From a virus (taxonomy: Duplodnaviria; Caudoviricetes): a stretch of DNA of 64,000 nucleotides. The stretch is taken from positions 5,351-69,350 of the IMG/VR virus record IMGVR_UViG_3300008255_000135. One strand, given 5' to 3'. Positions 1 through 64,000 of the stretch are shown piece by piece. The translations under genes were made by a program, and so were the position numbers. Below the pieces are notes generated by a model, which was not told the origin of the DNA, searched no databases, and worked only from the letters and a program-made list of their open reading frames with translations. Positions within the stretch are counted from its first letter, which is position 1, and every line of letters begins with the position of its first letter.

Positions 1-439
1 GGACCGCCTCGGTCAGCTCGGGGAAGGCGTCGGCCCCCGCCTCGTAGTCGAGGGTGTCCCCCTCGCCGGCGATTGGATCCCCCTTCTCGGTGTCCCAGCT
101 GCGTCCCGCCGCCTTGCGAACCCTCGCCACCCAGACCTGCCCAACCTCCGGGTCGAACGCGATCAGGAACGCGTGGTCCAAGGTCGCCTTGGACATCGCC
201 GCCTTCATCGTGGTGGACGCGAGGTAGACCTGGCCCTCGGCGTCGGCAATCTGGCCCGTCTCGGCGGACAAGATCCGGTACCCGTCGCAGGCGTAGATCC
301 GCGCGGTCCCGAAGTCGAGCCCCCACCACCACGACCTGGGGTTCTTCGAGGTCAGGTCGAGCAACACATCCACCTCCGCTTTGCGGAGCACGAACGTGGG
401 CAGAAGGCGCGAACCCCAGAACAGCGGAACGAGTTTCAT
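1..439 (-). CDS. Hypothetical protein, runs off the window edge (MKLVPLFWGSRLLPTF...); not in the ORF track
   Basis: Manual translation: ATG at 439 overlaps the upstream TGA (ATGA) and the frame stays open to position 1; contains IYACDGYRILS. Confidence 0.7.
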   Translation of the reverse strand, partial: MKLVPLFWGSRLLPTFVLRKAEVDVLLDLTSKNPRSWWWGLDFGTARIYACDGYRILSAETGQIADAEGQVYLASTTMKAAMSKATLDHAFLIAFDPEVGQVWVARVRKAAGRSWDTEKGDPIAGEGDTLDYEAGADAFPELTEAV

Positions 440-522
440 CGGAGTATCACCTGCGCGACCAGGGCGACCAGGGCGAGCAGGGCCGCCCCCAACAACGAGA
501 GCCGGGACACCAGGTCGATCAC
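436..522 (-). CDS. 28-aa single-transmembrane peptide MIDLVSRLSLLGAALLALVALVAQVILR
   Basis: Manual translation; GTGA and ATGA start/stop overlaps at both ends indicate translational coupling; hydrophobic core. Confidence 0.6.
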   Translation of the reverse strand: MIDLVSRLSLLGAALLALVALVAQVILR

Positions 523-1178
523 GAGGACGGGCTCCCCTCGAACGACTCGTGGAGCTCGAAGGCCAGCTCCCGCAGCTGCGCCTTGGGGACGTGGCGCCCC
601 AGGTCCTTCTTACTCGCCAGCGATCGACACGAGAACCCCCGCAGCCGCATCCGCGAGCAGATCGCCGCCTCGGTCCGCCGGGTGGGGTTGGGCCCACACC
701 GCCGCTTGTCGCCCTCCGACCAGCACACGAACGAGCCGGCGTAGATCGCCTGCGCGTCGAGGAAGTTCTGCGCATCGTACCGCGCAAAGGCCCGGTGCAA
801 GATCTCCAGGGCGACGAGGGCCGAGACCTCGGGAACGCAGAACATGGGGTCCTCGTCCTCGCCCGGCCACTTGTCGGCGTGCCAGGTCAGCGAGAGCCCG
901 AGCGGACCGAGCCCGTTCTCCCCCTCCCCCTTGGTGTGGTGGACCCCCGCGCGACCGTCCGACTCGCGGACCACCGACGCGTCCATGTAAGCGCAGGTGA
1001 TCGGCGAGGCCTTGACGTGGCGACACACCGCCTGGACGCGGGCTCGCGTCTCCTCGCGCTCCGCCTCGGTGTACTTCCGGGGCTCACCGATGGGGTCGCA
1101 GCCCGGGAGCGAGGGTGGGGGGAGCTCGACCGTGGTGGGGTCGGCGAACAACAGAAACAGCGTAATAAGCGCACTCAT
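519..1178 (-). CDS. Exported lysozyme-like / lytic transglycosylase-fold protein
   Basis: Hydrophobic N-terminus; VVRESDG...GENGLGPLGL resembles the SLT catalytic Glu-Ser plus GLMQ-like motif; alternative start at 1190. Confidence 0.55.
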   Translation of the reverse strand: MSALITLFLLFADPTTVELPPPSLPGCDPIGEPRKYTEAEREETRARVQAVCRHVKASPITCAYMDASVVRESDGRAGVHHTKGEGENGLGPLGLSLTWHADKWPGEDEDPMFCVPEVSALVALEILHRAFARYDAQNFLDAQAIYAGSFVCWSEGDKRRCGPNPTRRTEAAICSRMRLRGFSCRSLASKKDLGRHVPKAQLRELAFELHESFEGSPSS

Positions 1179-1194
1179 GACTTGGGACACTACC

Positions 1195-3219
1195 TCACAA
1201 CTCCACGATCTGAGTCGGTTGAAGCCGGTCTCGCACGGCCGGCGAGTGGGAGATCACGACCACCGAGCGGTCGCGCGCGAGTTCTTGGACCGCTGCGCAC
1301 ACGCGTTCGGACCGAGCGGAATCGACTGCATCGAGGATTTCATCCAAGAACAGCACCCCCCAGCTCGTGACCCCGCGCGCAAGTCGGGAAACCTCGGACA
1401 TCGCCAGGACCACCGCCAGATCAACCACCCGCTGCTCCCCACCGGAGAGGTCGGCGTAGTCGTCCCCGCTCGCGCGGCCCTGGATGCGCAGGGCGATGGC
1501 GTTCTTGGTACCCTTGACTCCCTCGGTGTAGGGGCGGAGCTCTAGCTTCAACTCCCCCGTGAACCGCTGGAGCCACTGGTTGGCGATCGTTTCCAGGGCT
1601 TCGAGCGCGCGGCCGAGAATGTGCGCGCGCACGCCCTTGGGTTCGAGGATCTTGACCCCGTCGACGGCTACATCCGCAACCTCGCGGGCGGCCTCGACCT
1701 GGCCCCGAAGATCCTCCACGACCTGTTGGAGCTCGGCGATCTCCGAGCGCGCGGCCTCGCACCGCTGGGTCCAGTCGCCCCGCATCCGCGCGACCTCGGC
1801 GACCCGGGCCGCGTGGTGACGCTCCTCGGCCTGACGCACGGCCCTGGTGTGGCGCAGCTTCTCCGCCTGGGCCTGCGCGTCGCGCCGGGTCTGCTCCAAG
1901 TCCAAGACGCCCACAGCGAGCGGGGGTCCGAGCGCGTCGAGTTCGTCCGCCAGCTCGGACCGCCGGCGGGTCGCGGCTTCCACGGCTTTCGCCTTCGCGC
2001 GGTGGTCTTCGAGCATCGCCTTCAAGCGCTGCCCCTCCGCTTGGATCTGGTGTTGGCGCTGGCGCAGCTGGTCCAGCTCGGCGTGCAGCTCACCCTCGGC
2101 GGATTCGAGCTCGTCGCGGTGGGCCTCCGCGGCCGCTTGGATGGCGGATAGCCGCGTGCGCAGCTCGACCACCTCTTGCTGGAGGCGAGCCCGGAGCTCC
2201 TGCGCGATCGGCTGCTGGCAAGTTGGGCAAGCGTCGCGGTCCAGCAAGTCGGCGCGCTTCTCCGCCTGGGCCAGCTCCGCCTGCGCGCCGGCGATGTCCG
2301 ACCCCGAGGCCTTCAAGTCCGACTTCACCTCCGAGATGTCCGCGAGGAACCCGGTGATCAGCTCCCCGAGCTGGCCCCACTCCCCGCGCAAGCGCTCGAT
2401 CTCCGCCTCGTCCGGGGCGTCGTCGCCCACAACCGGGACCCCAAGCCCAGCCAGCTCCGCCGCAATGGTCTGGCGCCGGTACGCGGCATTCAGCTGCGCG
2501 TCGCATTCTTGGAAGTGGGCGGTGACCCGCGAGAGCTCCTCGTCGAGCTCGAAGACCCACCCGGCGGACCAACCCAGCGGGGGCGGGTCTTCGATCGTGT
2601 CAAGCGTGGCGACGGCCAGCTCCAGGTTGGCCTCAGCCGAGGCCAACCCCAGGGTCTTGGCCCCGAGATTCCCCTCCAGCTTCTGGAGCTCGTCGAGGGC
2701 CAGCGACCGCCGGCCCTTGGCCACCTCGTGGGCGTCGGCGAGGTAGGACAGATCGACCAGCTCCTCGACCACCGCGCGGCGGTCCGCGTCGGTGGCCGCG
2801 GTGAACGTGTCCGCCGACCGACTGGTAAAGATGCAAGACTTGTACCAGCCAGCGAAGTCGCCGACCCGGGTCTCCAGCGACTCTTGCCACTTCGACGTGG
2901 TGGCGTAGGCCTCCACCGTCTCACCCGGAATCGAGAACTCCATCTTCGACGAACTCGAAGCAGTAGCGCTCCGCACGACCGTCAGCCCATCGCGGAGCTC
3001 GACCTCGACCATGCTTCCCCCTGCCCGGTACCCCCGCGACTTGCGGGACCCGACCTTCCGAATCGATCGGTTCCAGAACGCAGCCGCGACCGCCTCGATG
3101 TAGGAAGACTTCCCCGACCCGTTCGGGCCGGTGATCAGGGTGACCCCCGTGGGCGGGAGAAGCAGCTCCGCCGAGTCGTGGCTCATGAAGTTCGTGAGGG
3201 TGATTCGCCGGATGTCCAT
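1195..3219 (-). CDS. sbcC: SbcC/Rad50 (T4 gp46-like) SMC ATPase
   Basis: Walker A GPNGSGKS, coiled coil with CPTC zinc hook, LSGGE signature, Walker B LFLDE, SH H-loop. Confidence 0.95.
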   Translation of the reverse strand: MDIRRITLTNFMSHDSAELLLPPTGVTLITGPNGSGKSSYIEAVAAAFWNRSIRKVGSRKSRGYRAGGSMVEVELRDGLTVVRSATASSSSKMEFSIPGETVEAYATTSKWQESLETRVGDFAGWYKSCIFTSRSADTFTAATDADRRAVVEELVDLSYLADAHEVAKGRRSLALDELQKLEGNLGAKTLGLASAEANLELAVATLDTIEDPPPLGWSAGWVFELDEELSRVTAHFQECDAQLNAAYRRQTIAAELAGLGVPVVGDDAPDEAEIERLRGEWGQLGELITGFLADISEVKSDLKASGSDIAGAQAELAQAEKRADLLDRDACPTCQQPIAQELRARLQQEVVELRTRLSAIQAAAEAHRDELESAEGELHAELDQLRQRQHQIQAEGQRLKAMLEDHRAKAKAVEAATRRRSELADELDALGPPLAVGVLDLEQTRRDAQAQAEKLRHTRAVRQAEERHHAARVAEVARMRGDWTQRCEAARSEIAELQQVVEDLRGQVEAAREVADVAVDGVKILEPKGVRAHILGRALEALETIANQWLQRFTGELKLELRPYTEGVKGTKNAIALRIQGRASGDDYADLSGGEQRVVDLAVVLAMSEVSRLARGVTSWGVLFLDEILDAVDSARSERVCAAVQELARDRSVVVISHSPAVRDRLQPTQIVEL

Positions 3220-4334
3220 TACTTGGCCTCCTGCAAGCAGTCGAGCACGAACCGCTCCACCGCAGCTCGGGGGGCGTCGATCGGCGCGGACCGGATGTAG
3301 TCGACCACCGCCTCGTGGTGGGACTGAGCCGACACCGCAACCTGGACTGCGGCCGCGGCTTGGGCCTTCTGCCGCGAGTCATCGAGCTGGATCTCCGTCG
3401 CCCGGGCCTCGACCCGAGTCAAGAGGTCCTCGGCCTCGGCGACATCCTCGGGGGGCACGGACACCGAAACATAGAGGGGGATGGCGAGGGGGTCCCGATC
3501 CCCGGAAACGAGTTCGCGCAGCGCGACGATCCCCGCGACCTTCACGAACCGCGGCCCGGGGACATCGATGATCTCGACCGCGCGGGTGTCCGTGTCGAGG
3601 ACCGCCATGGTCCCGAACCGCCCGCCCGTGTCGGTGAACCGGTTCGGGGCCAGGGTGCCCACCTGGACCACCTCGCACTCGCGCCCGCCGGCGCCCTCGA
3701 CCGTCCACCGTCGGTGCACGTGCCAGTTGCCGGCGAAGGCGTAGTCGAACCGGTGCTCCCGCAGAACTCGCTCGACCGTCCCCAGGCACACCTGGTCGTC
3801 CGCGTCGTCGAGGTAGTACGGGGTCCGCGAGTCCGAGACCCCCAGGTGGAAGGCGAGTACGTGGGGCCCATCCCACTGGGGGAGGCCTTTGCTGGCGGCC
3901 GCAACAACCTCGGGGAGCCAATCCTCGGCACGGCCCGACCGGAATGGGACCAGCAAGATCGCCGCGGGACCAGCGGTGACCCAACGGGGCTCCGTGTCGG
4001 CGATGGTCTTGGCGACTCCTCGAAGGGGGGCGAGCGCGTGGTCGAGAGAGGCCAAGCTCCGCTGATCATGGTTGCCGACCAGGAAGTGGTCGACGATCGT
4101 GTCCGAATCCAGCAGGTCTTGCATCGCGGCAATGACCTGGGGCTCCACCCGATCATAGTCGAACAGGTCCCCGAGCCCGACGTGAGTCGAGCACCCCAGC
4201 TCGACCATCCTTGCGCGCGCCCACGCAAAGGACCTCAGCACATCGCGGCATCGCTGGTTGAGCCCCGCGACCACGGGGCCTCCGTTCTTCCCGTAGTTGC
4301 CGACGTGTTGGTCGGTGGTCCAGGCGATCTTCAT
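3219..4334 (-). CDS. sbcD: SbcD/Mre11 (T4 gp47-like) metallophosphoesterase nuclease
   Basis: DQH, GDLFD, GNHD, GNWH motifs; adjacent to sbcC. Confidence 0.93.
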   Translation of the reverse strand: MKIAWTTDQHVGNYGKNGGPVVAGLNQRCRDVLRSFAWARARMVELGCSTHVGLGDLFDYDRVEPQVIAAMQDLLDSDTIVDHFLVGNHDQRSLASLDHALAPLRGVAKTIADTEPRWVTAGPAAILLVPFRSGRAEDWLPEVVAAASKGLPQWDGPHVLAFHLGVSDSRTPYYLDDADDQVCLGTVERVLREHRFDYAFAGNWHVHRRWTVEGAGGRECEVVQVGTLAPNRFTDTGGRFGTMAVLDTDTRAVEIIDVPGPRFVKVAGIVALRELVSGDRDPLAIPLYVSVSVPPEDVAEAEDLLTRVEARATEIQLDDSRQKAQAAAAVQVAVSAQSHHEAVVDYIRSAPIDAPRAAVERFVLDCLQEAK

Positions 4335-4344
4335 CGCCGGACTC

Positions 4345-5475
4345 TTACCCCTCGTCGGGCAGATTCGCCGCCATCAATCGCGCCGTCGCCTCAGCCGTGG
4401 ACGTGGCCTGCGCGGACTTCTTGGCCTTCGCAGGTGTTGGGGTGTCGCCCTCGCCCACGAGGGCGCGGGTGGGGGGCGGTGCGTCCTTCAAGCGATGCCG
4501 GACCTCCGCCTCGATGGCGTCCGCAACTTCGGGGTTCTCCTCCAGGTGCGTGACGGCCCGCTGGCGCCCCTGGCCAATGCGATCCCCCTTGTAGCTCAGC
4601 CACGCGCCAGCCTTGTCCACCACCCCCACGGCCACCCCGAGCTCGATCACCTCGGCGGTCCGGTCGATCCCAGCCCCAAATCGGATGTCGAACTCAGCCT
4701 CTCGGAAGGGGGGCGCCAGCTTGTTCTTCTTGACCTTGACCCGGGTCCGGTTGGCGATCTGGGCCTCCCCGTCCTTCACCCCTGCGATCCGCCGGGTGTC
4801 GAGGCGGACCGAGGCATAGAACTTGAGCGCGTTCCCCCCGGTGGTCGTCTCGGGAGACCCAAACTTCACGCCGATCTTCATCCGAATCTGGTTGATGAAG
4901 ACGACCATGGTCTTGGTCCGCGAAGCCGCCGCCGTGATCTTGCGGAGCGCCTGGCTCATCATCCGCGCCTGGGTCCCCACGTGGTAATCCCCAACCTCCC
5001 CGTCGATCTCCGCCTTGGGAGTGAGGGCCGCCACCGAGTCGATCACGACCACCGCGATGGAGCCGGAGTCGACCAGCATGGAAGTGATCTCCAGCGCCTG
5101 CTCCCCGTAGTCAGGCTGCGAGAGGAGCAGGCCGGGGACATCGACCCCCAGGGACTCGGCGTACTTCACATCCAGCGCGTGCTCGGCATCGATGAACGCA
5201 CAGAGCCCCCCGGCCCGCTGGGCATTGGCGAGCAGATGGAGGGTCAGCGTGGTCTTGCCGCTCGACTCGGGGCCGTAGATCTCGATGATCCGCCCGCGCG
5301 GGAACCCGCCCACGCCAATCGCGTGGTCCAAGCCGATCGACCCGGAGGACACCACGTCGTATTGACGGTCCGGGACCGAGTCCATGCGCAGAATCGTGTT
5401 CGCGCCAAACTTCTTGTTGATGTTCGCTATCAGGTCAGCGGAGGATGGAAGGGTCGGGGCGATGGCTTTGGACAT
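4345..5475 (-). CDS. recA: RecA recombinase
   Basis: [46 protein letters not shown]; likely start MSKAIAP at 5475. Confidence 0.98.
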
Positions 5476-5785
5476 ACGAAACGCGGGCCTCGCACCCGCT
5501 CGGTCTTTGATCGGCGGAGGACTCTCCGGTGCAGATACGTATGCACAGACGGTGGGCTGACTCGTCGGAGTTCCCCACACGGACGTTCCCAAGCGCTGAT
5601 GGCCGCGATTCCACGTCGAAGTGCTCGCCATAAGAGCCCGAATCTCACGGGCTTGCGTCTACTTCCGCTGTCACGGTTTTTGCGTCGGGCCTCATCGCCG
5701 CCCCCTAGCACCTCTCATCCCGGTGCTAGTCTCAGCCGACCCCCATCGAAGGATGGTCCCGGGGTCGGTTTCGGCCTCGTCGGCG
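5476..5785 (-). ncRNA. Candidate structured RNA / recA leader
   Basis: ~310-bp intergenic stretch with several stems, e.g. CTAGCACC/GGTGCTAG, GCCGACCCC/GGGGTCGGT, and GCCCG-TGAGATT-CGGGC on the minus strand. Confidence 0.35.
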
Positions 5786-6691
5786 CTAGAACGGGGTGTT
5801 AGCCGTTTGCCCCGCGCTGTCCGCCAAATCTGCGTCCACAGTCTGACTCTGGAAGCCCCCGTCCGCGAGCCCCGATGCCGGAGCAGCCGCGGGGGGCAGG
5901 GCTGCCGGGGCCGGAGCCGGCCGGGCCGCGGGAGCCGGGGCCGGGGCCGACTGCACGGTGTGGCCGCGGGCCTCCGCCGTCAGCTCGTTCCCCTTCTGCA
6001 CGATCTCCTCGTACGAGAGGGTTTTCAGCTTCTGACTGAGCGGAGCGCGGAGAGCCCCTTGCAGCCACTCCACCATCTGCTCGTCGGTCTCGGCGAGCCG
6101 GTCGTGGTTCCCGTTGCGGATGTTCACGCGGTACTTGACGTAGCCGTCCTTCTCGAACTTCTTGATCGCCAGATCGTCACCCTCGAACGGGTGGGTGAAG
6201 TCCTGGCCGTACACGTCCTCGTCCTGGAGGAGCTCCACCATCTGCTCCAGGATCATCGACCCATAGGCCATGACCTGAATCCCCGCCTCGGGGTTCTTGC
6301 GGTCGACGATGTAGCTGTAGACGCGGAGCTTGGCGTTGTAGTCCTTGGCCCGCTTCGCGTCGACGGGGTTCCCCGTCGCATTCAAGCGATCCGCTTCCTC
6401 ACAAGCCGGACACCGGCCGCCCCCATTCTCACGCGGGCATCCGAAGCTGAAATGCTTGTCGCCGCCGGACCAGTTGCGGAAGAAGTGCTCGTAGCCCATC
6501 ACCCACGGCTCGGTCTGGCCCGGGGGTGGGGGGAGAAGGCGGACCACATTGATCCCGTCCTCCAGCTTGAAGTAGTTCCGGTTCCGGTTGGCGACGGCTT
6601 TTGCGGCCGCGGCTGCGGCGTCTTTCGTCACGCCACCGAATAGAGACTGGAGTCCGGTGTTGGGGGCAGGGGTAGGTTGGGTATCGGTCAC
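5786..6691 (-). CDS. Single-stranded DNA-binding protein, T4 gp32-like
   Basis: YFKLEDGINVVRLLPP, EHF, CP...CPACE zinc motif, Ala/Pro linker and acidic tail; position next to recA. Confidence 0.8.
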   Translation of the reverse strand: MTDTQPTPAPNTGLQSLFGGVTKDAAAAAAKAVANRNRNYFKLEDGINVVRLLPPPPGQTEPWVMGYEHFFRNWSGGDKHFSFGCPRENGGGRCPACEEADRLNATGNPVDAKRAKDYNAKLRVYSYIVDRKNPEAGIQVMAYGSMILEQMVELLQDEDVYGQDFTHPFEGDDLAIKKFEKDGYVKYRVNIRNGNHDRLAETDEQMVEWLQGALRAPLSQKLKTLSYEEIVQKGNELTAEARGHTVQSAPAPAPAARPAPAPAALPPAAAPASGLADGGFQSQTVDADLADSAGQTANTPF

Positions 6692-6729
6692 TGGTACATT
6701 CCTTGCACTTCGAGCACGGTTTTCACGGT

Positions 6730-7323
6730 TTAGAATGCGGGCTCATCAGGACCCCGCCCGCCACTCTTACCGTATTCGGAGGGGCTTTGGCGAGCCTGCG
6801 CAACATCCATCGGCCGGGCCCGGAGCTCGGCGTTTAGCCGCATCCCTATCGCTGTGAGCATATCGCGCTTTACACGACCCACGTCGCACCAGGCCTTCCC
6901 CGCTTTCACCGCGACTTCCGCGAGGATGTAGGCGGTTCGAGCCTCGGCGTACTCGGGGTCGACGAGGACCGCGGAGTCGATGTCCCCTACCGTCGGGGTT
7001 CGGAGTCGGATCTCCACCCGCTTGTACTTGCGGCCCGCGGCGGCAGCCGTGTTCGCGGCCACATCGTCCGCCGCCCGCTCAGCCCGGAAGGCCTTCTTCG
7101 CCGCCTGGAGAAGCGCCTCCTTGTGGACCAGCTTCAACCTCGCCTCGGTGATCTCGAAGTGCATCTTGGCCTTCAAGTAGGTCTCCTCAGCGAGCACGTA
7201 CTGATGGGCGAAGTGCGCGAGGATCTCCGGGGCCTCGATGAACTCCGCCTCGATGTCGTCGGGGTCGATCGAGAGAAACTTTCGGACCTGCTCGTAGGGG
7301 ATCACGCTGCCACTGTCGTCCAC
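6730..7323 (-). CDS. UvsY-like recombination mediator
   Basis: All-helical; SIDPDDIEAEFIEAPEILAHF and C-terminal KRDML pattern resemble UvsY; GTG start with GGAG RBS. Confidence 0.6.
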   Translation of the reverse strand: MDDSGSVIPYEQVRKFLSIDPDDIEAEFIEAPEILAHFAHQYVLAEETYLKAKMHFEITEARLKLVHKEALLQAAKKAFRAERAADDVAANTAAAAGRKYKRVEIRLRTPTVGDIDSAVLVDPEYAEARTAYILAEVAVKAGKAWCDVGRVKRDMLTAIGMRLNAELRARPMDVAQARQSPSEYGKSGGRGPDEPAF

Positions 7324-9920
7324 TGCAACTCTCCATTCAGCTTGGGGACCTCGACAAGCTGACCCCACCTCGGGCCAGCCTCGACATCCGCCACGATCGG
7401 AACATCACCGCTCCACCACGACTCCATGATCGCCACGCACTGCTCCACGATGTCCTCGAACCAGTCCTCACGGATCTCCAGGATCATCGAGTCGTGCACG
7501 GTGCAGACGACGCGAGCCGGAAGTCGTTCCTCGACCAGCCAGCTCACCACCTCGTTGAGCGACCGGAGCATGTACTCGGCCGCGGAGCCCTGGACCGGGC
7601 TGTTGATGGCGCTGTTTCGCGCGGTGCTGGCCGCGGCCTCGTCCTCACCCGCGATGTCCCACAGCGGACGCCAACGCCCGGGCTCTCCATCGAAGTACGT
7701 GTAGACGTACCCATCCCGGCGACACCGGGCTATCTGGGTCTTGACCCACTGGTCCAGGTCCCCGAACTCGCCCATGATCGAAGCGATCAGGACCTTCGCC
7801 TTCGCCTTCGAGATCCCCAGGTCCTTGGCCAGGGTGCCCGCCCCGAGCCCGTAGAGGGTACCGAAGTTCACGGACTTGGCCGCGGAGCGGTAGGGCTTGA
7901 TCTGATCCTTGTCGTAGCCCTCCATCGTGGCCTGGGGGATCCCCCAGGCTGCCGAGCTGATCAACTCCGCCGTTCGTCGGTGGAGGTCGAGCCCGTCTTG
8001 GAAGACCTTGCACATCACCTTGTCGCCCGAGAGGAGCGCTGCGACGCGATACTCCAGCTGCGAGTAGTCGATCTGCGCGAGACGCCAGCCGGGGGCAGCA
8101 CGGAAGATGTTCTTGACCATCTTCGCCATCACCGGGCTCCGGCTCGGGATGTTCTGCATGTTGGGGTCGCTCGACGAGAACCGGCCCGTGGTGGTCCCGG
8201 TAATGTTGAAGGACCCGTGGATGCGACCATCCCCCCGAATGTGGTCGAGCAGATTCCACGCGTACCGGGAGCGGATCGTGTCGTACTCCTTGTAGGTCAG
8301 CAACGACTCGATCACCGGGTGACGGTCGCGCAGCTTCTCCAGCACGTCAGCCGCGACCGAGGGGAGACCCGTCGCGGTGGTCTCCAAGATCGGAAGCCGG
8401 AGGGTCCCGTAGAGATACTCGGTCAGGGCCTCGCGCTTGGCCGGGTCAGGACACCCCGCGGCGCGCAGCTTGGAGGACCTCTTCTCCAGCTCGGCATCGA
8501 CGAACCGGCCCACGTTTTCGATCTGCGCACGGTCGGCGAGGAACCCCCACCGTTCGATCTGGCCGATGGTCCGCGCCGCGGGCTCCAGCAGCACATCCCA
8601 CGTCCGACGGAGGTTCGAGCGCGAGTTGATGCGCTCCTCCATCACCGTGGAGAGCAGCGAAGTGGCCACCGTGTCCAGCGCGCAGTACCGAGCTCGCAAG
8701 CCGTCGGGGACCACCCCGTACGCGAACGTCATGGTGTCGAGCCCGGGGTACTTGACCGCGGCCTCCAGCGGACGCGGCAGCATCCCCGGCAAGGTGATCA
8801 TCGCCGCCTGCGTCTCCTCGATGGTCCGCGCGATGATGGACACCGCGTCGTCGAGGGCGGTGTCCATCTCCTCCTTGTGGCCTCCCATGCCGACCAGCTC
8901 AGCGCCGTACTGCAACCGGCCCATGGCGTCGGGGTCGTCCAGCTTCCGCCAGATCAGCGTGTCGCCCACGGGCCCGCGCACCTCGGCTCGGATGCGCTTG
9001 TCCTGCCTCACCGCGGAGATATCGACCTTGATGTTGTGGCCCGTCTTCTTGATCGACGCATCCGCGAACAGCTCGACCAACGGCGCGACTACCTCGGGGT
9101 CGTCCAGCCGGTCGACGTTCCAGACGTAGCACTCGGTGGTCCCCGTCGCCGCGATTGCCAGGGTGTCGACCTGGAAATACTCCGTCTGCGAGGGCCCGCT
9201 GTACTCCGTGTCGTAGGTCACCGAGCCATGGGCCCGGAGCCGCTCGACCGCCTCGCGCGAGTCCTCGGGGGTCTCGACCAGCGAGTACAACACGTCCCAC
9301 GGCGGGGGCTTGGGATGCGCCGTCAGAGCCCACCCCAGGTCTTCGATCAGGTGCTCCCGCCGGAAGTCGTTGCGGAGGATGTTCCCGGTGCTCCCGGTGA
9401 CCTCGGCCTGGCACTGGAGCGCCGGCATCATGAACACCTTCGCGCCGTTCGAGAGGTAGGCGTAGCCCCGCCGCGCGCTCAGCGGGGGGACCTTGCGGTT
9501 GAGGAGCGAAAATGTGGCCTGACCTCCGAAGGCGAGGATCCGCGCAGGCTTGATGGCCTCGACTACGCCCGCGAGGTAGGGCCGGCACGCCGCGACCATC
9601 GTGTCCGTCGGCTTGCGCGAACCCGCGGCGCAGCGGATCCCGTAAGTGTAGACCACCGGCCCGTTCCACATCTTCTCCAGCTGCATCCGCAGCCATTGCG
9701 CTGCGTCGCCGGAGAACGCGACGCCGATCGTGTCCTCGTCGCGGGTCGGGTAGGTCCCCACCACGAGCAGCGTGTTCTCGCCGACGGTCCCCTCCGGGGG
9801 GAGACACACCACACGCGCCCCCGAGTGCAGGTCGCAAGCCTGGCACCCGGGGTTGTGGTTCGCGGGGCTGACCAGCTCCACGCCGGACCGCCGCTCCGTG
9901 TAGAGCGGAAGTCGCTTCAC
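7302..9920 (-). CDS. polA: Family A DNA polymerase with N-terminal UDG family-4-like Fe-S domain and 3'-5' exonuclease
   Basis: CQAC...C...C UDG-like domain; exonuclease motifs YDTE, GHNIKVD, YCALD; polymerase motifs DYSQLEYR, RSAAKSVNFGTLYG, VHDS; GTG start overlaps upstream TGA. Confidence 0.95.
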   Translation of the reverse strand: MKRLPLYTERRSGVELVSPANHNPGCQACDLHSGARVVCLPPEGTVGENTLLVVGTYPTRDEDTIGVAFSGDAAQWLRMQLEKMWNGPVVYTYGIRCAAGSRKPTDTMVAACRPYLAGVVEAIKPARILAFGGQATFSLLNRKVPPLSARRGYAYLSNGAKVFMMPALQCQAEVTGSTGNILRNDFRREHLIEDLGWALTAHPKPPPWDVLYSLVETPEDSREAVERLRAHGSVTYDTEYSGPSQTEYFQVDTLAIAATGTTECYVWNVDRLDDPEVVAPLVELFADASIKKTGHNIKVDISAVRQDKRIRAEVRGPVGDTLIWRKLDDPDAMGRLQYGAELVGMGGHKEEMDTALDDAVSIIARTIEETQAAMITLPGMLPRPLEAAVKYPGLDTMTFAYGVVPDGLRARYCALDTVATSLLSTVMEERINSRSNLRRTWDVLLEPAARTIGQIERWGFLADRAQIENVGRFVDAELEKRSSKLRAAGCPDPAKREALTEYLYGTLRLPILETTATGLPSVAADVLEKLRDRHPVIESLLTYKEYDTIRSRYAWNLLDHIRGDGRIHGSFNITGTTTGRFSSSDPNMQNIPSRSPVMAKMVKNIFRAAPGWRLAQIDYSQLEYRVAALLSGDKVMCKVFQDGLDLHRRTAELISSAAWGIPQATMEGYDKDQIKPYRSAAKSVNFGTLYGLGAGTLAKDLGISKAKAKVLIASIMGEFGDLDQWVKTQIARCRRDGYVYTYFDGEPGRWRPLWDIAGEDEAAASTARNSAINSPVQGSAAEYMLRSLNEVVSWLVEERLPARVVCTVHDSMILEIREDWFEDIVEQCVAIMESWWSGDVPIVADVEAGPRWGQLVEVPKLNGELQWTTVAA

Positions 9921-11053
9921 CCCTTCACCGCGATGCCCAGCAAGTTGAGGGCGGACAGGACGCGACGCTCGACCTTCTCCTTGGTCTTCGCCGCCGCGAG
10001 GGCCTTCGAGCGATCTTGGAAGCCCCACATCTGCTCGACCAGCCGGTTGGTGTCCACCCCACCCGCGTGGGTGGAGTCGTTCTCGATCACCCACTGCATC
10101 AGGCGATTGATCTTGCGGCTCTCCAGCACTTCCTCGGGAGGCTCGGGGAGGCTGCCGGCGGGGGCGGGGGCCGAAGGGACACCCGGGTCGACATCGGTGA
10201 CCCCGGGGACCACGCCGTCCGGCTCCACGGGGACGTACTCGATCACCTGGCCCTGCAACCCGATCAGCACGCAGTCCCCCGAGTCGAGGACCACCGACCA
10301 GACCTCGCCATGAACCGTGTCCGCCATCTCCGCCGTCAGCACCTTCTGGCCCTGGTAATCGTCGCCGGGCCGATAATGGACCTGGGACCGGGCTTCTCGC
10401 CGATCGAGATTGCCCTTCTGACCCTGGGGCTGGGACTTGTAGTAGGCGAGCACCTCGTTCGGATCGCGGCCCGGACGCGTGAGTTTCTCCGCGGTCTCTG
10501 CGAGCGACTTCGCCTTTTCCTCCAGGGTGCGGCGAGCGGAGTCGGGTATCTGGGCCCCGAGCTCGACCGCCTGGTTGCTCAGGTCCGGCCCCCAGGGAGG
10601 ACTCGCTTCGGTTGGTGGTTTGGGGTCCACATCTACGCCGCGCTCCTCGTGCGGTGGTGGGGTTGGCGTGACCGGTTTCTGGACCGCCTGCACCTTCGGT
10701 GGTGTCGGTTCTGGGGACTTCCGGTCCGCGACTGGAAGCGTGACCCGTGGCCCGGGGGTGGGCGCGGGCCCAGGACTTGGTGGTGAGGCCGCCTCCGCGC
10801 CGGCGTAGGGAGCCGGGCGGACCACGTCTTGGGGTGCCTGACAGGGATCGGTCTGGCGCTTCTGCTCCACCGCCCACTCACGGAGGGCCACGAGCTGGTC
10901 CAGCTCCATCAGCTGCGCCAACAGGAGCCGCGCCTTCGCGGCCTCGACCCCGCGGATCTCCATCAGCTGCGTGCGATCGTGCCAGACGACCTCGTGGGGC
11001 TCCCCCAACAACTCGAACTCGAACCCGAACACGGTTTGCTTGACTTGTTTCAT
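9917..11053 (-). CDS. Hypothetical protein with Pro-rich linkers
   Basis: 378-aa ORF with 4-nt start/stop overlaps to both primase and polymerase. Confidence 0.8.
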   Translation of the reverse strand: MKQVKQTVFGFEFELLGEPHEVVWHDRTQLMEIRGVEAAKARLLLAQLMELDQLVALREWAVEQKRQTDPCQAPQDVVRPAPYAGAEAASPPSPGPAPTPGPRVTLPVADRKSPEPTPPKVQAVQKPVTPTPPPHEERGVDVDPKPPTEASPPWGPDLSNQAVELGAQIPDSARRTLEEKAKSLAETAEKLTRPGRDPNEVLAYYKSQPQGQKGNLDRREARSQVHYRPGDDYQGQKVLTAEMADTVHGEVWSVVLDSGDCVLIGLQGQVIEYVPVEPDGVVPGVTDVDPGVPSAPAPAGSLPEPPEEVLESRKINRLMQWVIENDSTHAGGVDTNRLVEQMWGFQDRSKALAAAKTKEKVERRVLSALNLLGIAVKG

Positions 11054-11949
11054 TCGGTCTTCTCCGGCACCCGCTCGACGCGGGGACTATCGATCGAAGC
11101 GCGAGCCGCCTTGCGGAGATCCGCCGGGTCGACTCGCCTATCGTTGGGGTCACGCCCCGGCGGAAGTCTTACCGCGCCGGCCCGTATTCCCTCAAGGCGC
11201 AAACGCCACATAAACCGCTCGCCCTCGCGCCAGGCGTCCCCGTCCAGACACACGGCGATCGGCCGCCTCGTCTGCTTCAACACAGCGACGTGGTCCTCGA
11301 TCGGCTTCCCCAGCCCGCCCAAGCAGTCGGGCCAGTAGAGGGCCCCGTCAAGAACCCCCTCCATCAGGAGCGCGGGGTCGTCCGTCTCCTCGGTGAGCGC
11401 AACCTCGTTGAACAGCCGATCCCGGGTCATGCCCGGCGGGTACATGTACGGGGACGGAGCCTTCGGAAACCAACACCGAGCGGTGAACCCCCACCACACC
11501 CCAGCGGCGTCCGTGTGGGGGATGATCAGCCGACCGGCGTAGTCCCCCGTGACCGCAGCGCCCATGCCAACCGCTTCGCGGATAGCCAAGTCGAACCCCC
11601 GACTCTCTGCGTATTGGACCGCGGGTTGCAGGGAGAGGGCTTGTAGCGAGACCTCGGTCCAGAGCGGCTCGAACCAATCGGGAGCCGTCTTCGCGCGGTA
11701 CCCCTCGTGATTGAAGTCCTCGCTCTTGTGGTCGGTGACCCATCCCCCGATCACCCCACGAGTCGCGCAGCGGAAGCACTTGTAGTAGCCGAACGGGAAG
11801 TAGATGGCGAAGGACCCCCGGCGATCTGGCGTCCCCACCTTGGTCACGCAGAACGGGCACTGCGTTCGTGCCCAGCCCGACCGAGCGGGCCGAAGCCCAG
11901 CCACGGCTCCGCGCGCGAGGTCGTCCCGGTAATCGTCGCGCGGGCTCAT
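11050..11949 (-). CDS. DNA primase (zinc finger + TOPRIM)
   Basis: CPFC...CFRC zinc finger; EGVLD and CLDGDA TOPRIM motifs; start MSPRDD at 11949. Confidence 0.9.
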   Translation of the reverse strand: MSPRDDYRDDLARGAVAGLRPARSGWARTQCPFCVTKVGTPDRRGSFAIYFPFGYYKCFRCATRGVIGGWVTDHKSEDFNHEGYRAKTAPDWFEPLWTEVSLQALSLQPAVQYAESRGFDLAIREAVGMGAAVTGDYAGRLIIPHTDAAGVWWGFTARCWFPKAPSPYMYPPGMTRDRLFNEVALTEETDDPALLMEGVLDGALYWPDCLGGLGKPIEDHVAVLKQTRRPIAVCLDGDAWREGERFMWRLRLEGIRAGAVRLPPGRDPNDRRVDPADLRKAARASIDSPRVERVPEKTE

Positions 11950-13307
11950 TGGACCTCGGTGGCGAAGGGACTGAGAGCGGCGACAACTTGGTCCGCCTTC
12001 CAGGCATCCGTGGGGGAGGCCCCAGCCTGCACCCGGGGGGAGATCGTGGTGACTCGGCCGAAGTCCCAATCGGTGGGGATCGGCCCGAGCTCCACATCAC
12101 TAGCGCCCATCTTTTGCTTGCAAAGATAGAGCCAGAACTCTTGCTCCTCCGGGAAGTAGTTGAGGGAAACAACCACCGTGGCGATCCGCCCCTTGTGGCG
12201 ACTGTCCGCCATATCCCCGAGCTTGGCGAACTTCTGCCCGCGTTTTAGCTCCTTGGTCTGACTCGCGGTCGCCACCACGATCGAGTTGTCCTTGGCGATC
12301 GCCACGAGCCCGTTGTAGACGTTGCGCATCACCACGTAGTCGGACCGGTCTCCCGTGGACCCGTCGCCCATCCGGTCGGCGTAGTCGATGGCGACCAAGT
12401 CGACCTTGCGGCCCTCGGCGTCCTCGACCTCCTTGCGCCAGTCGTCGATGTCCGCGGGGGTCGTCAGCCCGGTGTCCAGCTCCTTGACGTAGAGGGAGCC
12501 CAGCCGGTCCATCATCGCGGCGTAGCGCTCCGCGGCTTCCTTGGTCTGCCCGGCGAGGATTCGCTTGAAGGGGATGTTGGTCAGGTCGGCGAAGATCTTG
12601 GCCTTGACCATCGAGACGGGGAGCTCGTTGGTCCCGTAGAGGACCAGCCCACCCTCGCGGAGGTTCGCCCCCGCCATCTGCCCGAGACCCGTCGACTTGC
12701 CCGAGTTCGCGCCACCGAGAAGGACGTACAGCGACTTCCGCGGGACCCCGCCTTCGAGGTAGTCGTCCAAGCGGGGCATCCCCGTGGGGAGCTTCTCGGT
12801 GAGGGTGGAATCCATTTCCCGGAACGAGGCCGCCCCGAGCTTGGACCCCAGCGACGTGTCCACAAACCCGAGCTGGTCGATCCGCTCCAGCCGGCGCCGA
12901 AGCTCGGTCGAGTCGAGCCCCATCAGCGCGTCGCGCAAGGCGTCCCCGCGCATACGCTCGCGTAGCTGCGGGAGGAACACCCCCATCACCTTCTCCATCG
13001 GCGGGAGGTCCTGGTCGAGACAATCTTCCAAGTACCCCAGCGAGAGGAGCGTGTCGTCGAGGGTGATCTTTCCGTCCTCCAGCGACATCTGCCGAAGTTG
13101 CTGAGCCACGACCACAGACGACCCCGGGCCCTCCCCGGTCTCCGTGAAGCACTTCGCGCAGGCTTCGACGATGGTCTGAGCCTCACGGGTGGGGAAGCAG
13201 CTCGACACCACCCCGCCGCGGACCGCCCCGTAGAAGCGGCGATCCCGGACGAGGTAGGCGATCACCGCCCGCTCGAAGTCCGGGTCCAGCGTGTAGGGGT
13301 CGCTCAC
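11946..13307 (-). CDS. dnaB: DnaB-like (SF4) replicative helicase
   Basis: GGANSGKS Walker A, VAIDY Walker B, TASQ motif; alternative start at 13316. Confidence 0.9.
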   Translation of the reverse strand: MSDPYTLDPDFERAVIAYLVRDRRFYGAVRGGVVSSCFPTREAQTIVEACAKCFTETGEGPGSSVVVAQQLRQMSLEDGKITLDDTLLSLGYLEDCLDQDLPPMEKVMGVFLPQLRERMRGDALRDALMGLDSTELRRRLERIDQLGFVDTSLGSKLGAASFREMDSTLTEKLPTGMPRLDDYLEGGVPRKSLYVLLGGANSGKSTGLGQMAGANLREGGLVLYGTNELPVSMVKAKIFADLTNIPFKRILAGQTKEAAERYAAMMDRLGSLYVKELDTGLTTPADIDDWRKEVEDAEGRKVDLVAIDYADRMGDGSTGDRSDYVVMRNVYNGLVAIAKDNSIVVATASQTKELKRGQKFAKLGDMADSRHKGRIATVVVSLNYFPEEQEFWLYLCKQKMGASDVELGPIPTDWDFGRVTTISPRVQAGASPTDAWKADQVVAALSPFATEVQ

Positions 13308-14629
13308 CAGGGCCACCGCCCCGCACGAAACTCCGCCAGATCTCGCGCGTAGCGAGCCTGCATATCACGCCGGCAAAGATCCACTTCGCGGTCAAAATAC
13401 CCTGGCGGGAAGAACGCCGCGACCATGCGATCAACATCTTGCTGAGTCGCCGCCGGATTGCGCATCGCTGCCATGATCTCGGCGCGACAGTCTTTCCAGC
13501 GCTCCAGCAGGAGCTCTAGCCGGTTCGGCATCCAGAAGGGACACCCCCAGTCCCCACCCTGCTCACGACACGGCGCGCGGAGCTGGTCGATCAGACTCGG
13601 GGCGAAGACCTGCTCCAGCCGCGGGGGGACCCACGTGCGGTTCTCGTCGCGCGCTGCGTCCTTGGTGTACTGGAAGAACCACACCGCCCACAGATAGGGG
13701 CTCACTCGGTGGCGTTCGAGGTGGTCCGCGGCTTTGACCAACAGACCCATCTGTCGCTTGCTCGCGCCTCGGGAGAACAGACCCGGGGCCTGGCCGGTGT
13801 GCTTGTGGACCGCAGCTCGGTAGGCGGCCAACAGCATGGCGACTCGGCGGGGGGTCGGGTCCGTCTTCGCCACCTTGGGGCGCGGAGGCGCTTGGTAGTG
13901 ACCGGTGACCTCGGTCGGGCGGACGGGGAAGTGTTCGGGGACCTGAATGTTGCGTGAGCCGCGCGCTTGCGCGTGGCCTTTCCCCTTTAGGGGAAAGCTC
14001 GTCCCTACATCTCCTGCCACTCCTACAGGCGCCGAGTCCTCCGGCGAGGTTGGCGTCGCAGGATGGGCTGGGGGCCTGTCTTCGGGACTTGCGGCTACCG
14101 CGCAACAGGCGACGCGAGGGGCGACGACCCGGCGACGGGCGGCGTTATTGTACGGGATAGGGGTGCTTTGGCTGACAGCCCTTGCCACCGCTGGCGGAAC
14201 GCGCACATACTCAGTGTGCTGTTCACGCACCCCCATGACTGCGCGAATCCGACACCCCCCGCCGGTCCGCCGGCCGGTGTTCACGACCAGGCCGATTTCC
14301 TCCAACCGGCGGAGGTACGCGCGCACCATCCGCTCGCTGGGGGCCTTTCGGGGCTTGGTCAGCTTCGCCCACCACTCCCCGAGCTTGCGCGCGAGGGTCG
14401 CCACTTTGAACCGGACCAGCCCGTGGCGGTCCCGGACTTGAAGTAGGTTCCGGTACACGCTCCAGGCGTTCGACCCCAGGTACTCGGCGAGCGAGCGGCG
14501 ATGCACCCGGACGGATCCGCGGTCGGGGTCGTTTTCAGTCGGAAAAGGGTTGGCGTAGCTTGGGGAAAGAGATACACTTCCGATTGTCACAGCATCGGCT
14601 TTCTTGTGGGTGCGTGGTAACACCCACAA
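13304..14629 (-). CDS. Putative replication initiator / helicase-loading protein with N-terminal winged HTH; start uncertain (14629 TTG, 14590 GTG or later)
   Basis: SERMVRAYLRRLEEIGLV wHTH-like segment; coupled directly upstream of the helicase and primase. Confidence 0.55.
   Translation of the reverse strand: MWVLPRTHKKADAVTIGSVSLSPSYANPFPTENDPDRGSVRVHRRSLAEYLGSNAWSVYRNLLQVRDRHGLVRFKVATLARKLGEWWAKLTKPRKAPSERMVRAYLRRLEEIGLVVNTGRRTGGGCRIRAVMGVREQHTEYVRVPPAVARAVSQSTPIPYNNAARRRVVAPRVACCAVAASPEDRPPAHPATPTSPEDSAPVGVAGDVGTSFPLKGKGHAQARGSRNIQVPEHFPVRPTEVTGHYQAPPRPKVAKTDPTPRRVAMLLAAYRAAVHKHTGQAPGLFSRGASKRQMGLLVKAADHLERHRVSPYLWAVWFFQYTKDAARDENRTWVPPRLEQVFAPSLIDQLRAPCREQGGDWGCPFWMPNRLELLLERWKDCRAEIMAAMRNPAATQQDVDRMVAAFFPPGYFDREVDLCRRDMQARYARDLAEFRAGRWPW
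14550..14578 (+). promoter_or_regulatory. Sigma70-type promoter, antisense to the replication operon
   Basis: TTGGCG-17 bp-TACACT. Confidence 0.65.
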
Positions 14630-14663
14630 ACTGACCCCGGGGGTTCGCCCTCGGGGTTTTTTT
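14585..14663 (+). ncRNA. Candidate ~80-nt antisense (countertranscript) RNA
   Basis: Lies between the promoter above and an intrinsic terminator; hairpin TTGTGGGTG/CACCCACAA at 14604-14629. Confidence 0.6.
14634..14663 (+). terminator. Intrinsic terminator, plus strand
   Basis: ACCCCGGGGG-TTCG-CCCTCGGGGT stem-loop followed by a run of 7 T. Confidence 0.85.
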
Positions 14664-14704
14664 GTTGTTGGGGGAGCGAGTGTGGCGGGTCGGGCGACCC
14701 ACCG

Positions 14705-15184
14705 TCAAGGGAGGTAACGCCGCACCAGCGCGTCGTTGACCTGGGCCGGGGTAGGGAGTTGGTGGAGGGCGAGGCGGGGGTCCCGGATCCGCGACGCCGC
14801 CGGGGGCGGGACCAAGAGGAGCTCGACCCGCTCGTCGCCCTCGCAGAGGCCCAGCCGCGCGGGCTGGACCTTCAAGAGCAGGTACCTCCGCGCGAGCTCC
14901 AGCAGCTCACGCGCATCAGCACACCGCGCGAGCGCGGCGAAGCGGACCCCGTGGAAGTGGGGGTAGGCGACGCGGGCCTGCACGACCCGGATCAGGTCCA
15001 CCGTGGTCAGCTCGCCGAACTGCCGCACGAGCAGGGATCGGCGGATGGGGACCAGCGGTTGTCCCGACCCCACCCAGTGGGCTTGATCGTAGAGGTCGCG
15101 GAGGACCTTGTCGTCCTCGGTCAACGCGTCGGGCCCTACCGGGGGGTCGGCCATCAGGGCCTCCAAGAGGAGCTCACTTGCCAT
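14705..15184 (-). CDS. Hypothetical protein
   Basis: ORF overlapping the helicase stop; alternative start at 15196. Confidence 0.7.
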   Translation of the reverse strand: MASELLLEALMADPPVGPDALTEDDKVLRDLYDQAHWVGSGQPLVPIRRSLLVRQFGELTTVDLIRVVQARVAYPHFHGVRFAALARCADARELLELARRYLLLKVQPARLGLCEGDERVELLLVPPPAASRIRDPRLALHQLPTPAQVNDALVRRYLP

Positions 15185-16691
15185 CGAGGACCCCATACTT
15201 CACGGCTTCGATCGGGGCGAGTACATGCACGGGGTAACCCTCCATCTGGTAGCTCTCCATCCGCGACTTCGAGTGGTCCTCGAACCACTTCATCCGGGTC
15301 TTTCGCGCCCGCTTTGTTGCGGCGCTGACCTCCTCGGGGTCCTGGTCGTAGATCTCCCAGACCTCGACCTCGTCTTTCACGAGCGCCCCCGCCGAGTCGT
15401 GGACCACACGAGTACCACGTCCCACGCGTTGCACGGCTTCGATGTTGCTGGCGCCCGCTGTCCCAATGATCAACGAGGCCAGCTCGGGGATGTCGGTCCC
15501 GGTCTGCCAGACCTTGGTGCAGATCACCACGTCGAGGTCCCCCCACCGCAGCTGGCGGATCAGATCTGCCCGGCGCGATTGCGAACACTTCCCGTGGACG
15601 AACTCGACCCGCACCTTCCCCCGGCTGCGCAGCTCCGCGAGGAGCGTCTTCCCGTGGACCTCGCGCTTCACGAACAGGAGCGCGGGGTGGTTGGCCTTCT
15701 CGGCGAGCCGGACCAACACTCGGTTCCGCGCAACGGACTTGACCACGACCTCGGCATAGGCGCCGTTGTAGGTCTTGTTCTTGGGGGGCGTTCCGACCAC
15801 TGGCACAAACCGGATCGTCGGTCGGGAGATCAGCTTGGCGGCGATCAGCTCGGTCGCGGGGACGCGGTAAATCACCTCCCCGAGCGCGCTGATGATGAAC
15901 ATGTTCCGCCGATCTCCGCGGGCGAGCGCGGTCCCGGACATCCCGAACCGGTAGTAGGCGTTCGGGATCGACATGGCGACCCCGTAGAAGTTGTCCGCGG
16001 GGAGCTGATGGACCTCGTCCACGATGAACCCCTGGAAGCCCGCGAGGAACTCGGTGGTCGAGTCGTGGGTGTCCGGCGCCCGGAGACGCGCCGAGAGAGT
16101 CTGGAAGGTGGCCGAGACCACCCGGCACCCGTCGACCTTCCAGACGCCGTCCCCAACCCGTCCGCACGCCTCCCCGGTGCGCTTCTCGTAGCGCTCCGCG
16201 AAGTTGAGCATCAGATCCGCCTCGGGGGCGAGGAAGATCCACCGGATGTCGGGGACCGCCTTGACGATCCCGCACGCGATCTCGGTCTTCCCCGAGCCCG
16301 TCGGCAGCCAGAGAATCCCGCGGGTCCGCGTCAAACACCGCTCTACGGCGCGCAGCTGGAAGGGGGTCCCGTCGAGGAGCTTTCGGTCGGCCAGCCAAGC
16401 GAGGTCGGTGGACGGATCGAACTCGGCGGGGCGCGTCCGCATGTCGAAGACCTGGGTTGGGAACCCTTGCTTCTCCGCCGACCGGAGAACCTTCGCTGTG
16501 AGCCCCGCGGGAAACGACTTCCGATGATAGTTGTACAACCGGCGTTGCTTGGACCCTGAGTAGCCGACCTGGCCATTGGACATGTAGAAGGACTGCGAGC
16601 TGTCCTCGAACTGGAGGTACCCCGTGAGCCAGCCGATCTCCTCGTCCGAGGCCTCTACGCGCGTCTCCTGGTTCGTCAGGAACAGGCGCAT
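15174..16691 (-). CDS. SF2 DExH helicase (UvsW-like)
   Basis: LPTGSGKT, DEVH, SGT, QRVGRGTR; start MRLFLT at 16691. Confidence 0.93.
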   Translation of the reverse strand: MRLFLTNQETRVEASDEEIGWLTGYLQFEDSSQSFYMSNGQVGYSGSKQRRLYNYHRKSFPAGLTAKVLRSAEKQGFPTQVFDMRTRPAEFDPSTDLAWLADRKLLDGTPFQLRAVERCLTRTRGILWLPTGSGKTEIACGIVKAVPDIRWIFLAPEADLMLNFAERYEKRTGEACGRVGDGVWKVDGCRVVSATFQTLSARLRAPDTHDSTTEFLAGFQGFIVDEVHQLPADNFYGVAMSIPNAYYRFGMSGTALARGDRRNMFIISALGEVIYRVPATELIAAKLISRPTIRFVPVVGTPPKNKTYNGAYAEVVVKSVARNRVLVRLAEKANHPALLFVKREVHGKTLLAELRSRGKVRVEFVHGKCSQSRRADLIRQLRWGDLDVVICTKVWQTGTDIPELASLIIGTAGASNIEAVQRVGRGTRVVHDSAGALVKDEVEVWEIYDQDPEEVSAATKRARKTRMKWFEDHSKSRMESYQMEGYPVHVLAPIEAVKYGVLDGK

Positions 16692-16695
16692 GGGG

Positions 16696-16941
16696 TTAGA
16701 GTCCGAACGCGGCGGCGGCCTGGGGCCCGACGTACTTGACCACGCTGGCCAGCTTGACGTAGCGGGCTGCCCCCACCTGGGTCCCTTCGATCTTGGAATC
16801 GTCCAGCCACCGATAGACGGTGCTCGGCGCGACGTGGAGGCTTGCGGCGACATCCGGGACTGGGTGATAGCCGCGCTTCTTCATCGCGGCGATTTGGTCG
16901 TCACGGTACACGCGACGGGATTTTTCGGTCTTCTTTGCCAT
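16696..16941 (-). CDS. Small HTH DNA-binding protein (excisionase / HTH_17-like)
   Basis: VPDVAASLHVAPSTVYRWL helix-turn-helix followed by a wing. Confidence 0.8.
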   Translation of the reverse strand: MAKKTEKSRRVYRDDQIAAMKKRGYHPVPDVAASLHVAPSTVYRWLDDSKIEGTQVGAARYVKLASVVKYVGPQAAAAFGL

Positions 16942-16969
16942 GGATGGGTTCTCTCCTATTACTTGTATG

Positions 16970-17326
16970 TCAGACATCTTTCGTGTCGTCAAGGATGGCC
17001 AGCAGGCCATCGCCGGTGGTCCCTCCATCGGCGGCCTCCAGGAGCACCGCCTTGACCCGAGCCCGGTCCGCCTCCCGGCGGAACTTCAAGGTGAGGGCCC
17101 AGATCTTGTCCTCGTCTTCCTCGACCGTCTCGGGAGGCGCCGACTCCGGCACCCGCTCACGGAGGGCTGCGTCCTCGTCCCGGAGGCGGGTCGCGTCGAG
17201 GAGCTCGAAGATCTCCTCCGCCGAGAACCCGGGGGCCAAGCTCTCGGTGTTGAAGTCCTGGTCCGAGAGCCGCCGGACTTCGATCGCCGTCGAGGAGAGG
17301 TCGAGCTCCCCGCGCAGCCGGTTCAT
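16970..17326 (-). CDS. Distal half of a split ParB-like protein
   Basis: (RIA)MNRLRGELD matches the helix that normally follows the ParB-N core; different frame from the proximal half. Confidence 0.55.
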   Translation of the reverse strand: MNRLRGELDLSSTAIEVRRLSDQDFNTESLAPGFSAEEIFELLDATRLRDEDAALRERVPESAPPETVEEDEDKIWALTLKFRREADRARVKAVLLEAADGGTTGDGLLAILDDTKDV

Positions 17327-17586
17327 GGCGATCCGGTCCCGCCGACGGTGGAGAACCCGAGCTCGATCGCCGCGCGGATCCGGTGGTGCCCGTCCGAGAT
17401 GATGTACTTGTGGACCCCCTCGGGGTCGAGGGTGACCTTGATCGCGCTGTCGAAGCCCACCTCCGCGATGTAGTCCCGCAGGGCCATGTACTGCTCCAGC
17501 GGCATCCGGTTAGGGTTGTCCGATGGGCAGTACACGTCCCGGGGGTCGATCATTGCGATGGGGCTGGGGGTTTGGGTAGATGTCAT
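17323..17586 (-). CDS. ParB/Srx N-terminal domain fragment
   Basis: DNPNRM...GFDSAIKV...IISDGHHRIRAAIELG. Confidence 0.8.
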   Translation of the reverse strand: MTSTQTPSPIAMIDPRDVYCPSDNPNRMPLEQYMALRDYIAEVGFDSAIKVTLDPEGVHKYIISDGHHRIRAAIELGFSTVGGTGSP

Positions 17587-17591
17587 TCCCC

Positions 17592-18155
17592 CTACCCTAC
17601 AGGCAATCCCATCTCTCGCGCCAGTCGCTCCGCGGCCACAGATCGCCGCAATCGTTTGCGCATCCGAGCGACCGCGCTGTACACGTCCTGGCGCGACACC
17701 CCGGCCTCCGCGGCGATCTCTTGCGGCCGCGCTTCCCCGAGCAAGACCGGCACTGCCAGGTCCAAGTCCAGGTCCGCGCCGACCTCCCGCAGTAGAGCCT
17801 GGACCTCCAGCCGCATCTGCTCGCGGCCTAGCGACTCCTCGCAGTCGACCACCTCGGCGCCCTCCGCTTCCTCCAGGTCCGCGGTGTGAAACCGCCACCC
17901 GACCCCATCGCTTGCCTTCACGGGGGCACGGGTCTGCGTGGCGAACCGGCGGACCGCGAAGTAGGCCGCCCGGGCCAGGTAGGCCCGGGCTGGTCCGCGG
18001 GTCGGGTCATACCTCCCCGCCTTGGCGGCGGTGAGCATGGCCACCCATGCGGTCTGGATCAGGTCCTCGCGGGGGACCGACGGGTAGCGAGGCTGGTAGG
18101 CCGACGCGACTTGCTCCGCGAGGGCCTGCACATCGGGCTGCGCCAGACTAAGCAC
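17592..18155 (-). CDS. Sigma70/ECF-like RNA polymerase sigma factor
   Basis: Region-2-like EDLIQTAWVAML...RYDP; region-4-like PQEIAAEAGVSRQDVYSAVARMRKRLR. Confidence 0.8.
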   Translation of the reverse strand: MLSLAQPDVQALAEQVASAYQPRYPSVPREDLIQTAWVAMLTAAKAGRYDPTRGPARAYLARAAYFAVRRFATQTRAPVKASDGVGWRFHTADLEEAEGAEVVDCEESLGREQMRLEVQALLREVGADLDLDLAVPVLLGEARPQEIAAEAGVSRQDVYSAVARMRKRLRRSVAAERLAREMGLPVG

Positions 18156-19017
18156 CGGCCGAGTTCTCCATCTCCGCCGACATGGCCGCGGCCGTGCTCG
18201 CCGCACTCAGGTCCTCCAGCTGGTCCCGCAGCGAGTCCATCCGCCGCCCCAAGATCGACTCGTAGCGCTCCACCTTCTGCGCCATGGCCTCGCACCGCGT
18301 GGCACGGGTTCGCAGCGCGCGGGGTCCGAGCTTGCCCTCGGCGAGCTCCGCCATGATCCCCTCCGCCTCGGCGACCGCCTCGCGGCCGATCGCGTCGAGG
18401 ATCGCTTCGATCGCGTCGTCCGTGGGCATGGCGGGGATCTCGAAGGTGCGGAAGCTGGTCGCTTCGCGCAGGGCGTGCGCGACTTGCCGGAACTTGCTCA
18501 GTTGGTTGTTGGGGATGAAGTAGAAACCGCCCGTGGGGCGAAGTGCGACGCAATCGCACTTCTTGACCCAGCTGGTCAGGTACCCGCTCACATCCGCGGC
18601 GGTCAGCGCATCGAGGGCCGCCGTGTAGGCCTCCCCGACTTGACCGGTGAGCCCCTCGGGGTCGTCGCCGTGTCCGACGACCACGCCCGCGCAGAGCTGA
18701 ATCTTGACGTTCTGGGTGAGCTCCAGATCCCCGTCGCGCTCGCGCTCGTCGATCAGGTGGTAGGTGTCCACCCCCGCTTGCCGCGAAAAACGCGCGAAAC
18801 GATGCTTGGTCTCCATGCCTTTGATGGCACGAAAGAATGCGGTGTTCGGAGTTGGGAGAGGGGGCAGGTCGTTGGGGTCATTGATCCCATGCACTGCAAG
18901 GGCGCCGACCAGGTTTGCGTAATCGCAGGCCCCTCCGGTGAGCGACCAGTAAACGATGGCCCCGGTGGAGTCGGTGTCGAGGCCGGGGGTAACAACGAAG
19001 GTGTTCATGGTGTTCAT
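18148..19017 (-). CDS. DUF3150/DUF6744-like protein
   Basis: GAIVYWSL, AFFRA and LRPTGGFYFIP pattern with a helical C-terminus, recognised from memory of the family. Confidence 0.6.
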   Translation of the reverse strand: MNTMNTFVVTPGLDTDSTGAIVYWSLTGGACDYANLVGALAVHGINDPNDLPPLPTPNTAFFRAIKGMETKHRFARFSRQAGVDTYHLIDERERDGDLELTQNVKIQLCAGVVVGHGDDPEGLTGQVGEAYTAALDALTAADVSGYLTSWVKKCDCVALRPTGGFYFIPNNQLSKFRQVAHALREATSFRTFEIPAMPTDDAIEAILDAIGREAVAEAEGIMAELAEGKLGPRALRTRATRCEAMAQKVERYESILGRRMDSLRDQLEDLSAASTAAAMSAEMENSAGA

Positions 19018-19060
19018 CTTGGTTCTCGTCTTTCGTGCGGCGTGCAATCGGCCGCCACGC

Positions 19061-19089
19061 AACCTAGCGAAGTGTTCCATCTATTGCAA
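19061..19089 (-). promoter_or_regulatory. Sigma70-type promoter for the DUF3150-like gene
   Basis: TTGCAA-17 bp-TAGGTT on the minus strand. Confidence 0.65.
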
Positions 19090-19101
19090 GCGGTAAAACA
19101 A

Positions 19102-19132
19102 GAAAACCGCCGATTTTTTGTCGGCGGTTTTC
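19102..19132 (-). terminator. Intrinsic terminator, possibly bidirectional
   Basis: GAAAACCGCCGA/TCGGCGGTTTTC 12-bp stem; T-rich tail on the minus strand. Confidence 0.8.
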
Positions 19133-19153
19133 ACGTGGTCGAAAGTGAGCGTA

Positions 19154-19720
19154 TTACGCAGCGGCGGAAGACTCGGACTCGGACGCGGGCTCGACCACGG
19201 TCAGGTGTCCCTTCTGGACGAAAAACACCCGGCCCTTGCTGTCACAGATCGGGACGTACTTCTTCCGCAGCGGCCCGTGGACGGTGAGGGTCTCCGCGGG
19301 GTCGAACGCGTCGACGTAGTTCTCGCGGGCCTTCTCCTTGACCACGACCTTGGCGCCCGTCTCGAACGCGGCGGAGGCCTTCGAGGCGGAAGCGACCTTC
19401 TTACCCCGCTGGGGGAAGTTCTCGGGGAGCCGACCGTAGGCGTCGACCAGCTCCTTGAACAGCTCGGCGGATGCTTCGAGGCTCGCCAGGATGTCGTCGC
19501 GGTTGATCCCGTGCTCCGCCCACTCCTCGGCGTCGGTGCAGGCCACCATGGCGATCTGCTTTGCCAGCGTCCGCGTGGAGAAGCTCTCCAGGTCGAGGGC
19601 GCGGCGTTGTGGCCACGGAGCCCGGGGTTTCTTCTTGGGGGCCTCCGCGGCCGGGGCTGCGGCGGTGTCCGTCGCAGGGGTCTCGGAGGGGACTTGGGTG
19701 TCGGAGGTCGTCTCGGTCAT
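19154..19720 (-). CDS. Hypothetical protein with possible C-terminal SH3/KOW-like barrel
   Basis: 188-aa ORF followed by a terminator. Confidence 0.75.
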   Translation of the reverse strand: MTETTSDTQVPSETPATDTAAAPAAEAPKKKPRAPWPQRRALDLESFSTRTLAKQIAMVACTDAEEWAEHGINRDDILASLEASAELFKELVDAYGRLPENFPQRGKKVASASKASAAFETGAKVVVKEKARENYVDAFDPAETLTVHGPLRKKYVPICDSKGRVFFVQKGHLTVVEPASESESSAAA

Positions 19721-19810
19721 GCTGGGTTCTTACTGGAAGTCTGCAAAAGATGGTCCAATGCGTGAATCACACAATGTGTGGTCCGTCATGTTGACCATGT
19801 CTTTTATCTC

Positions 19811-19839
19811 TTGCATCTGCCCCATCGAACGCATAAGTT
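19811..19839 (+). promoter_or_regulatory. Sigma70-type promoter for the MoxR AAA gene
   Basis: TTGCAT-17 bp-TAAGTT. Confidence 0.65.
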
Positions 19840-19901
19840 CCCCCCATCGCCGGGCCGAATCGCAAACACCAACCGCAAGAAGCACCACAGGAAACGCCAT
19901 C

Positions 19902-21110
19902 ATGAACCTCAACATCTTCCGCGCCAACTTGTTCACCCCCGGTCTCAACGGACGATGGGGCCTCCCTCGCATCTACTGGGGCCCGCCCGGGGTCGGGAAG
20001 TCGGCCAAGACCTCGGTCACCGTGCGATCCATGGGCCTCATGTGCCTGGTGATCCTGAGTTCGATCCGGGACCCGAGCGACTTCCTCGGGCTGCCGGTGC
20101 CACAGATCAACGCCGACGGGACGACCGTGGTCACCTACTCACCGCCCGACTGGGCCGTGGAGGCCGCGAAGCACCGCCACGTGGTGGTGTTCTTCGACGA
20201 GATCTCGACCGCGGCTCCGAGCGTGCAAGCGGCCCTCCTGCGGGTGATCTTGGACGGCGTGGTCGGGGGCCTGCAACTGCCCCCGGAGGTTCGGTTCGTC
20301 GCTGCGGCGAACCCGGAGAAGCTGGTGGCCGCGGGCGGGTTCGACATGTCGGCCCCGCTGGCGAACCGCTTCGGACACGAGAACACCCACTTGACCGATG
20401 ATGGGAAGGGCGCGCTCGGATACGACGACCTCGACGAGTGGGTCGACTGGCTGATCGGCTCGGGCGAATCCGCCCCCGAGGTCGAGGACACCTTCGACGC
20501 TGCGGCCGAGGAAGCCCGGGTCCTGGAGCTCTGGCCCTCGGCCTACGCCCGGGCCCGGGGTGAGATCGTCGGCTTCCTCAAATCCGCCGCTGGCGGGCCC
20601 GGGGTGTTGTTCAACATGCCGGAGCAGAACGACCCCCGGGCGAGCCGGGCCTGGGCCTCGCCGCGCTCGTGGGAGTGCGCGGTCCGAGCGCTCGCGTCGG
20701 GTCGGGTGCATGGGCTCTCGGAGATGGACGTGGACCGGTGGATGGCCAGCCACGTCGGGGTCGGGCCCATCGCGCAGTTTCGCGCCTTCATCTCGGAGGC
20801 GAACATGCCCGACCCGGAGGCCCTGCTCGATGGCAAGGTGGGCTGGGAGCACGACCCCGCGCGCCTGGATCGGACGCTCTCGGTTCTCACCGGCTGCGTG
20901 TCGCTGGTGACCTCCCCCGGCTGCGCGAACCAACCCAAGCGCATGGAGAAGCTCTGGGAGATCATGACCCCGATCGCGGACCAGGCCGCGGACGTGTGTG
21001 TCCCCGCGGTGCAGACCCTGATTCGGAAGAACCTGGCCTTCGGGAAGGCTGCGGCCAAGCCCCTCGCCAAGATGCGGCCGATCATGAAGGCCGCCGGGGT
21101 CATCCGCTAA
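19902..21110 (+). CDS. MoxR/dynein-related AAA+ ATPase
   Basis: GPPGVGKS, VFFDEIS, AAANP, SAPLANRF, SPRSWE. Confidence 0.92.
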   Translation: MNLNIFRANLFTPGLNGRWGLPRIYWGPPGVGKSAKTSVTVRSMGLMCLVILSSIRDPSDFLGLPVPQINADGTTVVTYSPPDWAVEAAKHRHVVVFFDEISTAAPSVQAALLRVILDGVVGGLQLPPEVRFVAAANPEKLVAAGGFDMSAPLANRFGHENTHLTDDGKGALGYDDLDEWVDWLIGSGESAPEVEDTFDAAAEEARVLELWPSAYARARGEIVGFLKSAAGGPGVLFNMPEQNDPRASRAWASPRSWECAVRALASGRVHGLSEMDVDRWMASHVGVGPIAQFRAFISEANMPDPEALLDGKVGWEHDPARLDRTLSVLTGCVSLVTSPGCANQPKRMEKLWEIMTPIADQAADVCVPAVQTLIRKNLAFGKAAAKPLAKMRPIMKAAGVIR

Positions 21111-21478
21111 ACGCGCATTTCGAGGGCCTGGCCATGCTGGGCCCTCGACTCGATTGTTTCACGGGAAACAGTGTGGAGCGTGAGATGGCACTCTCGACAA
21201 AGCCAAACGACCGTCCTGGGGTCGGAGTAGTCGGGGTGGTGAGCCTGCACCGATTTGGACCCACAGCGACAACGGTTCTTGGAGAGCTTCCCCCGGCGGA
21301 CCAGGACGTTGGTGTAGGGCCGGGTGTTGGCCTTCCTCCGTTGCTCGGGACTCAACTCCTGATGCCGGGGCCGGTTTTCGCGCATATAGGCGGCGTGGCA
21401 ACCCTGGCAGTAGGACCCCGACCGCGCCCCGGACTGCCGCCGCGGAGCCACCCCGCATTTTACGCACTTCTGTTCCAC
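21107..21478 (-). CDS. HNH-like endonuclease / zinc-finger protein
   Basis: CVKC...CQGC, then QAHHPDYSDPRTVVWLCRECHLTLH; GTG start with GGAAGG RBS. Confidence 0.8.
   Translation of the reverse strand: MEQKCVKCGVAPRRQSGARSGSYCQGCHAAYMRENRPRHQELSPEQRRKANTRPYTNVLVRRGKLSKNRCRCGSKSVQAHHPDYSDPRTVVWLCRECHLTLHTVSRETIESRAQHGQALEMRV
21155..21170. promoter_or_regulatory. parS-like centromere site
   Basis: TGTTTCACGGGAAACA, 15/16 match to the bacterial parS consensus TGTTTCACGTGAAACA. Confidence 0.7.
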
Positions 21479-21530
21479 AGAAACACTATCCCTTCCCGGT
21501 AAGATTTCGGCAACCCTCCCATATTTCATG

Positions 21531-21559
21531 TTTACACACTGCAAAAGATGGGGTAGACT
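21531..21559 (+). promoter_or_regulatory. Sigma70-type promoter giving a probably leaderless vWA mRNA
   Basis: TTTACA-17 bp-TAGACT, then 6 nt to the ATG at 21566. Confidence 0.7.
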
Positions 21560-21565
21560 CCCGCT

Positions 21566-23125
21566 ATGACCACCCAGCTAACACCCGCACAAAAGTTGTC
21601 CGCGGCCCGCTATCGCGCGTGCTTTGTTCACGCGCCTTACCTGGCGGTGGCGATCAACAACATGATCCCCACGATTCAAGCGGACTTCCCAAGTTTCGCA
21701 ATCTCGGAGACCCTCCACCTGATTCTCGGGGAGAAGTGCCTGAATGAGTGGACCGTGGATCAGATCGCATGGGCGCTGATCCACGAGGTCTCGCACCCGC
21801 TCCGCAACCACTTCTCACGCGCGAAGCGGATGGGGGTCTCGGCCTCGGACGCGGCGATCGTCAACGCCTGCCAAGACGCCGAGATCAACGACGACTTCCC
21901 CGGAGACCCCAAGAAGTGCTTGCCGGAGGGCTTCTGCTGGCTGCCGGCCGACCTCGACAACCAGGAGCCGGGGAAGCTGTGGGAGGAATACTACAACAAC
22001 CTACCCAAGAACGGCGCCGGCCAGAAGTTCATCCCCGGACACCCCGAGCTGGGGGAGGACAGGAAGGACCAGCAAGGACCCGGCAACCCGGGCGCCCGCG
22101 GGACGAAACCTGGCTTGCCCGAGGAAGGCGGCCAGTGTGGGTCCGGTGCCACGGGGGTGCCCGTCGACGGCGAGCCGGAGGCGGCCGAGGGAACGGGCCA
22201 CGCGGGCAAGTCGGAGGCCGAGATCTCGCGCATTCGGGAGCAGGTCGCCGCCGAGGTCCAGAACCAAGCGCAGCAAGGGCGCGGGTCGGTCCCGGCGGGA
22301 TGGCTGCGCTGGTCGGAGGAGTACCTCAAACCCCCCACGATCCCATGGCAGCAAAAGCTCCGCCGGGCCGCTCGTCGCGGGTTCGCGCATCGTGCGGGGC
22401 AGACGGACTACCGGTATGACCGGCCGTCGCGGCGTCAGTGGGGGGTGGGCATCGGCCCCGGACACCCGATCTTGCCCCGGATGTACGCCCCGATCCCCGT
22501 GGTCAAGGGCGCGTTCGACACGAGCGGCAGCATGGACCAGGAGGCGATCAGGACCAGCCTCTCGGAGTGGAAGGCCATCATGAAGGAGCTGAGCCTGCCC
22601 CTGGAGATCTACGCCTGCGATGCTGCGGTTCACTCGGCCGTCAAGGTGCGGACGATCCGCGAAGCCATGGCGGCGATGCGCGGGGGTGGCGGAACCGACT
22701 TCCGCCCCATCTTCAAGGCGGTCAAGGCCGCCGGCCCAGACCCGGACGTGCTCGCCATCTTCACCGATGGGGACGGCCCTGCCCCCGAGGTCAATCCCCT
22801 GCCCCGGACCCGGATCTTGTGGGTGTTGGTGGATTCGTGCTGGGGGTCCACGGTACCGTACAGCTCCAAGGGGAAGCCCGTCACCTACGGGGAGATCATT
22901 CGGATGGATCCCCCGAGCCTGAGAAACATCATGCGCATTCTAGTCAAAGTTTTGCACCCCGAGAATGGCAAGGGCCCCACGGAGTGGGAGGTCAAACGCC
23001 AGTACATCACGACCTACAAGGAATACTGCGGGCTCTCCTCTGAGGAGCTGGCCTACACCCGGGTGGCGTTCCTGGGGGACGACGAGAATCCCAAGGAGTT
23101 CGACCGGTCCGCGGAGTATGATTGA
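21566..23125 (+). CDS. DUF2201-type metallopeptidase + vWA domain protein (MoxR partner)
   Basis: HEVSH (HExxH), DAEIND, DTSGSM MIDAS motif, GGGGTDF, FTDG. Confidence 0.92.
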   Translation: MTTQLTPAQKLSAARYRACFVHAPYLAVAINNMIPTIQADFPSFAISETLHLILGEKCLNEWTVDQIAWALIHEVSHPLRNHFSRAKRMGVSASDAAIVNACQDAEINDDFPGDPKKCLPEGFCWLPADLDNQEPGKLWEEYYNNLPKNGAGQKFIPGHPELGEDRKDQQGPGNPGARGTKPGLPEEGGQCGSGATGVPVDGEPEAAEGTGHAGKSEAEISRIREQVAAEVQNQAQQGRGSVPAGWLRWSEEYLKPPTIPWQQKLRRAARRGFAHRAGQTDYRYDRPSRRQWGVGIGPGHPILPRMYAPIPVVKGAFDTSGSMDQEAIRTSLSEWKAIMKELSLPLEIYACDAAVHSAVKVRTIREAMAAMRGGGGTDFRPIFKAVKAAGPDPDVLAIFTDGDGPAPEVNPLPRTRILWVLVDSCWGSTVPYSSKGKPVTYGEIIRMDPPSLRNIMRILVKVLHPENGKGPTEWEVKRQYITTYKEYCGLSSEELAYTRVAFLGDDENPKEFDRSAEYD

Positions 23126-23128
23126 CCG

Positions 23129-23587
23129 GTGCGCCCCCTTCGACTGATCTCCCTGGTCCTGGCCCTCGCCTCCGTCCTCATGCTTGTCGGCTGCGGGGGC
23201 CCGTGGAAAACAACCTACGTCTCCGCGGCCACGACCAAGGAGCTGGTGACCACCGTCCACAAGGAGACGTGGTCGGAGCCGCTGCGGGAGCGCAAGACCA
23301 AGTGCGGGGCGGAGCTCGACCCCGAGGTCCACACCAAAGCGGACTTCGACCGATGCACCGAGCCGTTCACCGAGGCCGCGGCGGCCAAGGTCGTCCAGGC
23401 CCTGGAGGTATACCAGGTCGCGGCCACGGCTCTGTCCGCGGTCCTGATGGCCACGGACCCCGCGAACCCGGACAAGGCCGCGCTCCGGGCTGCGCTCGCC
23501 GAGGCTATCGAGGCCGCGACCCAGCTTCTACAGCTGCTCCCCGAGGGGGACCGGCACCTGAAAACCCTCAACAACTTGGTGAAGTAG
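23129..23587 (+). CDS. Lipoprotein
   Basis: Signal peptide with lipobox LVGC. Confidence 0.8.
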   Translation: MRPLRLISLVLALASVLMLVGCGGPWKTTYVSAATTKELVTTVHKETWSEPLRERKTKCGAELDPEVHTKADFDRCTEPFTEAAAAKVVQALEVYQVAATALSAVLMATDPANPDKAALRAALAEAIEAATQLLQLLPEGDRHLKTLNNLVK

Positions 23588-23589
23588 AC

Positions 23590-23811
23590 ATGGGCATCGC
23601 AGCAATCATCGGCGCCGTCGTATCGGCGGTCCTCACCGGCATCCAGACCAGCATCAAGACGGGCAAGGCCATCCGCGAGGCGATCGCGGATTCACTCGAA
23701 GAAGCGAGCGCGGCCGTGCGCGCTGGGAAGCTGATCCCGAACGAGGCCCTGGCCCGCGCCCGCGAGGACCTGGAGCTCGTCTCGGATCTCCGCAACAAGT
23801 TCAAGGACTGA
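23590..23811 (+). CDS. Small membrane-anchored helical protein (MGIAAIIGAVVSAVL...)
   Basis: ATG 2 nt after the lipoprotein stop; hydrophobic N-terminus. Confidence 0.7.
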   Translation: MGIAAIIGAVVSAVLTGIQTSIKTGKAIREAIADSLEEASAAVRAGKLIPNEALARAREDLELVSDLRNKFKD

Positions 23812-23812
23812 C

Positions 23813-24406
23813 ATGCGCGGCCGGTTCATCGTCTTCGAGGGGATCGACGGGGCCGGGACCACGACCCAAGCAACCCGCCTCGCCAAACATCTGGACGCGC
23901 AGCTGGAGCGGGAGCCCGCGGACCCCTACCTCGCGGGGGTCATCCGGGCATCACTCGGACCCAACGCGCCTCAACGCTACACGGCGGTCCAGCTGGCGGT
24001 GTTGTTCTCGGCGGACCGAGTGCTCCACTACGAGGGGGACATCCGCCCGGCGCTGGAGCGCGGCACACACGTGGTGTGCGATCGCTACACGCTCTCGACG
24101 TGGGCCTACCAGCGGCCGGGGTTCGAGGCTGCGGAGACCCATCTCCGGTTCCTGCTCCGGGTGACCCCGCCGCCGGACCTGACCATCGTGCTCGACCTCC
24201 CTCCCCCCGCCGCGCTCGCACGGATGGAGGACCGCCCCTACCTCGACTCGTTCGAGCTCGATCGGCCCCTCCAGGAGAAGGTCCGGGAGCTCTACCTCGC
24301 GGAGGCCCGGACCAACCCGGCGGTGGTCGTGATCGACGCAAGTCGACCCCCGGACATCGTCTTCGGCCAGGTCCTCGCGGCGATCGGGGAGCTCGACCTC
24401 GCGTGA
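23813..24406 (+). CDS. tmk: Thymidylate kinase
   Basis: FIVFEGIDGAGTTTQ, REP, LFSADR, CDRY, YQ, PDLTIVLD. Confidence 0.92.
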   Translation: MRGRFIVFEGIDGAGTTTQATRLAKHLDAQLEREPADPYLAGVIRASLGPNAPQRYTAVQLAVLFSADRVLHYEGDIRPALERGTHVVCDRYTLSTWAYQRPGFEAAETHLRFLLRVTPPPDLTIVLDLPPPAALARMEDRPYLDSFELDRPLQEKVRELYLAEARTNPAVVVIDASRPPDIVFGQVLAAIGELDLA

Positions 24407-24864
24407 TCGTCTTCGGCTTCGACCCCGGGACCAAGTTCGGGTGGAGCGTGTTCGTCGACGGTGTCCGCGTCGCCTCGGGAGTGTGGCTGACCAACCCCAA
24501 GGACTCGCATCCGGGGTACCGGTTCGAGTACGCGCGCAAGCAGCTGCTCTGGGTGTTCGGGAAGTACCCCGGGCCCGCGCGGATCGGCTACGAGGACATC
24601 AACGTCACCGTCTTCCGCGACAAGAACAACCTCCGGGTCTACGCCGGGTTGGTCGCGGCGATGCTCCAGGCCGCGTCGATCGCCGGGATCACCGACATCC
24701 AGGGGGTCGGCCCGAAGACGCTCAAGAAGCACGCGACGGGGACCGGCAACGCGACCAAGGCCCTGATGATCGACGCGTGCATCAAGAAGTTCGACGTGGC
24801 GCCCGACTCGGACGACGAGGCGGACGCCATCTGGGTCGGGGACTACTACTCGAAGGCTGCATGA
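24403..24864 (+). CDS. ruvC: RuvC-like Holliday junction resolvase
   Basis: GFDPG, YED, LKKHATGTGNATK, DDEADA. Confidence 0.9.
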   Translation: MIVFGFDPGTKFGWSVFVDGVRVASGVWLTNPKDSHPGYRFEYARKQLLWVFGKYPGPARIGYEDINVTVFRDKNNLRVYAGLVAAMLQAASIAGITDIQGVGPKTLKKHATGTGNATKALMIDACIKKFDVAPDSDDEADAIWVGDYYSKAA

Positions 24865-25331
24865 CGACCATCTACCTCTACATCGCCGCGCGCCAGGACC
24901 CCCACCCCATCACCGGGAAGAAGTGTCTCCGCGGCCGCATGGTCCTGGAGACGGGCGAGGAAGTCGCGGAGCTCTACGCCCACGACCAGGACGCCTTGTT
25001 CGAGCAAGCGAAGCATCCCGAGCTGATCCCCAAGGATCACCGGGTCGCGTTCGTCGAGGAGCCCGCCCGTCACCCGGTCCTGAGCAAGATCCTCGCGGCC
25101 GAGGAAGCCCCCGAGGGAGGGCCGCCCGGGGCCGAGTTCTTCGAGCCCGAGAACCTGGAGCTCCTACATCGGGAGCACCATCTGTGTGGGACGTGCCTAC
25201 ACGAGAAGGTGTGTGCGGTGGCGACCCACCCACTGGCGGGTCAGCTCCTGTTGACGATCGCCGGTTGCCGAGGCTACTCGCCCGGGTCCGTCGACACCGA
25301 GGACTCGGGTGGCGCGGGCGGTTCCGACTGA
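24861..25331 (+). CDS. Hypothetical protein with C-terminal Cys/His cluster
   Basis: ATGA overlap with ruvC; CGTCLHEKVC...C. Confidence 0.7.
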   Translation: MTTIYLYIAARQDPHPITGKKCLRGRMVLETGEEVAELYAHDQDALFEQAKHPELIPKDHRVAFVEEPARHPVLSKILAAEEAPEGGPPGAEFFEPENLELLHREHHLCGTCLHEKVCAVATHPLAGQLLLTIAGCRGYSPGSVDTEDSGGAGGSD

Positions 25332-25537
25332 CTCGGGGCGGGCTCCTCCGAGTCAGCCGGCTCCACCCGCTTCCCAATCCCGCGGATGGCGGCCCCGATC
25401 ATGAACAACAGCAAGACCTGGCGAGGGGTGAGCATCGCCAGGAACGACTCGTCCATGGTGAGCTGGAGCAGGGCGTCCGCCAGTAGAGCGAACGCAGTGG
25501 TGAGGGCAGCCACGATATCGACTAGGGTCAGCTTCAT
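25274..25537 (-). CDS. Holin-like protein with two transmembrane segments
   Basis: Two hydrophobic segments and a charged tail; end of the late operon. Confidence 0.5.
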   Translation of the reverse strand: MKLTLVDIVAALTTAFALLADALLQLTMDESFLAMLTPRQVLLLFMIGAAIRGIGKRVEPADSEEPAPSQSEPPAPPESSVSTDPGE

Positions 25538-25737
25538 GATGGGATCTCGGTAACGGCGGTGTCCCCAAGCAGTCGATCAGCGCTTCGGGTCAGGGACCGG
25601 ATGGTGATGAGGAGAAGGCTCGCCTGCACGGGGTAGTCCGAGCGAACGACCTCCGCGACTTCCAGTAGCGCACGCTTCGCGGCGGCCACTTCAACGAGGT
25701 GGCGGAGGATGGTTTCCTGGCGCTCGTGTTCGTCCAT
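25534..25737 (-). CDS. Hypothetical protein
   Basis: 67-aa ORF with ATGA coupling to the downstream gene. Confidence 0.6.
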   Translation of the reverse strand: MDEHERQETILRHLVEVAAAKRALLEVAEVVRSDYPVQASLLLITIRSLTRSADRLLGDTAVTEIPS

Positions 25738-25912
25738 GCTTGCGTATCACTCGCTGGAGGTCATCCAGGTACTCGGCGGACTTGGCACGCAAGGGGTGCT
25801 CGGGATCAACGACCCGCGCCAACGTCCGTTGGTACTGGTGCTCCGATTCGAGCAAAGATCGTGGATCGAAGCCATCGGGAACAGAGAGGAGTTGGAGGGT
25901 TGGTGCAGCCAC
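25691..25912 (-). CDS. Hypothetical protein
   Basis: GTG with GGAG RBS; overlaps the next ORF by 47 bp. Confidence 0.5.
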   Translation of the reverse strand: MAAPTLQLLSVPDGFDPRSLLESEHQYQRTLARVVDPEHPLRAKSAEYLDDLQRVIRKHGRTRAPGNHPPPPR

Positions 25913-25915
25913 TGA

Positions 25916-26533
25916 TTACTCCGTGAGGTCCCCCAGGGGGTTGGCCGGATCGTACCCGACTTTTCCACCTTCGCGCGCGGCCTTGATGGCGTTGGCCTTC
26001 GCACGCCCCTCCTGGACCGACTCCGGCTCCTGTACGCTCCGCGCCCTCGGCGAGATGTGGTCGATCTTGTCGACGATGTAGTCCGTGGTCTCCGAGAGCT
26101 GGACCTGCTGGTCGAGCTGGATCTCCACGATCCGGTCGATCTTGGTGTCCGTCAGCGCTTGCTTCCGTTCTAGCTCGACCATCGGGGTCGAGACGGCGTT
26201 CTCCATCGCCTCGGTCTCCCTTGCCTGCTCGACCCCCTCCGCGACCGTGGGGTCCGGCTTGTTGGACTGGACGTACCCGAGCAACCCAGCGGCACCAGCC
26301 AGGAGCGTCGCCAGGGGTCCGAGGACCCACTTCTTGATGAACTCGCGGTTTTTCGTCCGTACCTGTTGGCTCTTGACCTGCTCGTTTATGAGCTCTCGGA
26401 TCAAGGCCTCGGTGGTCCGGGTGTCGTCGCGGGCGCGGAGGTTCTCCGCCTGGAGCTGGCGGATTTGCGTCAGCTCCGCGCGCAGCTCATTCGATACTGC
26501 GCGAACTGCGGAATCCGTGGCCCCACCCGACAT
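25916..26533 (-). CDS. Single-TM coiled-coil membrane protein (possible lysis accessory)
   Basis: Coiled coil, TM VLGPLATLLAGAAGLLGYV, second coiled coil. Confidence 0.7.
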   Translation of the reverse strand: MSGGATDSAVRAVSNELRAELTQIRQLQAENLRARDDTRTTEALIRELINEQVKSQQVRTKNREFIKKWVLGPLATLLAGAAGLLGYVQSNKPDPTVAEGVEQARETEAMENAVSTPMVELERKQALTDTKIDRIVEIQLDQQVQLSETTDYIVDKIDHISPRARSVQEPESVQEGRAKANAIKAAREGGKVGYDPANPLGDLTE

Positions 26534-26602
26534 GCCGGCAGAGTACCACAAGGGTGGTCCATGGATACCCATCTGTCGCGTTATGCGACAGTGTCCTTTC
26601 GA

Positions 26603-28255
26603 CTACTGCGCGGACGAGAAGACCATCAATCGCCAGGAGATAGCGAAGTTCTTGACCAGCCCGGCGTTGGCGCCCCACTCGGTCCGAATGGCCATCTGGC
26701 CACTACCCAGCGATTGCAGCGAGATCGAGGCGAAGTCGTCAGCCCCGCCATTCAGGAGCGTTGGCGTGAACGTCATGTTCCCGAGCACCGTCCCAGAGCC
26801 GGCAGCTTGGCTCAGCGCTCCGGTGAAGTGGTAATGAGTCGCATCGACGGGGTTCGAGCTGTCGTCCCAGAACAGGAGGTCACCTTCGACCCCAACAACC
26901 GTTGTCTGGACCGCGGAACCGCCACGGTTCCAAATCACCAAATCCTTCTCGGTAATCCCTGCGCCCAAGGTGTGGGTGGTGGTGAAGCCGTGCTCGCGGA
27001 GGGGGGACTGGGTTCCCTCGTGAAGGAATGTCCACGACGAGGCGGTGTTCGCTGCGTCCCTTGGGGTCCGCTGAATCTGCGCTCCGTTCCCAATGCCCAC
27101 CAGCATCAGGGCGTCGATCCGCGCACCCGCGTCGAAATCGATCGCAGCGCTGAAATCCCACGCTCCGGTAACGGTTTCCGCGGCGGCGATTCGGGTCGCC
27201 TTTTGGGCGAGGTCGTCCAGCGCATCCGCCACGCTCCCCACCGAGGCGTACCGGGTGGAGAAGGTCAAGTCGTCGAATCCGACCTTCCCCGCCCCGTCGA
27301 AGCCCGGCCCAATGCCGGCCAGGTCGGTCACGATTCGGTCGAGGGTCGCCTCGATGTCGGTTGCCACCGCGGTGCTGACTGGTGTCCCATCCTTCCAGTT
27401 CGCCAGGTTGGCCCGGTCCACCCCCACAAGCGAAGCACCCGGGATCCCCTGGTCACTCAGGTCCGCGACGATCCCGTTTAGCGCGGCGGTAACCTGGGTC
27501 GCGGCCTTGAAGTCCGCCCACGCGACATCGCCCACCGGCGTGAACGTGATCGCGGTCCCCGGGTGAGCGTTCCCCAAGTTCGCAATGTGCGTATTCAGCT
27601 CAGTCAGGACCCCCTGCATCGCTTGGGGGATCGGACCTACCCGGATGCTCGCGGGGGCGGACGCGGTGAGGTTGAAGATCCACTCGAACCGAGAGTTGGG
27701 CTTGGTGACCACGTCCGCCGACTCGATGGCGGCGTCTTCGATCTGCGTGTCCCCGTGGGCCAGAAGGAAGTCGGCGATCAACAACGCGTCGGGGAGTAGC
27801 CCCGGCCGGGTCGCCGTACCTGAGGCTGCTTCCGCTCCCTGGACCACGACGAACGAGTAGCCCTCGTCCTGGCGGTAGTAAACGGGGACCCCGTTCCCGA
27901 AACGCAGGTCACTGGCGACGCGCTCGAACTGGACGACCACCGAGACCCACTTCTCGTTGCCGGGGTTGGCGACCGCGGTGGGGCTGCCCCCGGAGTCCAC
28001 GCTCACGTCGAGGGTCACCGAGCTGGGCATGAAGATCCGCCGACCCTCTTGGTCGTAGGCCTTTCCGGGACCCCCGATGTCTACCGTCAAGTCGGGGATC
28101 GGCGCGTGCTCGACCACCCCGAACCCGGAGACCACCCCGATATAGGCTTGGTCCGACATCAACGCACGGTCAGCCGCCTCGAAGTTCGCCTGGAGCTGGT
28201 CCAGGTCACTCTCCTGCACCAGCTGCTCAAAGTAGAAGTCGAGAAGATTCGCCAT
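26603..28255 (-). CDS. Tail fibre / baseplate-attached protein
   Basis: N-terminal LLDFYFEQLVQESDLDQLQ baseplate-attachment-like region; last large gene of the tail module. Confidence 0.7.
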   Translation of the reverse strand: MANLLDFYFEQLVQESDLDQLQANFEAADRALMSDQAYIGVVSGFGVVEHAPIPDLTVDIGGPGKAYDQEGRRIFMPSSVTLDVSVDSGGSPTAVANPGNEKWVSVVVQFERVASDLRFGNGVPVYYRQDEGYSFVVVQGAEAASGTATRPGLLPDALLIADFLLAHGDTQIEDAAIESADVVTKPNSRFEWIFNLTASAPASIRVGPIPQAMQGVLTELNTHIANLGNAHPGTAITFTPVGDVAWADFKAATQVTAALNGIVADLSDQGIPGASLVGVDRANLANWKDGTPVSTAVATDIEATLDRIVTDLAGIGPGFDGAGKVGFDDLTFSTRYASVGSVADALDDLAQKATRIAAAETVTGAWDFSAAIDFDAGARIDALMLVGIGNGAQIQRTPRDAANTASSWTFLHEGTQSPLREHGFTTTHTLGAGITEKDLVIWNRGGSAVQTTVVGVEGDLLFWDDSSNPVDATHYHFTGALSQAAGSGTVLGNMTFTPTLLNGGADDFASISLQSLGSGQMAIRTEWGANAGLVKNFAISWRLMVFSSAQ

Positions 28256-28259
28256 GTCG

Positions 28260-30344
28260 TTAGCCTCCGAGAACAGTCGACTCCCCGAGGGAGCTCACAC
28301 CGAGATACCAGTACGTGGTGGGCGTCACAACATCCCCGGGCTCGCGGACCCCAAGGATGTGCTCGTGCGCGGGCTTCATGTAGGTGGCGATCTTCACCAT
28401 CTTGTCGCGCTGGTCTTCGGTGAGCAGGAGCGGCGAGACGATGTAGAACGAGTACCAGAGCGGAGAACCCGAGGATGGGCCGATCTTGGTCGACACCCCG
28501 AGGTAGTCCACGCCGATCCGCCAGTAGTCCCGGTCATTCAGGATGTCCAGCTCGACCTCGATGCCGAGGAAAAACCGGATTGCATTGATGATGCCGGGCT
28601 GAGTCCCCTTCTGCTTGTAGATACTAAGCAGGACTCGTGCCAACTTTCGCTTTTCGAGGACGGAAAGCGAGAGAAACGTGAAGGGGTTTCCGAGGTCCCG
28701 CAGAATCGCATTCAGGAACGGTTCGGGGGCTCGGTCGATGTCGATGATCTCGGTCCACCGGTCTACCGAGTGGAGGAGCAGATCGACCACATCCTGGAGG
28801 CAAAGGACGAACTTTCGCAGCGGCCGATCCGGGAAGGCCTCGTCGCGCCGCCGGTCCGTGTCCGAGAGCATGTCCCACAGCGCGAAGCTCCGACCCGGGG
28901 GACCCACCGGCCGGAACGCCGTGAACTCCACGCTGTTGGCAGCGGGGTTCACCGCGTTTCTCTGCGCATCCTCGACCCCCACCACCGAGACCTCGTAGAG
29001 CGCCCCGTAGGAGAGCTCGATGTTCGTGGCCAGGTCCACCTGGTACGCGGTGACCAGGGTGACCCCGGTCACCACAACCTGCACCGCGGGGCTCGACTTG
29101 GGGGTGAGCGTGTACGCGGTGGGGTCGTCCGCTCCGATGCCGACCGGCTCGGAGAAGGTCACACGGACCTGGCGCTGATCCCGAGCCTGCGCCGCGGTGA
29201 CGGTGGGGGCGATCGTGTCGGCCGAGGTCCAGCTCCACGTCTCGGCGATCGTGTCCCCAGCGAGGGTCTCCGCGACGACGCGAACGGGGACCAGCTCCTC
29301 CGAGGCCAGGGCCCCGATCGCGGAGGCGTCGATCTCGAACTCCACATCTCGGGAGGCGGGGCCCGTCGCGGTCGTGACGGTGCCGGAGTACCCGGGGTTG
29401 AACCCTCCATCGTAGACCTGGACCCCCCGAACGTAGACCTGGGTCTTGGTCAGGTCGATGGCACTCGCCGTGGTGTTGAGCAGGTGGAACCGGAGCTCCC
29501 CGAGCACGTCCGCGGGCCATCCGACGGACTCGGGTGGGGGGTACTGGTTGGCCAGCTCGATGGCATCGGCGGTTTCGTCGAAGTCGAGGAAGTCGACCCA
29601 CACCGCCGGGAGTTCGAGCTCGACCGGGTCCGCCCCCGTCGTGGCCACGCGCAGCTCCAGCCGGACGGTCTGGGATCCGGCGAGGCCGCTCAGATTCACC
29701 GCCACGTCCCCCAGCGCATACTCGGCGGGGGCGTCCGGGGTCGTCACCCATGGGCAGGGGATCTCGACCTCGTAGGTCCCCACGCGGGCGACGAACACCC
29801 AGTACCCCGGCAGCTCCCCCCGCCAGCGCGCGGCGCCCCGAAGCCGGAGGATCTTCGCGTCGTTGACCGCGGCCGCTTGCTCAGCTCGGAAGTAGTCGCC
29901 ATCCGCAAAGGTCCAGGTCTCCCCCGACCGGTCGCTCCCGAGCACCAAGGACCACCGTCCGACCGTGCCCAGCGTCAGCGCCGTGGGCAGCTGGATCACG
30001 TTCTGCGCCGCGCCCCCGAGGACCTTCAAGCTCGCGGTAGGTCCGGTGGCGTCCGTCGAGACCCGCACGCGACCCGCCTCGGCGATCGCGGAGATCCCCG
30101 GGATCGCGTTGAACACCGCCGCCACGGCTGCCGCGCTGGTGTCCGACGAGGCAAATTCGACCCCCATGGTGGGTCCGCCGTTGATCGACAGGAGCAAGAG
30201 CTCCTCGTCCTCCAGGGCGAAGGGCTCCGATGCCAACGACACCAGCACCGCGGGCGCGGGGTTGTCGCGCGGGTCGGACTCGTGGGTCGCCGGTTGGAGC
30301 CGGCCCTGGTCCCGGCCCAAGCGGTAGGTGAAGGGATCGGCCAT
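28260..30344 (-). CDS. Baseplate wedge protein (P2 gpI-like C-terminus) with Ig-like domains
   Basis: DIDRAPEPFLNAILRDLG...YKQKGTQPGIINAIRFFLG...YMKPAH. Confidence 0.8.
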   Translation of the reverse strand: MADPFTYRLGRDQGRLQPATHESDPRDNPAPAVLVSLASEPFALEDEELLLLSINGGPTMGVEFASSDTSAAAVAAVFNAIPGISAIAEAGRVRVSTDATGPTASLKVLGGAAQNVIQLPTALTLGTVGRWSLVLGSDRSGETWTFADGDYFRAEQAAAVNDAKILRLRGAARWRGELPGYWVFVARVGTYEVEIPCPWVTTPDAPAEYALGDVAVNLSGLAGSQTVRLELRVATTGADPVELELPAVWVDFLDFDETADAIELANQYPPPESVGWPADVLGELRFHLLNTTASAIDLTKTQVYVRGVQVYDGGFNPGYSGTVTTATGPASRDVEFEIDASAIGALASEELVPVRVVAETLAGDTIAETWSWTSADTIAPTVTAAQARDQRQVRVTFSEPVGIGADDPTAYTLTPKSSPAVQVVVTGVTLVTAYQVDLATNIELSYGALYEVSVVGVEDAQRNAVNPAANSVEFTAFRPVGPPGRSFALWDMLSDTDRRRDEAFPDRPLRKFVLCLQDVVDLLLHSVDRWTEIIDIDRAPEPFLNAILRDLGNPFTFLSLSVLEKRKLARVLLSIYKQKGTQPGIINAIRFFLGIEVELDILNDRDYWRIGVDYLGVSTKIGPSSGSPLWYSFYIVSPLLLTEDQRDKMVKIATYMKPAHEHILGVREPGDVVTPTTYWYLGVSSLGESTVLGG

Positions 30345-31054
30345 CAGATCGTGCGCGCGAGGGTGACGTGATCGACTCCGCCGATCACCCCGCTCGTGGA
30401 GCTGCGGAAGGCGAAGCCCGCTCGCCCACCCGAGTCGAGGCCGGGAGATCCGCTGTTGACCCCCAGGACATCGTCGGTGAAGTCGGCCATGCCGGCGATC
30501 GCCGTCCAGACCGGAGCGGTCACGGGGTTGGCGTCGAGATCGTTGCGGAAACACCGCAAGATCACGTCCCCGCTGGGGTTCACGATCACGTCCAGTCGCA
30601 GGTGGACCCAGTCCCCGAGGTCGATCGACTCGGTCGACTTGCGGAGGATGCCCTGCTCGCCCACGTTCGCGTCGGGGAGCCCCCCGACCAGCGTCCCCTT
30701 GCGGAGCACGATCGCCCCAGGGTCGCCCGCGCTCAGCCCGAGGAGGTAGCCCTCCGCGACCTGGACATCGTCGCTCTGGGCCTGGAAGAACAGGAACGAC
30801 GACATCGCCGCGGGGTCACCCGAGAGCCGCAGCAGCGAGCCCGTGATCTGCCCGCCGTTATTCCCGGGGATCGGATTGAAGTTGGCGACGTTTGCTCGAA
30901 GCGCGACGATGCCGGTGACCCCGTTGGCGATAGCGCGGAACCCGTAGAGATGGGTGCCGCCGCCGTTCGGCCGATCGATCCCCGCGGTGACTCCTCGCGC
31001 AACCGAAGCCGCGTCGAGAGAGTTGCTCATGATGGCCCAATCGGTAGACGCCAT
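30344..31054 (-). CDS. Virion protein, possible beta-sandwich / lectin-like fold
   Basis: Beta-rich 236-aa ORF coupled inside the baseplate cluster. Confidence 0.6.
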   Translation of the reverse strand: MASTDWAIMSNSLDAASVARGVTAGIDRPNGGGTHLYGFRAIANGVTGIVALRANVANFNPIPGNNGGQITGSLLRLSGDPAAMSSFLFFQAQSDDVQVAEGYLLGLSAGDPGAIVLRKGTLVGGLPDANVGEQGILRKSTESIDLGDWVHLRLDVIVNPSGDVILRCFRNDLDANPVTAPVWTAIAGMADFTDDVLGVNSGSPGLDSGGRAGFAFRSSTSGVIGGVDHVTLARTI

Positions 31055-31066
31055 GTTTCACTTCCC

Positions 31067-32875
31067 TTACAGGACCGGGTTCCGGTCCGCGCCGCCCCAC
31101 TGTACGTCAGGTCGGACGGCTCCGTCGAACGCCTTGTAGATCTGGCTCGGCTGCGTCCCGCCGGTCCCGACCACGATCCCCGTCGAGGTCAGATCCGTGA
31201 CTCGAACCCGCGCCCCGGACTGGACCGCGGTGACCTCCAGGGGAAGGTCGTTCACGCGCGCGGTGAGTTCGGCCGCCACGTCCGACGGACCATCGCCGCC
31301 AAGCGCAACATACGCAGTGGGGAAGCCGTTGACGACGATGGCGTAGGTGTGCCCCGTGGTCACCGCAGCGACCAGGATCTCGGAGTGGACCGCCGAGTAG
31401 GGCGTGAAGCCATCCGAGGTCGTGCCCTGGCCGAACACCAGGTTCGTGAGCGCCCCCAGGAACGTGGTGTCGCCCTCGTTGCCGCTCCACTGCTCGTTGA
31501 AGTCCTCGACCGCCTCACCATCGAACTGGGCCGTGGTCGTGGTCCCGAGCGCTTGCGTGTCCCCCTCATTGCCGGGAGTCGCGGGCCAGCCCTGCGCGAA
31601 GGCCTCGAACGCCGTGCCCGGGGGATAGGCGGTGTTGAACCCCGCAGCCACGACCGCCGGCAGCTCGGAGACCAGGGGTAGCCACAGGTCGAACACCTCC
31701 GCGAGGTAGATCCCCCCAAAGAGTGCGGGGTTCACGATCCCCAGCTCCGTCAGGTCGTCCTCGGCGGACAGCCATCCGATGGTGAAGTCCTCCACGGCGA
31801 GGAACGAAACCCCAACCGCGAACTCCGCGAACTCCCACACGCTGGAGGTCGAGCTGAGTGTCCAGCCTTGCGCGGTGCCGGGCGCCGTCTCGCCACACGC
31901 AAGCGTCTCCGGGAAGGCCAGCGCAAGGTTGGCCGCGCCCCCGATCACCGAGAAGCACTGGTCCGCCCCCGAGGCCAACAACGCGAGCTCCACCTGCGCG
32001 CCGGAGGCTGTCGCCTCGAACGACTCGGCCTGCGCGTTGATGCGGGCAACGACTTCCGCCACTGAGGCCGCCGCGATGTCCACGAAGAACTGCACCCCGC
32101 TCGCCCCCGCCGGGAAGGCGAAAGTCGCAGCCGCGGTACCGCCGGTGACATTGATCAGCGAGGCGGACCCCTTGGTCTGGCTGGCGATCGCAACCGCCCC
32201 GTCCACGGGCCAGGCTTCCCCGCCTCCGACCGCCGCGAGGATGTCGGCCGCGACCTCGGCAGCCATCGCGGCGCTGATCGTTTGGATGTAGCCCGTCCCC
32301 GCGACGCCCGCGGGGAACCCCAGCGCAGCCGCGGCGTTCCCGTCGATCACCCGGACCAAGGCGGTCGCGCCCTTGAAGACGGTCGTGAGCTCGACCTCGG
32401 TCGGGGTCGCCGCGACCGTCACACCCGAGAGCGCGGCGTCGAGGACCGCAACAACCTCCGCGGCGGTGGCCGCCGTGATGTCGGCGAAGTCCTCCGCGTT
32501 GAAGACCACGTAGGTGGGGACCCCGTTGATCTCCACCCCGAGGAACTGGCCGTCCGCGAGCGCAAACGGCTGCGAGTTCCCGCTGGTCAGGACCGATGGG
32601 GTCGCCTCGTTGAAGGTGACCAGCTGAGCCGGGCCGCCGTCCACCGCTACGGTCAGCGTCCAACCCGCGGTTAGCGCGTACGGGCCGACATTCGCGGCCA
32701 CGATGGTGGACTTGGAGCCGACCTCGAACACCAGCTCCTCGCCCCCCGCGGGGGTCTCGACTTCGAGCGTGGCCCCGTCAAGTAGGAGAAACGGAGCTGC
32801 GCCGCCGGAAAGCAGCGTCGCCACGGTTCCCCCGGCGATCTCGAACGAGGGGTTGAGGTACGCGGCCGCGGTCAC
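31067..32875 (-). CDS. Ala/Gly-rich virion protein with internal repeats
   Basis: Repeated PFAL.DG...v.in...F...AA.A.EVVA unit, also present in the sheath. Confidence 0.75.
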   Translation of the reverse strand: MTAAAYLNPSFEIAGGTVATLLSGGAAPFLLLDGATLEVETPAGGEELVFEVGSKSTIVAANVGPYALTAGWTLTVAVDGGPAQLVTFNEATPSVLTSGNSQPFALADGQFLGVEINGVPTYVVFNAEDFADITAATAAEVVAVLDAALSGVTVAATPTEVELTTVFKGATALVRVIDGNAAAALGFPAGVAGTGYIQTISAAMAAEVAADILAAVGGGEAWPVDGAVAIASQTKGSASLINVTGGTAAATFAFPAGASGVQFFVDIAAASVAEVVARINAQAESFEATASGAQVELALLASGADQCFSVIGGAANLALAFPETLACGETAPGTAQGWTLSSTSSVWEFAEFAVGVSFLAVEDFTIGWLSAEDDLTELGIVNPALFGGIYLAEVFDLWLPLVSELPAVVAAGFNTAYPPGTAFEAFAQGWPATPGNEGDTQALGTTTTAQFDGEAVEDFNEQWSGNEGDTTFLGALTNLVFGQGTTSDGFTPYSAVHSEILVAAVTTGHTYAIVVNGFPTAYVALGGDGPSDVAAELTARVNDLPLEVTAVQSGARVRVTDLTSTGIVVGTGGTQPSQIYKAFDGAVRPDVQWGGADRNPVL

Positions 32876-34392
32876 AGAACCTCCCCGGTGTCCCCGTCAC
32901 GCAGCGTGATCACCCCGAGCACCGGGAACTCGTAGAGCTCCAGCGGGGCGTCCGCGTGCGACCCGTTGATCGTGAAGTCCTGGGGGCGGTCGCCGATCTT
33001 GCGAACACCCGTCGACGCCGCCACGACCTCGGCGAGCAGCTCCCCCATCAGCGGGATCTCCCGGGCGGGGGTCCCGTCCGCTTGCTTGCCCGCGAACCCG
33101 AACCCGATCTTTTCGTTGGGGGTCCCGTCGAGGTTCTCCAGCTGGAAGAACTCGGCCATCTTGGCCCGGACGTTGTTGCCAACCTGCGAAGGGGTGAACC
33201 CCGGCTTGCGGAACAACGTGATGTCGAAGTCGAAGGTCGCGTAGAGGGGGTCCACCACCTCGACCCGGAAGGTGACCGTGTTGGGCTTGGTGACCGTCAC
33301 CGCTTCGAGGACCAGGTCCTTCAAGACCGACGTGGGCAGGCCTCCCCCGACCGGGATCACGTAGAGGAACCCGCGGTTCTCGGGGATCCCCGGAGCCTGG
33401 TCCGCCGTGAGCATGAGCGCCCGCGCGACCCCTTGGACCGCCTCGGCCCCGATCTCGTAGTCGTCGAGGGCCACCGTCCGGTCTGAGACCCGGACCGACC
33501 TTGGCGCACGGAGCTTGATCTGCTCCGTCGACATCCGATCGGTCCCCCCGCTCGCGCGCGTCGGGTTGTTGACCGAGACCTGCACGGGGTTGCCGAGCTC
33601 GTCCGTGAAGGAGCCGTCGATCCGCGTGATCGTGTTGGCCTCCACGTTGCCCGCTCGCCCGCCGCCGGTCTTGTACTGCGCGCTGATCAACCCCACCGGG
33701 ATCGCGCCCGTCACCCCGTCCCCGAACCGGAGGTTCGCGCGGTGCGAGGCGTCCACCGAGACGACCACGTGGCGATCGAGGGCCCCGCTGTCCAAGTGCG
33801 AGTCCACGAGCGTGTAGGCGCCGTTCCCCGCGAGCACGACCAGCGAGTCATCGAGGTAGGGCGCTCCCGAGAGGCGGAACTCCTGGTCCGTGAGCCCGGT
33901 CGACTGGAAGTCCTCCTCGTAGTTCGCGGAGTTCTCGACGGTGACGAACGCCTGGGGTGGGTCCGTCCCCGCGGGGATCGTCAGCTCACCGATGAACTGG
34001 AAGCGCGCGGGCGCGTCGACATCCCGAGTTCGGACCTCCTGCCCGTCGGAGAAGACCACGTCCGCGAGGGGGACCTTGTCGAGCGTGACCAGGATGTCGG
34101 CACTCGCCGCGCTCGCCCCGGGCGTAGCGAACCCCAGCATCCGGGCGATCTTGATCGCGTTCTCGCGCAGCTCCAGGTCCGTCAGCCGCGACTCCTTGGC
34201 CTGGTTGTCCTGGTAGAACCCCAGGTAGTCGAACACGAACGCGAACAGCTCCTTGAGGATGTTCCCGAAGCTCGCCGCGGTGTGGTCGGTCCAGTCGGGG
34301 TACACGCCCGCGAGCAGATTGTTGAGCCGCGCAACAATCGCGTCGAAGTCCTTGTCCGTGTAGTCGAGGTTTTCGGGGAGGATCGCCATCAT
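32872..34392 (-). CDS. Baseplate J-like wedge protein
   Basis: LDYTDKDFDAI, LRFGDGVTGAIP, YKTGGGRAGNV, DRTVALDDYE. Confidence 0.92.
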   Translation of the reverse strand: MMAILPENLDYTDKDFDAIVARLNNLLAGVYPDWTDHTAASFGNILKELFAFVFDYLGFYQDNQAKESRLTDLELRENAIKIARMLGFATPGASAASADILVTLDKVPLADVVFSDGQEVRTRDVDAPARFQFIGELTIPAGTDPPQAFVTVENSANYEEDFQSTGLTDQEFRLSGAPYLDDSLVVLAGNGAYTLVDSHLDSGALDRHVVVSVDASHRANLRFGDGVTGAIPVGLISAQYKTGGGRAGNVEANTITRIDGSFTDELGNPVQVSVNNPTRASGGTDRMSTEQIKLRAPRSVRVSDRTVALDDYEIGAEAVQGVARALMLTADQAPGIPENRGFLYVIPVGGGLPTSVLKDLVLEAVTVTKPNTVTFRVEVVDPLYATFDFDITLFRKPGFTPSQVGNNVRAKMAEFFQLENLDGTPNEKIGFGFAGKQADGTPAREIPLMGELLAEVVAASTGVRKIGDRPQDFTINGSHADAPLELYEFPVLGVITLRDGDTGEVL

Positions 34393-34398
34393 GCACCG

Positions 34399-34920
34399 CT
34401 AGGAGAGGAAGACGGTCTGCCGGATGTCCGCAGCTCGCCGCCTCCCAAGAATCGCATAGAGCACGCCGATCCGCAGGATCTGCCCCGGTGGGGACCCCGG
34501 GGTCTGGTTCTCCTCGAAGTTCACGAGCGCGCCTTTGACGGTGATGCGCGGCTCCCAGATGCGAAGGGCGTCCACCACGTAGTACCGCGCGAGCTCCGAA
34601 GTCCCTTCCTCGGCGCCCATGTGGCGGAGTCGGTACAGGACGGACCCGAAGCTCGACTTCCACGGGTACTCGCCTCGGCTGGTGTCCGTGCGGCAGCGGA
34701 CCGAGAGGATCTGCTCGACCGAGGCCCGGATCGCCGCCTCCCCACACCCATGCTCGAAGTCGCCCCGGCCATCTCGGCGGAACGGCGCGACCACCCCACA
34801 CCCCTGGAGCTCCCCCACAATGTCCGCGTCCGGCCGGAGGACACGCGCCTCGAACGGGGCTTGCGTGGTCTCGGGCAGAGTCGCCGGTTGCTGGAGAAGC
34901 CATTCGAGGTCCTGGGGCAT
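34399..34920 (-). CDS. gp25/GPW-like baseplate protein
   Basis: IRASVEQIL...GEYPWKSSFGSVL...ALRIWEPRI. Confidence 0.9.
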   Translation of the reverse strand: MPQDLEWLLQQPATLPETTQAPFEARVLRPDADIVGELQGCGVVAPFRRDGRGDFEHGCGEAAIRASVEQILSVRCRTDTSRGEYPWKSSFGSVLYRLRHMGAEEGTSELARYYVVDALRIWEPRITVKGALVNFEENQTPGSPPGQILRIGVLYAILGRRRAADIRQTVFLS

Positions 34921-34921
34921 G

Positions 34922-35710
34922 TCACAGCTCGTTTAGGCTCGTGTCGAAGGCTGCGACCCGCAGCCGGGGAGCGGTGGGCCATCCACCGACTCGGCGAAGA
35001 CGGTACCGGAATCCGTTGACCACCGCGACCCGGACCGAGTTCTGGAGGTACCGCGGAGCGAAACTCGTCCCGTCGTGGATCACCTCGTACGAGCCATCGT
35101 CGAACAGCGCGAACACCATCACCGAATGCAGGTCCCCATCCGCGTCCGTCACGGTGAACCCGAGCTCGGTGTCCGGGAGGATCCTCGCTGCCAGGTCAGG
35201 GGTCACCGCCGAGACGATCGGCGGGTTCGGGCTTGGACCGGCTCCGCTTCCGGGCACCCCGGGCGCGTTGGTGACCGTGTACGCCCGGGAAGCGGTCACC
35301 AGGTTTCCCGAGGGGTCCGAGGCGGTCACTCGCAAGGTGAAGTTCTCCCACCACCCACCACTCTGCCGCGCGGCCAGCTCCACGCCGCCGGCGATCGCCG
35401 TGTTTGTGGACGTGGAGAACTGACCCGCAAACGCGCCCCCGGAGTACACGACCTCGGCGTACCCGCTCGGGGTGAAGACCACCGAGGCTTCGATCAGGGC
35501 GAGGACCTCTTTGTCGTCCGTCACCCGGAAGACGACCGCATCATTTGCAAGAATCGCACCAGCCGGGGTGATGATTGAGATCACCGGCGCAACGGGGTCC
35601 GTCAGGTCCTCGGCCGCGGGGCCCAGCATGGCGACGAGCTCCCCAGGGAGTCCTCGGGCGGTGGAGGGCCCCCGCATCAGCGCGGACAAGTCGGCATTTA
35701 GCGCGGCCAT
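34922..35710 (-). CDS. Virion protein with two Ig-like repeats
   Basis: Duplicated P.(I/V)S..TP...F.VTD...V(V/I)..G..F...(GG)W unit. Confidence 0.7.
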   Translation of the reverse strand: MAALNADLSALMRGPSTARGLPGELVAMLGPAAEDLTDPVAPVISIITPAGAILANDAVVFRVTDDKEVLALIEASVVFTPSGYAEVVYSGGAFAGQFSTSTNTAIAGGVELAARQSGGWWENFTLRVTASDPSGNLVTASRAYTVTNAPGVPGSGAGPSPNPPIVSAVTPDLAARILPDTELGFTVTDADGDLHSVMVFALFDDGSYEVIHDGTSFAPRYLQNSVRVAVVNGFRYRLRRVGGWPTAPRLRVAAFDTSLNEL

Positions 35711-36777
35711 TACGCAGTCTCCGGCGCCGTGGATCCGTCCCACGGGACGATGAAGCCCCCGAGGGTCCCCGAGAGCACGAGGAACTGGGGAGTCGCAGCG
35801 TTGGAGGGGTAGGTGTCCCCCACCGAACCGCCCACCGTCGACTGCACATGCCAGAGGTCCGTGGCCTGCCCCAGCCGCCCGCGCATCGCGTCGGACTCGG
35901 CGAACCACCAGATCGGCCACAACAGCGGCGCGCCGGTAGCCGGAAGCGAGTTCAAGGTCTGGTACCCGACCCCACCGTTCCACCCCCACGAGAGCGCGAT
36001 CACCCCCCCACAGTCGACCTGACGGCGGTCCGACTCCATCCCCAAGACGAAAGACCCGCCCGATGTCCCCGTGAAGGCGTCGTCGTCTGCGTGAACCGAC
36101 TCTAGGTTCGCCCCCAAGATCATGGCCACCACTGGACTCAGCCAGTTTCCGGGAGGGTTGGTCGGGACCTCGAATCGCCAGAACCCCATGAGGATATTGG
36201 AGAGGTAGATCAGGACGTTCCAGACCTCCCCGTCGTCGCTCGCCATCACGTGCCACTTCCAGTTACGGGCGGAACCGAGGGCCGAACCGGACCAGGACCC
36301 CGAGGTCGTCGAAGACCCATCGCGCAACATCGCCTCGTCCGACGCGGTTGGGCGCGCGGTAGCGCTTCCCCCGGTGAACCCCGTCACACTCAGGTAGGCG
36401 CAGAGCGAGGCTCCGTCCCCCGAGGACGTGTTTTGACAGGCGAGTAGGAGCTCAACCCCCAAAGCAGCATGAGCCAAGACGATCCAAGAGTGAGCCGCGC
36501 TCGCAGGGGAGGAGTCGGTCCCCAGCACCCACGCAAGGTCAGCGATGGTATTCCACCGGTCCACCCCGTCGAGACCCGCCGCGCTCGCGTTGGAGGAGCC
36601 GACCACCGTCCACGGGACCGTGAAGGTCGCCCCGTCGATCAGCGCGTTCTTGATCCCGAGGAGAAGCGACTTCCGGTCATTGGTCCCATCGATGATCCCC
36701 CCGACCTGCGTCGAATCACCGGCGATCGCGTTGTTGAGGTCGAACTCGTAGGTTTTGATCAGCGCGGGGAGGGCCAT
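35710..36777 (-). CDS. Virion protein, paralog B (possible receptor-binding protein)
   Basis: Shares GG..DGT..RK.LLL..KN.L...PWTV.GSS...DGVDRW.TIADL.W and the terminal PWDGS with the next gene. Confidence 0.75.
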   Translation of the reverse strand: MALPALIKTYEFDLNNAIAGDSTQVGGIIDGTNDRKSLLLGIKNALIDGATFTVPWTVVGSSNASAAGLDGVDRWNTIADLAWVLGTDSSPASAAHSWIVLAHAALGVELLLACQNTSSGDGASLCAYLSVTGFTGGSATARPTASDEAMLRDGSSTTSGSWSGSALGSARNWKWHVMASDDGEVWNVLIYLSNILMGFWRFEVPTNPPGNWLSPVVAMILGANLESVHADDDAFTGTSGGSFVLGMESDRRQVDCGGVIALSWGWNGGVGYQTLNSLPATGAPLLWPIWWFAESDAMRGRLGQATDLWHVQSTVGGSVGDTYPSNAATPQFLVLSGTLGGFIVPWDGSTAPETA

Positions 36778-36786
36778 GGGGAGCTC

Positions 36787-37824
36787 CTATCGAACGAGGG
36801 GGACAGACCCGTCCCAGGGGAAGACGAGCACCCCAAACTGGACCAGGGCGTTGGAAGACGCGGGGTACCCCCGCCCAGTGTAGCCCGCGGTGGGGGCATA
36901 CCAGAGGTCCGCGACGCGACCAAAGAATCCAGTCCACCCAGCGGTCTGGCAAGCCAACCCCACCTCGGACAACGTGAGCCGCCCATCGTAGGGGTTCGGC
37001 GTCGTGAGCAGCTCGGACGCGGAAAGGTTCCGCCACGCCGACGACGGCTGCGCGAGGTAGTAGTCCACCTTCGCCCCCGCGTTGCTCCGCCCCGCCGTGT
37101 GGGCCCCGTCATACGTGGTGGCGAGCGTGATCGAATCGGTGTCGTCGGTTCCACTTTGTTCGATCCGCGCAACCCAAGGGTGGGTGAGGACAAGCCCTGG
37201 GGTGTCCACGATTTCGTCGAACAGCCAAAACCCGATGGTCACCCCGTTGAAGATGGTGACAACGCGAGTCGCCTTCCCATCTGCCGAGTGCTGGATGTGG
37301 ACCAGGTACGTTCGAGGGGTGTTGGTGTCGTCGCCAGAACCCCACCCCCCGCGCGTGGTCGCCGTCCCTGAGAGGATTTGGACCTCCGCGGCAGACGTGG
37401 GGCGCGCAGTGACCGACCCTCCCGTGAAAGGGGTCCCCACCGGGGCCACGAACGCCTGCGCCCCGGCGCCGTCGAAGTTGGCGGAGTTGTAGCAGTCGAA
37501 CAGGAGCTGGATGCCCAGCTGGCTGTTTTGCAGGACGATCCATGAGCGCTGCCCCGAGAGAGAGCTACTCCACCGGAGGTCGGCGATGGTGCTCCACCGG
37601 TCTACCCCGTCCATCGCACCCGCAAGCAACGCGAACGACGAGGACCCAGCGACAGTCCAAGGATTCAGCGCGAACCCCGTGAGCGTGTTCTTCAAGTGGA
37701 GAAGAAGATTCTTCCGGTATTCGGTTCCGTCCGTGGTCCCCCCGGCTTGGGTTGTTTCGCCGGTAATGACCGTGTTGTTGGCGAACTGCCAGGTCCGCTC
37801 CAGTACAGGGTTGACGTTAGTCAC
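36787..37824 (-). CDS. Virion protein, paralog A (possible receptor-binding protein)
   Basis: Same shared motifs as paralog B. Confidence 0.75.
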   Translation of the reverse strand: MTNVNPVLERTWQFANNTVITGETTQAGGTTDGTEYRKNLLLHLKNTLTGFALNPWTVAGSSSFALLAGAMDGVDRWSTIADLRWSSSLSGQRSWIVLQNSQLGIQLLFDCYNSANFDGAGAQAFVAPVGTPFTGGSVTARPTSAAEVQILSGTATTRGGWGSGDDTNTPRTYLVHIQHSADGKATRVVTIFNGVTIGFWLFDEIVDTPGLVLTHPWVARIEQSGTDDTDSITLATTYDGAHTAGRSNAGAKVDYYLAQPSSAWRNLSASELLTTPNPYDGRLTLSEVGLACQTAGWTGFFGRVADLWYAPTAGYTGRGYPASSNALVQFGVLVFPWDGSVPLVR

Positions 37825-37831
37825 AGGGTGC

Positions 37832-38572
37832 TCAGCAGTCGTCCGCGCTGACGCGGAGAGAGAAGGGGAGCTCGAACGAGAGGAGGCTCGCCAGGTAGTT
37901 GAGGAAGTCGATCAGGTCCCGCAGCAGCTGGATGAACCCATCGGTGAGTGTCGGAGATCCGATCTCGGGAATGCACGGGAGGTTCAACAGTTTCAAGAAG
38001 CTGTTGATGATCCCGATGATCCGGTTGATCGGGGCCGCCTGCTCCCCCTGGAAGATCAAGATGCGGTCCAGGTCTCCCGTCGCGCAGTCGAGGATCGGCC
38101 CCAGGATAATGTCCGTGTTCGCGGCGGCCGTCTGCGCGGCCAAGATTCGGAGCGCGTACTCTTGTTGCCGGAGCAGGTTGTTGATCAGCCCCCGGAGGTA
38201 GAGGGCCAGGTTTTGCAGGAACCCCGCCAAGAGGGCCGGAAGCGAGAGCTGCGGAATCAGTTTCAGGAGCGCGTTGATGCGCTGCGCCAGGTTGGGCAGG
38301 CACTCGACGATCTTCTCCGGGTCCAAGGTCGCCGTCGCCTTGACGCAATCAAAGATAGCGAGGATTGCATCAATGATGTTGAAAGTAGGTTGGAGAGGAG
38401 CGAGCGCCGTGTTGAGCTTGGCCATCACGTCTTGGGCAAGCTCCATACCCCCCACGGGGATCAGGCTCGGGATGGCCGCGCAGATCTCCCCGCCCCCGGG
38501 GAACGAGATGCACACCGCCCCGGGTTCCGCGGCAATCGCAAAGCAGAAGGTGTTGTAGTTCGCCAGCGGCAT
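37832..38572 (-). CDS. Hypothetical hydrophobic helical protein following the spike
   Basis: Cys-containing N-terminus, then Leu-rich amphipathic helices. Confidence 0.75.
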   Translation of the reverse strand: MPLANYNTFCFAIAAEPGAVCISFPGGGEICAAIPSLIPVGGMELAQDVMAKLNTALAPLQPTFNIIDAILAIFDCVKATATLDPEKIVECLPNLAQRINALLKLIPQLSLPALLAGFLQNLALYLRGLINNLLRQQEYALRILAAQTAAANTDIILGPILDCATGDLDRILIFQGEQAAPINRIIGIINSFLKLLNLPCIPEIGSPTLTDGFIQLLRDLIDFLNYLASLLSFELPFSLRVSADDC

Positions 38573-39198
38573 CAGATCGCCTTGTCGACCCCTTGGACCA
38601 CCTTGCGGCCAGCAATCTGGATCACGTTGGCCTGGATGTCGATCAGCCCAAGGCTCCGCAGCGCGATGCCCCCGGGAGCGACGATCCCCAGGACCCCCTG
38701 CTCTCGGTCGAACTCCAGCATGAACCCGTGCCCCTCGAAGTCCTCGCCGAGCGACTTCGAGTTGAGGTAGAGCCGCCGCTTACCCTCGCGCTCGTCCGCG
38801 ACGATTTGCCACTCCTCGGTCTCCATCAGGACCTTGACTTTGAGGCTAGCGTCGACCGCCTCGGTGGCCGTCTCGGCTTCCTCCTTGGCGGCCAGCACTG
38901 CGGACGGTTCTTCGCCGATCCCGTGGTGGCCGGGGAGGTAGCGGACCTTCTGTGGGTCGCCCCCGAGGAACCAGACGTAGACCTCGGCGCCGTCCTCGGG
39001 AGGGTAGTGCTGGCCCCGTTGCGCGCTCCCGCCCCCCAGGAGCCCCATGGGGTACGCCCACGCCCCGCCTTCCTCGGCGGTGAGCCCGGGGACGCACACG
39101 CGCACGCGCCCGCGCCCCTTGGGGTCCCGGTTGCTGGTCACGTACCCCTCGTGGACCCCGTAGTAGCGCGGGTCGAGTGCGTCGTCTGAGCTGGCCAT
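38572..39198 (-). CDS. Baseplate spike (gp5/gpV OB-fold)
   Basis: YYGVHEGYVTSNRDPKGRGRVRVCVP...PPEDGAEVYVWFLGGDP. Confidence 0.9.
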   Translation of the reverse strand: MASSDDALDPRYYGVHEGYVTSNRDPKGRGRVRVCVPGLTAEEGGAWAYPMGLLGGGSAQRGQHYPPEDGAEVYVWFLGGDPQKVRYLPGHHGIGEEPSAVLAAKEEAETATEAVDASLKVKVLMETEEWQIVADEREGKRRLYLNSKSLGEDFEGHGFMLEFDREQGVLGIVAPGGIALRSLGLIDIQANVIQIAGRKVVQGVDKAI

Positions 39199-40781
39199 TA
39201 CTTCTTCCCTCGGTTGCCGGCGTCCACGTAGAAGGTCCGGGTCTCCCCGGTCTCGGGGTCCACGGTGGTGCGCGCGACCTTGTCCCGTGCGTCGGCCACG
39301 TCCTTGTCGTTGACCGTTCCGTTCGCCTTCGCATCCTCCTGGTTGGCGATGCGTTTCGCAAGCGAAAGCAGCGCGGTGGAGGCGGCGTAGACCTCGGTGA
39401 GCACGAGCTTCTCCGTCCCGGTCGCACGCTTCCCCTCGACTTGGACGACGCGGACCAGCGCGGTCGTGGTAGCGATCACCGCCTTCAACGCGGGGATCGA
39501 GAGGTCCTCCGCCTGCGCGACCGCGGCCGCCACCTTCTTCGCGGCGTCGATCACCGCGGGAGTCGTCGAAGCGGCGAGAGCTTGCGCGAGGGCTTGGGTA
39601 GCAGAGGCGAGAGCCGACGCGGCCGCGCTGGTCTCCCCGCCTTGGCCTTTCCCGCTGCCGCGCTTGGCCTGGTACCCGTCGGTGATCAACTTGAGGGACG
39701 TGAGGTAGCCCCCGGACCCGCTGAGTTCGTGTGCAGCGTCCTGCACGTAGTATTTGCCAGAGAGCCGGGTCCCGAATCCGCTGAGCTTGACCACCGCCTT
39801 CGCCAAGAGACTCGGGTCTCCCACGATGGTCATGGACATCTTCACCGCGCGCTGGGTCGCCTTGCGGAAGCGTCGCTTGGCGTCGGTCTCCGCTTCGCCC
39901 TGAGTCTGCTGGTTCCCCGCGACATCTTCCTCGTACGCGACCGGCTGATTCTCGCTGATCTTGCGCGTCGATGTCGTGGTCGCTCCCGTCTCGGGGTCCA
40001 CTTCGAGGATGAACTCCTCCAGGGCCTTCACCTCTTGGAGCAGATCGCGGAGGTCGTCGGTCTCGTTGTCGGCGAGCCCGGTAATCGTTTCCTTGGTGTC
40101 GGGGTCGCGCGACTTGACCCGGACTCGGCCGGGCTTGCGGGTGATGTCGTTCTCGACGGACCACGAGATCACATCACCCTGGCCCGGGTCGGTGTAGTAG
40201 AGGATCTCGCGGAGGGGAGCTTGGGCCAGGTCGCGGGGGTGCGCGTGGAAGCCGTCAAAGTCCACGAAGAACTCGTAGCCCTCTTGCTCGCAGAGCTTCC
40301 GAATCATCTGCGCGTCGGTCAGGTTGTCCTGAGTGAGGATCTCGAACCGCTCGCTCGACTCGGCGATCTGGAGGTCCTCGGGCTGGTAGCCGTTCCGGGT
40401 CGCCAGCTCCCGGATCACGTCGGACCGGGTGACGTTCTCCCACGCCTGGCGGACCTTGATGCGGTCGAGCGTCACGTCCTTCGAGTGCGCCTCGATGGTG
40501 AGCTTGGTCGAGCCCTTGACCGAGCGGATCACCGCCTCGCGGAGTGGCGCGAGCTCCGAATCGTACCCGAAGGTGAACTGGATGATGTTTCCGTGAGCCC
40601 AGATCGGATCGTCGAAGTTCGAGAGGTCGAAGTTGTCCACCGTCAGGGTGAGCACATCGGCCTTGCGCTCCGCGTCCTTGAACGAGAGCGACTCGACCTT
40701 GGTCGAGAGGTTGACCGCCTGGCCCTTGGTCCCCGGCTTGCGCACGGCGACAAAGTAGACGGGCCCGCCACGGTCGCGCAC
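39198..40781 (-). CDS. Baseplate hub (gpD/gp27, VgrG-like)
   Basis: ADVLTLTVDN, GDPSLLAKAVV...GFGTRLSGKYYVQDAAH. Confidence 0.88.
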   Translation of the reverse strand: MRDRGGPVYFVAVRKPGTKGQAVNLSTKVESLSFKDAERKADVLTLTVDNFDLSNFDDPIWAHGNIIQFTFGYDSELAPLREAVIRSVKGSTKLTIEAHSKDVTLDRIKVRQAWENVTRSDVIRELATRNGYQPEDLQIAESSERFEILTQDNLTDAQMIRKLCEQEGYEFFVDFDGFHAHPRDLAQAPLREILYYTDPGQGDVISWSVENDITRKPGRVRVKSRDPDTKETITGLADNETDDLRDLLQEVKALEEFILEVDPETGATTTSTRKISENQPVAYEEDVAGNQQTQGEAETDAKRRFRKATQRAVKMSMTIVGDPSLLAKAVVKLSGFGTRLSGKYYVQDAAHELSGSGGYLTSLKLITDGYQAKRGSGKGQGGETSAAASALASATQALAQALAASTTPAVIDAAKKVAAAVAQAEDLSIPALKAVIATTTALVRVVQVEGKRATGTEKLVLTEVYAASTALLSLAKRIANQEDAKANGTVNDKDVADARDKVARTTVDPETGETRTFYVDAGNRGKK

Positions 40782-40783
40782 GG

Positions 40784-41137
40784 CTAGCGCCTCCCCGGGG
40801 GAGTGAGCACGCGATCCCGAACCGTGCGGAGGCTCGGGACCACGAGTGTCTGGCCCTCCATCAGCGCGATGGTCGGATCGTGGATCGGCCGCGGCTGGAA
40901 GTCTGCGATGATCCACCACAGGGAATCCGAGTAGAACCCGGTCTCGGGGCGGTCCAGCGCGGCGTAGAACCGCGCAGCGATGTCGGTGAGTCGATCACCG
41001 GACTGCACTTGATAGAGCGTGTTGTCCGGCAGATCGACAAACCGGAACTTGGTTCGGTCCGTCAGGTAGTTCTTGATCGGGTCGCCCCCCGCGACTTGCT
41101 GGACGTAGCTATGGCGACTGTACAAACGAGGGGGCAT
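40784..41137 (-). CDS. LysM / Tail-X-like baseplate protein
   Basis: YQVQSGDRLTDIAARFY...LWWIIADFQ...GQTLVVP. Confidence 0.85.
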   Translation of the reverse strand: MPPRLYSRHSYVQQVAGGDPIKNYLTDRTKFRFVDLPDNTLYQVQSGDRLTDIAARFYAALDRPETGFYSDSLWWIIADFQPRPIHDPTIALMEGQTLVVPSLRTVRDRVLTPPGRR

Positions 41138-41140
41138 CGG

Positions 41141-41665
41141 TCACTGGCCTCCCGGGGCTTCGCCCGTGCGGAGCACGCCGAAGGAGCGAGCGTCCTCGCT
41201 GGTCCAACGCACATCCCGCATTTCTTCAAACTGGCAGTCCGCGGTGAACTGCACCACTTCGCCGAACTGGTTGAATCGCTGGTTGTTGATGTTGAGCTGG
41301 ATGATTTTGGTCGTCAACGAGAGGACGTTGGGCCACACAATCAGCGCTCGGGGAGGTTGTCCGCTGACGATGCTGTCCGCGTTGGCGCGGGGGTAGCAGA
41401 GCGCGTAGAGGAACTTCTTGACCTCGTCCCCGCCGGCCTTCTGCGCAGGGTCCCGCCCGAGGAAGAAGAACTTCATGGGGACCTGGAGGTTCCCCGTGTT
41501 GGTGTACTGGAGCGGCTGATGCGACAAACCGAGGACCGAGGGCCGCTGGTAGTTCACCTGCAAGTTCTCCTGGAACTGCGTCGGGTTGAACTGCATCACG
41601 AACCCCTCGTTGGTGACGAGGTTGAAGATGCGCACGCGCGGGGGTCGTTCGCCGGTGTCCACCAT
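41141..41665 (-). CDS. Tube-initiator (CIS tube / gp48-like) protein
   Basis: MQFNPTQFQEN...PLQYTNTG...PPRALIVW. Confidence 0.85.
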   Translation of the reverse strand: MVDTGERPPRVRIFNLVTNEGFVMQFNPTQFQENLQVNYQRPSVLGLSHQPLQYTNTGNLQVPMKFFFLGRDPAQKAGGDEVKKFLYALCYPRANADSIVSGQPPRALIVWPNVLSLTTKIIQLNINNQRFNQFGEVVQFTADCQFEEMRDVRWTSEDARSFGVLRTGEAPGGQ

Positions 41666-41668
41666 GGC

Positions 41669-44404
41669 TCAATCCTCCGCCGAAGCGTCCCCTCCGAAGC
41701 TGAGCGCGGAGGCCTTCTTCTGGCCCTTCAAGGTGGCTTGGCCCAACGCCTCCCCGTCCACGACCAGCTGGACCACCTGCGTGGTCTCGGTGGTCTTGCT
41801 GTTGGCCTCGGAGAGCACGGCCCGGAGTGCCGCAGCCTGACCATCCGCCGCAGCCGCGCGGGAGCTCGCTTCCTTCTCGGCCGCGCCGGCGATGTTGTTC
41901 TGGTAGGGCACCGTGGGGACGTTCGCGTACGCGAACTGTTGACCCATCTGTTGCTCGAAGTCCGCATCCAGCTGGCCCATGGTGGCCGCGGTGTCGCGGC
42001 TCCGACGGGCGCTGATGAAGTCGTCGAGGAACTCCGGGCGGACGGACTCGGGGAGCTGCGCGGCTACGTCGGCGAGCAGGTCGAGCAGGTTGTTGATCTG
42101 CTCCGCGACCGCGTTGAACACGCTCATGAAGTAGTCCGCGTACCCCCCGAAGATGCTCTCCAGGCCCTCCCCGAAGGCCTTGAAGGCCCCCTTGATGTCG
42201 CCATTCAGGAGCTTCCCGAACCCCTCGAAGAACAGAATGAGCCCGGCGAACACCGACTTGACCAGGCGCACCGCCCCGACCACGACCTCCACCCAGAACT
42301 GGATGATGCGGACGATCGCCGTGAACACGGCGAGCATGGGCCCGAGCACGGTAGTGGTGATGAACCCGATCACCTTGCCGAGGCCCTCGAAGAATCCTGT
42401 CGAGGTCCCGACCTGGGCATCCATGATCCCCAGCTCCTGCATCAGTGTGGAAATGGCTTCCCCGATGTCCGCAAAGGCCTCGCGGATCTGCGTGAAGAAC
42501 GGCGAGAGTAGGACGAACCCCGCGCGGACCCCCTTCACCCAGCCGGCCCACATCGAGAGGTAAGCGGAGAGCAGGTTGATCACGATCGTGAGCACGCGCG
42601 CCACGATGCGACCGATCGTGGTTCCGATCTTCATGAACCGCTCGGAGGGTCCCATCGCGTTGTCGGCGTCGGAGCCCACGATTCGGAAGGCCTCGGCGAC
42701 CTTGTTGACCGCCTGGCCGAAGGACTGGAACACGGGGAAGGCTTCCTCGACAAACCCCATGAACCCCGCTTTCAGGCCCTCGATGAACCGCTGGACCCGG
42801 TGCCCCCACTTGATCAAGACCGTGAGGAACATCAGCACTGGGGCGTTCTCCGGGCGCGTGAGCTTCTTCGCTACGTCCCCCGAGAAGAACCCGTCCTCCA
42901 TGAACTGGAACAGCCCCTCGAAGAACAGCTGGACCCGCTCGATGATCGGCCTGAGTCGCGTCGCCAGGCCCCCGAGGTTCTTCTGGAAGGCGGCGTAGAG
43001 CGTCCCCATCACCGCCCCGATGCCGGCAAGGGCTGCTCCGATGCCGGCGATCGCGGGGGCGGCGGTGACCAGTGCGGAGACGAACGAGGCGATCGCCGGC
43101 CCCGCAACGGCGACTGTTCCCGCGACGACGAGAATCACACCCCCCAGGGCCAAGAGTGCGGAGCCAACGACCAGCGCGACGCCGACCATCTTCTGCATCT
43201 GCGGCGGGAGCTTCTGGAAAAGCTCGATCACCTGGTTGACCGCAATCCGAATCCCATTCACCACGGGCTCCAAAGCCTCGGCGAGCGGCTGCCCGAGCGT
43301 GACGGCCAGCGTCTCCACGGTTCCCTTCAACAACACGAGCTGCCCTGGGAGGGTATCGAGCAAGGCTTCCCGGAACTTCGCGGCCGTACCCTCGGCGCCC
43401 GCCATCGAGTCCCGCAGGAACTGCATGGCTTCGGCGCCCTTGATGATCTCCCCGTTGGCGTTGCGGATGCCCGTCGTGAGCTGCGAGGAGACGGCTTGGT
43501 ACGCTGTGACGCCGAACCGCGAGTAGAGCTCGGTCGCAATCGCCACCCGCTCCGCGTCGTTCGTGTACTTCGACAACGCGTCGGTGGTGTCCATCACCAC
43601 GTCCATGAAGGGGCGGAACTTGCCCTGCGCATCCGTCACCGACACGCCAACCGCTTTGAACTTGTCCGCGTTCTTGGCCATCATCGTGAGCGCAGAGCTC
43701 ACGGCGTTCGCTGCTACGGATGCGTCAACACCGGTGTTTTTGACAAGCCCGATGCTCGGGAGCATCTCGTCGATCGACTGCTTGGTCAGGCCAGCGCCAC
43801 GGGAAACCGTGCCCAAGGCGTTCTCCAGGTCGTTGGCCTGGAGCGCCGTGACGTTGGAGATCTTCAAGAGCTTGTCCGCGACCACACCCGCCTGGTCCGC
43901 CTCCAGGCTGAAAACCCGGAGTGCGGAAGCGGTGGTGGACGACGCCTGCGCGATGCCGATCTGGCCGCCCGCCGCGAGGTCGAGCGCGCCGCGGAAAGCC
44001 TGCATCGACTCGGCCGCATTCAGGCCCCGCACCCCGAGCTCCGCCAAGCCCTCGGCGGATTCTTTGGGGGAGAACTGGGTGTCGAGCCCCGCCTGGATTG
44101 CCGCCGCCGAGAGGTCTTCCAGGTCCTTGGCGGAGGCCCCAGTGATGGCGCCCACCTTGGCGATCACCTGCTCGAACTCGCCCGCGGCTTTGGCCGACTG
44201 GAACGCTACCGCGAGCCCACCCACGCCCGCGGCCATAGTGGCGGTCCCCACCATCATGGCTCCTTGCGCGGCCTGGGTGTTCTTCTGCGTCTTCTCGGTC
44301 GCGCGATCGAGCTTCCGGTAGTTCTTGTCGACCTTGTTCATCACCGGGGAGGCGCGATCCTCCGCGGTGAACAAGAACCCAAGACCGAACTGGTTGCGCG
44401 CCAT
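41669..44404 (-). CDS. Tape measure protein (TP901-type core)
   Basis: TQFSPKESAEGLAELG, GTAAKFREALLDTLPGQL; long amphipathic helices. Confidence 0.93.
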   Translation of the reverse strand: MARNQFGLGFLFTAEDRASPVMNKVDKNYRKLDRATEKTQKNTQAAQGAMMVGTATMAAGVGGLAVAFQSAKAAGEFEQVIAKVGAITGASAKDLEDLSAAAIQAGLDTQFSPKESAEGLAELGVRGLNAAESMQAFRGALDLAAGGQIGIAQASSTTASALRVFSLEADQAGVVADKLLKISNVTALQANDLENALGTVSRGAGLTKQSIDEMLPSIGLVKNTGVDASVAANAVSSALTMMAKNADKFKAVGVSVTDAQGKFRPFMDVVMDTTDALSKYTNDAERVAIATELYSRFGVTAYQAVSSQLTTGIRNANGEIIKGAEAMQFLRDSMAGAEGTAAKFREALLDTLPGQLVLLKGTVETLAVTLGQPLAEALEPVVNGIRIAVNQVIELFQKLPPQMQKMVGVALVVGSALLALGGVILVVAGTVAVAGPAIASFVSALVTAAPAIAGIGAALAGIGAVMGTLYAAFQKNLGGLATRLRPIIERVQLFFEGLFQFMEDGFFSGDVAKKLTRPENAPVLMFLTVLIKWGHRVQRFIEGLKAGFMGFVEEAFPVFQSFGQAVNKVAEAFRIVGSDADNAMGPSERFMKIGTTIGRIVARVLTIVINLLSAYLSMWAGWVKGVRAGFVLLSPFFTQIREAFADIGEAISTLMQELGIMDAQVGTSTGFFEGLGKVIGFITTTVLGPMLAVFTAIVRIIQFWVEVVVGAVRLVKSVFAGLILFFEGFGKLLNGDIKGAFKAFGEGLESIFGGYADYFMSVFNAVAEQINNLLDLLADVAAQLPESVRPEFLDDFISARRSRDTAATMGQLDADFEQQMGQQFAYANVPTVPYQNNIAGAAEKEASSRAAAADGQAAALRAVLSEANSKTTETTQVVQLVVDGEALGQATLKGQKKASALSFGGDASAED

Positions 44405-44409
44405 CGTAG

Positions 44410-44688
44410 CTACTTCCGGGAGAGGGCCCGCGACTCGTCTTCCCAGCGCTCCCCGAGCCAACGATACCACCAGAGCAAGTCAAGCCACTCCAGTGACCTA
44501 ATGTCGGACAGTGTCAGGTTGGTCCCCGAGCCCGGGTACCGCTTGTAGGTCAGCGTCGCCGCGAGGTTGAGGTAGGCTTCCCGGTCGGGGAGGTTGAGGA
44601 GCGTCAGGATCCCCGGCTCGGCCGTCGGACCTTCCGCCCTTCGGTAGAACGCCGCCGTTGCGGCGTCCAGAACTCGCCCTCCAAAGGG
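44410..44688 (-). CDS. -1-frame extension of the tail assembly chaperone (gpGT-like)
   Basis: Open frame ...LNLPDREAYLNLAATL...LTLSDIRSLEWLDLLWWY...* between the chaperone and the tape measure; no own ATG; candidate slippery site C CCT TTG at 44682-44688. Confidence 0.65.
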   Translation of the reverse strand, partial: PFGGRVLDAATAAFYRRAEGPTAEPGILTLLNLPDREAYLNLAATLTYKRYPGSGTNLTLSDIRSLEWLDLLWWYRWLGERWEDESRALSRK

Positions 44689-45407
44689 AGCGAGATGTCC
44701 TCCATGTGCCCGCAGTGGGGGCACTGGATCTCGATCGAAGTCTCGACCCCGCCGTCGACGAGGTCCATCTCGTCGATCAGCGCCATCGCGTCGGGGACAT
44801 CCAGGCCCTTCGCCCACACGCGGATCTCCGCCTTGTGGTCGAGGAGCTTCCCCTCGGGGGTGAGGACCGAGACCACCCGCTGCGCGAGCGCGGTCGTGGC
44901 TTGCTGAGTCGGTGAGAGCTGGACGGCGGACACGGTCGTGTCCTCGTCCTCGCCGACCTGGAGCTTGAAGGTGACCTCGTGGTTGAGGATCTCCGCGGTG
45001 AAGCGATTCTCCGCGCGGAAGCACTCGATCGACGGATCCGGGAGCTCGTAGACGGGGAGGTCCTTGTTGATGTCCAGGCCCCAGTCGTAGCGCTTCCGAC
45101 ACGACGGGTCCGAGCACTGGACCCGGAAGTCGTACTGCGGGCCATGCGTGGCGCAGCGGATCTGGAGAAGCGCGTAGAACCGGTCGCACATCAGGACCTT
45201 GTCCATGTGGAGCTTCTCGGCCGAGAGCCGACCCTCGTACGCGGGTCCGAGCTCCAAGGTCTCGACCCAGCAGTTGGTGAGCACCGTGCGGCTCACGCGA
45301 CGACGCTGGACCTCTTGGCGGTTGGCGAACACGTCCAGCTCCTCGCCGCGGAGACCGCGAACGACTCCCTTCAAGCCGGACGGACAGTGGATTTCGATCT
45401 GGGGCAT
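44604..45407 (-). CDS. Tail assembly chaperone / T4 gp26-like hub assembly protein
   Basis: Between tube and tape measure; CSDPSC and CPHCG zinc motifs; DRFYALLQIR. Confidence 0.85.
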   Translation of the reverse strand: MPQIEIHCPSGLKGVVRGLRGEELDVFANRQEVQRRRVSRTVLTNCWVETLELGPAYEGRLSAEKLHMDKVLMCDRFYALLQIRCATHGPQYDFRVQCSDPSCRKRYDWGLDINKDLPVYELPDPSIECFRAENRFTAEILNHEVTFKLQVGEDEDTTVSAVQLSPTQQATTALAQRVVSVLTPEGKLLDHKAEIRVWAKGLDVPDAMALIDEMDLVDGGVETSIEIQCPHCGHMEDISLPLEGEFWTPQRRRSTEGRKVRRPSRGS

Positions 45408-45438
45408 GGTCTCGTCTTCTCGTCTTCTCGGCTGGACG

Positions 45439-45471
45439 AAAAGACCCCGGAAGCCGTAGGGCCCCGGGGTC
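45439..45471 (-). terminator. Intrinsic terminator after the tail tube gene
   Basis: GACCCCGG...CCGGGGTC stem followed by TTTTCGT on the minus strand. Confidence 0.75.
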
Positions 45472-45514
45472 CGACTCTCCTAGCTCCAGCTCCACGCCAG
45501 GAGAGCCCGCGGCA

Positions 45515-45994
45515 CTAGGCCGCGAGGTTGGCGAGCCGCTTGAAGCCGGTGAACGCGAGGGTGACCATCTCCATGGTCTTCTCGCTGGCTCCACCGTCCC
45601 ACTCGCCGCCCACGAACTTTTTGGGCCAGGCCTCGGTCAAGCGCCAGCGCTTCAACACGGTGCCATCACGATCCCGGACCACGATGTCGAGGCTCCGCTT
45701 GAACTCGGGGTTCACACGCCCTGTGTTCAACGCGTAGTCCGCGACGCTCTCGAACCACTCGTAGAGGTCGGAATCGTCCGCGACGGCCCCGCGCTCCAGG
45801 GTCACGTCAGCGAAGTTGAGCAGCCCCGGGTCCTTGACCGTGGGGACCAAGTCGCCCCCCTCGCGGTACTCGACCGTGTCGAACTCGGCGCTCAGCTCGG
45901 AGCACTTGTTGAACCCGGCGTGGGCGATCCCATCGATCTCGATGGTGAACTTGAACTTGTCCTCGAACGTGCGAGGCGCTCCTGCGATCGGCAT
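45515..45994 (-). CDS. Tail tube protein (T4 gp19 family)
   Basis: FKFTIEIDG...AGFNKCSELS...YREGG...VTLERG...AWPKK. Confidence 0.95.
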   Translation of the reverse strand: MPIAGAPRTFEDKFKFTIEIDGIAHAGFNKCSELSAEFDTVEYREGGDLVPTVKDPGLLNFADVTLERGAVADDSDLYEWFESVADYALNTGRVNPEFKRSLDIVVRDRDGTVLKRWRLTEAWPKKFVGGEWDGGASEKTMEMVTLAFTGFKRLANLAA

Positions 45995-46039
45995 GGGTCA
46001 GGGGTTCCTTTCGGGGTCGGGCGGGGTCAGGGGCGAGGG

Positions 46040-48271
46040 TTAGGCCTGGGCCAGCTCTTGTTCGAGCGCCCGGGTGTCCTGGACGAACTCCAGGATCACC
46101 CAGTCGACCGTCTTCTTGGTGGCCAGCCCGACGCGGATGCGGATCTGGTTGGAGAACACCACGGCGTCCGTGTTGAGGCCCGTGCCCACGTCGATGAAGA
46201 AGGCGGTCGCGGGGTTCTTGGTTCGGAACGCGTTCAACTTCATCTGCGCGATCAGGAACCGCTCGATCGTGCGGAAGACCTCGGACCGGAGCTCCCCGTC
46301 ATGCGAGCGGTGGCGGGCGAACTGGATCCCCCGCTTGATCGACTGCTCGATGAAGATCACCCCGCGCTGCTCCGCGAGCCCCGGGAAGTTGCCGTCCGAC
46401 TTCAAGGTCCGGGTCCCGTCGACGGCGAGCGCCCCGAAGGTGTTGGAGATCGGGTTGATCAGCTTCGGGTAGACCAGGTCGCGGACGTTCTCCTTCAAGA
46501 CCTGGTGCCGCTCCGCGCCGTCGGGGTCGTCTTCGAGACCGACCACACTGCGGAGGTAGCCGAGCTCGCCCGCGGGCGCGTCGTAGACCCCACCGGGCCG
46601 GGCCGAGTCCACCCGAGCCATGAGCCCACAGATGTGGCCGGAGTTGGGAACGGTGATGTGGTCCGCGGACCCGAACACCGCCTTGTTCGGGTTGAGGATC
46701 TTGACCCGCGGCCAGAACACCCCGATGTGCTCGGAGTTGTCGATCAGTCCGGCCGTCACCTCGATGTACTGGATGATCGCCGCGGCATTCAGCGCAGCCG
46801 GCGGGTCCAAGACGGCGAACAGCGACCGGCCCCGCGTGACTTCCGCGTATTGGGTCATCGCGTTGGCGACCGCAGCCGTGGCCCGACTGGGGCAGGCGAG
46901 CAGCGTCCCGTCACTGACCACGTCGAACGCGCGGAGACCCGTGTCGCTGGCGGACGAGCCGATGAAGTCGGAGTCGGCGATCCCGCTCAGCCCATCGTCG
47001 CCGCCGGCGAGCGCGTAGTCCCCATCCTCCGGGCGGCCGGTCGTCAGCGCCGTCGCGGTGATGCGCTCGGAGCCGACCCCGGGCTGTCCCAGGACGTTCT
47101 CGACGAAGTTGGGGTCCGCCTCGACCATCGAAAGGTTGGAGAAGGTCTCGACCACGAACCCGTTCTCCAGCACGTCGAGGTTGAAGCGGGCCGCCTCCCC
47201 CGAAGTGGAGGCCTTGACGCGCGCGACCACGTTGTTGGCGTAGGACCCGAGGTACTTCGCGGTGAAGGTGAGGGTGGGGGTCGCGCTTCCGGCGGTCCCG
47301 TTCTCCGGGCCGCTGGGGAGGGCGAGCGCGGTCTGGACCCCAGTGCTGGAGGTGACTTCCAGCTCGGACGCCACCCCGGTGGTGTCGGACGTGAAGACGG
47401 GGATTCCCGAGCCCACCGCGGTCTCGGTTACGGTGAGTCCCGAGATCGCCGCCTCGACCACCGACTTGACCTCGGCGTAGGTCACCGCTGCGATGTTCCC
47501 GACGTTGCCCGAGCCGACCGCAGCAGCGGGGAAGTCGAAGGCCGCAGCCGCGGTGCCGCCGGTGACATCCACCTCGGCGGTGCTGCCCCGGCGGTCGGAG
47601 GTGATGCGCATCGCCCCGGACGAGATCGAAACGGAGCAGTCAGTGAGCTGCGCGTTCATCACGGCCAGGACCTCTGCCGCCGTAGCCGCAGTGATGTCCC
47701 CGAAGTCGGCGGTGTTGAACGTGACGGTCTGGACCGCCCCGTTGTTGATCTGGACCAGCAGGGTCTGCCCGTCGACCAGGGCGAACGGGGTGGTCTCGAC
47801 CGAGGTCAGGACCGCCGCGGTCGCGGTGAAGGTCGCGGTAACGGGCCCGCCGTTGTCCACATCGATGGCGATGCTATCCGACGGCGAAAGTAGGTATGGG
47901 GCCGCGTTTGCGGCCACGAGCTGCGCACTCGTGGCGGCGTCCGTGTCCGCGGTGATGTCCGCTTCCGCGGCCGTCAGCGTCGACGCGTCGGTGATGTCGG
48001 TGTAGTGGGCGGTCCTCACGAACCAGAGGAACTGGCCGCCTTCCTCGAAGAAGGCTTGGACCGCCGCCCACGTCTCCAGTGTGTCGGGGGTCGCCGGCCC
48101 GTGGACGTTGCGCCACGACTCGAAGTCCGTGTACTGGCGCGCGACTCCGAGGGGCCCGCGTCCTGCGAGGCCGATCATGAGTAGGACCGCCGTCGGGAGC
48201 GAGCGGATCGACCGGATGCGGGGAGTACCCCGGGTGATGATGGTCTTGGACGCGAGGAGTTCGTTTCCCAT
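46040..48271 (-). CDS. Contractile tail sheath with inserted repeat domains
   Basis: GLAGRGPLG...FFEEGGQFLWFVR; C-terminal FWPRV, VPNSG...GLMARVD, INPI, GTRTL. Confidence 0.95.
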   Translation of the reverse strand: MGNELLASKTIITRGTPRIRSIRSLPTAVLLMIGLAGRGPLGVARQYTDFESWRNVHGPATPDTLETWAAVQAFFEEGGQFLWFVRTAHYTDITDASTLTAAEADITADTDAATSAQLVAANAAPYLLSPSDSIAIDVDNGGPVTATFTATAAVLTSVETTPFALVDGQTLLVQINNGAVQTVTFNTADFGDITAATAAEVLAVMNAQLTDCSVSISSGAMRITSDRRGSTAEVDVTGGTAAAAFDFPAAAVGSGNVGNIAAVTYAEVKSVVEAAISGLTVTETAVGSGIPVFTSDTTGVASELEVTSSTGVQTALALPSGPENGTAGSATPTLTFTAKYLGSYANNVVARVKASTSGEAARFNLDVLENGFVVETFSNLSMVEADPNFVENVLGQPGVGSERITATALTTGRPEDGDYALAGGDDGLSGIADSDFIGSSASDTGLRAFDVVSDGTLLACPSRATAAVANAMTQYAEVTRGRSLFAVLDPPAALNAAAIIQYIEVTAGLIDNSEHIGVFWPRVKILNPNKAVFGSADHITVPNSGHICGLMARVDSARPGGVYDAPAGELGYLRSVVGLEDDPDGAERHQVLKENVRDLVYPKLINPISNTFGALAVDGTRTLKSDGNFPGLAEQRGVIFIEQSIKRGIQFARHRSHDGELRSEVFRTIERFLIAQMKLNAFRTKNPATAFFIDVGTGLNTDAVVFSNQIRIRVGLATKKTVDWVILEFVQDTRALEQELAQA

Positions 48272-48290
48272 GGGTCAGCTTCCTTCCAGA

Positions 48291-48656
48291 TCAGCGGCGG
48301 GGCTTCTTGCCAGCCTTCTTGTCCGAGGCCTCGATGGCCGCGGGGGGCAGGTAGTTGGCGACCACGACGAGGTCAGGACGCCGGCCCCCTCGCTTCGCGG
48401 TCAAGGCCTTGACCTGGGGGATGGTCAGCACGGACTCGGGGAGCGCTGTCGCGGTCTCTCCGGGGGCGATGGTCACCGAAGGGGGGCACGTCCGCGCTTC
48501 TTGCTTGGTCCGCTTCTCCCCCGAGACGGGGTCCAGCTCGACCGTCGACCGATGGATCACCATCCCCTGGAGACCCGGGTTCGCTCCATGCTCGCGCGCG
48601 GAGAGCTGGAGAGTGACCGGGAGGCGGGAGACGTTCTTGATGTCGACCAATCGCAT
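48291..48656 (-). CDS. Hypothetical protein preceding the sheath
   Basis: 121-aa ORF with GAGG RBS. Confidence 0.75.
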   Translation of the reverse strand: MRLVDIKNVSRLPVTLQLSAREHGANPGLQGMVIHRSTVELDPVSGEKRTKQEARTCPPSVTIAPGETATALPESVLTIPQVKALTAKRGGRRPDLVVVANYLPPAAIEASDKKAGKKPRR

Positions 48657-48661
48657 GGGGA

Positions 48662-49711
48662 CTACCTCGGCGGAGGGGAGCGGCGGCCGTAGGGCGACGC
48701 CGGCAGAGTATCGCCCGACTGCTCCGCGCGTTGCAACTGTACACCATCTTCGCCGACCACCGCTCCCACGCAGGCCGCTTTGTCGCCAACGACACCCGGG
48801 ATCCCGAGTCGAGGTAGACCCTCGACCACGACCTGACCCCGGAAGACCTTCAAGTTGGAGTTGAGCTCGGTCCCCCGCTGCTTCTCAGCGCGGAACTGGC
48901 CCCCATCCGCGAACCCGAACTCCAGCCGGAGAAGCGCATTCGGCTCAGCTGGACGGGGGGCGAACTCCAGCGCGGTGTTTCGGTCAACGAACTCCTGCAT
49001 CAGCGCGAGAAGATTCAGGAACTCCGCGTCGTTGTCGCTGTACCCCACGATGTCGAACTGGACATCATCGTATTGGTATCGCTTTTGTTGCAACACTTCC
49101 CCAGGGTTTCCCCCGGGGAGGTCAACTGTTACGGGATACCCGCCCTCGGCGAAGAACCGATTTTCGGTGAGGTCCGGCCCGAGAACAGCGATCGCCGGGA
49201 GCCGAGCCCGGTCGATCTGCGGGGTGGTCGGGTCCAAGTCATAGTCCGTGTCTGTCTCATGCGAGACATTAGGAGTGACTTCCGACTTCAAGAGACGCAA
49301 AAGATAGCGGACCAGCTCCGAGAGCGGAGAGGGGTTCGCCCCTGAGATGTCGGGGCGGTGGTACTCGTAGCCGTCGACGAGGGTCACGGTCTCCCCCGCC
49401 ACCAGTGCCCCGGCCGTGTCGAGGTTGCGGAGGACCACGTCCACCTCCAGATCCGCCAGCGGGCGGCCCTGCCCATCGACCAGGGTCCCCTTGGGGACCA
49501 CGGCGAAGCAGCGGGTGGAGCTCACGACCATGACGCGTGGGCTCGCGCGGGGACCGAAGTACACCTCGACCGTCGGCGAGGCCGGAGGGACGGGACCCGT
49601 GGCTGGGGGGGCACTCGGGAGGGCGAACCCCGTCCCCACGATCGTCACGAGGTTGCCGCCCATGGACGGGCCAATCGCAGGAGTGATCGACGCAATAGTT
49701 GGGATCGCCAT
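48662..49711 (-). CDS. IPT/TIG-domain tail terminator-like protein
   Basis: PTIASITPAIGPSMGGNLVTIVGTGF IPT motif; neck position. Confidence 0.8.
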   Translation of the reverse strand: MAIPTIASITPAIGPSMGGNLVTIVGTGFALPSAPPATGPVPPASPTVEVYFGPRASPRVMVVSSTRCFAVVPKGTLVDGQGRPLADLEVDVVLRNLDTAGALVAGETVTLVDGYEYHRPDISGANPSPLSELVRYLLRLLKSEVTPNVSHETDTDYDLDPTTPQIDRARLPAIAVLGPDLTENRFFAEGGYPVTVDLPGGNPGEVLQQKRYQYDDVQFDIVGYSDNDAEFLNLLALMQEFVDRNTALEFAPRPAEPNALLRLEFGFADGGQFRAEKQRGTELNSNLKVFRGQVVVEGLPRLGIPGVVGDKAACVGAVVGEDGVQLQRAEQSGDTLPASPYGRRSPPPR

Positions 49712-49714
49712 GCG

Positions 49715-50332
49715 CTACTTGACCTCGACCAAGTTCCCGAACTGGGTGCGCAGCTTCATGCTGATCCGGTTCTTGACCCGCCGCTCGGTCGCCGAGTCCT
49801 GGAAGTGGGCGTCCTTGGTCGACTGCAAGAAGGACCGCTGGGGGATCTTGATCACCAGGGTCCCGCCCGGCCGGAAGGCTCCCGTTCCCCCGCCCTTCTT
49901 GCCTCCGAGCTTGTTCAGAGAGGCCATCACGAACCGGTGCATTTTCGGGGTGATCTTCATCACAATCACCCGGCCTTCCTCGTGGACCTGGCCGATCGAC
50001 ACCATCGACTTCCCGTCTTTGGTCCGCACGTTGCTCGGGACGCCCGCGAGGAAGACCCGGGGGGCGACCTTCTTCACGGTGATCGCCCCCATCAGGTCCC
50101 CCGAGTTGATCAGCGGCTTAGAGCTCCCCTTCCGGCCGATCGTCAGCGGAGAGTTCGGGGCCCACTTCGCGCCGTTGGACTTGCCGCTGGTCTTGAAGCA
50201 GGTCTTGACCTTGCGGACGAAATACTGGGCCTCCTGCTCCACAGCCTCCATCAGCGCGACTCGGTACGCGCGATCGACCTGGGGCAGAAGCCTCCGCGCC
50301 TTCTGCCAATCGCCGATCTTCTTGCCCGCCAT
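49715..50332 (-). CDS. Virion morphogenesis / tail completion protein
   Basis: WAPNSP.T...KGSSKPLINSGDL...IPQRSFL. Confidence 0.85.
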   Translation of the reverse strand: MAGKKIGDWQKARRLLPQVDRAYRVALMEAVEQEAQYFVRKVKTCFKTSGKSNGAKWAPNSPLTIGRKGSSKPLINSGDLMGAITVKKVAPRVFLAGVPSNVRTKDGKSMVSIGQVHEEGRVIVMKITPKMHRFVMASLNKLGGKKGGGTGAFRPGGTLVIKIPQRSFLQSTKDAHFQDSATERRVKNRISMKLRTQFGNLVEVK

Positions 50333-50344
50333 GGGGCGAGTGTA

Positions 50345-50848
50345 TCAGGCTTCCGACCCCGACCGAGCCCGCCGGCGGAACGAGACCAGGAGCAGGTTCT
50401 GTGCGCGGCCGCTCAACCCCAAGCTGCGCGGGACCGCCTCGGTCACGACCAGGTCCAGGCTGGAGTCGCCCACCGGCATCCCGTCTGCGTCGAAGATGCG
50501 GCCCAGCTTGTCCCCCTTCTGGATCAGCGCTCGACCGGTCGTCGCGTCGACCAGCCCATGGTCCTCCAAGTCGCGGAAGTGGAACACCAGCTTGACCTCC
50601 GCGGTGGGATCGTCCCCGGTGGCCTTCATCGTCAGGGCGTCGAACGGATCGCCCTCCGTCTCCACCTGGCAGTCGAGCTCAACCGCGGGGTGGTAGACCC
50701 GGGACGTGGTCCCGTCGGCGGCCTTCAACGGCTCGCGGAAGTCGTGGTCGTAGCCCACCGCGCCGGGCCCGTTCTCCGCGGTCGCCGCGGTGTCAAGACG
50801 CAGGACCTCCGCGGTGAAGATCCAGATCAGCCGCCCGCGGTACCCCAT
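50345..50848 (-). CDS. Head closure protein
   Basis: Position after the adaptor; beta-rich; TGATG coupling. Confidence 0.65.
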   Translation of the reverse strand: MGYRGRLIWIFTAEVLRLDTAATAENGPGAVGYDHDFREPLKAADGTTSRVYHPAVELDCQVETEGDPFDALTMKATGDDPTAEVKLVFHFRDLEDHGLVDATTGRALIQKGDKLGRIFDADGMPVGDSSLDLVVTEAVPRSLGLSGRAQNLLLVSFRRRARSGSEA

Positions 50849-51924
50849 CAGACTGCCGCCATGGGCATAGGGCCGATGTACATCGAGAGGATCCGGTCGA
50901 TCTCCGGGTCCCCGGTGATCCAGCCCGCCGAGAGGGCGCCGGCGTTCTGGTACCCGAACTGGACGGACTGGTCTCGGGTCCGCTCCCCCGTGACCACGCC
51001 GCCCTGGGTACCTCGGCGGCCGGCCTTGAAGTCGCTCCACAGCGGCCGGATGTCCCGCATGGCCAGCATCATGACGACGCGGCTGAGCTGCGCGGGAGTG
51101 CGGCCGAGTGGGCTCCCGTCGGGGTCGGTATACCCCCAGTACCCGGCGACCTGGATGTTGAGCTGCGCGGGCGTGAACCGGCGGGAGAGCGCGGGGAAGC
51201 GGGGGGTGTTGGCGAGCGCGTCCTCGATCCGAAGGATGGCGAGTTTGGGGGACTCGCGGTCGTCGGGCTCCATCAATCCGCGCATGTGGCGGTTGTAGAC
51301 CCGGACGTTCTCGCGGCCGAGGAAGCGGGCGATCGGCCGGAAGTCGGAGTAGGTGACCTCCAGGTCCTCGACCCCGATCACCGGAATGTTGAACTGGAGC
51401 TGGATCCCCCGCCCCGAGCCATCGTGCTGAGTCACCAGGTAGCGGGGCTCGAAGAACCGCCGGCAGACCTGCTCCACGAACCTCGACTGGCGCTCGATCG
51501 CTTCGGAGATCTGGGCGTCCGAGAACGCCACCGGGACACCCTCGGCGCGCAGCTGGGACACGAGGGCGTAGCCGTCGGGGATAGGCTCACCGACGGCGAG
51601 GACGGGGACGGTGGTGACCGACTCGACCCAGGGGTCCGCCGTCTCCCGCTTGGCCCGCCAATGGACCGTCCAGCTCCCGAGCGCCCCCAAAGCGGGGATC
51701 GTGATCGTCGGCGCGTAGGTGCCCACGCGCACGCGGGAAGCGACGAGATCCAGCGCTGTCCAGGGGACCGACTCCGCCCCGAGCGCGTCGACGACTCGGT
51801 ACTCCAGCGCTTCCACATCGACCACAAACCCCGGGTCCGCCTGGTCGAACCGGGCCTCCACGTGGACGTAGACCACGACCGGATTGCTCGGGGACGACAC
51901 GGCGCCGCGGTTGAGCGCTAGCAT
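50848..51924 (-). CDS. Head-tail adaptor with N-terminal Ig-like domain
   Basis: EAIERQSRFVEQVCRRFFEP, NIQVAGYWGY, GDPEIDRILSMY. Confidence 0.85.
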   Translation of the reverse strand: MLALNRGAVSSPSNPVVVYVHVEARFDQADPGFVVDVEALEYRVVDALGAESVPWTALDLVASRVRVGTYAPTITIPALGALGSWTVHWRAKRETADPWVESVTTVPVLAVGEPIPDGYALVSQLRAEGVPVAFSDAQISEAIERQSRFVEQVCRRFFEPRYLVTQHDGSGRGIQLQFNIPVIGVEDLEVTYSDFRPIARFLGRENVRVYNRHMRGLMEPDDRESPKLAILRIEDALANTPRFPALSRRFTPAQLNIQVAGYWGYTDPDGSPLGRTPAQLSRVVMMLAMRDIRPLWSDFKAGRRGTQGGVVTGERTRDQSVQFGYQNAGALSAGWITGDPEIDRILSMYIGPMPMAAV

Positions 51925-51938
51925 GGGGCCACGATAGC

Positions 51939-51970
51939 AAAAGAAGCGGCCCCGGTCGCCCGGAGCCGCT
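51939..51970 (-). terminator. Intrinsic terminator
   Basis: AGCGGCTCCGG-GCGA-CCGGGGCCGCT followed by TCTTTT on the minus strand. Confidence 0.75.
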
Positions 51971-52031
51971 CTACACCAACAGGCCCCCGAGGGTTGGGGG
52001 AGACGAGAATCCTGCGCGGTGCAGGCCCAGT

Positions 52032-52553
52032 CTACTTGGTCTGCGAGCGTCGGCGCGAGGCCTTCTTCTTGGCCTCGACCGCCTTGGAGCTCGCGGGCTC
52101 CTCGGGCTCGTCCTTCTCGGGGGCGAACTCGGCGTCGAAGTCCTCGTCCTCGTCGCGCTTGCGGCGGGGTTTGAGGATCGCCTCCAGGTCGTCGTCCGTC
52201 CCCTCGTCGGAGTGGTTCCGGGCCTCGGCGATCTCGCGGGCCCGGGCGAACTCGCGGCCCCGCACGTCGGGGGCTCGGGAAGCGGGAAGCGCCTGCCCGG
52301 CCATGGGGGCGAGCTCGTCCAACTTCTCGGCTTCCTCGATCTCGACCACGTCGAAGATCTCGGACCCGGTGTCGGGGTGCTGGAGCTTCGCCAGCTCCTC
52401 GCCCACGACGCGATCGACCTTGTACCAACCCACGTCGATGTCGAAGCGCTTCCCCATGTAGGTGTAGCGGCGACAGACCTGGCCCTTGCGCGGCTCGTAC
52501 TCCTTGATTCGGGCCGCAACCTTCTTGTTTTGGTTCATCTCTTGCATCTCCAT
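52032..52553 (-). CDS. Hypothetical protein
   Basis: 173-aa charged ORF between two terminators. Confidence 0.75.
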   Translation of the reverse strand: MEMQEMNQNKKVAARIKEYEPRKGQVCRRYTYMGKRFDIDVGWYKVDRVVGEELAKLQHPDTGSEIFDVVEIEEAEKLDELAPMAGQALPASRAPDVRGREFARAREIAEARNHSDEGTDDDLEAILKPRRKRDEDEDFDAEFAPEKDEPEEPASSKAVEAKKKASRRRSQTK

Positions 52554-52594
52554 GCCCGCGGTTCTCTCCGCGGATTGTGTGAGTTTCAGGAACG

Positions 52595-52626
52595 AAAATG
52601 GGGGCTGACCCCTCGGTCAGCCCCCA
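52595..52626 (-). terminator. Intrinsic terminator after the capsid block
   Basis: 12-bp perfect stem TGGGGGCTGACC/GGTCAGCCCCCA, then TTTTCGTT on the minus strand. Confidence 0.8.
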
Positions 52627-52658
52627 CTGTATCAGCGTGGGACAGTTCGGTCTAGGCG

Positions 52659-53120
52659 CTAGGCCGCGACCAGCCCGGACCCAGTGCCGATCGCCACCCA
52701 CCCGGTCGCTCCGGGGACCTTCATCACCTTGCACCATTCGCCGTTGGAGTTGAGGGTGATGTCCCCCGCGACCCCGTTGATCGTGTCGGCTCCCGCCGCG
52801 ACCACGATCAGGGTGTTGGAGGTGTTGGCGTCGATGTCGATGAACGTGTGGGTCCAGCCGTCGGGCGCGTCCGCGAACACCGGGAGGGTGTAGGTCCGAG
52901 CTGCCCCCGCGTTGACGGTCACGCCGCGGCTCGCCGCCTTGACGGCCGCAGCCGTCGCGGCCGAGAGGTCCACGCTCGCGGACAACGAGGCGTAGGCCTC
53001 GGCGTCTTGGGCCGCCGCGTTGAGCAGGGAGGCCAGCGGAGCGCCACCCTCCGACTCGTCGATGGGGGTGATCCGGCGAGCCGCCTCGAAGTAGTTGGGG
53101 TCGATGGGTAGATTGGACAT
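52659..53120 (-). CDS. Capsid decoration / head fibre-like protein
   Basis: RTYTLP...DTINGVAGDITL beta-rich domain; follows the capsid genes. Confidence 0.6.
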   Translation of the reverse strand: MSNLPIDPNYFEAARRITPIDESEGGAPLASLLNAAAQDAEAYASLSASVDLSAATAAAVKAASRGVTVNAGAARTYTLPVFADAPDGWTHTFIDIDANTSNTLIVVAAGADTINGVAGDITLNSNGEWCKVMKVPGATGWVAIGTGSGLVAA

Positions 53121-53170
53121 CGTCGGGTCCTTGAAGCCCGCCCGGGTCGCAACCCGGGCAGACGGTCAGG

Positions 53171-53506
53171 CTACTGCGAGAAGACCACCACGTGGCAGCG
53201 AGCGCCCGAGAGGTCCCCCGCCGAGACCGCGGCACCGTTGGCGATGGCGTACATCTCCAGGGTGTCGGCGGTGGAGTCGTAGTGGAGGACGTGCGAGATC
53301 GCCCCGGAGGTGATCGCATAGCCGTGGATGCCGGTGATGGTCACCTGGTCCCCGACCAGCTCGCGGATGAAGGCCTGGAAGTCCGCCGACCCAGCCGCGG
53401 GGTACGCCGCGTCGCCGTTGAACTCGACCTTGTGGATGATGTTCGCGCGCTGGGTGGTCTCGCCCTGCTCCGCGATGATGGTGGCCCCGGTGGTGGTGAG
53501 TGCCAT
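53171..53506 (-). CDS. Probable capsid decoration protein
   Basis: 111-aa ORF directly after the major capsid gene. Confidence 0.6.
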   Translation of the reverse strand: MALTTTGATIIAEQGETTQRANIIHKVEFNGDAAYPAAGSADFQAFIRELVGDQVTITGIHGYAITSGAISHVLHYDSTADTLEMYAIANGAAVSAGDLSGARCHVVVFSQ

Positions 53507-53565
53507 GGTGGTTTCTCAGTCCTTTCGCTCGTAGCGGAGTGGGAGGTGGTCGTGGGAGCCGCGGA

Positions 53566-54525
53566 TTAGGCGACCTTGATGTTGGTCGCCTTCACGACCG
53601 CGGGCTCGTGCGCGAACTTCACGTCCCAGCGGACGGTCATGACCATGATGATCTCGCCGGCGGAGATGTCCTTGTCCGTCTCCAGCCGGAGCTGACGCTG
53701 GACGCCGAAGGTGATGTTCTTGGGGTCGAGGAACAGGGCGACGGTCTCGTCGTTGCCGCTCCCGAGCGTCTCCGGCCACAAGGGGACCGGCTCGACCGGG
53801 GTGCCGGTGTAGTGGACGGTCGCGGTGGAGGCCGCGAAGGCCCCGAGCGCTTGGTCGCCGGAGCTGGTCTGGCGGTTGGCGATCGAGTCGCGGTAGTCGA
53901 TCTCGGCGTCGACCGAGGTCAGGTAGACCATGTCCGCGCGGTTCACGAGGAACTCGCTCGGCATCGCCTTCTGCATGTCGCGGAGGGTCGCCTTGTTGAG
54001 CGAGGTCCCGCCGGCGTTGACGAGGTTCGAGGTCGCCTGCTTGATGATCCCGTCGAACTTGTTGAGGTCGGGATCAGCGCTCGCGGTGTCGGAGAGGATC
54101 GAGATCTCCTCCATGTCGCGGGCGACGGCGCCGGACATCAGCTGCATGACCGTGTTGGCCAGCTGGTCCCGCTCGATCGAGTCTTCGAGGACCTCGGTCC
54201 CCAGACGGATCTCCGCCTTGTAGAGACTCGTGTCGAGCTCGACCTGCGAGAGGTCGGGCTTGCTGCGGAGCGCGGTGGGCAGCGCCTTCTGGCTCTGCGC
54301 CGCGTGGAGGATGCGGCTCCCGAAGCGGATCTTGTTGACCTCCGCCTTGGGGGACTTCATCGGCTGGACCGTGCTCATCCCCATCAGGGGCGCACGCTTG
54401 ATCAGGATCCGCACGAACCGTGCCGCCTGCTCGGGGACCAGGAGGCCGCCGTCGAGCAACAGGTCTTGCAGCGACAGGTCCGCCTTCTCCAGTAGGGTCT
54501 TGTTGTCGGTGAGACCGTGGGACAT
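53566..54525 (-). CDS. Major capsid protein (HK97 fold)
   Basis: GGLLVPEQAARF, LGTEVLEDSIE, FDGIIKQA, PKNITFGVQRQLRLE. Confidence 0.93.
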   Translation of the reverse strand: MSHGLTDNKTLLEKADLSLQDLLLDGGLLVPEQAARFVRILIKRAPLMGMSTVQPMKSPKAEVNKIRFGSRILHAAQSQKALPTALRSKPDLSQVELDTSLYKAEIRLGTEVLEDSIERDQLANTVMQLMSGAVARDMEEISILSDTASADPDLNKFDGIIKQATSNLVNAGGTSLNKATLRDMQKAMPSEFLVNRADMVYLTSVDAEIDYRDSIANRQTSSGDQALGAFAASTATVHYTGTPVEPVPLWPETLGSGNDETVALFLDPKNITFGVQRQLRLETDKDISAGEIIMVMTVRWDVKFAHEPAVVKATNIKVA

Positions 54526-54579
54526 CAGATTCGTTCCTCTTGTAGTTTCCTGGGGGTGGGGTGGGGTGCAGGTCGGGCC

Positions 54580-55290
54580 CTACACAAAGCGGTCGGCGGG
54601 GTCGATCTCCGGCGAGTTCATGTCGTACTTCCAGGGATCGCCAGCCTTGGTGGTCGTGGTCGTGGGCGTCTCGCCCTCGCCCTGGGAAGTCGGGGCCGGG
54701 ATCGGAGCCCGCTCGGACTTCACGACCTCGGTGAGCTTGGACAAGGCCTTGTGGATCGAGTCCACCTTGGTCTTGATGGTGGCGAGCTCCGCCTTCTGGG
54801 CATCGGTGACGGCTCCCGCCTCCGCCTCGGCGAGCGCGGAAGTCAGGTCCGCTTCGAGACCGTCGAGGACCTTGCGGTGAGGGTCGTCGCCCTTCTTGGC
54901 CCCGCCCTTCTCCTCGTCCTTGCCCTTGGGCTTGCCTCCGCCCGCGTAGGCGGAGAGCTTGGAGATCGACGACCCGAGAGCCTTGCCGAACTCCTCGGCG
55001 TCCTCCATGTCGTCGATCCCGTCGAGGAGTCGCTGGAGCTGCGCAACCGCCGAAGCCATTGCGGCCTTGGCCTTCTTCTTGGCCCCGGCCGAGAACGCGG
55101 AGCTCTTGGTCAGGTTGCCATCTTCGTCCAGGTCCAGTTCTTCACCCTTGGGCATCTGATTCTCCGACTTCACCAACAGGAATGGGCGCTTGTTTGCGGG
55201 CCGATCCACCAACGACACCTCAAAGACCGTGAGATCTGTGAGGCGGTGGGTAGCTCCCTCGGAGCCTTTGGTCGGAGTCTCCCCGGACAT
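54580..55290 (-). CDS. Prohead protease-like N-terminus fused to a coiled-coil scaffold
   Basis: LTDLTVFEVSLVDRPANKRPFLLVK followed by a helical scaffold. Confidence 0.75.
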   Translation of the reverse strand: MSGETPTKGSEGATHRLTDLTVFEVSLVDRPANKRPFLLVKSENQMPKGEELDLDEDGNLTKSSAFSAGAKKKAKAAMASAVAQLQRLLDGIDDMEDAEEFGKALGSSISKLSAYAGGGKPKGKDEEKGGAKKGDDPHRKVLDGLEADLTSALAEAEAGAVTDAQKAELATIKTKVDSIHKALSKLTEVVKSERAPIPAPTSQGEGETPTTTTTKAGDPWKYDMNSPEIDPADRFV

Positions 55291-55316
55291 GCTTCGGCAG
55301 TCTCTCGCGGACGCGA

Positions 55317-57464
55317 TCAAGAAGCAAGCGGTTCGCGGACAGCTTCCCCACCGAAGCTGAATCCGGTGAGGGAACCCGACTTCACCGCGGTCCAAATCTG
55401 GTCGTCCTCAGCTCGAACACCGAGCAGCCAGGAACCGCGCTTGACGGTCTCGCCCGAAATCTCGAAGTCCGCGGGCGCAATGAAGGATTCGAGGATTCGC
55501 ATCCGGCCGGCGACGAACGTCTTGTGTTGCACCCCCAGCGTCCCGAACTCGGCCATGAACCGGTGCGCGGCCTGGCGGATCTCCTCGGCGGATTGGGTGT
55601 CTCCCTGGGTGTCCACCTCGTCGGGCTCTGCCACGACGCCGTACACGAACCGCTCCTCGTCCTGACTCGGGTCGGCTTTGTGGAGGTAGCGCGCCCGCGT
55701 GGAAGTCAGCAACCCGTCCACCCAAGTGGAGGTCGCCTTCTTGCGCTTGACGCGGACCTTGGCCTTCTCGGCGTTGACCAGGGCCTTCATCTCGGACATC
55801 CCGAGTGGTCCAACCACGCCGCGCTGGATTTGAGCCACCACTGCGTCGAGCGAATCCCCCAGGTCGCGCGTAGCCCATGCTTCGCGGGCTTGAACCCAGG
55901 CCTTGACCGTCGACGCGGTGTCGCCCCGGAGCGCACGCTTCCAGAGCGCGAACTCCTCGGCCCCACCGGCGTCGCCCAAGCTCCAGATCTCCGGGTAGCC
56001 CTCGCGGAGCTCCTCGGCGAAGGCGCGATCGAACGAGGGGACCTGCGAGTGGCGAAGCGCGATCGGCTGGTCTGCGCCCGCGATGGGGAAGTTCGTGACT
56101 TTTGCCACGACGGGAACTGCGAACTTGGCGCTGATTTTCAGGGGGGTGCAGACCAGCACGCCCGACGCCGCCGGGTCGCGGAGCTTGTACAAGGTCCCCC
56201 GCGAGGCCAGGGTCACCCGCGCCTCGGCGACATCGTCGACCACCGCAACCCACGAGGTCGCTTGGTCGATCAGCTCTGCCAGCTGGACAAGCTCGATCTC
56301 CGGGGGCGGGTCGAAGATCGCGGTGGCCCCCGCCAGCTTGGCCTCGGCGATCGCGGTCGCGGGGTCCTCGTGGGCGAAGACGTTCGCGGCCAGGTCGATC
56401 GGGGTCGCGGCCAGGAGTTCGCGGCTCCAGTGGGGGCGGTCGTCGGCGGGGAGGACGTGAGCGAAGTAGCGCTTCTCGACCTCGACCTTCCGGTAGGCCT
56501 TGCCCACAAGCCGGATCTCGCTGCTCCCCCCGAAGTAGTCGGTCTCGACCAGCCAATCGCGGGCGAGCTTGGCCTGGGGACCCTCCATGGTCCACCACCG
56601 CACCTCGGGGGGGATGTCCTGCTCCAGCGACTTGGGCAGGCATGACCGCCCCACCACTTCGACATCCGTCGAGCGGAGGATCTGCGGCCGGCAATCCTTC
56701 GAGAGCGACGCGGTCCAAAGCCCGTCGCGCTGGACCAACAACAGGGTCCCGGGAAGCTCGGGGAGCTGGAGGAAGAACTCCTGTTGGTCCGTCTCCAGGA
56801 GCCCGTACTCGATCTGCCCCTTTCCGAGGTCAGCGGCGTCCGTGGGGTCCCACCCCTCGGCGGAGACCAGCTCTCCTCGAACACCGATGATCCCCGCGGG
56901 GTCGTCGGTGTGGAGGCGCAGGAGATAGCCGTCGAAGACGATGCCGATCATCCCCTCGGACTGGTAGGCCTGCGCGTCCACGGGAGCGCTTCGCTTGGCG
57001 AGCTCACTCGCGGGCGGGGCGGGGGCGAACACCGGGGCTTGGGGGGACTGCCCTTCGAGGATGTAGAAGTCGCGGGGGGTCAGCGACTCGATCGTGTCCC
57101 CGCTGGGGAGCCGGAGAAGATGCGTGTGGACCCCGTCGAACGCCGTCGAGTCGGTCTGGAGGTCGTGCGTATGCCAGCCGTCCGCCTCGGTGACGATGGT
57201 GGTCCCGTCGGCGAGCGTCACGTTGTGCGCGTGCTGAGCCCCCGAGGTTTGGCACCCGTGGTCCCCCCAGCCTTCGAGGTCATGGGCGTGCCCTCCGTCC
57301 TCGGCGGTCTGGAGGAAGGAGCCATCAGGGAGGCGGAACATGTGGAAGTGCCGACCGTCGACCTTGGTCCGCTGAAACTCGCGCTCCAGCATGTGGACGT
57401 GAATCCCACCCTCGGGGATCCCCGAGGGTAGGCGCTTCCCCACCTCGTTGCGTTCGGCGGTCAC
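55317..57464 (-). CDS. Multidomain head protein with C-terminal XkdF-type serine protease
   Basis: ERFVYGVVAEPDEVDTQGD...AHRFM...GVQH...KSGSLTGFSFGG; N-terminal HxH repeats. Confidence 0.85.
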   Translation of the reverse strand: MTAERNEVGKRLPSGIPEGGIHVHMLEREFQRTKVDGRHFHMFRLPDGSFLQTAEDGGHAHDLEGWGDHGCQTSGAQHAHNVTLADGTTIVTEADGWHTHDLQTDSTAFDGVHTHLLRLPSGDTIESLTPRDFYILEGQSPQAPVFAPAPPASELAKRSAPVDAQAYQSEGMIGIVFDGYLLRLHTDDPAGIIGVRGELVSAEGWDPTDAADLGKGQIEYGLLETDQQEFFLQLPELPGTLLLVQRDGLWTASLSKDCRPQILRSTDVEVVGRSCLPKSLEQDIPPEVRWWTMEGPQAKLARDWLVETDYFGGSSEIRLVGKAYRKVEVEKRYFAHVLPADDRPHWSRELLAATPIDLAANVFAHEDPATAIAEAKLAGATAIFDPPPEIELVQLAELIDQATSWVAVVDDVAEARVTLASRGTLYKLRDPAASGVLVCTPLKISAKFAVPVVAKVTNFPIAGADQPIALRHSQVPSFDRAFAEELREGYPEIWSLGDAGGAEEFALWKRALRGDTASTVKAWVQAREAWATRDLGDSLDAVVAQIQRGVVGPLGMSEMKALVNAEKAKVRVKRKKATSTWVDGLLTSTRARYLHKADPSQDEERFVYGVVAEPDEVDTQGDTQSAEEIRQAAHRFMAEFGTLGVQHKTFVAGRMRILESFIAPADFEISGETVKRGSWLLGVRAEDDQIWTAVKSGSLTGFSFGGEAVREPLAS

Positions 57465-57471
57465 GGATGGC

Positions 57472-58131
57472 TCAGAAGACGCGGAGGTTGGTGCCGCGGA
57501 AGTCGAGGTCCGGGTCGTCCATCTTGCGGTCGTTGATGTCGACCACGGAACCCCACGGGTCGGCCGCCGGCTTCTTGGCCTTCTCGGTCTCGACCTTGTC
57601 CGGGTCAGCCGCGGCCGCGCCCTCGGTCGAGTCGGCTTCGCTGTCGCCGGTCTTCTCCGCCTCGGTCTTCTCCTCGGTCTTCTTCTCGTCGTTGAGCAGC
57701 GACTGGAACGCGGCGAGGAGAGTCTCCGGGGTGAGGTCGCCCTTCGGGGTGAGGTCGCCCTTCATCGTGAAGGTCCCGCCCGAGCCCGAGGCCTGCGTCC
57801 CCAGAGCCTGGCTCGTGGTGATCGTGCGCTCGCTTCGCTCCTTCCAGGCGGTTTGCGCCTGGACCGAGAGCGGCCCGGAGTACACGGGGATCGACTTCGC
57901 GGAGCCGTCCTCGAACCCCGACTTGGCGAGCTCGATGTTCGCCAACAGGTGGGTCATCCGGGCCTTGCGGTCGTCCAGCTCCTCGTCCTCGCGGGCCTTG
58001 CGGACCTGGTCCAAGGCGTAGCGCAGGAACTCCGCCTTGGTCATGTCGGTCAGCTCGACCGGAGGAACGTCGGAGAGCAGGGCCTCCAGCTCGGATTGAA
58101 TCTTGTCGAGGGCTTGCATCTGCGTGTCCAT
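57472..58131 (-). CDS. Hypothetical acidic head-module protein
   Basis: 219-aa ORF. Confidence 0.75.
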   Translation of the reverse strand: MDTQMQALDKIQSELEALLSDVPPVELTDMTKAEFLRYALDQVRKAREDEELDDRKARMTHLLANIELAKSGFEDGSAKSIPVYSGPLSVQAQTAWKERSERTITTSQALGTQASGSGGTFTMKGDLTPKGDLTPETLLAAFQSLLNDEKKTEEKTEAEKTGDSEADSTEGAAAADPDKVETEKAKKPAADPWGSVVDINDRKMDDPDLDFRGTNLRVF

Positions 58132-58146
58132 CTCTAGTGGCCAGTA

Positions 58147-58458
58147 TCACACACCCGCGCGGCCGAACCAACCAGCGCGGGTGACCTTGCGTTGGAAATC
58201 GATGCCCTCCAGAGCCTCGTCCAACACGCGGTCCAGCGAGTCGAGGGCCCGGGCGAGCGAGTAGTGATTGTCATTGCGGAGCGTGCGGTACCCCTCGAAC
58301 GCGATGTTGAACCGGCGCGTGACCTCGGCTTTGGTCATCTTGCGCATCGGCCAGCGGATGCAGCTCCGCTGAATCGCCCCGAGTACCGCTCGCTCGATTC
58401 GCTTGCGGACCTGCACGTCGGCCAGGTCGGCGGTGGAGTTTCGGATCACGATCTGCAT
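58147..58458 (-). CDS. Hypothetical protein
   Basis: MQIVIRNS...; ATG 2 nt after the MuF-like gene's stop. Confidence 0.7.
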   Translation of the reverse strand: MQIVIRNSTADLADVQVRKRIERAVLGAIQRSCIRWPMRKMTKAEVTRRFNIAFEGYRTLRNDNHYSLARALDSLDRVLDEALEGIDFQRKVTRAGWFGRAGV

Positions 58459-58460
58459 GG

Positions 58461-59519
58461 CTAGCCGAGGGGGGCAATCGTGGACCGGCACTTCCCGTGC
58501 AACGGTGGCTGGATCACCCCGAACCCCGCAAGCGTGCCATTGTCCATCGCGTTTGTGAAGCGGCCCGGGCGGTCCTTGGTCCCGACCGCGGATTGGGTCA
58601 CCCGAGCAACCAGCACTTCTTGGCCGGAGCGCTGCTTGATGTACAGGTCCTTCTGAGCGTCGGGATCCTCGGAGCGCCTCGACCGCACCCACGGCTGGTG
58701 ATCCTTGACCGCGTCAAAATGCGAATCTTCCTCGACCGCGCGATAGCTGCGAAGGCCCTCCTCGACCGCGAACACCCGCCCATCCAGCATCCGGCAGATG
58801 TCGGTGGTCCGCTCGTCCATGATCGCCTGGAACTCGTACCGCCGGATCCCCGCCTGCTGGTAGGAGTTCAACTGGGTGAGCGTGCGAGCGCGATTCTGCG
58901 CCGCCATGGCGGTGACCTGCCAGTAGTTGGCGGTCCGCTGGAGGCCGATCTTCTGGGCGGCCGCTTGGAGGTCGTTGGCGATCTCGGCCGATCGCAACCC
59001 CTGCGCGAGCCCTTCCGCCACGATAGTCTGCGCATTACGCGTAAATGCGTGTGCGTGATTGGCGTACTCGCCTCGGATGAAGAACCCCGAGGACGACCGC
59101 ACCGAATCGACCACGCGCTGGTCCACCTCGGTGAACGAGAGCCCGAGGCGGAACGACAGCTGCTCCGAGACCGCGACCTTGGTATCCGCGACCGTGAGCG
59201 AGAGGGTGGTCCGAAACTGGGTGTCCACCGCCTCGGCGACCTGGCCCCCGATCCCCCCGAGCGCCCGCGCAGCCTCGCGGATCAGCGCGCCTTGCTGCGC
59301 GGGGGTCAGGACAGCCCAATCGACCGCCAGAACCTGGAGCGCGGTGGCGACCGCCAGCGTGTCGATCGGGCCCGAGGCTTCCCCGAGCTCCCGGGCGAAC
59401 CGCTCCGACATCAGGACAAAGTCGCCGTCGTCCAAGGGGTTGTCCGCCTTCCGCAGCCCCATCTTGGCGAGGCGGCGACGGACGGCGATGTGTGAGTCTA
59501 TGTAGTCGTGCTCACACAC
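58461..59519 (-). CDS. Head morphogenesis protein (MuF / SPP1 gp7-like)
   Basis: YEFQAIMDERTTDICRMLDG...PPLHGKCRSTI. Confidence 0.92.
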   Translation of the reverse strand: MCEHDYIDSHIAVRRRLAKMGLRKADNPLDDGDFVLMSERFARELGEASGPIDTLAVATALQVLAVDWAVLTPAQQGALIREAARALGGIGGQVAEAVDTQFRTTLSLTVADTKVAVSEQLSFRLGLSFTEVDQRVVDSVRSSSGFFIRGEYANHAHAFTRNAQTIVAEGLAQGLRSAEIANDLQAAAQKIGLQRTANYWQVTAMAAQNRARTLTQLNSYQQAGIRRYEFQAIMDERTTDICRMLDGRVFAVEEGLRSYRAVEEDSHFDAVKDHQPWVRSRRSEDPDAQKDLYIKQRSGQEVLVARVTQSAVGTKDRPGRFTNAMDNGTLAGFGVIQPPLHGKCRSTIAPLG

Positions 59520-61437
59520 CGGGAACCGCCGCGAACTTCGCGCGCGCCTGCGACCGGGCCAGCTCCTGGAAGTGGGTCTCCAGGGCCAACAGCTTCAACG
59601 CCCCCCGAGCTCGCTTGCGCCGACCCGCCCTCTTGCTCGCCTGCTCCGGGGTGTCCTCGGTGGGATCGACTGGGAGGTCCTCGCCATCGTCTTCGACCTC
59701 GGCGAGCCCCAGGCGGAGGAACTCCAGCGGGACCTCGCTCTCCTCGCCATCGAGCGCCTTGAACTTGCGCCCGAACACGCGCGCGGCGATCTCCCGAAGC
59801 TCGCGCATATTGAGGAACCCGCTCGTGGCCGCTGCGGCCAGCTGCTCCCCGAGCACCGCGAGGTCCGTCATGTCGGGGCCGCGCGAGCGGAACTTGTGCA
59901 GGCGGATCCCCAGCGAGGGGAGCACGAACCGGTTGATCCACCAGTCGAAGTCCTTGCGCAGTGGGGAGAACACTTGCTGCTCCGCGAAGTGGAGGCTGGC
60001 CTCGGCGGTGGCCCGATTGAAGTCGCGCACGTCCCCGCGAAGCAGCCGTGGGACTCGGAAGACGCCGCCGATCCGGTCCTCGTTCTGCTCCTGGTACTTC
60101 ATGAACAGCCCGTCGTCTTGCTGCGTGCTGGTCAGCGGCTTGATCTCGATCTTGACGGAACCCGACATCGTCCCCGAGAGCTCGTTGCCGAAGGGCTCAG
60201 CCTGGAGGATCAGGATCTTGTGGAAGTTCTTCTTCCCCCGAATCTCGTTCTTGATGTAGTCGCGGACCTTGTTGACCTCGTTCTTGGCCAAGCGGCCGCC
60301 GGACACCAAGATCGCCAGCGGCGGGATGGACTTGTTCTCGAAATACGCCAGGTTGATCTCGGCCGCGTGGCGGTTGCCGAGCACGGCGAGCAGCTCCGAG
60401 ACCCAGCGGGGGATCCCGTAGGGTGTCCGCGAGGAGTGGATCTTGAAGTGGATCAGCTCGTTGGCCGCGCGTACGCCGGGCTCCGCCTTCTCCAGCTCCT
60501 GGACGTTGGTGTAATACTTGCCGGACCGGGTCGAAACGGTTCGGGGGTCGCCGTAATCCTTGAAGTAGGTGACCAGCTTGGTCCCTGAGAGGACCTGGAT
60601 GTAGCGACGGAACCGACGGTTGACCGGCTCGTCGTCCACCCGCAGAACCGTCCGCTGGATCGGCAGCTGCACCTGGGTGGTCTCGGGGTCCTGGGGCATG
60701 AGCCGGATCGAGAACGCCGGTACATAAACGAACTGGACCGGCTCTCCGCGCGTGTTGCGTATCACCTCCCAGAAGCCGTTTCCGAGGACCTCGATGTCCT
60801 GGCGGGTGATGGCCCGGAGCTTGGTGAACGACTGCTCCACACAGCAAAAGTCGAAGAACTGGACCAGCATCCGGTGCTCCCACACCAGCGTGGTGGCCAG
60901 CTCGCTCATGCACTCCTCGACCTCGGCGTCCGTCACCTCGATGTCGAGGTCCACGTCGTCCCCGCCCTCGATGTCGAGGTCCACGTCGTCCCCGCCCTCG
61001 ATGTCCTCCCCGAGCGCCAGCTTCAACACTCGACGGCGGAGGACATCCATCACGCCCGTGGCCTTCTCGGCCGTGGAGCCATCGACCTGCGCCATCGCGT
61101 GGTGGACCTTCTCCTCCAAGATCGCCTGACGGACCATCTCGCGCGTGTCCTCGTCTTCGAGGTCCAGCACGGGCTCAAACTCGTGGCCGTAGCCGTCGAC
61201 GTTCGTCGCGTAGGTGTCGATGTTGACGCGAAGCCCTCCCGAGAGCTCGAACAGGGAGGCCAGCTCGATAGGGTCGAGTGGGGGCTCCAGCGCGTTCTGC
61301 GTCTGGAAGATGTCGAGCGTGCCCTGGGGGGTGCGCGAGGTCTGCACCTCCGAGCCGTCGCGGTCGATGAAGTGCGCCTTGACGACGGGGACCCCCTCGT
61401 TGTCCTCGCCCACGTCCTCGTCTTCGATCTCGTCCAT
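59512..61437 (-). CDS. Portal protein
   Basis: LGNGFWEVIRN, NELIHFK...YGIPRW, YFENKSIP, IGGVFRVP; alternative start at 61443. Confidence 0.92.
   Translation of the reverse strand: MDEIEDEDVGEDNEGVPVVKAHFIDRDGSEVQTSRTPQGTLDIFQTQNALEPPLDPIELASLFELSGGLRVNIDTYATNVDGYGHEFEPVLDLEDEDTREMVRQAILEEKVHHAMAQVDGSTAEKATGVMDVLRRRVLKLALGEDIEGGDDVDLDIEGGDDVDLDIEVTDAEVEECMSELATTLVWEHRMLVQFFDFCCVEQSFTKLRAITRQDIEVLGNGFWEVIRNTRGEPVQFVYVPAFSIRLMPQDPETTQVQLPIQRTVLRVDDEPVNRRFRRYIQVLSGTKLVTYFKDYGDPRTVSTRSGKYYTNVQELEKAEPGVRAANELIHFKIHSSRTPYGIPRWVSELLAVLGNRHAAEINLAYFENKSIPPLAILVSGGRLAKNEVNKVRDYIKNEIRGKKNFHKILILQAEPFGNELSGTMSGSVKIEIKPLTSTQQDDGLFMKYQEQNEDRIGGVFRVPRLLRGDVRDFNRATAEASLHFAEQQVFSPLRKDFDWWINRFVLPSLGIRLHKFRSRGPDMTDLAVLGEQLAAAATSGFLNMRELREIAARVFGRKFKALDGEESEVPLEFLRLGLAEVEDDGEDLPVDPTEDTPEQASKRAGRRKRARGALKLLALETHFQELARSQARAKFAAVPGV
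60936..61005. repeat. Exact 30-bp tandem duplication inside the portal gene (GGDDVDLDIE x2)
   Basis: CTCGATGTCGAGGTCCACGTCGTCCCCGCC repeated twice plus a partial third copy. Confidence 0.95.
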
Positions 61438-61439
61438 GC

Positions 61440-61766
61440 TCACGACCAGTCGCCGACCGTCCAGCCGCCGAGGACCGCCGAGAAGTCTTCCGCAGCCCCC
61501 ACGACGTTGACCTTGACGCGGAGGCTCCGCCAGAACTTGTCCGCCTCGACGAGAGTGGCACCTGCGACCACGTTGGCCTGGATCACCACGTAGTTGGCTC
61601 CGTCGACGGTCCCCTCCAGGTCCACGTCCCACGCCCCATCGAGATCGAACTGCACCCGCATCCCGCGGATGTGCTCGGTGAGGATCGGGGTCCCGTTGCC
61701 GGTCGCGGGGGAGCCCCCAGACGTGGGGAAGGTGAGGCGATTACTGGGGTAGAGCAGTGGACGCAT
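61440..61766 (-). CDS. Small beta-rich hypothetical protein
   Basis: 108-aa ORF coupled to the portal gene. Confidence 0.75.
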   Translation of the reverse strand: MRPLLYPSNRLTFPTSGGSPATGNGTPILTEHIRGMRVQFDLDGAWDVDLEGTVDGANYVVIQANVVAGATLVEADKFWRSLRVKVNVVGAAEDFSAVLGGWTVGDWS

Positions 61767-62064
61767 GGGGTTCCGTGTCGGCGGGGTGGGGGATGTAGAC
61801 GACGAACTCTCGCGGGGCCTGGTTGACGCTCCGCGGGGTGTAGCCCCGAGCCTTCAACGCGGCCGCGACTTCCTCGCGCGCGTCGACGCCCCGCTTGACC
61901 TGGATCGTGAAGCGGGTGACCTCGCGTGGACGCGCCTCCGCGGGTAGCTGGGTCTTGTCGCTGACCAGCCGCCCGAGAGTACGCGTCGCCGCGCGCGGGG
62001 CCTCCAACACGCGGACCGAAACGGGTCGAGTGTAGATCGCGGGCTGGACCGTCGGCAGACGCAT
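61741..62064 (-). CDS. Hypothetical protein
   Basis: 107-aa ORF preceded by TAGACT-N6-ATG. Confidence 0.65.
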   Translation of the reverse strand: MRLPTVQPAIYTRPVSVRVLEAPRAATRTLGRLVSDKTQLPAEARPREVTRFTIQVKRGVDAREEVAAALKARGYTPRSVNQAPREFVVYIPHPADTEPHASTALPQ

Positions 62065-62107
62065 CCCGCGAGTCTACGCTAGGGGAGCCCCGAATCGAAA
62101 GCGCGTA

Positions 62108-62455
62108 TTACGCGCTACCTTCGGATTCGCCGTCGTCGATCAGCCCCGCCTTGTGGGCAAACACCAGCCGCCCCGATTGCACGTTGTTGACGTGGGACAG
62201 CAGGAGCCCGGTGTGAAACGAGGTCCGGCTAAGTAGCACCTGAAACTGGACCAAGGCCTGCGTGGCGTCGATCCGATGCCCGCAGACCAAGGTGTCGCAC
62301 TTGCAGCTCTGCTCCCACTTCGCCCGGAACTCGGTCAGGGCTGCGTTGATCTGGGGGAGCATCTCCTCGACCTTTCCCGCGATCTCGGTCGCCCGCTCGG
62401 TGGAGCTGGAGATGGCGTCGGCCAGGTGGGTCAAATCCTCGTACTCGATGGTCAT
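62108..62455 (-). CDS. Hypothetical protein
   Basis: MTIEYED...; ATGA coupling to the methyltransferase gene. Confidence 0.7.
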   Translation of the reverse strand: MTIEYEDLTHLADAISSSTERATEIAGKVEEMLPQINAALTEFRAKWEQSCKCDTLVCGHRIDATQALVQFQVLLSRTSFHTGLLLSHVNNVQSGRLVFAHKAGLIDDGESEGSA

Positions 62456-63033
62456 GCGGCGATCTCGTTTCCGTGGGCATCCCATCCCTCGCGGCGGGCG
62501 CGAGCGAAGAACTCGACCCGAGGCCCGGGGGAGACCCGCTCGATCAGCTTGTAGGACTCCTCGGGCTTCTGCGAGTGGAGCCGGCGCGCGACCTCGCGGT
62601 TGCCGATCCACGTCGACTCGGTCCGGCACTGCGCAGGTTGCCGCCCCCGAACCCCGAACAAGAGGAGCTCGTGACGGCCCCGGAGGTACTGCCCCAGGCC
62701 TATCCGGTTCTTGACCCAAACCGCGTTGGTCACGTACCGGAACCCCAGCGCCTCCATCACGTGCAGCCCGTCCTTCAAGAAGTTGTTCGTGACCCACAGC
62801 CAGAGATGGGCGTTCGCCGCGGGGCGGAACTTCGGACTCTGCACCATCACGCGGATGATGTCGGGGGTCTTCAACAAGGGGTAGTGCCTATCCGCCCCAC
62901 GCTTGACCCGCCCCCCACCGGACTCGTTCCACGGCGGGTCCGCGAGGAGACACGCGTACTCCTCGGCCTCCGCAGCCGCCAGCCCGTGGAGGGCCTGACT
63001 CTGCCACGAGGGCTCATAGGGAGGCTCACTCAC
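62452..63033 (-). CDS. MT-A70 family N6-adenine methyltransferase
   Basis: LLADPPW, HLWLWVTN, HELLLFG, HSQKPE, EFFAR...GWDAHGNE. Confidence 0.93.
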   Translation of the reverse strand: MSEPPYEPSWQSQALHGLAAAEAEEYACLLADPPWNESGGGRVKRGADRHYPLLKTPDIIRVMVQSPKFRPAANAHLWLWVTNNFLKDGLHVMEALGFRYVTNAVWVKNRIGLGQYLRGRHELLLFGVRGRQPAQCRTESTWIGNREVARRLHSQKPEESYKLIERVSPGPRVEFFARARREGWDAHGNEIAA

Positions 63034-63523
63034 CCGAGGGCTCCTCGGGGGCCGTTACGCTCGCGGGCGCCTTCTCCCACGAATCCCACCCCTCCCGCCG
63101 AAGCCGGCGGATCGTGTGGAGGGTCCCCTCGATGTCGGGCGGGGTGAAGCCGGGAGGCTTGGTGATCTTGCCCGTCGAGGTCCGATAGGGATTGCCCCCG
63201 TTCGCTTCGAGCAGTGGCCCCTCGACCTTGCTCATGTTCGCGCGCTGGACATCCATCCACAACGCGTGGGCTTCCCCGGGGTGCAGGCCCGCGGCGAGTA
63301 GGCCCTGGACCGCGGTGTACATCAGGTCGAGTAGACCATCGACGTAGGCAGGGAGGTTCTCCTCCTGCGCTGCCAGGTTCATCTCGCTGTACTCCTCGGC
63401 GATCAGGCTCAGCACATGCGCCAAGCTGTGTGGGTCCGGCATCCCGACCTCCGCGCGAAACTCGGTCTCGCCCTTCTCGTGGAAGTCGGCAACATCATCA
63501 AAAATCGTCGTCAGTTGAATCAC
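63026..63523 (-). CDS. All-alpha NTP pyrophosphatase (MazG / PRA-PH-like)
   Basis: LIAEEYSE, YVDGLLDLMY, VQRANMSK, GKITKPPGFTPPDI; GTG start with GGAG RBS. Confidence 0.85.
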   Translation of the reverse strand: MIQLTTIFDDVADFHEKGETEFRAEVGMPDPHSLAHVLSLIAEEYSEMNLAAQEENLPAYVDGLLDLMYTAVQGLLAAGLHPGEAHALWMDVQRANMSKVEGPLLEANGGNPYRTSTGKITKPPGFTPPDIEGTLHTIRRLRREGWDSWEKAPASVTAPEEPSGE

Positions 63524-63702
63524 CTGGGTTCTCCGTCTTTTGCGCCGCCGATCGCGTGCTCGGCAATCTTCCGGTACAGCGTCGACCGAGAGATTCCAAG
63601 TAGCTGCGCGGTGGCGAACTTGTTCCACTCGGTCTTACTAAGCGCGCGAACGATTGCGATCCGCTCAGCCGTAGCTAGCGAATAGTCGTCGCGTTCCGCC
63701 AT
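63520..63702 (-). CDS. Stand-alone Fis-type (HTH_8) DNA-binding protein
   Basis: AERIAIVRALSKTEWNKFATAQLLGISRSTLYRKI. Confidence 0.9.
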   Translation of the reverse strand: MAERDDYSLATAERIAIVRALSKTEWNKFATAQLLGISRSTLYRKIAEHAIGGAKDGEPR

Positions 63703-63704
63703 GC

Positions 63705-63733
63705 CGGGACTGTCCCACATTGGCACAGTCCCC
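63705..63733. promoter_or_regulatory. Inverted repeat, candidate operator
   Basis: CGGGACTGT-N11-ACAGTCCCG immediately upstream of the Fis-like gene. Confidence 0.55.
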
Positions 63734-63742
63734 GCAATCCCT

Positions 63743-64000
63743 CTACCCGAGCTCGGCTACCAGACGGATCGCCTCCATCAGACCGATCCCGAGGCGATCG
63801 CGCAAAGTCGTGGCCTTGGTCAAACGGTTGGTCCCTGGCGGGAGACCCGCGAGGATTTCCCGCGCTTGAACTTGCCGCGGCTCGGGCGCTGGCTCTGGCT
63901 CTGGCTCGGCAAGTGCGTTGACCAGGTCTTCGCTGGTCCAGAACAAGGCCTCCTTGGGCGGCTCCGACCGGGAGGGCCGCTTCTTGGCGCGGGCTGTTCC
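63743..64000 (-). CDS. Hypothetical protein truncated by the window; C-terminus resembles the ribosomal L7/L12 C-terminal helix motif
   Basis: ATTLRDRLGIGLMEAIRLVAE; frame open to the window edge. Confidence 0.5.
   Translation of the reverse strand, partial: GTARAKKRPSRSEPPKEALFWTSEDLVNALAEPEPEPAPEPRQVQAREILAGLPPGTNRLTKATTLRDRLGIGLMEAIRLVAELG

Follow-up and report, generated by a model that had tools for sequence, protein, structure and literature searches.

A cis-antisense RNA gene probably lies between two convergent promoters at the head of a phage replication operon, where its product, a countertranscript, would block translation of the operon's first gene (hereafter the target gene). 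The DNA considered here is a single stretch of 64,000 nt, which we refer to as the window. From the elements that can be read in it, from their rarity and from their conservation in related genomes, we infer that an RNA of about 79 nt would be transcribed from within the target gene, would pair with the mRNA leader and would lower translation, and that this gives it a biological role in the expression of the replication genes.

The predicted antisense unit and the start of its target

The promoter (TTGGCG-17-TACACT), the 9-bp hairpin and the UUCG-capped terminator with seven T residues named in the original prediction were all found at their claimed positions by direct reading of 14550-14663. 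On the plus strand, the -35 hexamer TTGGCG (14550-14555) overlaps codons 12-14 of the target gene (Y-A-N), while the -10 hexamer TACACT (14573-14578) corresponds to codons AGT GTA (S5 V6), leaving a spacer of 17 nt. This site is the sole match to TTGnCn-N17-TAnnnT in 64 kb when both strands are considered, and when the 128,000 positions of the window are ranked by a weighted consensus score, picked after the motif had been seen, it comes second among the promoter-like sites. It matches 8 of 12 positions of a sigma70-type consensus, whose use for the host is an assumption, and it is missing from the promoter scan list because the threshold of that scan was 9/12. A second plus-strand promoter-like site (14182-14211, TTGCCA-18-CATACT, 9/12) keeps its position in no relative and was dismissed as a chance match. 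Both codons that spell the -10 are rare (GTA accounts for 3.7% of the codons for Val, AGT for 7.2% of those for Ser) and belong to the stretch encoding a predicted disordered tail, and GC3 in the first 10 codons of the target gene is 0.30, compared with 0.84 for the genome. As judged from codon usage and sequence, there is nucleotide-level constraint within the coding sequence at the antisense -10. Selection for an unstructured initiation region could account for part of the low GC3 of the first codons.

With its 5′ end placed 7 nt past the -10 (±2), the RNA is predicted to span 14585-14663 on the plus strand and to fold into a 19-nt 5′ tail, a stem-loop (SL1), the terminator hairpin and a U7 tail. 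An 82-nt version folds at -38.6 kcal/mol (z = -4.2 against shuffles), and both the 19-nt tail and the 8-nt loop of SL1 are unpaired in the fold. SL1 (14604-14629, plus strand; CGUGGUAA) has a 9-bp stem formed by the arms TTGTGGGTG (14604-14612) and CACCCACAA (14621-14629). The intrinsic terminator, which faces the antisense direction (14633-14663, plus strand), comprises a hairpin of 11 pairs, 8 of them G-C, with a TTCG (UUCG) loop at 14633-14658, and T7 at 14657-14663. It holds the top rank in the terminator scan of the window, and under strict criteria it alone, among four clean intrinsic terminators, lies on the plus strand. The predicted RNA is complementary to the start codon, to an SD-like GAAAG (14599-14603) and to almost the entire mRNA leader, and thus combines complementarity to the ribosome-binding site and start with an exposed tail and loop. 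Rfam covariance models gave no gathering-score match in this region of the window or in five relatives (best E = 0.5-0.7, to unrelated families), and the RNA falls outside the Rfam countertranscript and antisense families ctRNA_pND324, ctRNA_pT181, CopA, RNAI and OOP.

On the minus strand lies a predicted sense promoter for the target gene (TTGACG-18-CACACT, 14679-14708), which has the TGA stop of the upstream gene within its -35 and would start the target mRNA near 14672. The spacer of this promoter contains a palindrome, GGTGGGTCG/CGACCCGCC (14685-14704), and the palindrome therefore lies upstream of the mRNA 5′ end and outside the leader; the additional leader hairpin proposed for this position accordingly exists as a palindrome but does not belong to the leader. 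It could be an operator candidate, although it is not conserved and only L005 has a comparable one. The translation-initiation region of the target (14588-14605, minus strand) consists of an SD-like AAGAAAG (14605-14599), an 8-nt spacer and GTG (14590-14588), and a GAAAG motif stands 9-18 nt ahead of the start in five of six leaders. By sequence comparison, GTG 14590 is most likely the true start because it aligns with the ATG of homologues. Two other starts were ruled out: TTG 14629, against which homology and the aligned ATGs favour GTG 14590, and the gene-caller start GTG 14506, since the alignment with P0002 extends over 28 residues ahead of it. The expectation of an RNA of about 80 nt that covers both TTG 14629 and GTG 14590 therefore holds for the length and for the GTG, the TTG not being a start, and the proposal that the stems occlude the TTG becomes moot. 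Two gene callers picked downstream starts (GTG 14506 in the window and 898 in L004); if these were right, the RNA would fall wholly inside a longer 5′ UTR.

Conservation of the unit and alternative readings of it

Five relatives (L002 and L004-L007), with 27-42% protein identity, keep the same anatomy as the window, namely an antisense promoter, a compact antisense-facing terminator in the leader and a facing sense promoter just beyond. In four more distant genomes (L008, L010, L011 and L013) the antisense promoter and the terminator are jointly absent, and the intergenic gap is missing or different; gene synteny around the target is kept in all relatives examined. The idea of a self-contained antisense unit opposite the translation start thus gains strong backing both from positional conservation in the five relatives and from joint loss in the four outgroups. 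The relatives were obtained solely from an HMM search of representatives and from contig look-ups, and the set that bears the module comprises six genomes, one of which (L007, 45% GC) contains many promoter-like sites as background. The 90%-identity cluster of P0001 counts 4 members, with further ones in the clusters of P0002-P0006. Degenerate-pattern scans based on a single protein and on alignments A1-A3, of which A2 proved too divergent for use, found no relatives in IMG/VR, JGI metagenomes or GTDB genomes, and a word-indexed homologue search with a profile returned P0001 and P0008 only. A DNA pattern search of IMG/VR (TTGACG-N18-CACACT-N7-9-CCAA) gave 20 matches, none of which encodes a relative by tblastn, and these were put down to chance.

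In all five relatives the antisense -10 ends 3-15 nt within the coding sequence, and at each locus the antisense strand carries the promoter-like site that scores best or nearly so. The -35 hexamers are TTGGCA, TTGCCT, TTGTCG, TTGAAA and TTGTCA; the spacer is exactly 17 nt in four relatives (with -10 hexamers TACAGT, TACACT, TACACT and TACGTT) and 18 nt in L007. Together with the window, five of six genomes show TTG...TAnnnT at 17-nt spacing, where 0.003-0.027 antisense-promoter-like sites would be expected per 76-nt target, and the rare codon pair AGT GTA is found again at the corresponding position. A promoter on the opposite strand, inside the 5′ part of the target gene, is accordingly present as a sequence prediction; it is flagged by the promoter scan in L002 and L007 and stays under the scan threshold in the other four of the six genomes. 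On the terminator side, a compact GC hairpin followed by a T-run faces the antisense direction in the leader of every relative (5/5), ranks first in the terminator scan of L004, L005 and L006, and, with that of the window included, accounts for 6 of the 12 strict terminators found in 238 kb of strand sequence. The predicted antisense RNAs of the relatives measure 72-177 nt, so that in the window and all five relatives a rho-independent terminator would yield an RNA shorter than about 200 nt. The sense promoters are identical to that of the window in L002 (TTGACG-18-CACACT) and read TTGACG-18-TAACCT in L006, TTGAAA-17-TACGGT in L007, TTGTGC-18-TAGGGT in L005 and TTGGCC-17-TAGGGT in L004.

This comparative picture bears on a reading in which no antisense transcript is made, the A-run and GC hairpin acting as an element of the sense RNA and the antisense 'promoter' being a by-product of AT-rich first codons. 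Candidates for such an element include a 5′ stabiliser, a protein-binding translational operator and a terminator for the upstream genes that lacks a U-tract. The hairpin does fall right at the 5′ terminus of the predicted mRNA, gene starts are commonly low in GC, and the promoter matches only 8/12 of a consensus that may not be that of the host. We nevertheless regard this reading as quite unlikely, given that the T-run lies on the antisense side in 6/6 genomes and on the sense side in none (0/6), that the 17-nt TTG/TAnnnT spacing persists in 5/6 genomes across such divergent proteins, that the rare codons recur at one place, and that promoter and terminator are lost together in the outgroups. 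A 5′ stabiliser, moreover, normally sits within a few nucleotides of the 5′ end, whereas the hairpin here is behind 8-15 unpaired A-rich bases.

The spacing of the elements speaks to a different possibility, that promoter and terminator are real and that control is exerted by transcriptional interference, through collision or dislodging of polymerases, with the short RNA as a by-product. Two facing promoters some 87-100 bp apart would suit this arrangement, and the convergent pO promoter of lambda lowers transcription from pR and so tunes replication initiation (PMC3985674). The terminator, however, ends 13-21 nt from the sense -10 in 5/6 genomes, and a discrete RNA therefore fits better than promoter occlusion. 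A strong terminator directly before the sense promoter in 6/6 genomes limits occlusion and suggests that the end of the RNA matters, while stable stem-loops and a single-stranded 5′ tail over the ribosome-binding site would be unneeded for interference. We consider it unlikely that interference is the main mode of control. Transcriptional interference and RNA-mediated control are mutually compatible.

Within the RNAs themselves it is position that is conserved. The stem sequences of the terminators vary among genomes with their pairing kept; the six RNAs are unalignable between promoter and terminator, and there is therefore no covariation support for SL1 or for a specific pairing pathway. MAFFT did not bring the six terminators into structural register. 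In L002, L004, L005 and L007 the predicted 5′ end of the RNA is 1-4 nt upstream of the ATG, and in these genomes the RNA would cover the region of the ribosome-binding site and perhaps leave the start codon uncovered. Phage small RNAs with host targets exist, and one could picture an RNA that acts mainly in trans on a host mRNA or another phage mRNA, its overlap with the leader being incidental. Action on a trans target would require a seed to be conserved, whereas what has been kept here is the placement with respect to the gene start and not the RNA sequence, which cannot be aligned among the six genomes outside the terminator; we give this idea very little credence.

The target gene, its operon and the phage

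The target gene (13304-14590, minus strand) encodes a protein of 428 aa with a disordered tail (1-24, pLDDT ~30 in the structure model), a winged-helix domain (27-141, pLDDT > 90 in the AF2 model), a disordered linker (149-206) and a helical C-terminal domain (210-428). Residues 29-135 align by VIA-align with Z = 7.5-9.5 to the winged helices of CRP, MarR and Orc/Cdc6, which is a generic match. Foldseek against the PDB gave no match at E ≤ 0.001, no family was found in Pfam (E ≤ 0.01) or PHROGs (E ≤ 0.001), and neither tblastn with the protein nor blastn with 13300-15200 gave a match in 50,697 phage records. The helical C-terminal domain, which matched no family or fold in these searches, appears to be new.

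All surrounding genes are on the minus strand, as had been claimed, and the order of helicase, primase and PolA was confirmed: a 163-aa gene with no assigned function (14705-15196), kept in synteny in the relatives, is followed by the target gene, a DnaB-like helicase, a primase, a gene of unknown function and PolA. In the sequence GTGA, the GTG start (13307) of the helicase gene (11946-13307, minus strand) and the target gene's TGA stop overlap, which points to translational coupling of the two. The designation of the target as a replication initiator draws on its position, a winged-helix DNA-binding domain being encoded directly before the replicative helicase, and finds no counterpart in the family searches, in which the protein matched no known initiator family in Pfam, PHROGs or the phage databases. 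We use 'initiator', like 'copy-number' and 'lysogeny', as an inferred label.

The proximity of the RNA to a gene for a presumed origin-binding protein raises the question of whether the RNA, or its transcription, serves a replication origin as a primer, in an R-loop or by transcriptional activation, of which ColE1, the T4 origins and lambda are examples. The leader region is also a local low-GC island (0.49 against 0.67 ± 0.05), although GC falls lower elsewhere in the window. No convincing iterons, repeat family or repeated binding sites were seen in 13200-15300, where degenerate sites could escape detection, and clean termination and heavy structure are unexpected for a persistent R-loop primer. 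An origin function thus appears very unlikely.

The suggestion that the unit serves copy-number or lysogeny control is left without support. A search of the 69-kb record for an integrase, a resolvase or ParA gave no match, although the record is only 64% complete and a lytic lifestyle is not thereby proven; among 185,579 species genomes (GTDB), none yielded a prophage relative.

Proposed mechanism, known systems and significance

In the mechanism that we favour, the mRNA initiated at the sense promoter would encode a winged-helix protein, the first product of a helicase-primase-polymerase operon with translational coupling. The host-type promoter in codons 5-14, some 87 nt further downstream, would fire back through the start codon, the GAAAG and the leader, and antisense transcription would end at the strong intrinsic terminator some 10 nt short of the 5′ end of the sense mRNA, releasing the ~79-nt RNA. 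Its single-stranded 5′ tail and SL1 loop would then pair with the leader to give a duplex covering the ribosome-binding site and the start codon, which would block translation of the first gene and probably make the mRNA a substrate for a double-strand RNase; by way of the GTGA overlap, the helicase and later genes would also be expressed less. Since the output of the RNA would scale with template number, the unit would therefore act as a dosage-dependent brake on the expression of the replisome genes.

A close parallel is RNAII of pMV158, which controls repB in rolling-circle plasmids of Firmicutes and whose 5′ tail drives binding and translation inhibition (PMC4485353). Like RNAII, the predicted RNA is a short countertranscript from a promoter in the leader or 5′ region of its target, in which a single-stranded 5′ tail over the initiation region (19 nt here, 17 nt in RNAII) precedes a hairpin and a U-rich 3′ terminus. 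At ~79 nt the window RNA exceeds the 48 nt of RNAII, carries an extra stem-loop beside the terminator, and has no sequence or Rfam relationship to RNAII; its promoter lies inside the coding sequence, and no CopG-like repressor gene was recognised for the unit. The targets differ as well, a rolling-circle Rep in pMV158 and here a winged-helix protein without a family match in a ~90-kb phage that itself encodes helicase, primase and PolA. ColE2 RNAI, R1 CopA/CopT and pSK41 RNAI are further countertranscripts on plasmid rep leaders (review PMC5703833). They resemble the window unit in their convergent promoters, leader-complementary RNA, loops of 6-8 nt and dosage-dependent negative control, by analogy only, no homology having been found. 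In contrast to them, no leader peptide, pseudoknot or sense attenuator was seen in the window unit, and a T-run in the sense direction is found in none of the six leaders.

Among phages, P22 makes the cis-antisense sar RNA, which base-pairs over the ribosome-binding site of the antirepressor gene and has its promoter inside the transcribed region. The likeness lies in a phage cis-antisense RNA over the ribosome-binding site of its target, although the target of sar is an antirepressor gene rather than a replication gene and there is no sequence relationship. In lambda, the oop RNA is antisense to the 3′ end of cII, which precedes gene O. The window RNA would instead be transcribed from a promoter within the gene that opens the replisome operon and would overlie that gene's own ribosome-binding site and start. 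It ends before 14705, and hence is not antisense to the 3′ end of the upstream gene from an intergenic promoter, as an RNA of the oop type would be. The comparison with plasmid countertranscripts and lambda OOP made in the original prediction consequently survives for the former, in promoter, terminator and complementarity, and fails for the latter. A looser resemblance to lambda pO/oop (PMC3985674) persists in a short terminated phage RNA against an early rightward operon near replication genes, and in the cross-talk of convergent promoters. By a term search, the text of Wetzel et al. on RNA-based prophage origins (PMC7157519) names no convergent promoter, terminator or stem-loop and mentions antisense once, and it thus offers little to compare.

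The countertranscript design is already known, and in terms of its predicted elements the unit described here is a well-defined candidate and not a surprise. Antisense control of replication proteins is textbook material for plasmids, and is poorly documented for phages with their own replisome. The unit offers a clean candidate with comparative support from an uncultured high-GC phage lineage without a cultured relative, and an experimentally testable way into the question of how these phages set the dose of their replication proteins. The unit further provides an example of a promoter embedded in a coding sequence through rare codons, and a corrected start codon for a protein family of 133 clusters that is without annotation. 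Possibly, though we would put this forward only as a doubtful conjecture, the module is an add-on confined to a single clade within an undescribed lineage of phages, in which a leader of 100-200 nt, the facing promoters and the terminator were gained together, with the disordered tail of the protein largely serving to carry the rare-codon antisense promoter. If so, a replisome operon that is complete and translationally coupled would be under a dosage-sensing RNA brake of the plasmid kind, in a phage without signs of lysogeny.

The target gene, its start and its product

The window (bases 5351-69350 of the 69,350-bp IMG/VR virus record, for which completeness is estimated at 64%) has a GC content of ~67%, contains no tRNA genes and matches none of 50,697 phage records at the nucleotide level; the region recurs with identical sequence in L003, an 89.5-kb ENA contig. 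Between ~1.2 and 20 kb every plausible gene lies on the minus strand. Around the antisense unit, an SNF2/ResIII helicase gene (15174-16853) is followed by a 163-aa gene with no assigned function (14705-15196) directly upstream of the target gene (13304-14590/14629, reflecting two candidate starts), a DnaB-like helicase gene (11946-13307), a primase gene (11050-12069), another gene without assigned function (9917-11053) and a UDG-exonuclease-PolA fusion gene (7302-10877), in which the uracil-DNA-glycosylase domain is N-terminal. Elsewhere, the polymerase of one relative (L002, 10896-) has a weak Pfam match to the intein-type Hint_2, and the SNF2 helicase of a more distant one (L008, 12-2495) matches Hom_end_hint, which suggests inteins in both.

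The original prediction called the target protein a replication initiator, an identity that found no backing in Pfam, PHROG or phage-database matches. Foldseek returned nothing at E <= 0.001, and VIA-align gave only generic winged-helix matches (Z = 7.5-9.5), with Orc/Cdc6 winged helices among many regulators; 'initiator' is thus a label that we infer. In the AlphaFold model a disordered linker joins a winged helix to an all-helical C-terminal domain, modelled with confidence, which terminates in a conserved G-x-W-x-W (residues 1-24 disordered, pLDDT ~30; 27-141 and 210-428, pLDDT >90). Among 1.84 billion cluster representatives, an HMM search picked out 133 relatives at E <= 1e-3, which form an unannotated family, 7 of them at E <= 1e-30; a scan of 185,579 species genomes yielded none. 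The family's gene nearly always follows an SNF2/ResIII helicase gene and directly precedes a DnaB-like helicase gene.

Two candidate starts had been proposed, TTG 14629, the first codon of the longest ORF, and GTG 14590; the second stood and the first did not. The gene caller's own choice, GTG 14506 (cluster representative P0001, 400 aa), was rejected because BLASTP homology to the homologue P0002 (41% identity) reaches 28 residues further upstream. Since, in addition, the ATG starts of homologues match GTG 14590 in an eight-sequence alignment (pattern M-x-x-[S/T/N]-V), we take this codon as the probable start. It is preceded, at 8-nt spacing, by an SD-like AAGAAAG (14605-14599). At its other end the gene's stop shares bases with the GTG start of the DnaB-like gene (GTGA), so the two are probably translationally coupled.

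The predicted antisense unit in the window

Every element of the original prediction (promoter, hairpin, UUCG terminator and palindrome) is present in the sequence. The predicted plus-strand promoter has its -35 (TTGGCG) at 14550-14555 and, after a 17-nt spacer, its -10 (TACACT) at 14573-14578. It matches 8/12 consensus positions and is therefore missing from our automated scan, which has a cut-off of 9/12. It is nevertheless the sole match to TTGnCn-N17-TAnnnT on both strands of the 64 kb, and ranks second among ~128,000 positions by weighted consensus score. A second antisense promoter-like site within the target gene (14182-14211, plus strand, TTGCCA-18-CATACT, 9/12) is not conserved in position among relatives and is probably due to chance. 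The top sigma70-like site of the entire window, TTTACA-17-TAGACT (21531-21559, plus strand), ends 6 nt ahead of ATG 21566 at the head of a plus-strand gene block, which fits a leaderless mRNA.

Downstream of the antisense promoter are a 9-bp hairpin with an 8-nt loop (SL1; 14604-14612 paired with 14621-14629) and an 11-pair hairpin with a UUCG loop (14633-14658) leading into T7 (14657-14663), both on the plus strand. The latter ranks first in the automated terminator scan and is the only plus-strand member of the window's four strict terminators (hairpin of -12 kcal/mol or better, <=32 nt, >=6 T in 8). Two very strong minus-strand intrinsic terminators lie ~650 bp apart at 51938-51969 and 52591-52625 (-22 and -25.5 kcal/mol), the second directly downstream of a promoter-like TAGACC-17-TACAGT (52654-52626); these could form a short transcription unit or small-RNA gene. 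The predicted 82-nt antisense RNA folds at -38.6 kcal/mol (z = -4.2), matches no Rfam family and has three parts, a 19-nt, largely unpaired 5' tail lying over the start codon and the GAAAG motif, SL1, and the terminator.

On the minus strand, a predicted sense promoter, TTGACG-18-CACACT (14708-14679; 0.01 exact matches expected by chance in the window), adjoins the end of the upstream gene, whose TGA stop falls within the -35. This would put the mRNA 5' end near 14672, so that the palindrome at 14685-14704, originally read as a leader hairpin, would instead be promoter spacer, outside the leader. With that 5' end, the antisense RNA (~14585-14663) would be complementary to almost the whole leader, including the SD-like motif, and to the start codon.

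Conservation among relatives

Comparison of nine distinct relatives, five with the unit and four more distant, is the core of the case. The window's anatomy recurs in L002, L004, L005, L006 and L007, at protein identities of 27-42% and GC contents of 45-65%. Their antisense promoters (TTGGCA-17-TACAGT in L002, TTGCCT-17-TACACT in L004, TTGTCG-17-TACACT in L005, TTGAAA-17-TACGTT in L006, and TTGTCA-18-TATTCT or TTGTCA-16-CATATT in L007) cover the first codons, the -10 ending 3-15 nt within the coding sequence. At each locus the promoter ranks within the top 5e-5 to 3.6e-4 of positions on both strands, and in the five high-GC genomes no other antisense site over gene and leader scores as well; the automated scan lists it in L002 (sole match in 2 kb) and L007. 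The -10 corresponds to the codons AGT GTA (window, L004, L005), ACT GTA (L002) or AAC GTA (L006). GTA makes up 3.7% of Val codons and AGT 7.2% of Ser codons in the window genome, and GC3 is 0.30 in the target gene's first ten codons versus 0.84 overall. Judging from the model, the disordered tail of the protein appears unconstrained enough to accommodate a DNA signal. Called starts are too far downstream by 28 codons in the window (14506) and 46 in L004 (898), probably because the first codons are atypical as a result of the embedded promoter.

Each of the five leaders has a compact GC-rich hairpin and T-run facing antisense, 36-182 nt before the start, ranked first by the terminator scan in L004, L005 and L006. 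Together with that of the window, these leader elements account for six of the 12 strict terminators across 238 kb of strand sequence; the other six give a background of ~0.025 per kb, or ~0.005 antisense-oriented terminators expected per 200-nt leader per genome. Stem sequences vary while pairing is retained, the sense side lacks a T-run and TTGG follows the antisense T-run in 6/6 genomes, and in 5/6 the terminator is succeeded, 13-21 nt further on, by a sense promoter-like site, that of L002 being the same TTGACG-18-CACACT. With 5' ends set 7 nt after the -10, the six predicted RNAs are 78, 177, 91, 105, 72 and 175 nt long, with one to four stem-loops and the terminator at the 3' end. The RNAs are unalignable outside the terminator, so that covariation lends SL1 no support. 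A small second hairpin and T-run in L002 (5969-5987, minus strand; CTCGAGATCAGATCTCGGG TTTTTG), ~25 nt or less after the antisense promoter, may terminate or attenuate the RNA early, or may be no more than its 5' stem-loop.

The distant relatives L008, L010, L011 and L013 have no antisense promoter and no strict antisense terminator. In L008 and L011 the target-gene homologue follows its upstream neighbour without an intergenic gap, the gap of L010 is a different one (239 nt) that contains just a weak antisense hairpin, and the gap of L013, 68 nt long, carries a terminator that faces sense (1950-2000; GGGCGGGG...CCCCGCCC then a T-rich run), an opposite orientation that hints at another means of insulating the gene. 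In these relatives the leader, too, is missing or different; the elements thus come and go together.

Proposed mechanism and known systems

The most likely reading, which we favour with moderate confidence, is a countertranscript that would block translation initiation of the first operon gene, with downstream effects through translational coupling. The closest layout is that of pMV158 RNAII, where a 17-nt 5' tail precedes a single hairpin and a U-tail and where binding and translation inhibition are driven by the tail rather than loop-loop kissing (PMC4485353). In L002, L004, L005 and L007 the RNA is predicted to begin 1-4 nt upstream of the ATG and would therefore cover the ribosome-binding site but perhaps not the start codon. 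The leaders of all six genomes lack a sense-direction terminator, which argues against pT181-type attenuation. The main rival is transcriptional interference between the facing promoters, for which lambda pO versus pR is a precedent (PMC3985674) and which could also act alongside the RNA; however, the conservation of a terminator that stops so close to the sense promoter points to a defined RNA as important. A function as origin or primer is less likely: no iterons were found, and the region is just one of ~15 low-GC islands. The originally proposed copy-number or lysogeny control gained no support: the record contains no integrase, resolvase or ParA-type match and the species genomes scanned contain no relative, although with the record 64% complete these negatives do not establish a lytic lifestyle. 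Antisense designs of the countertranscript kind are already known from plasmids and a few phages, and the unit predicted in the window adds a further, so far unannotated case, from a phage lineage that is itself new.
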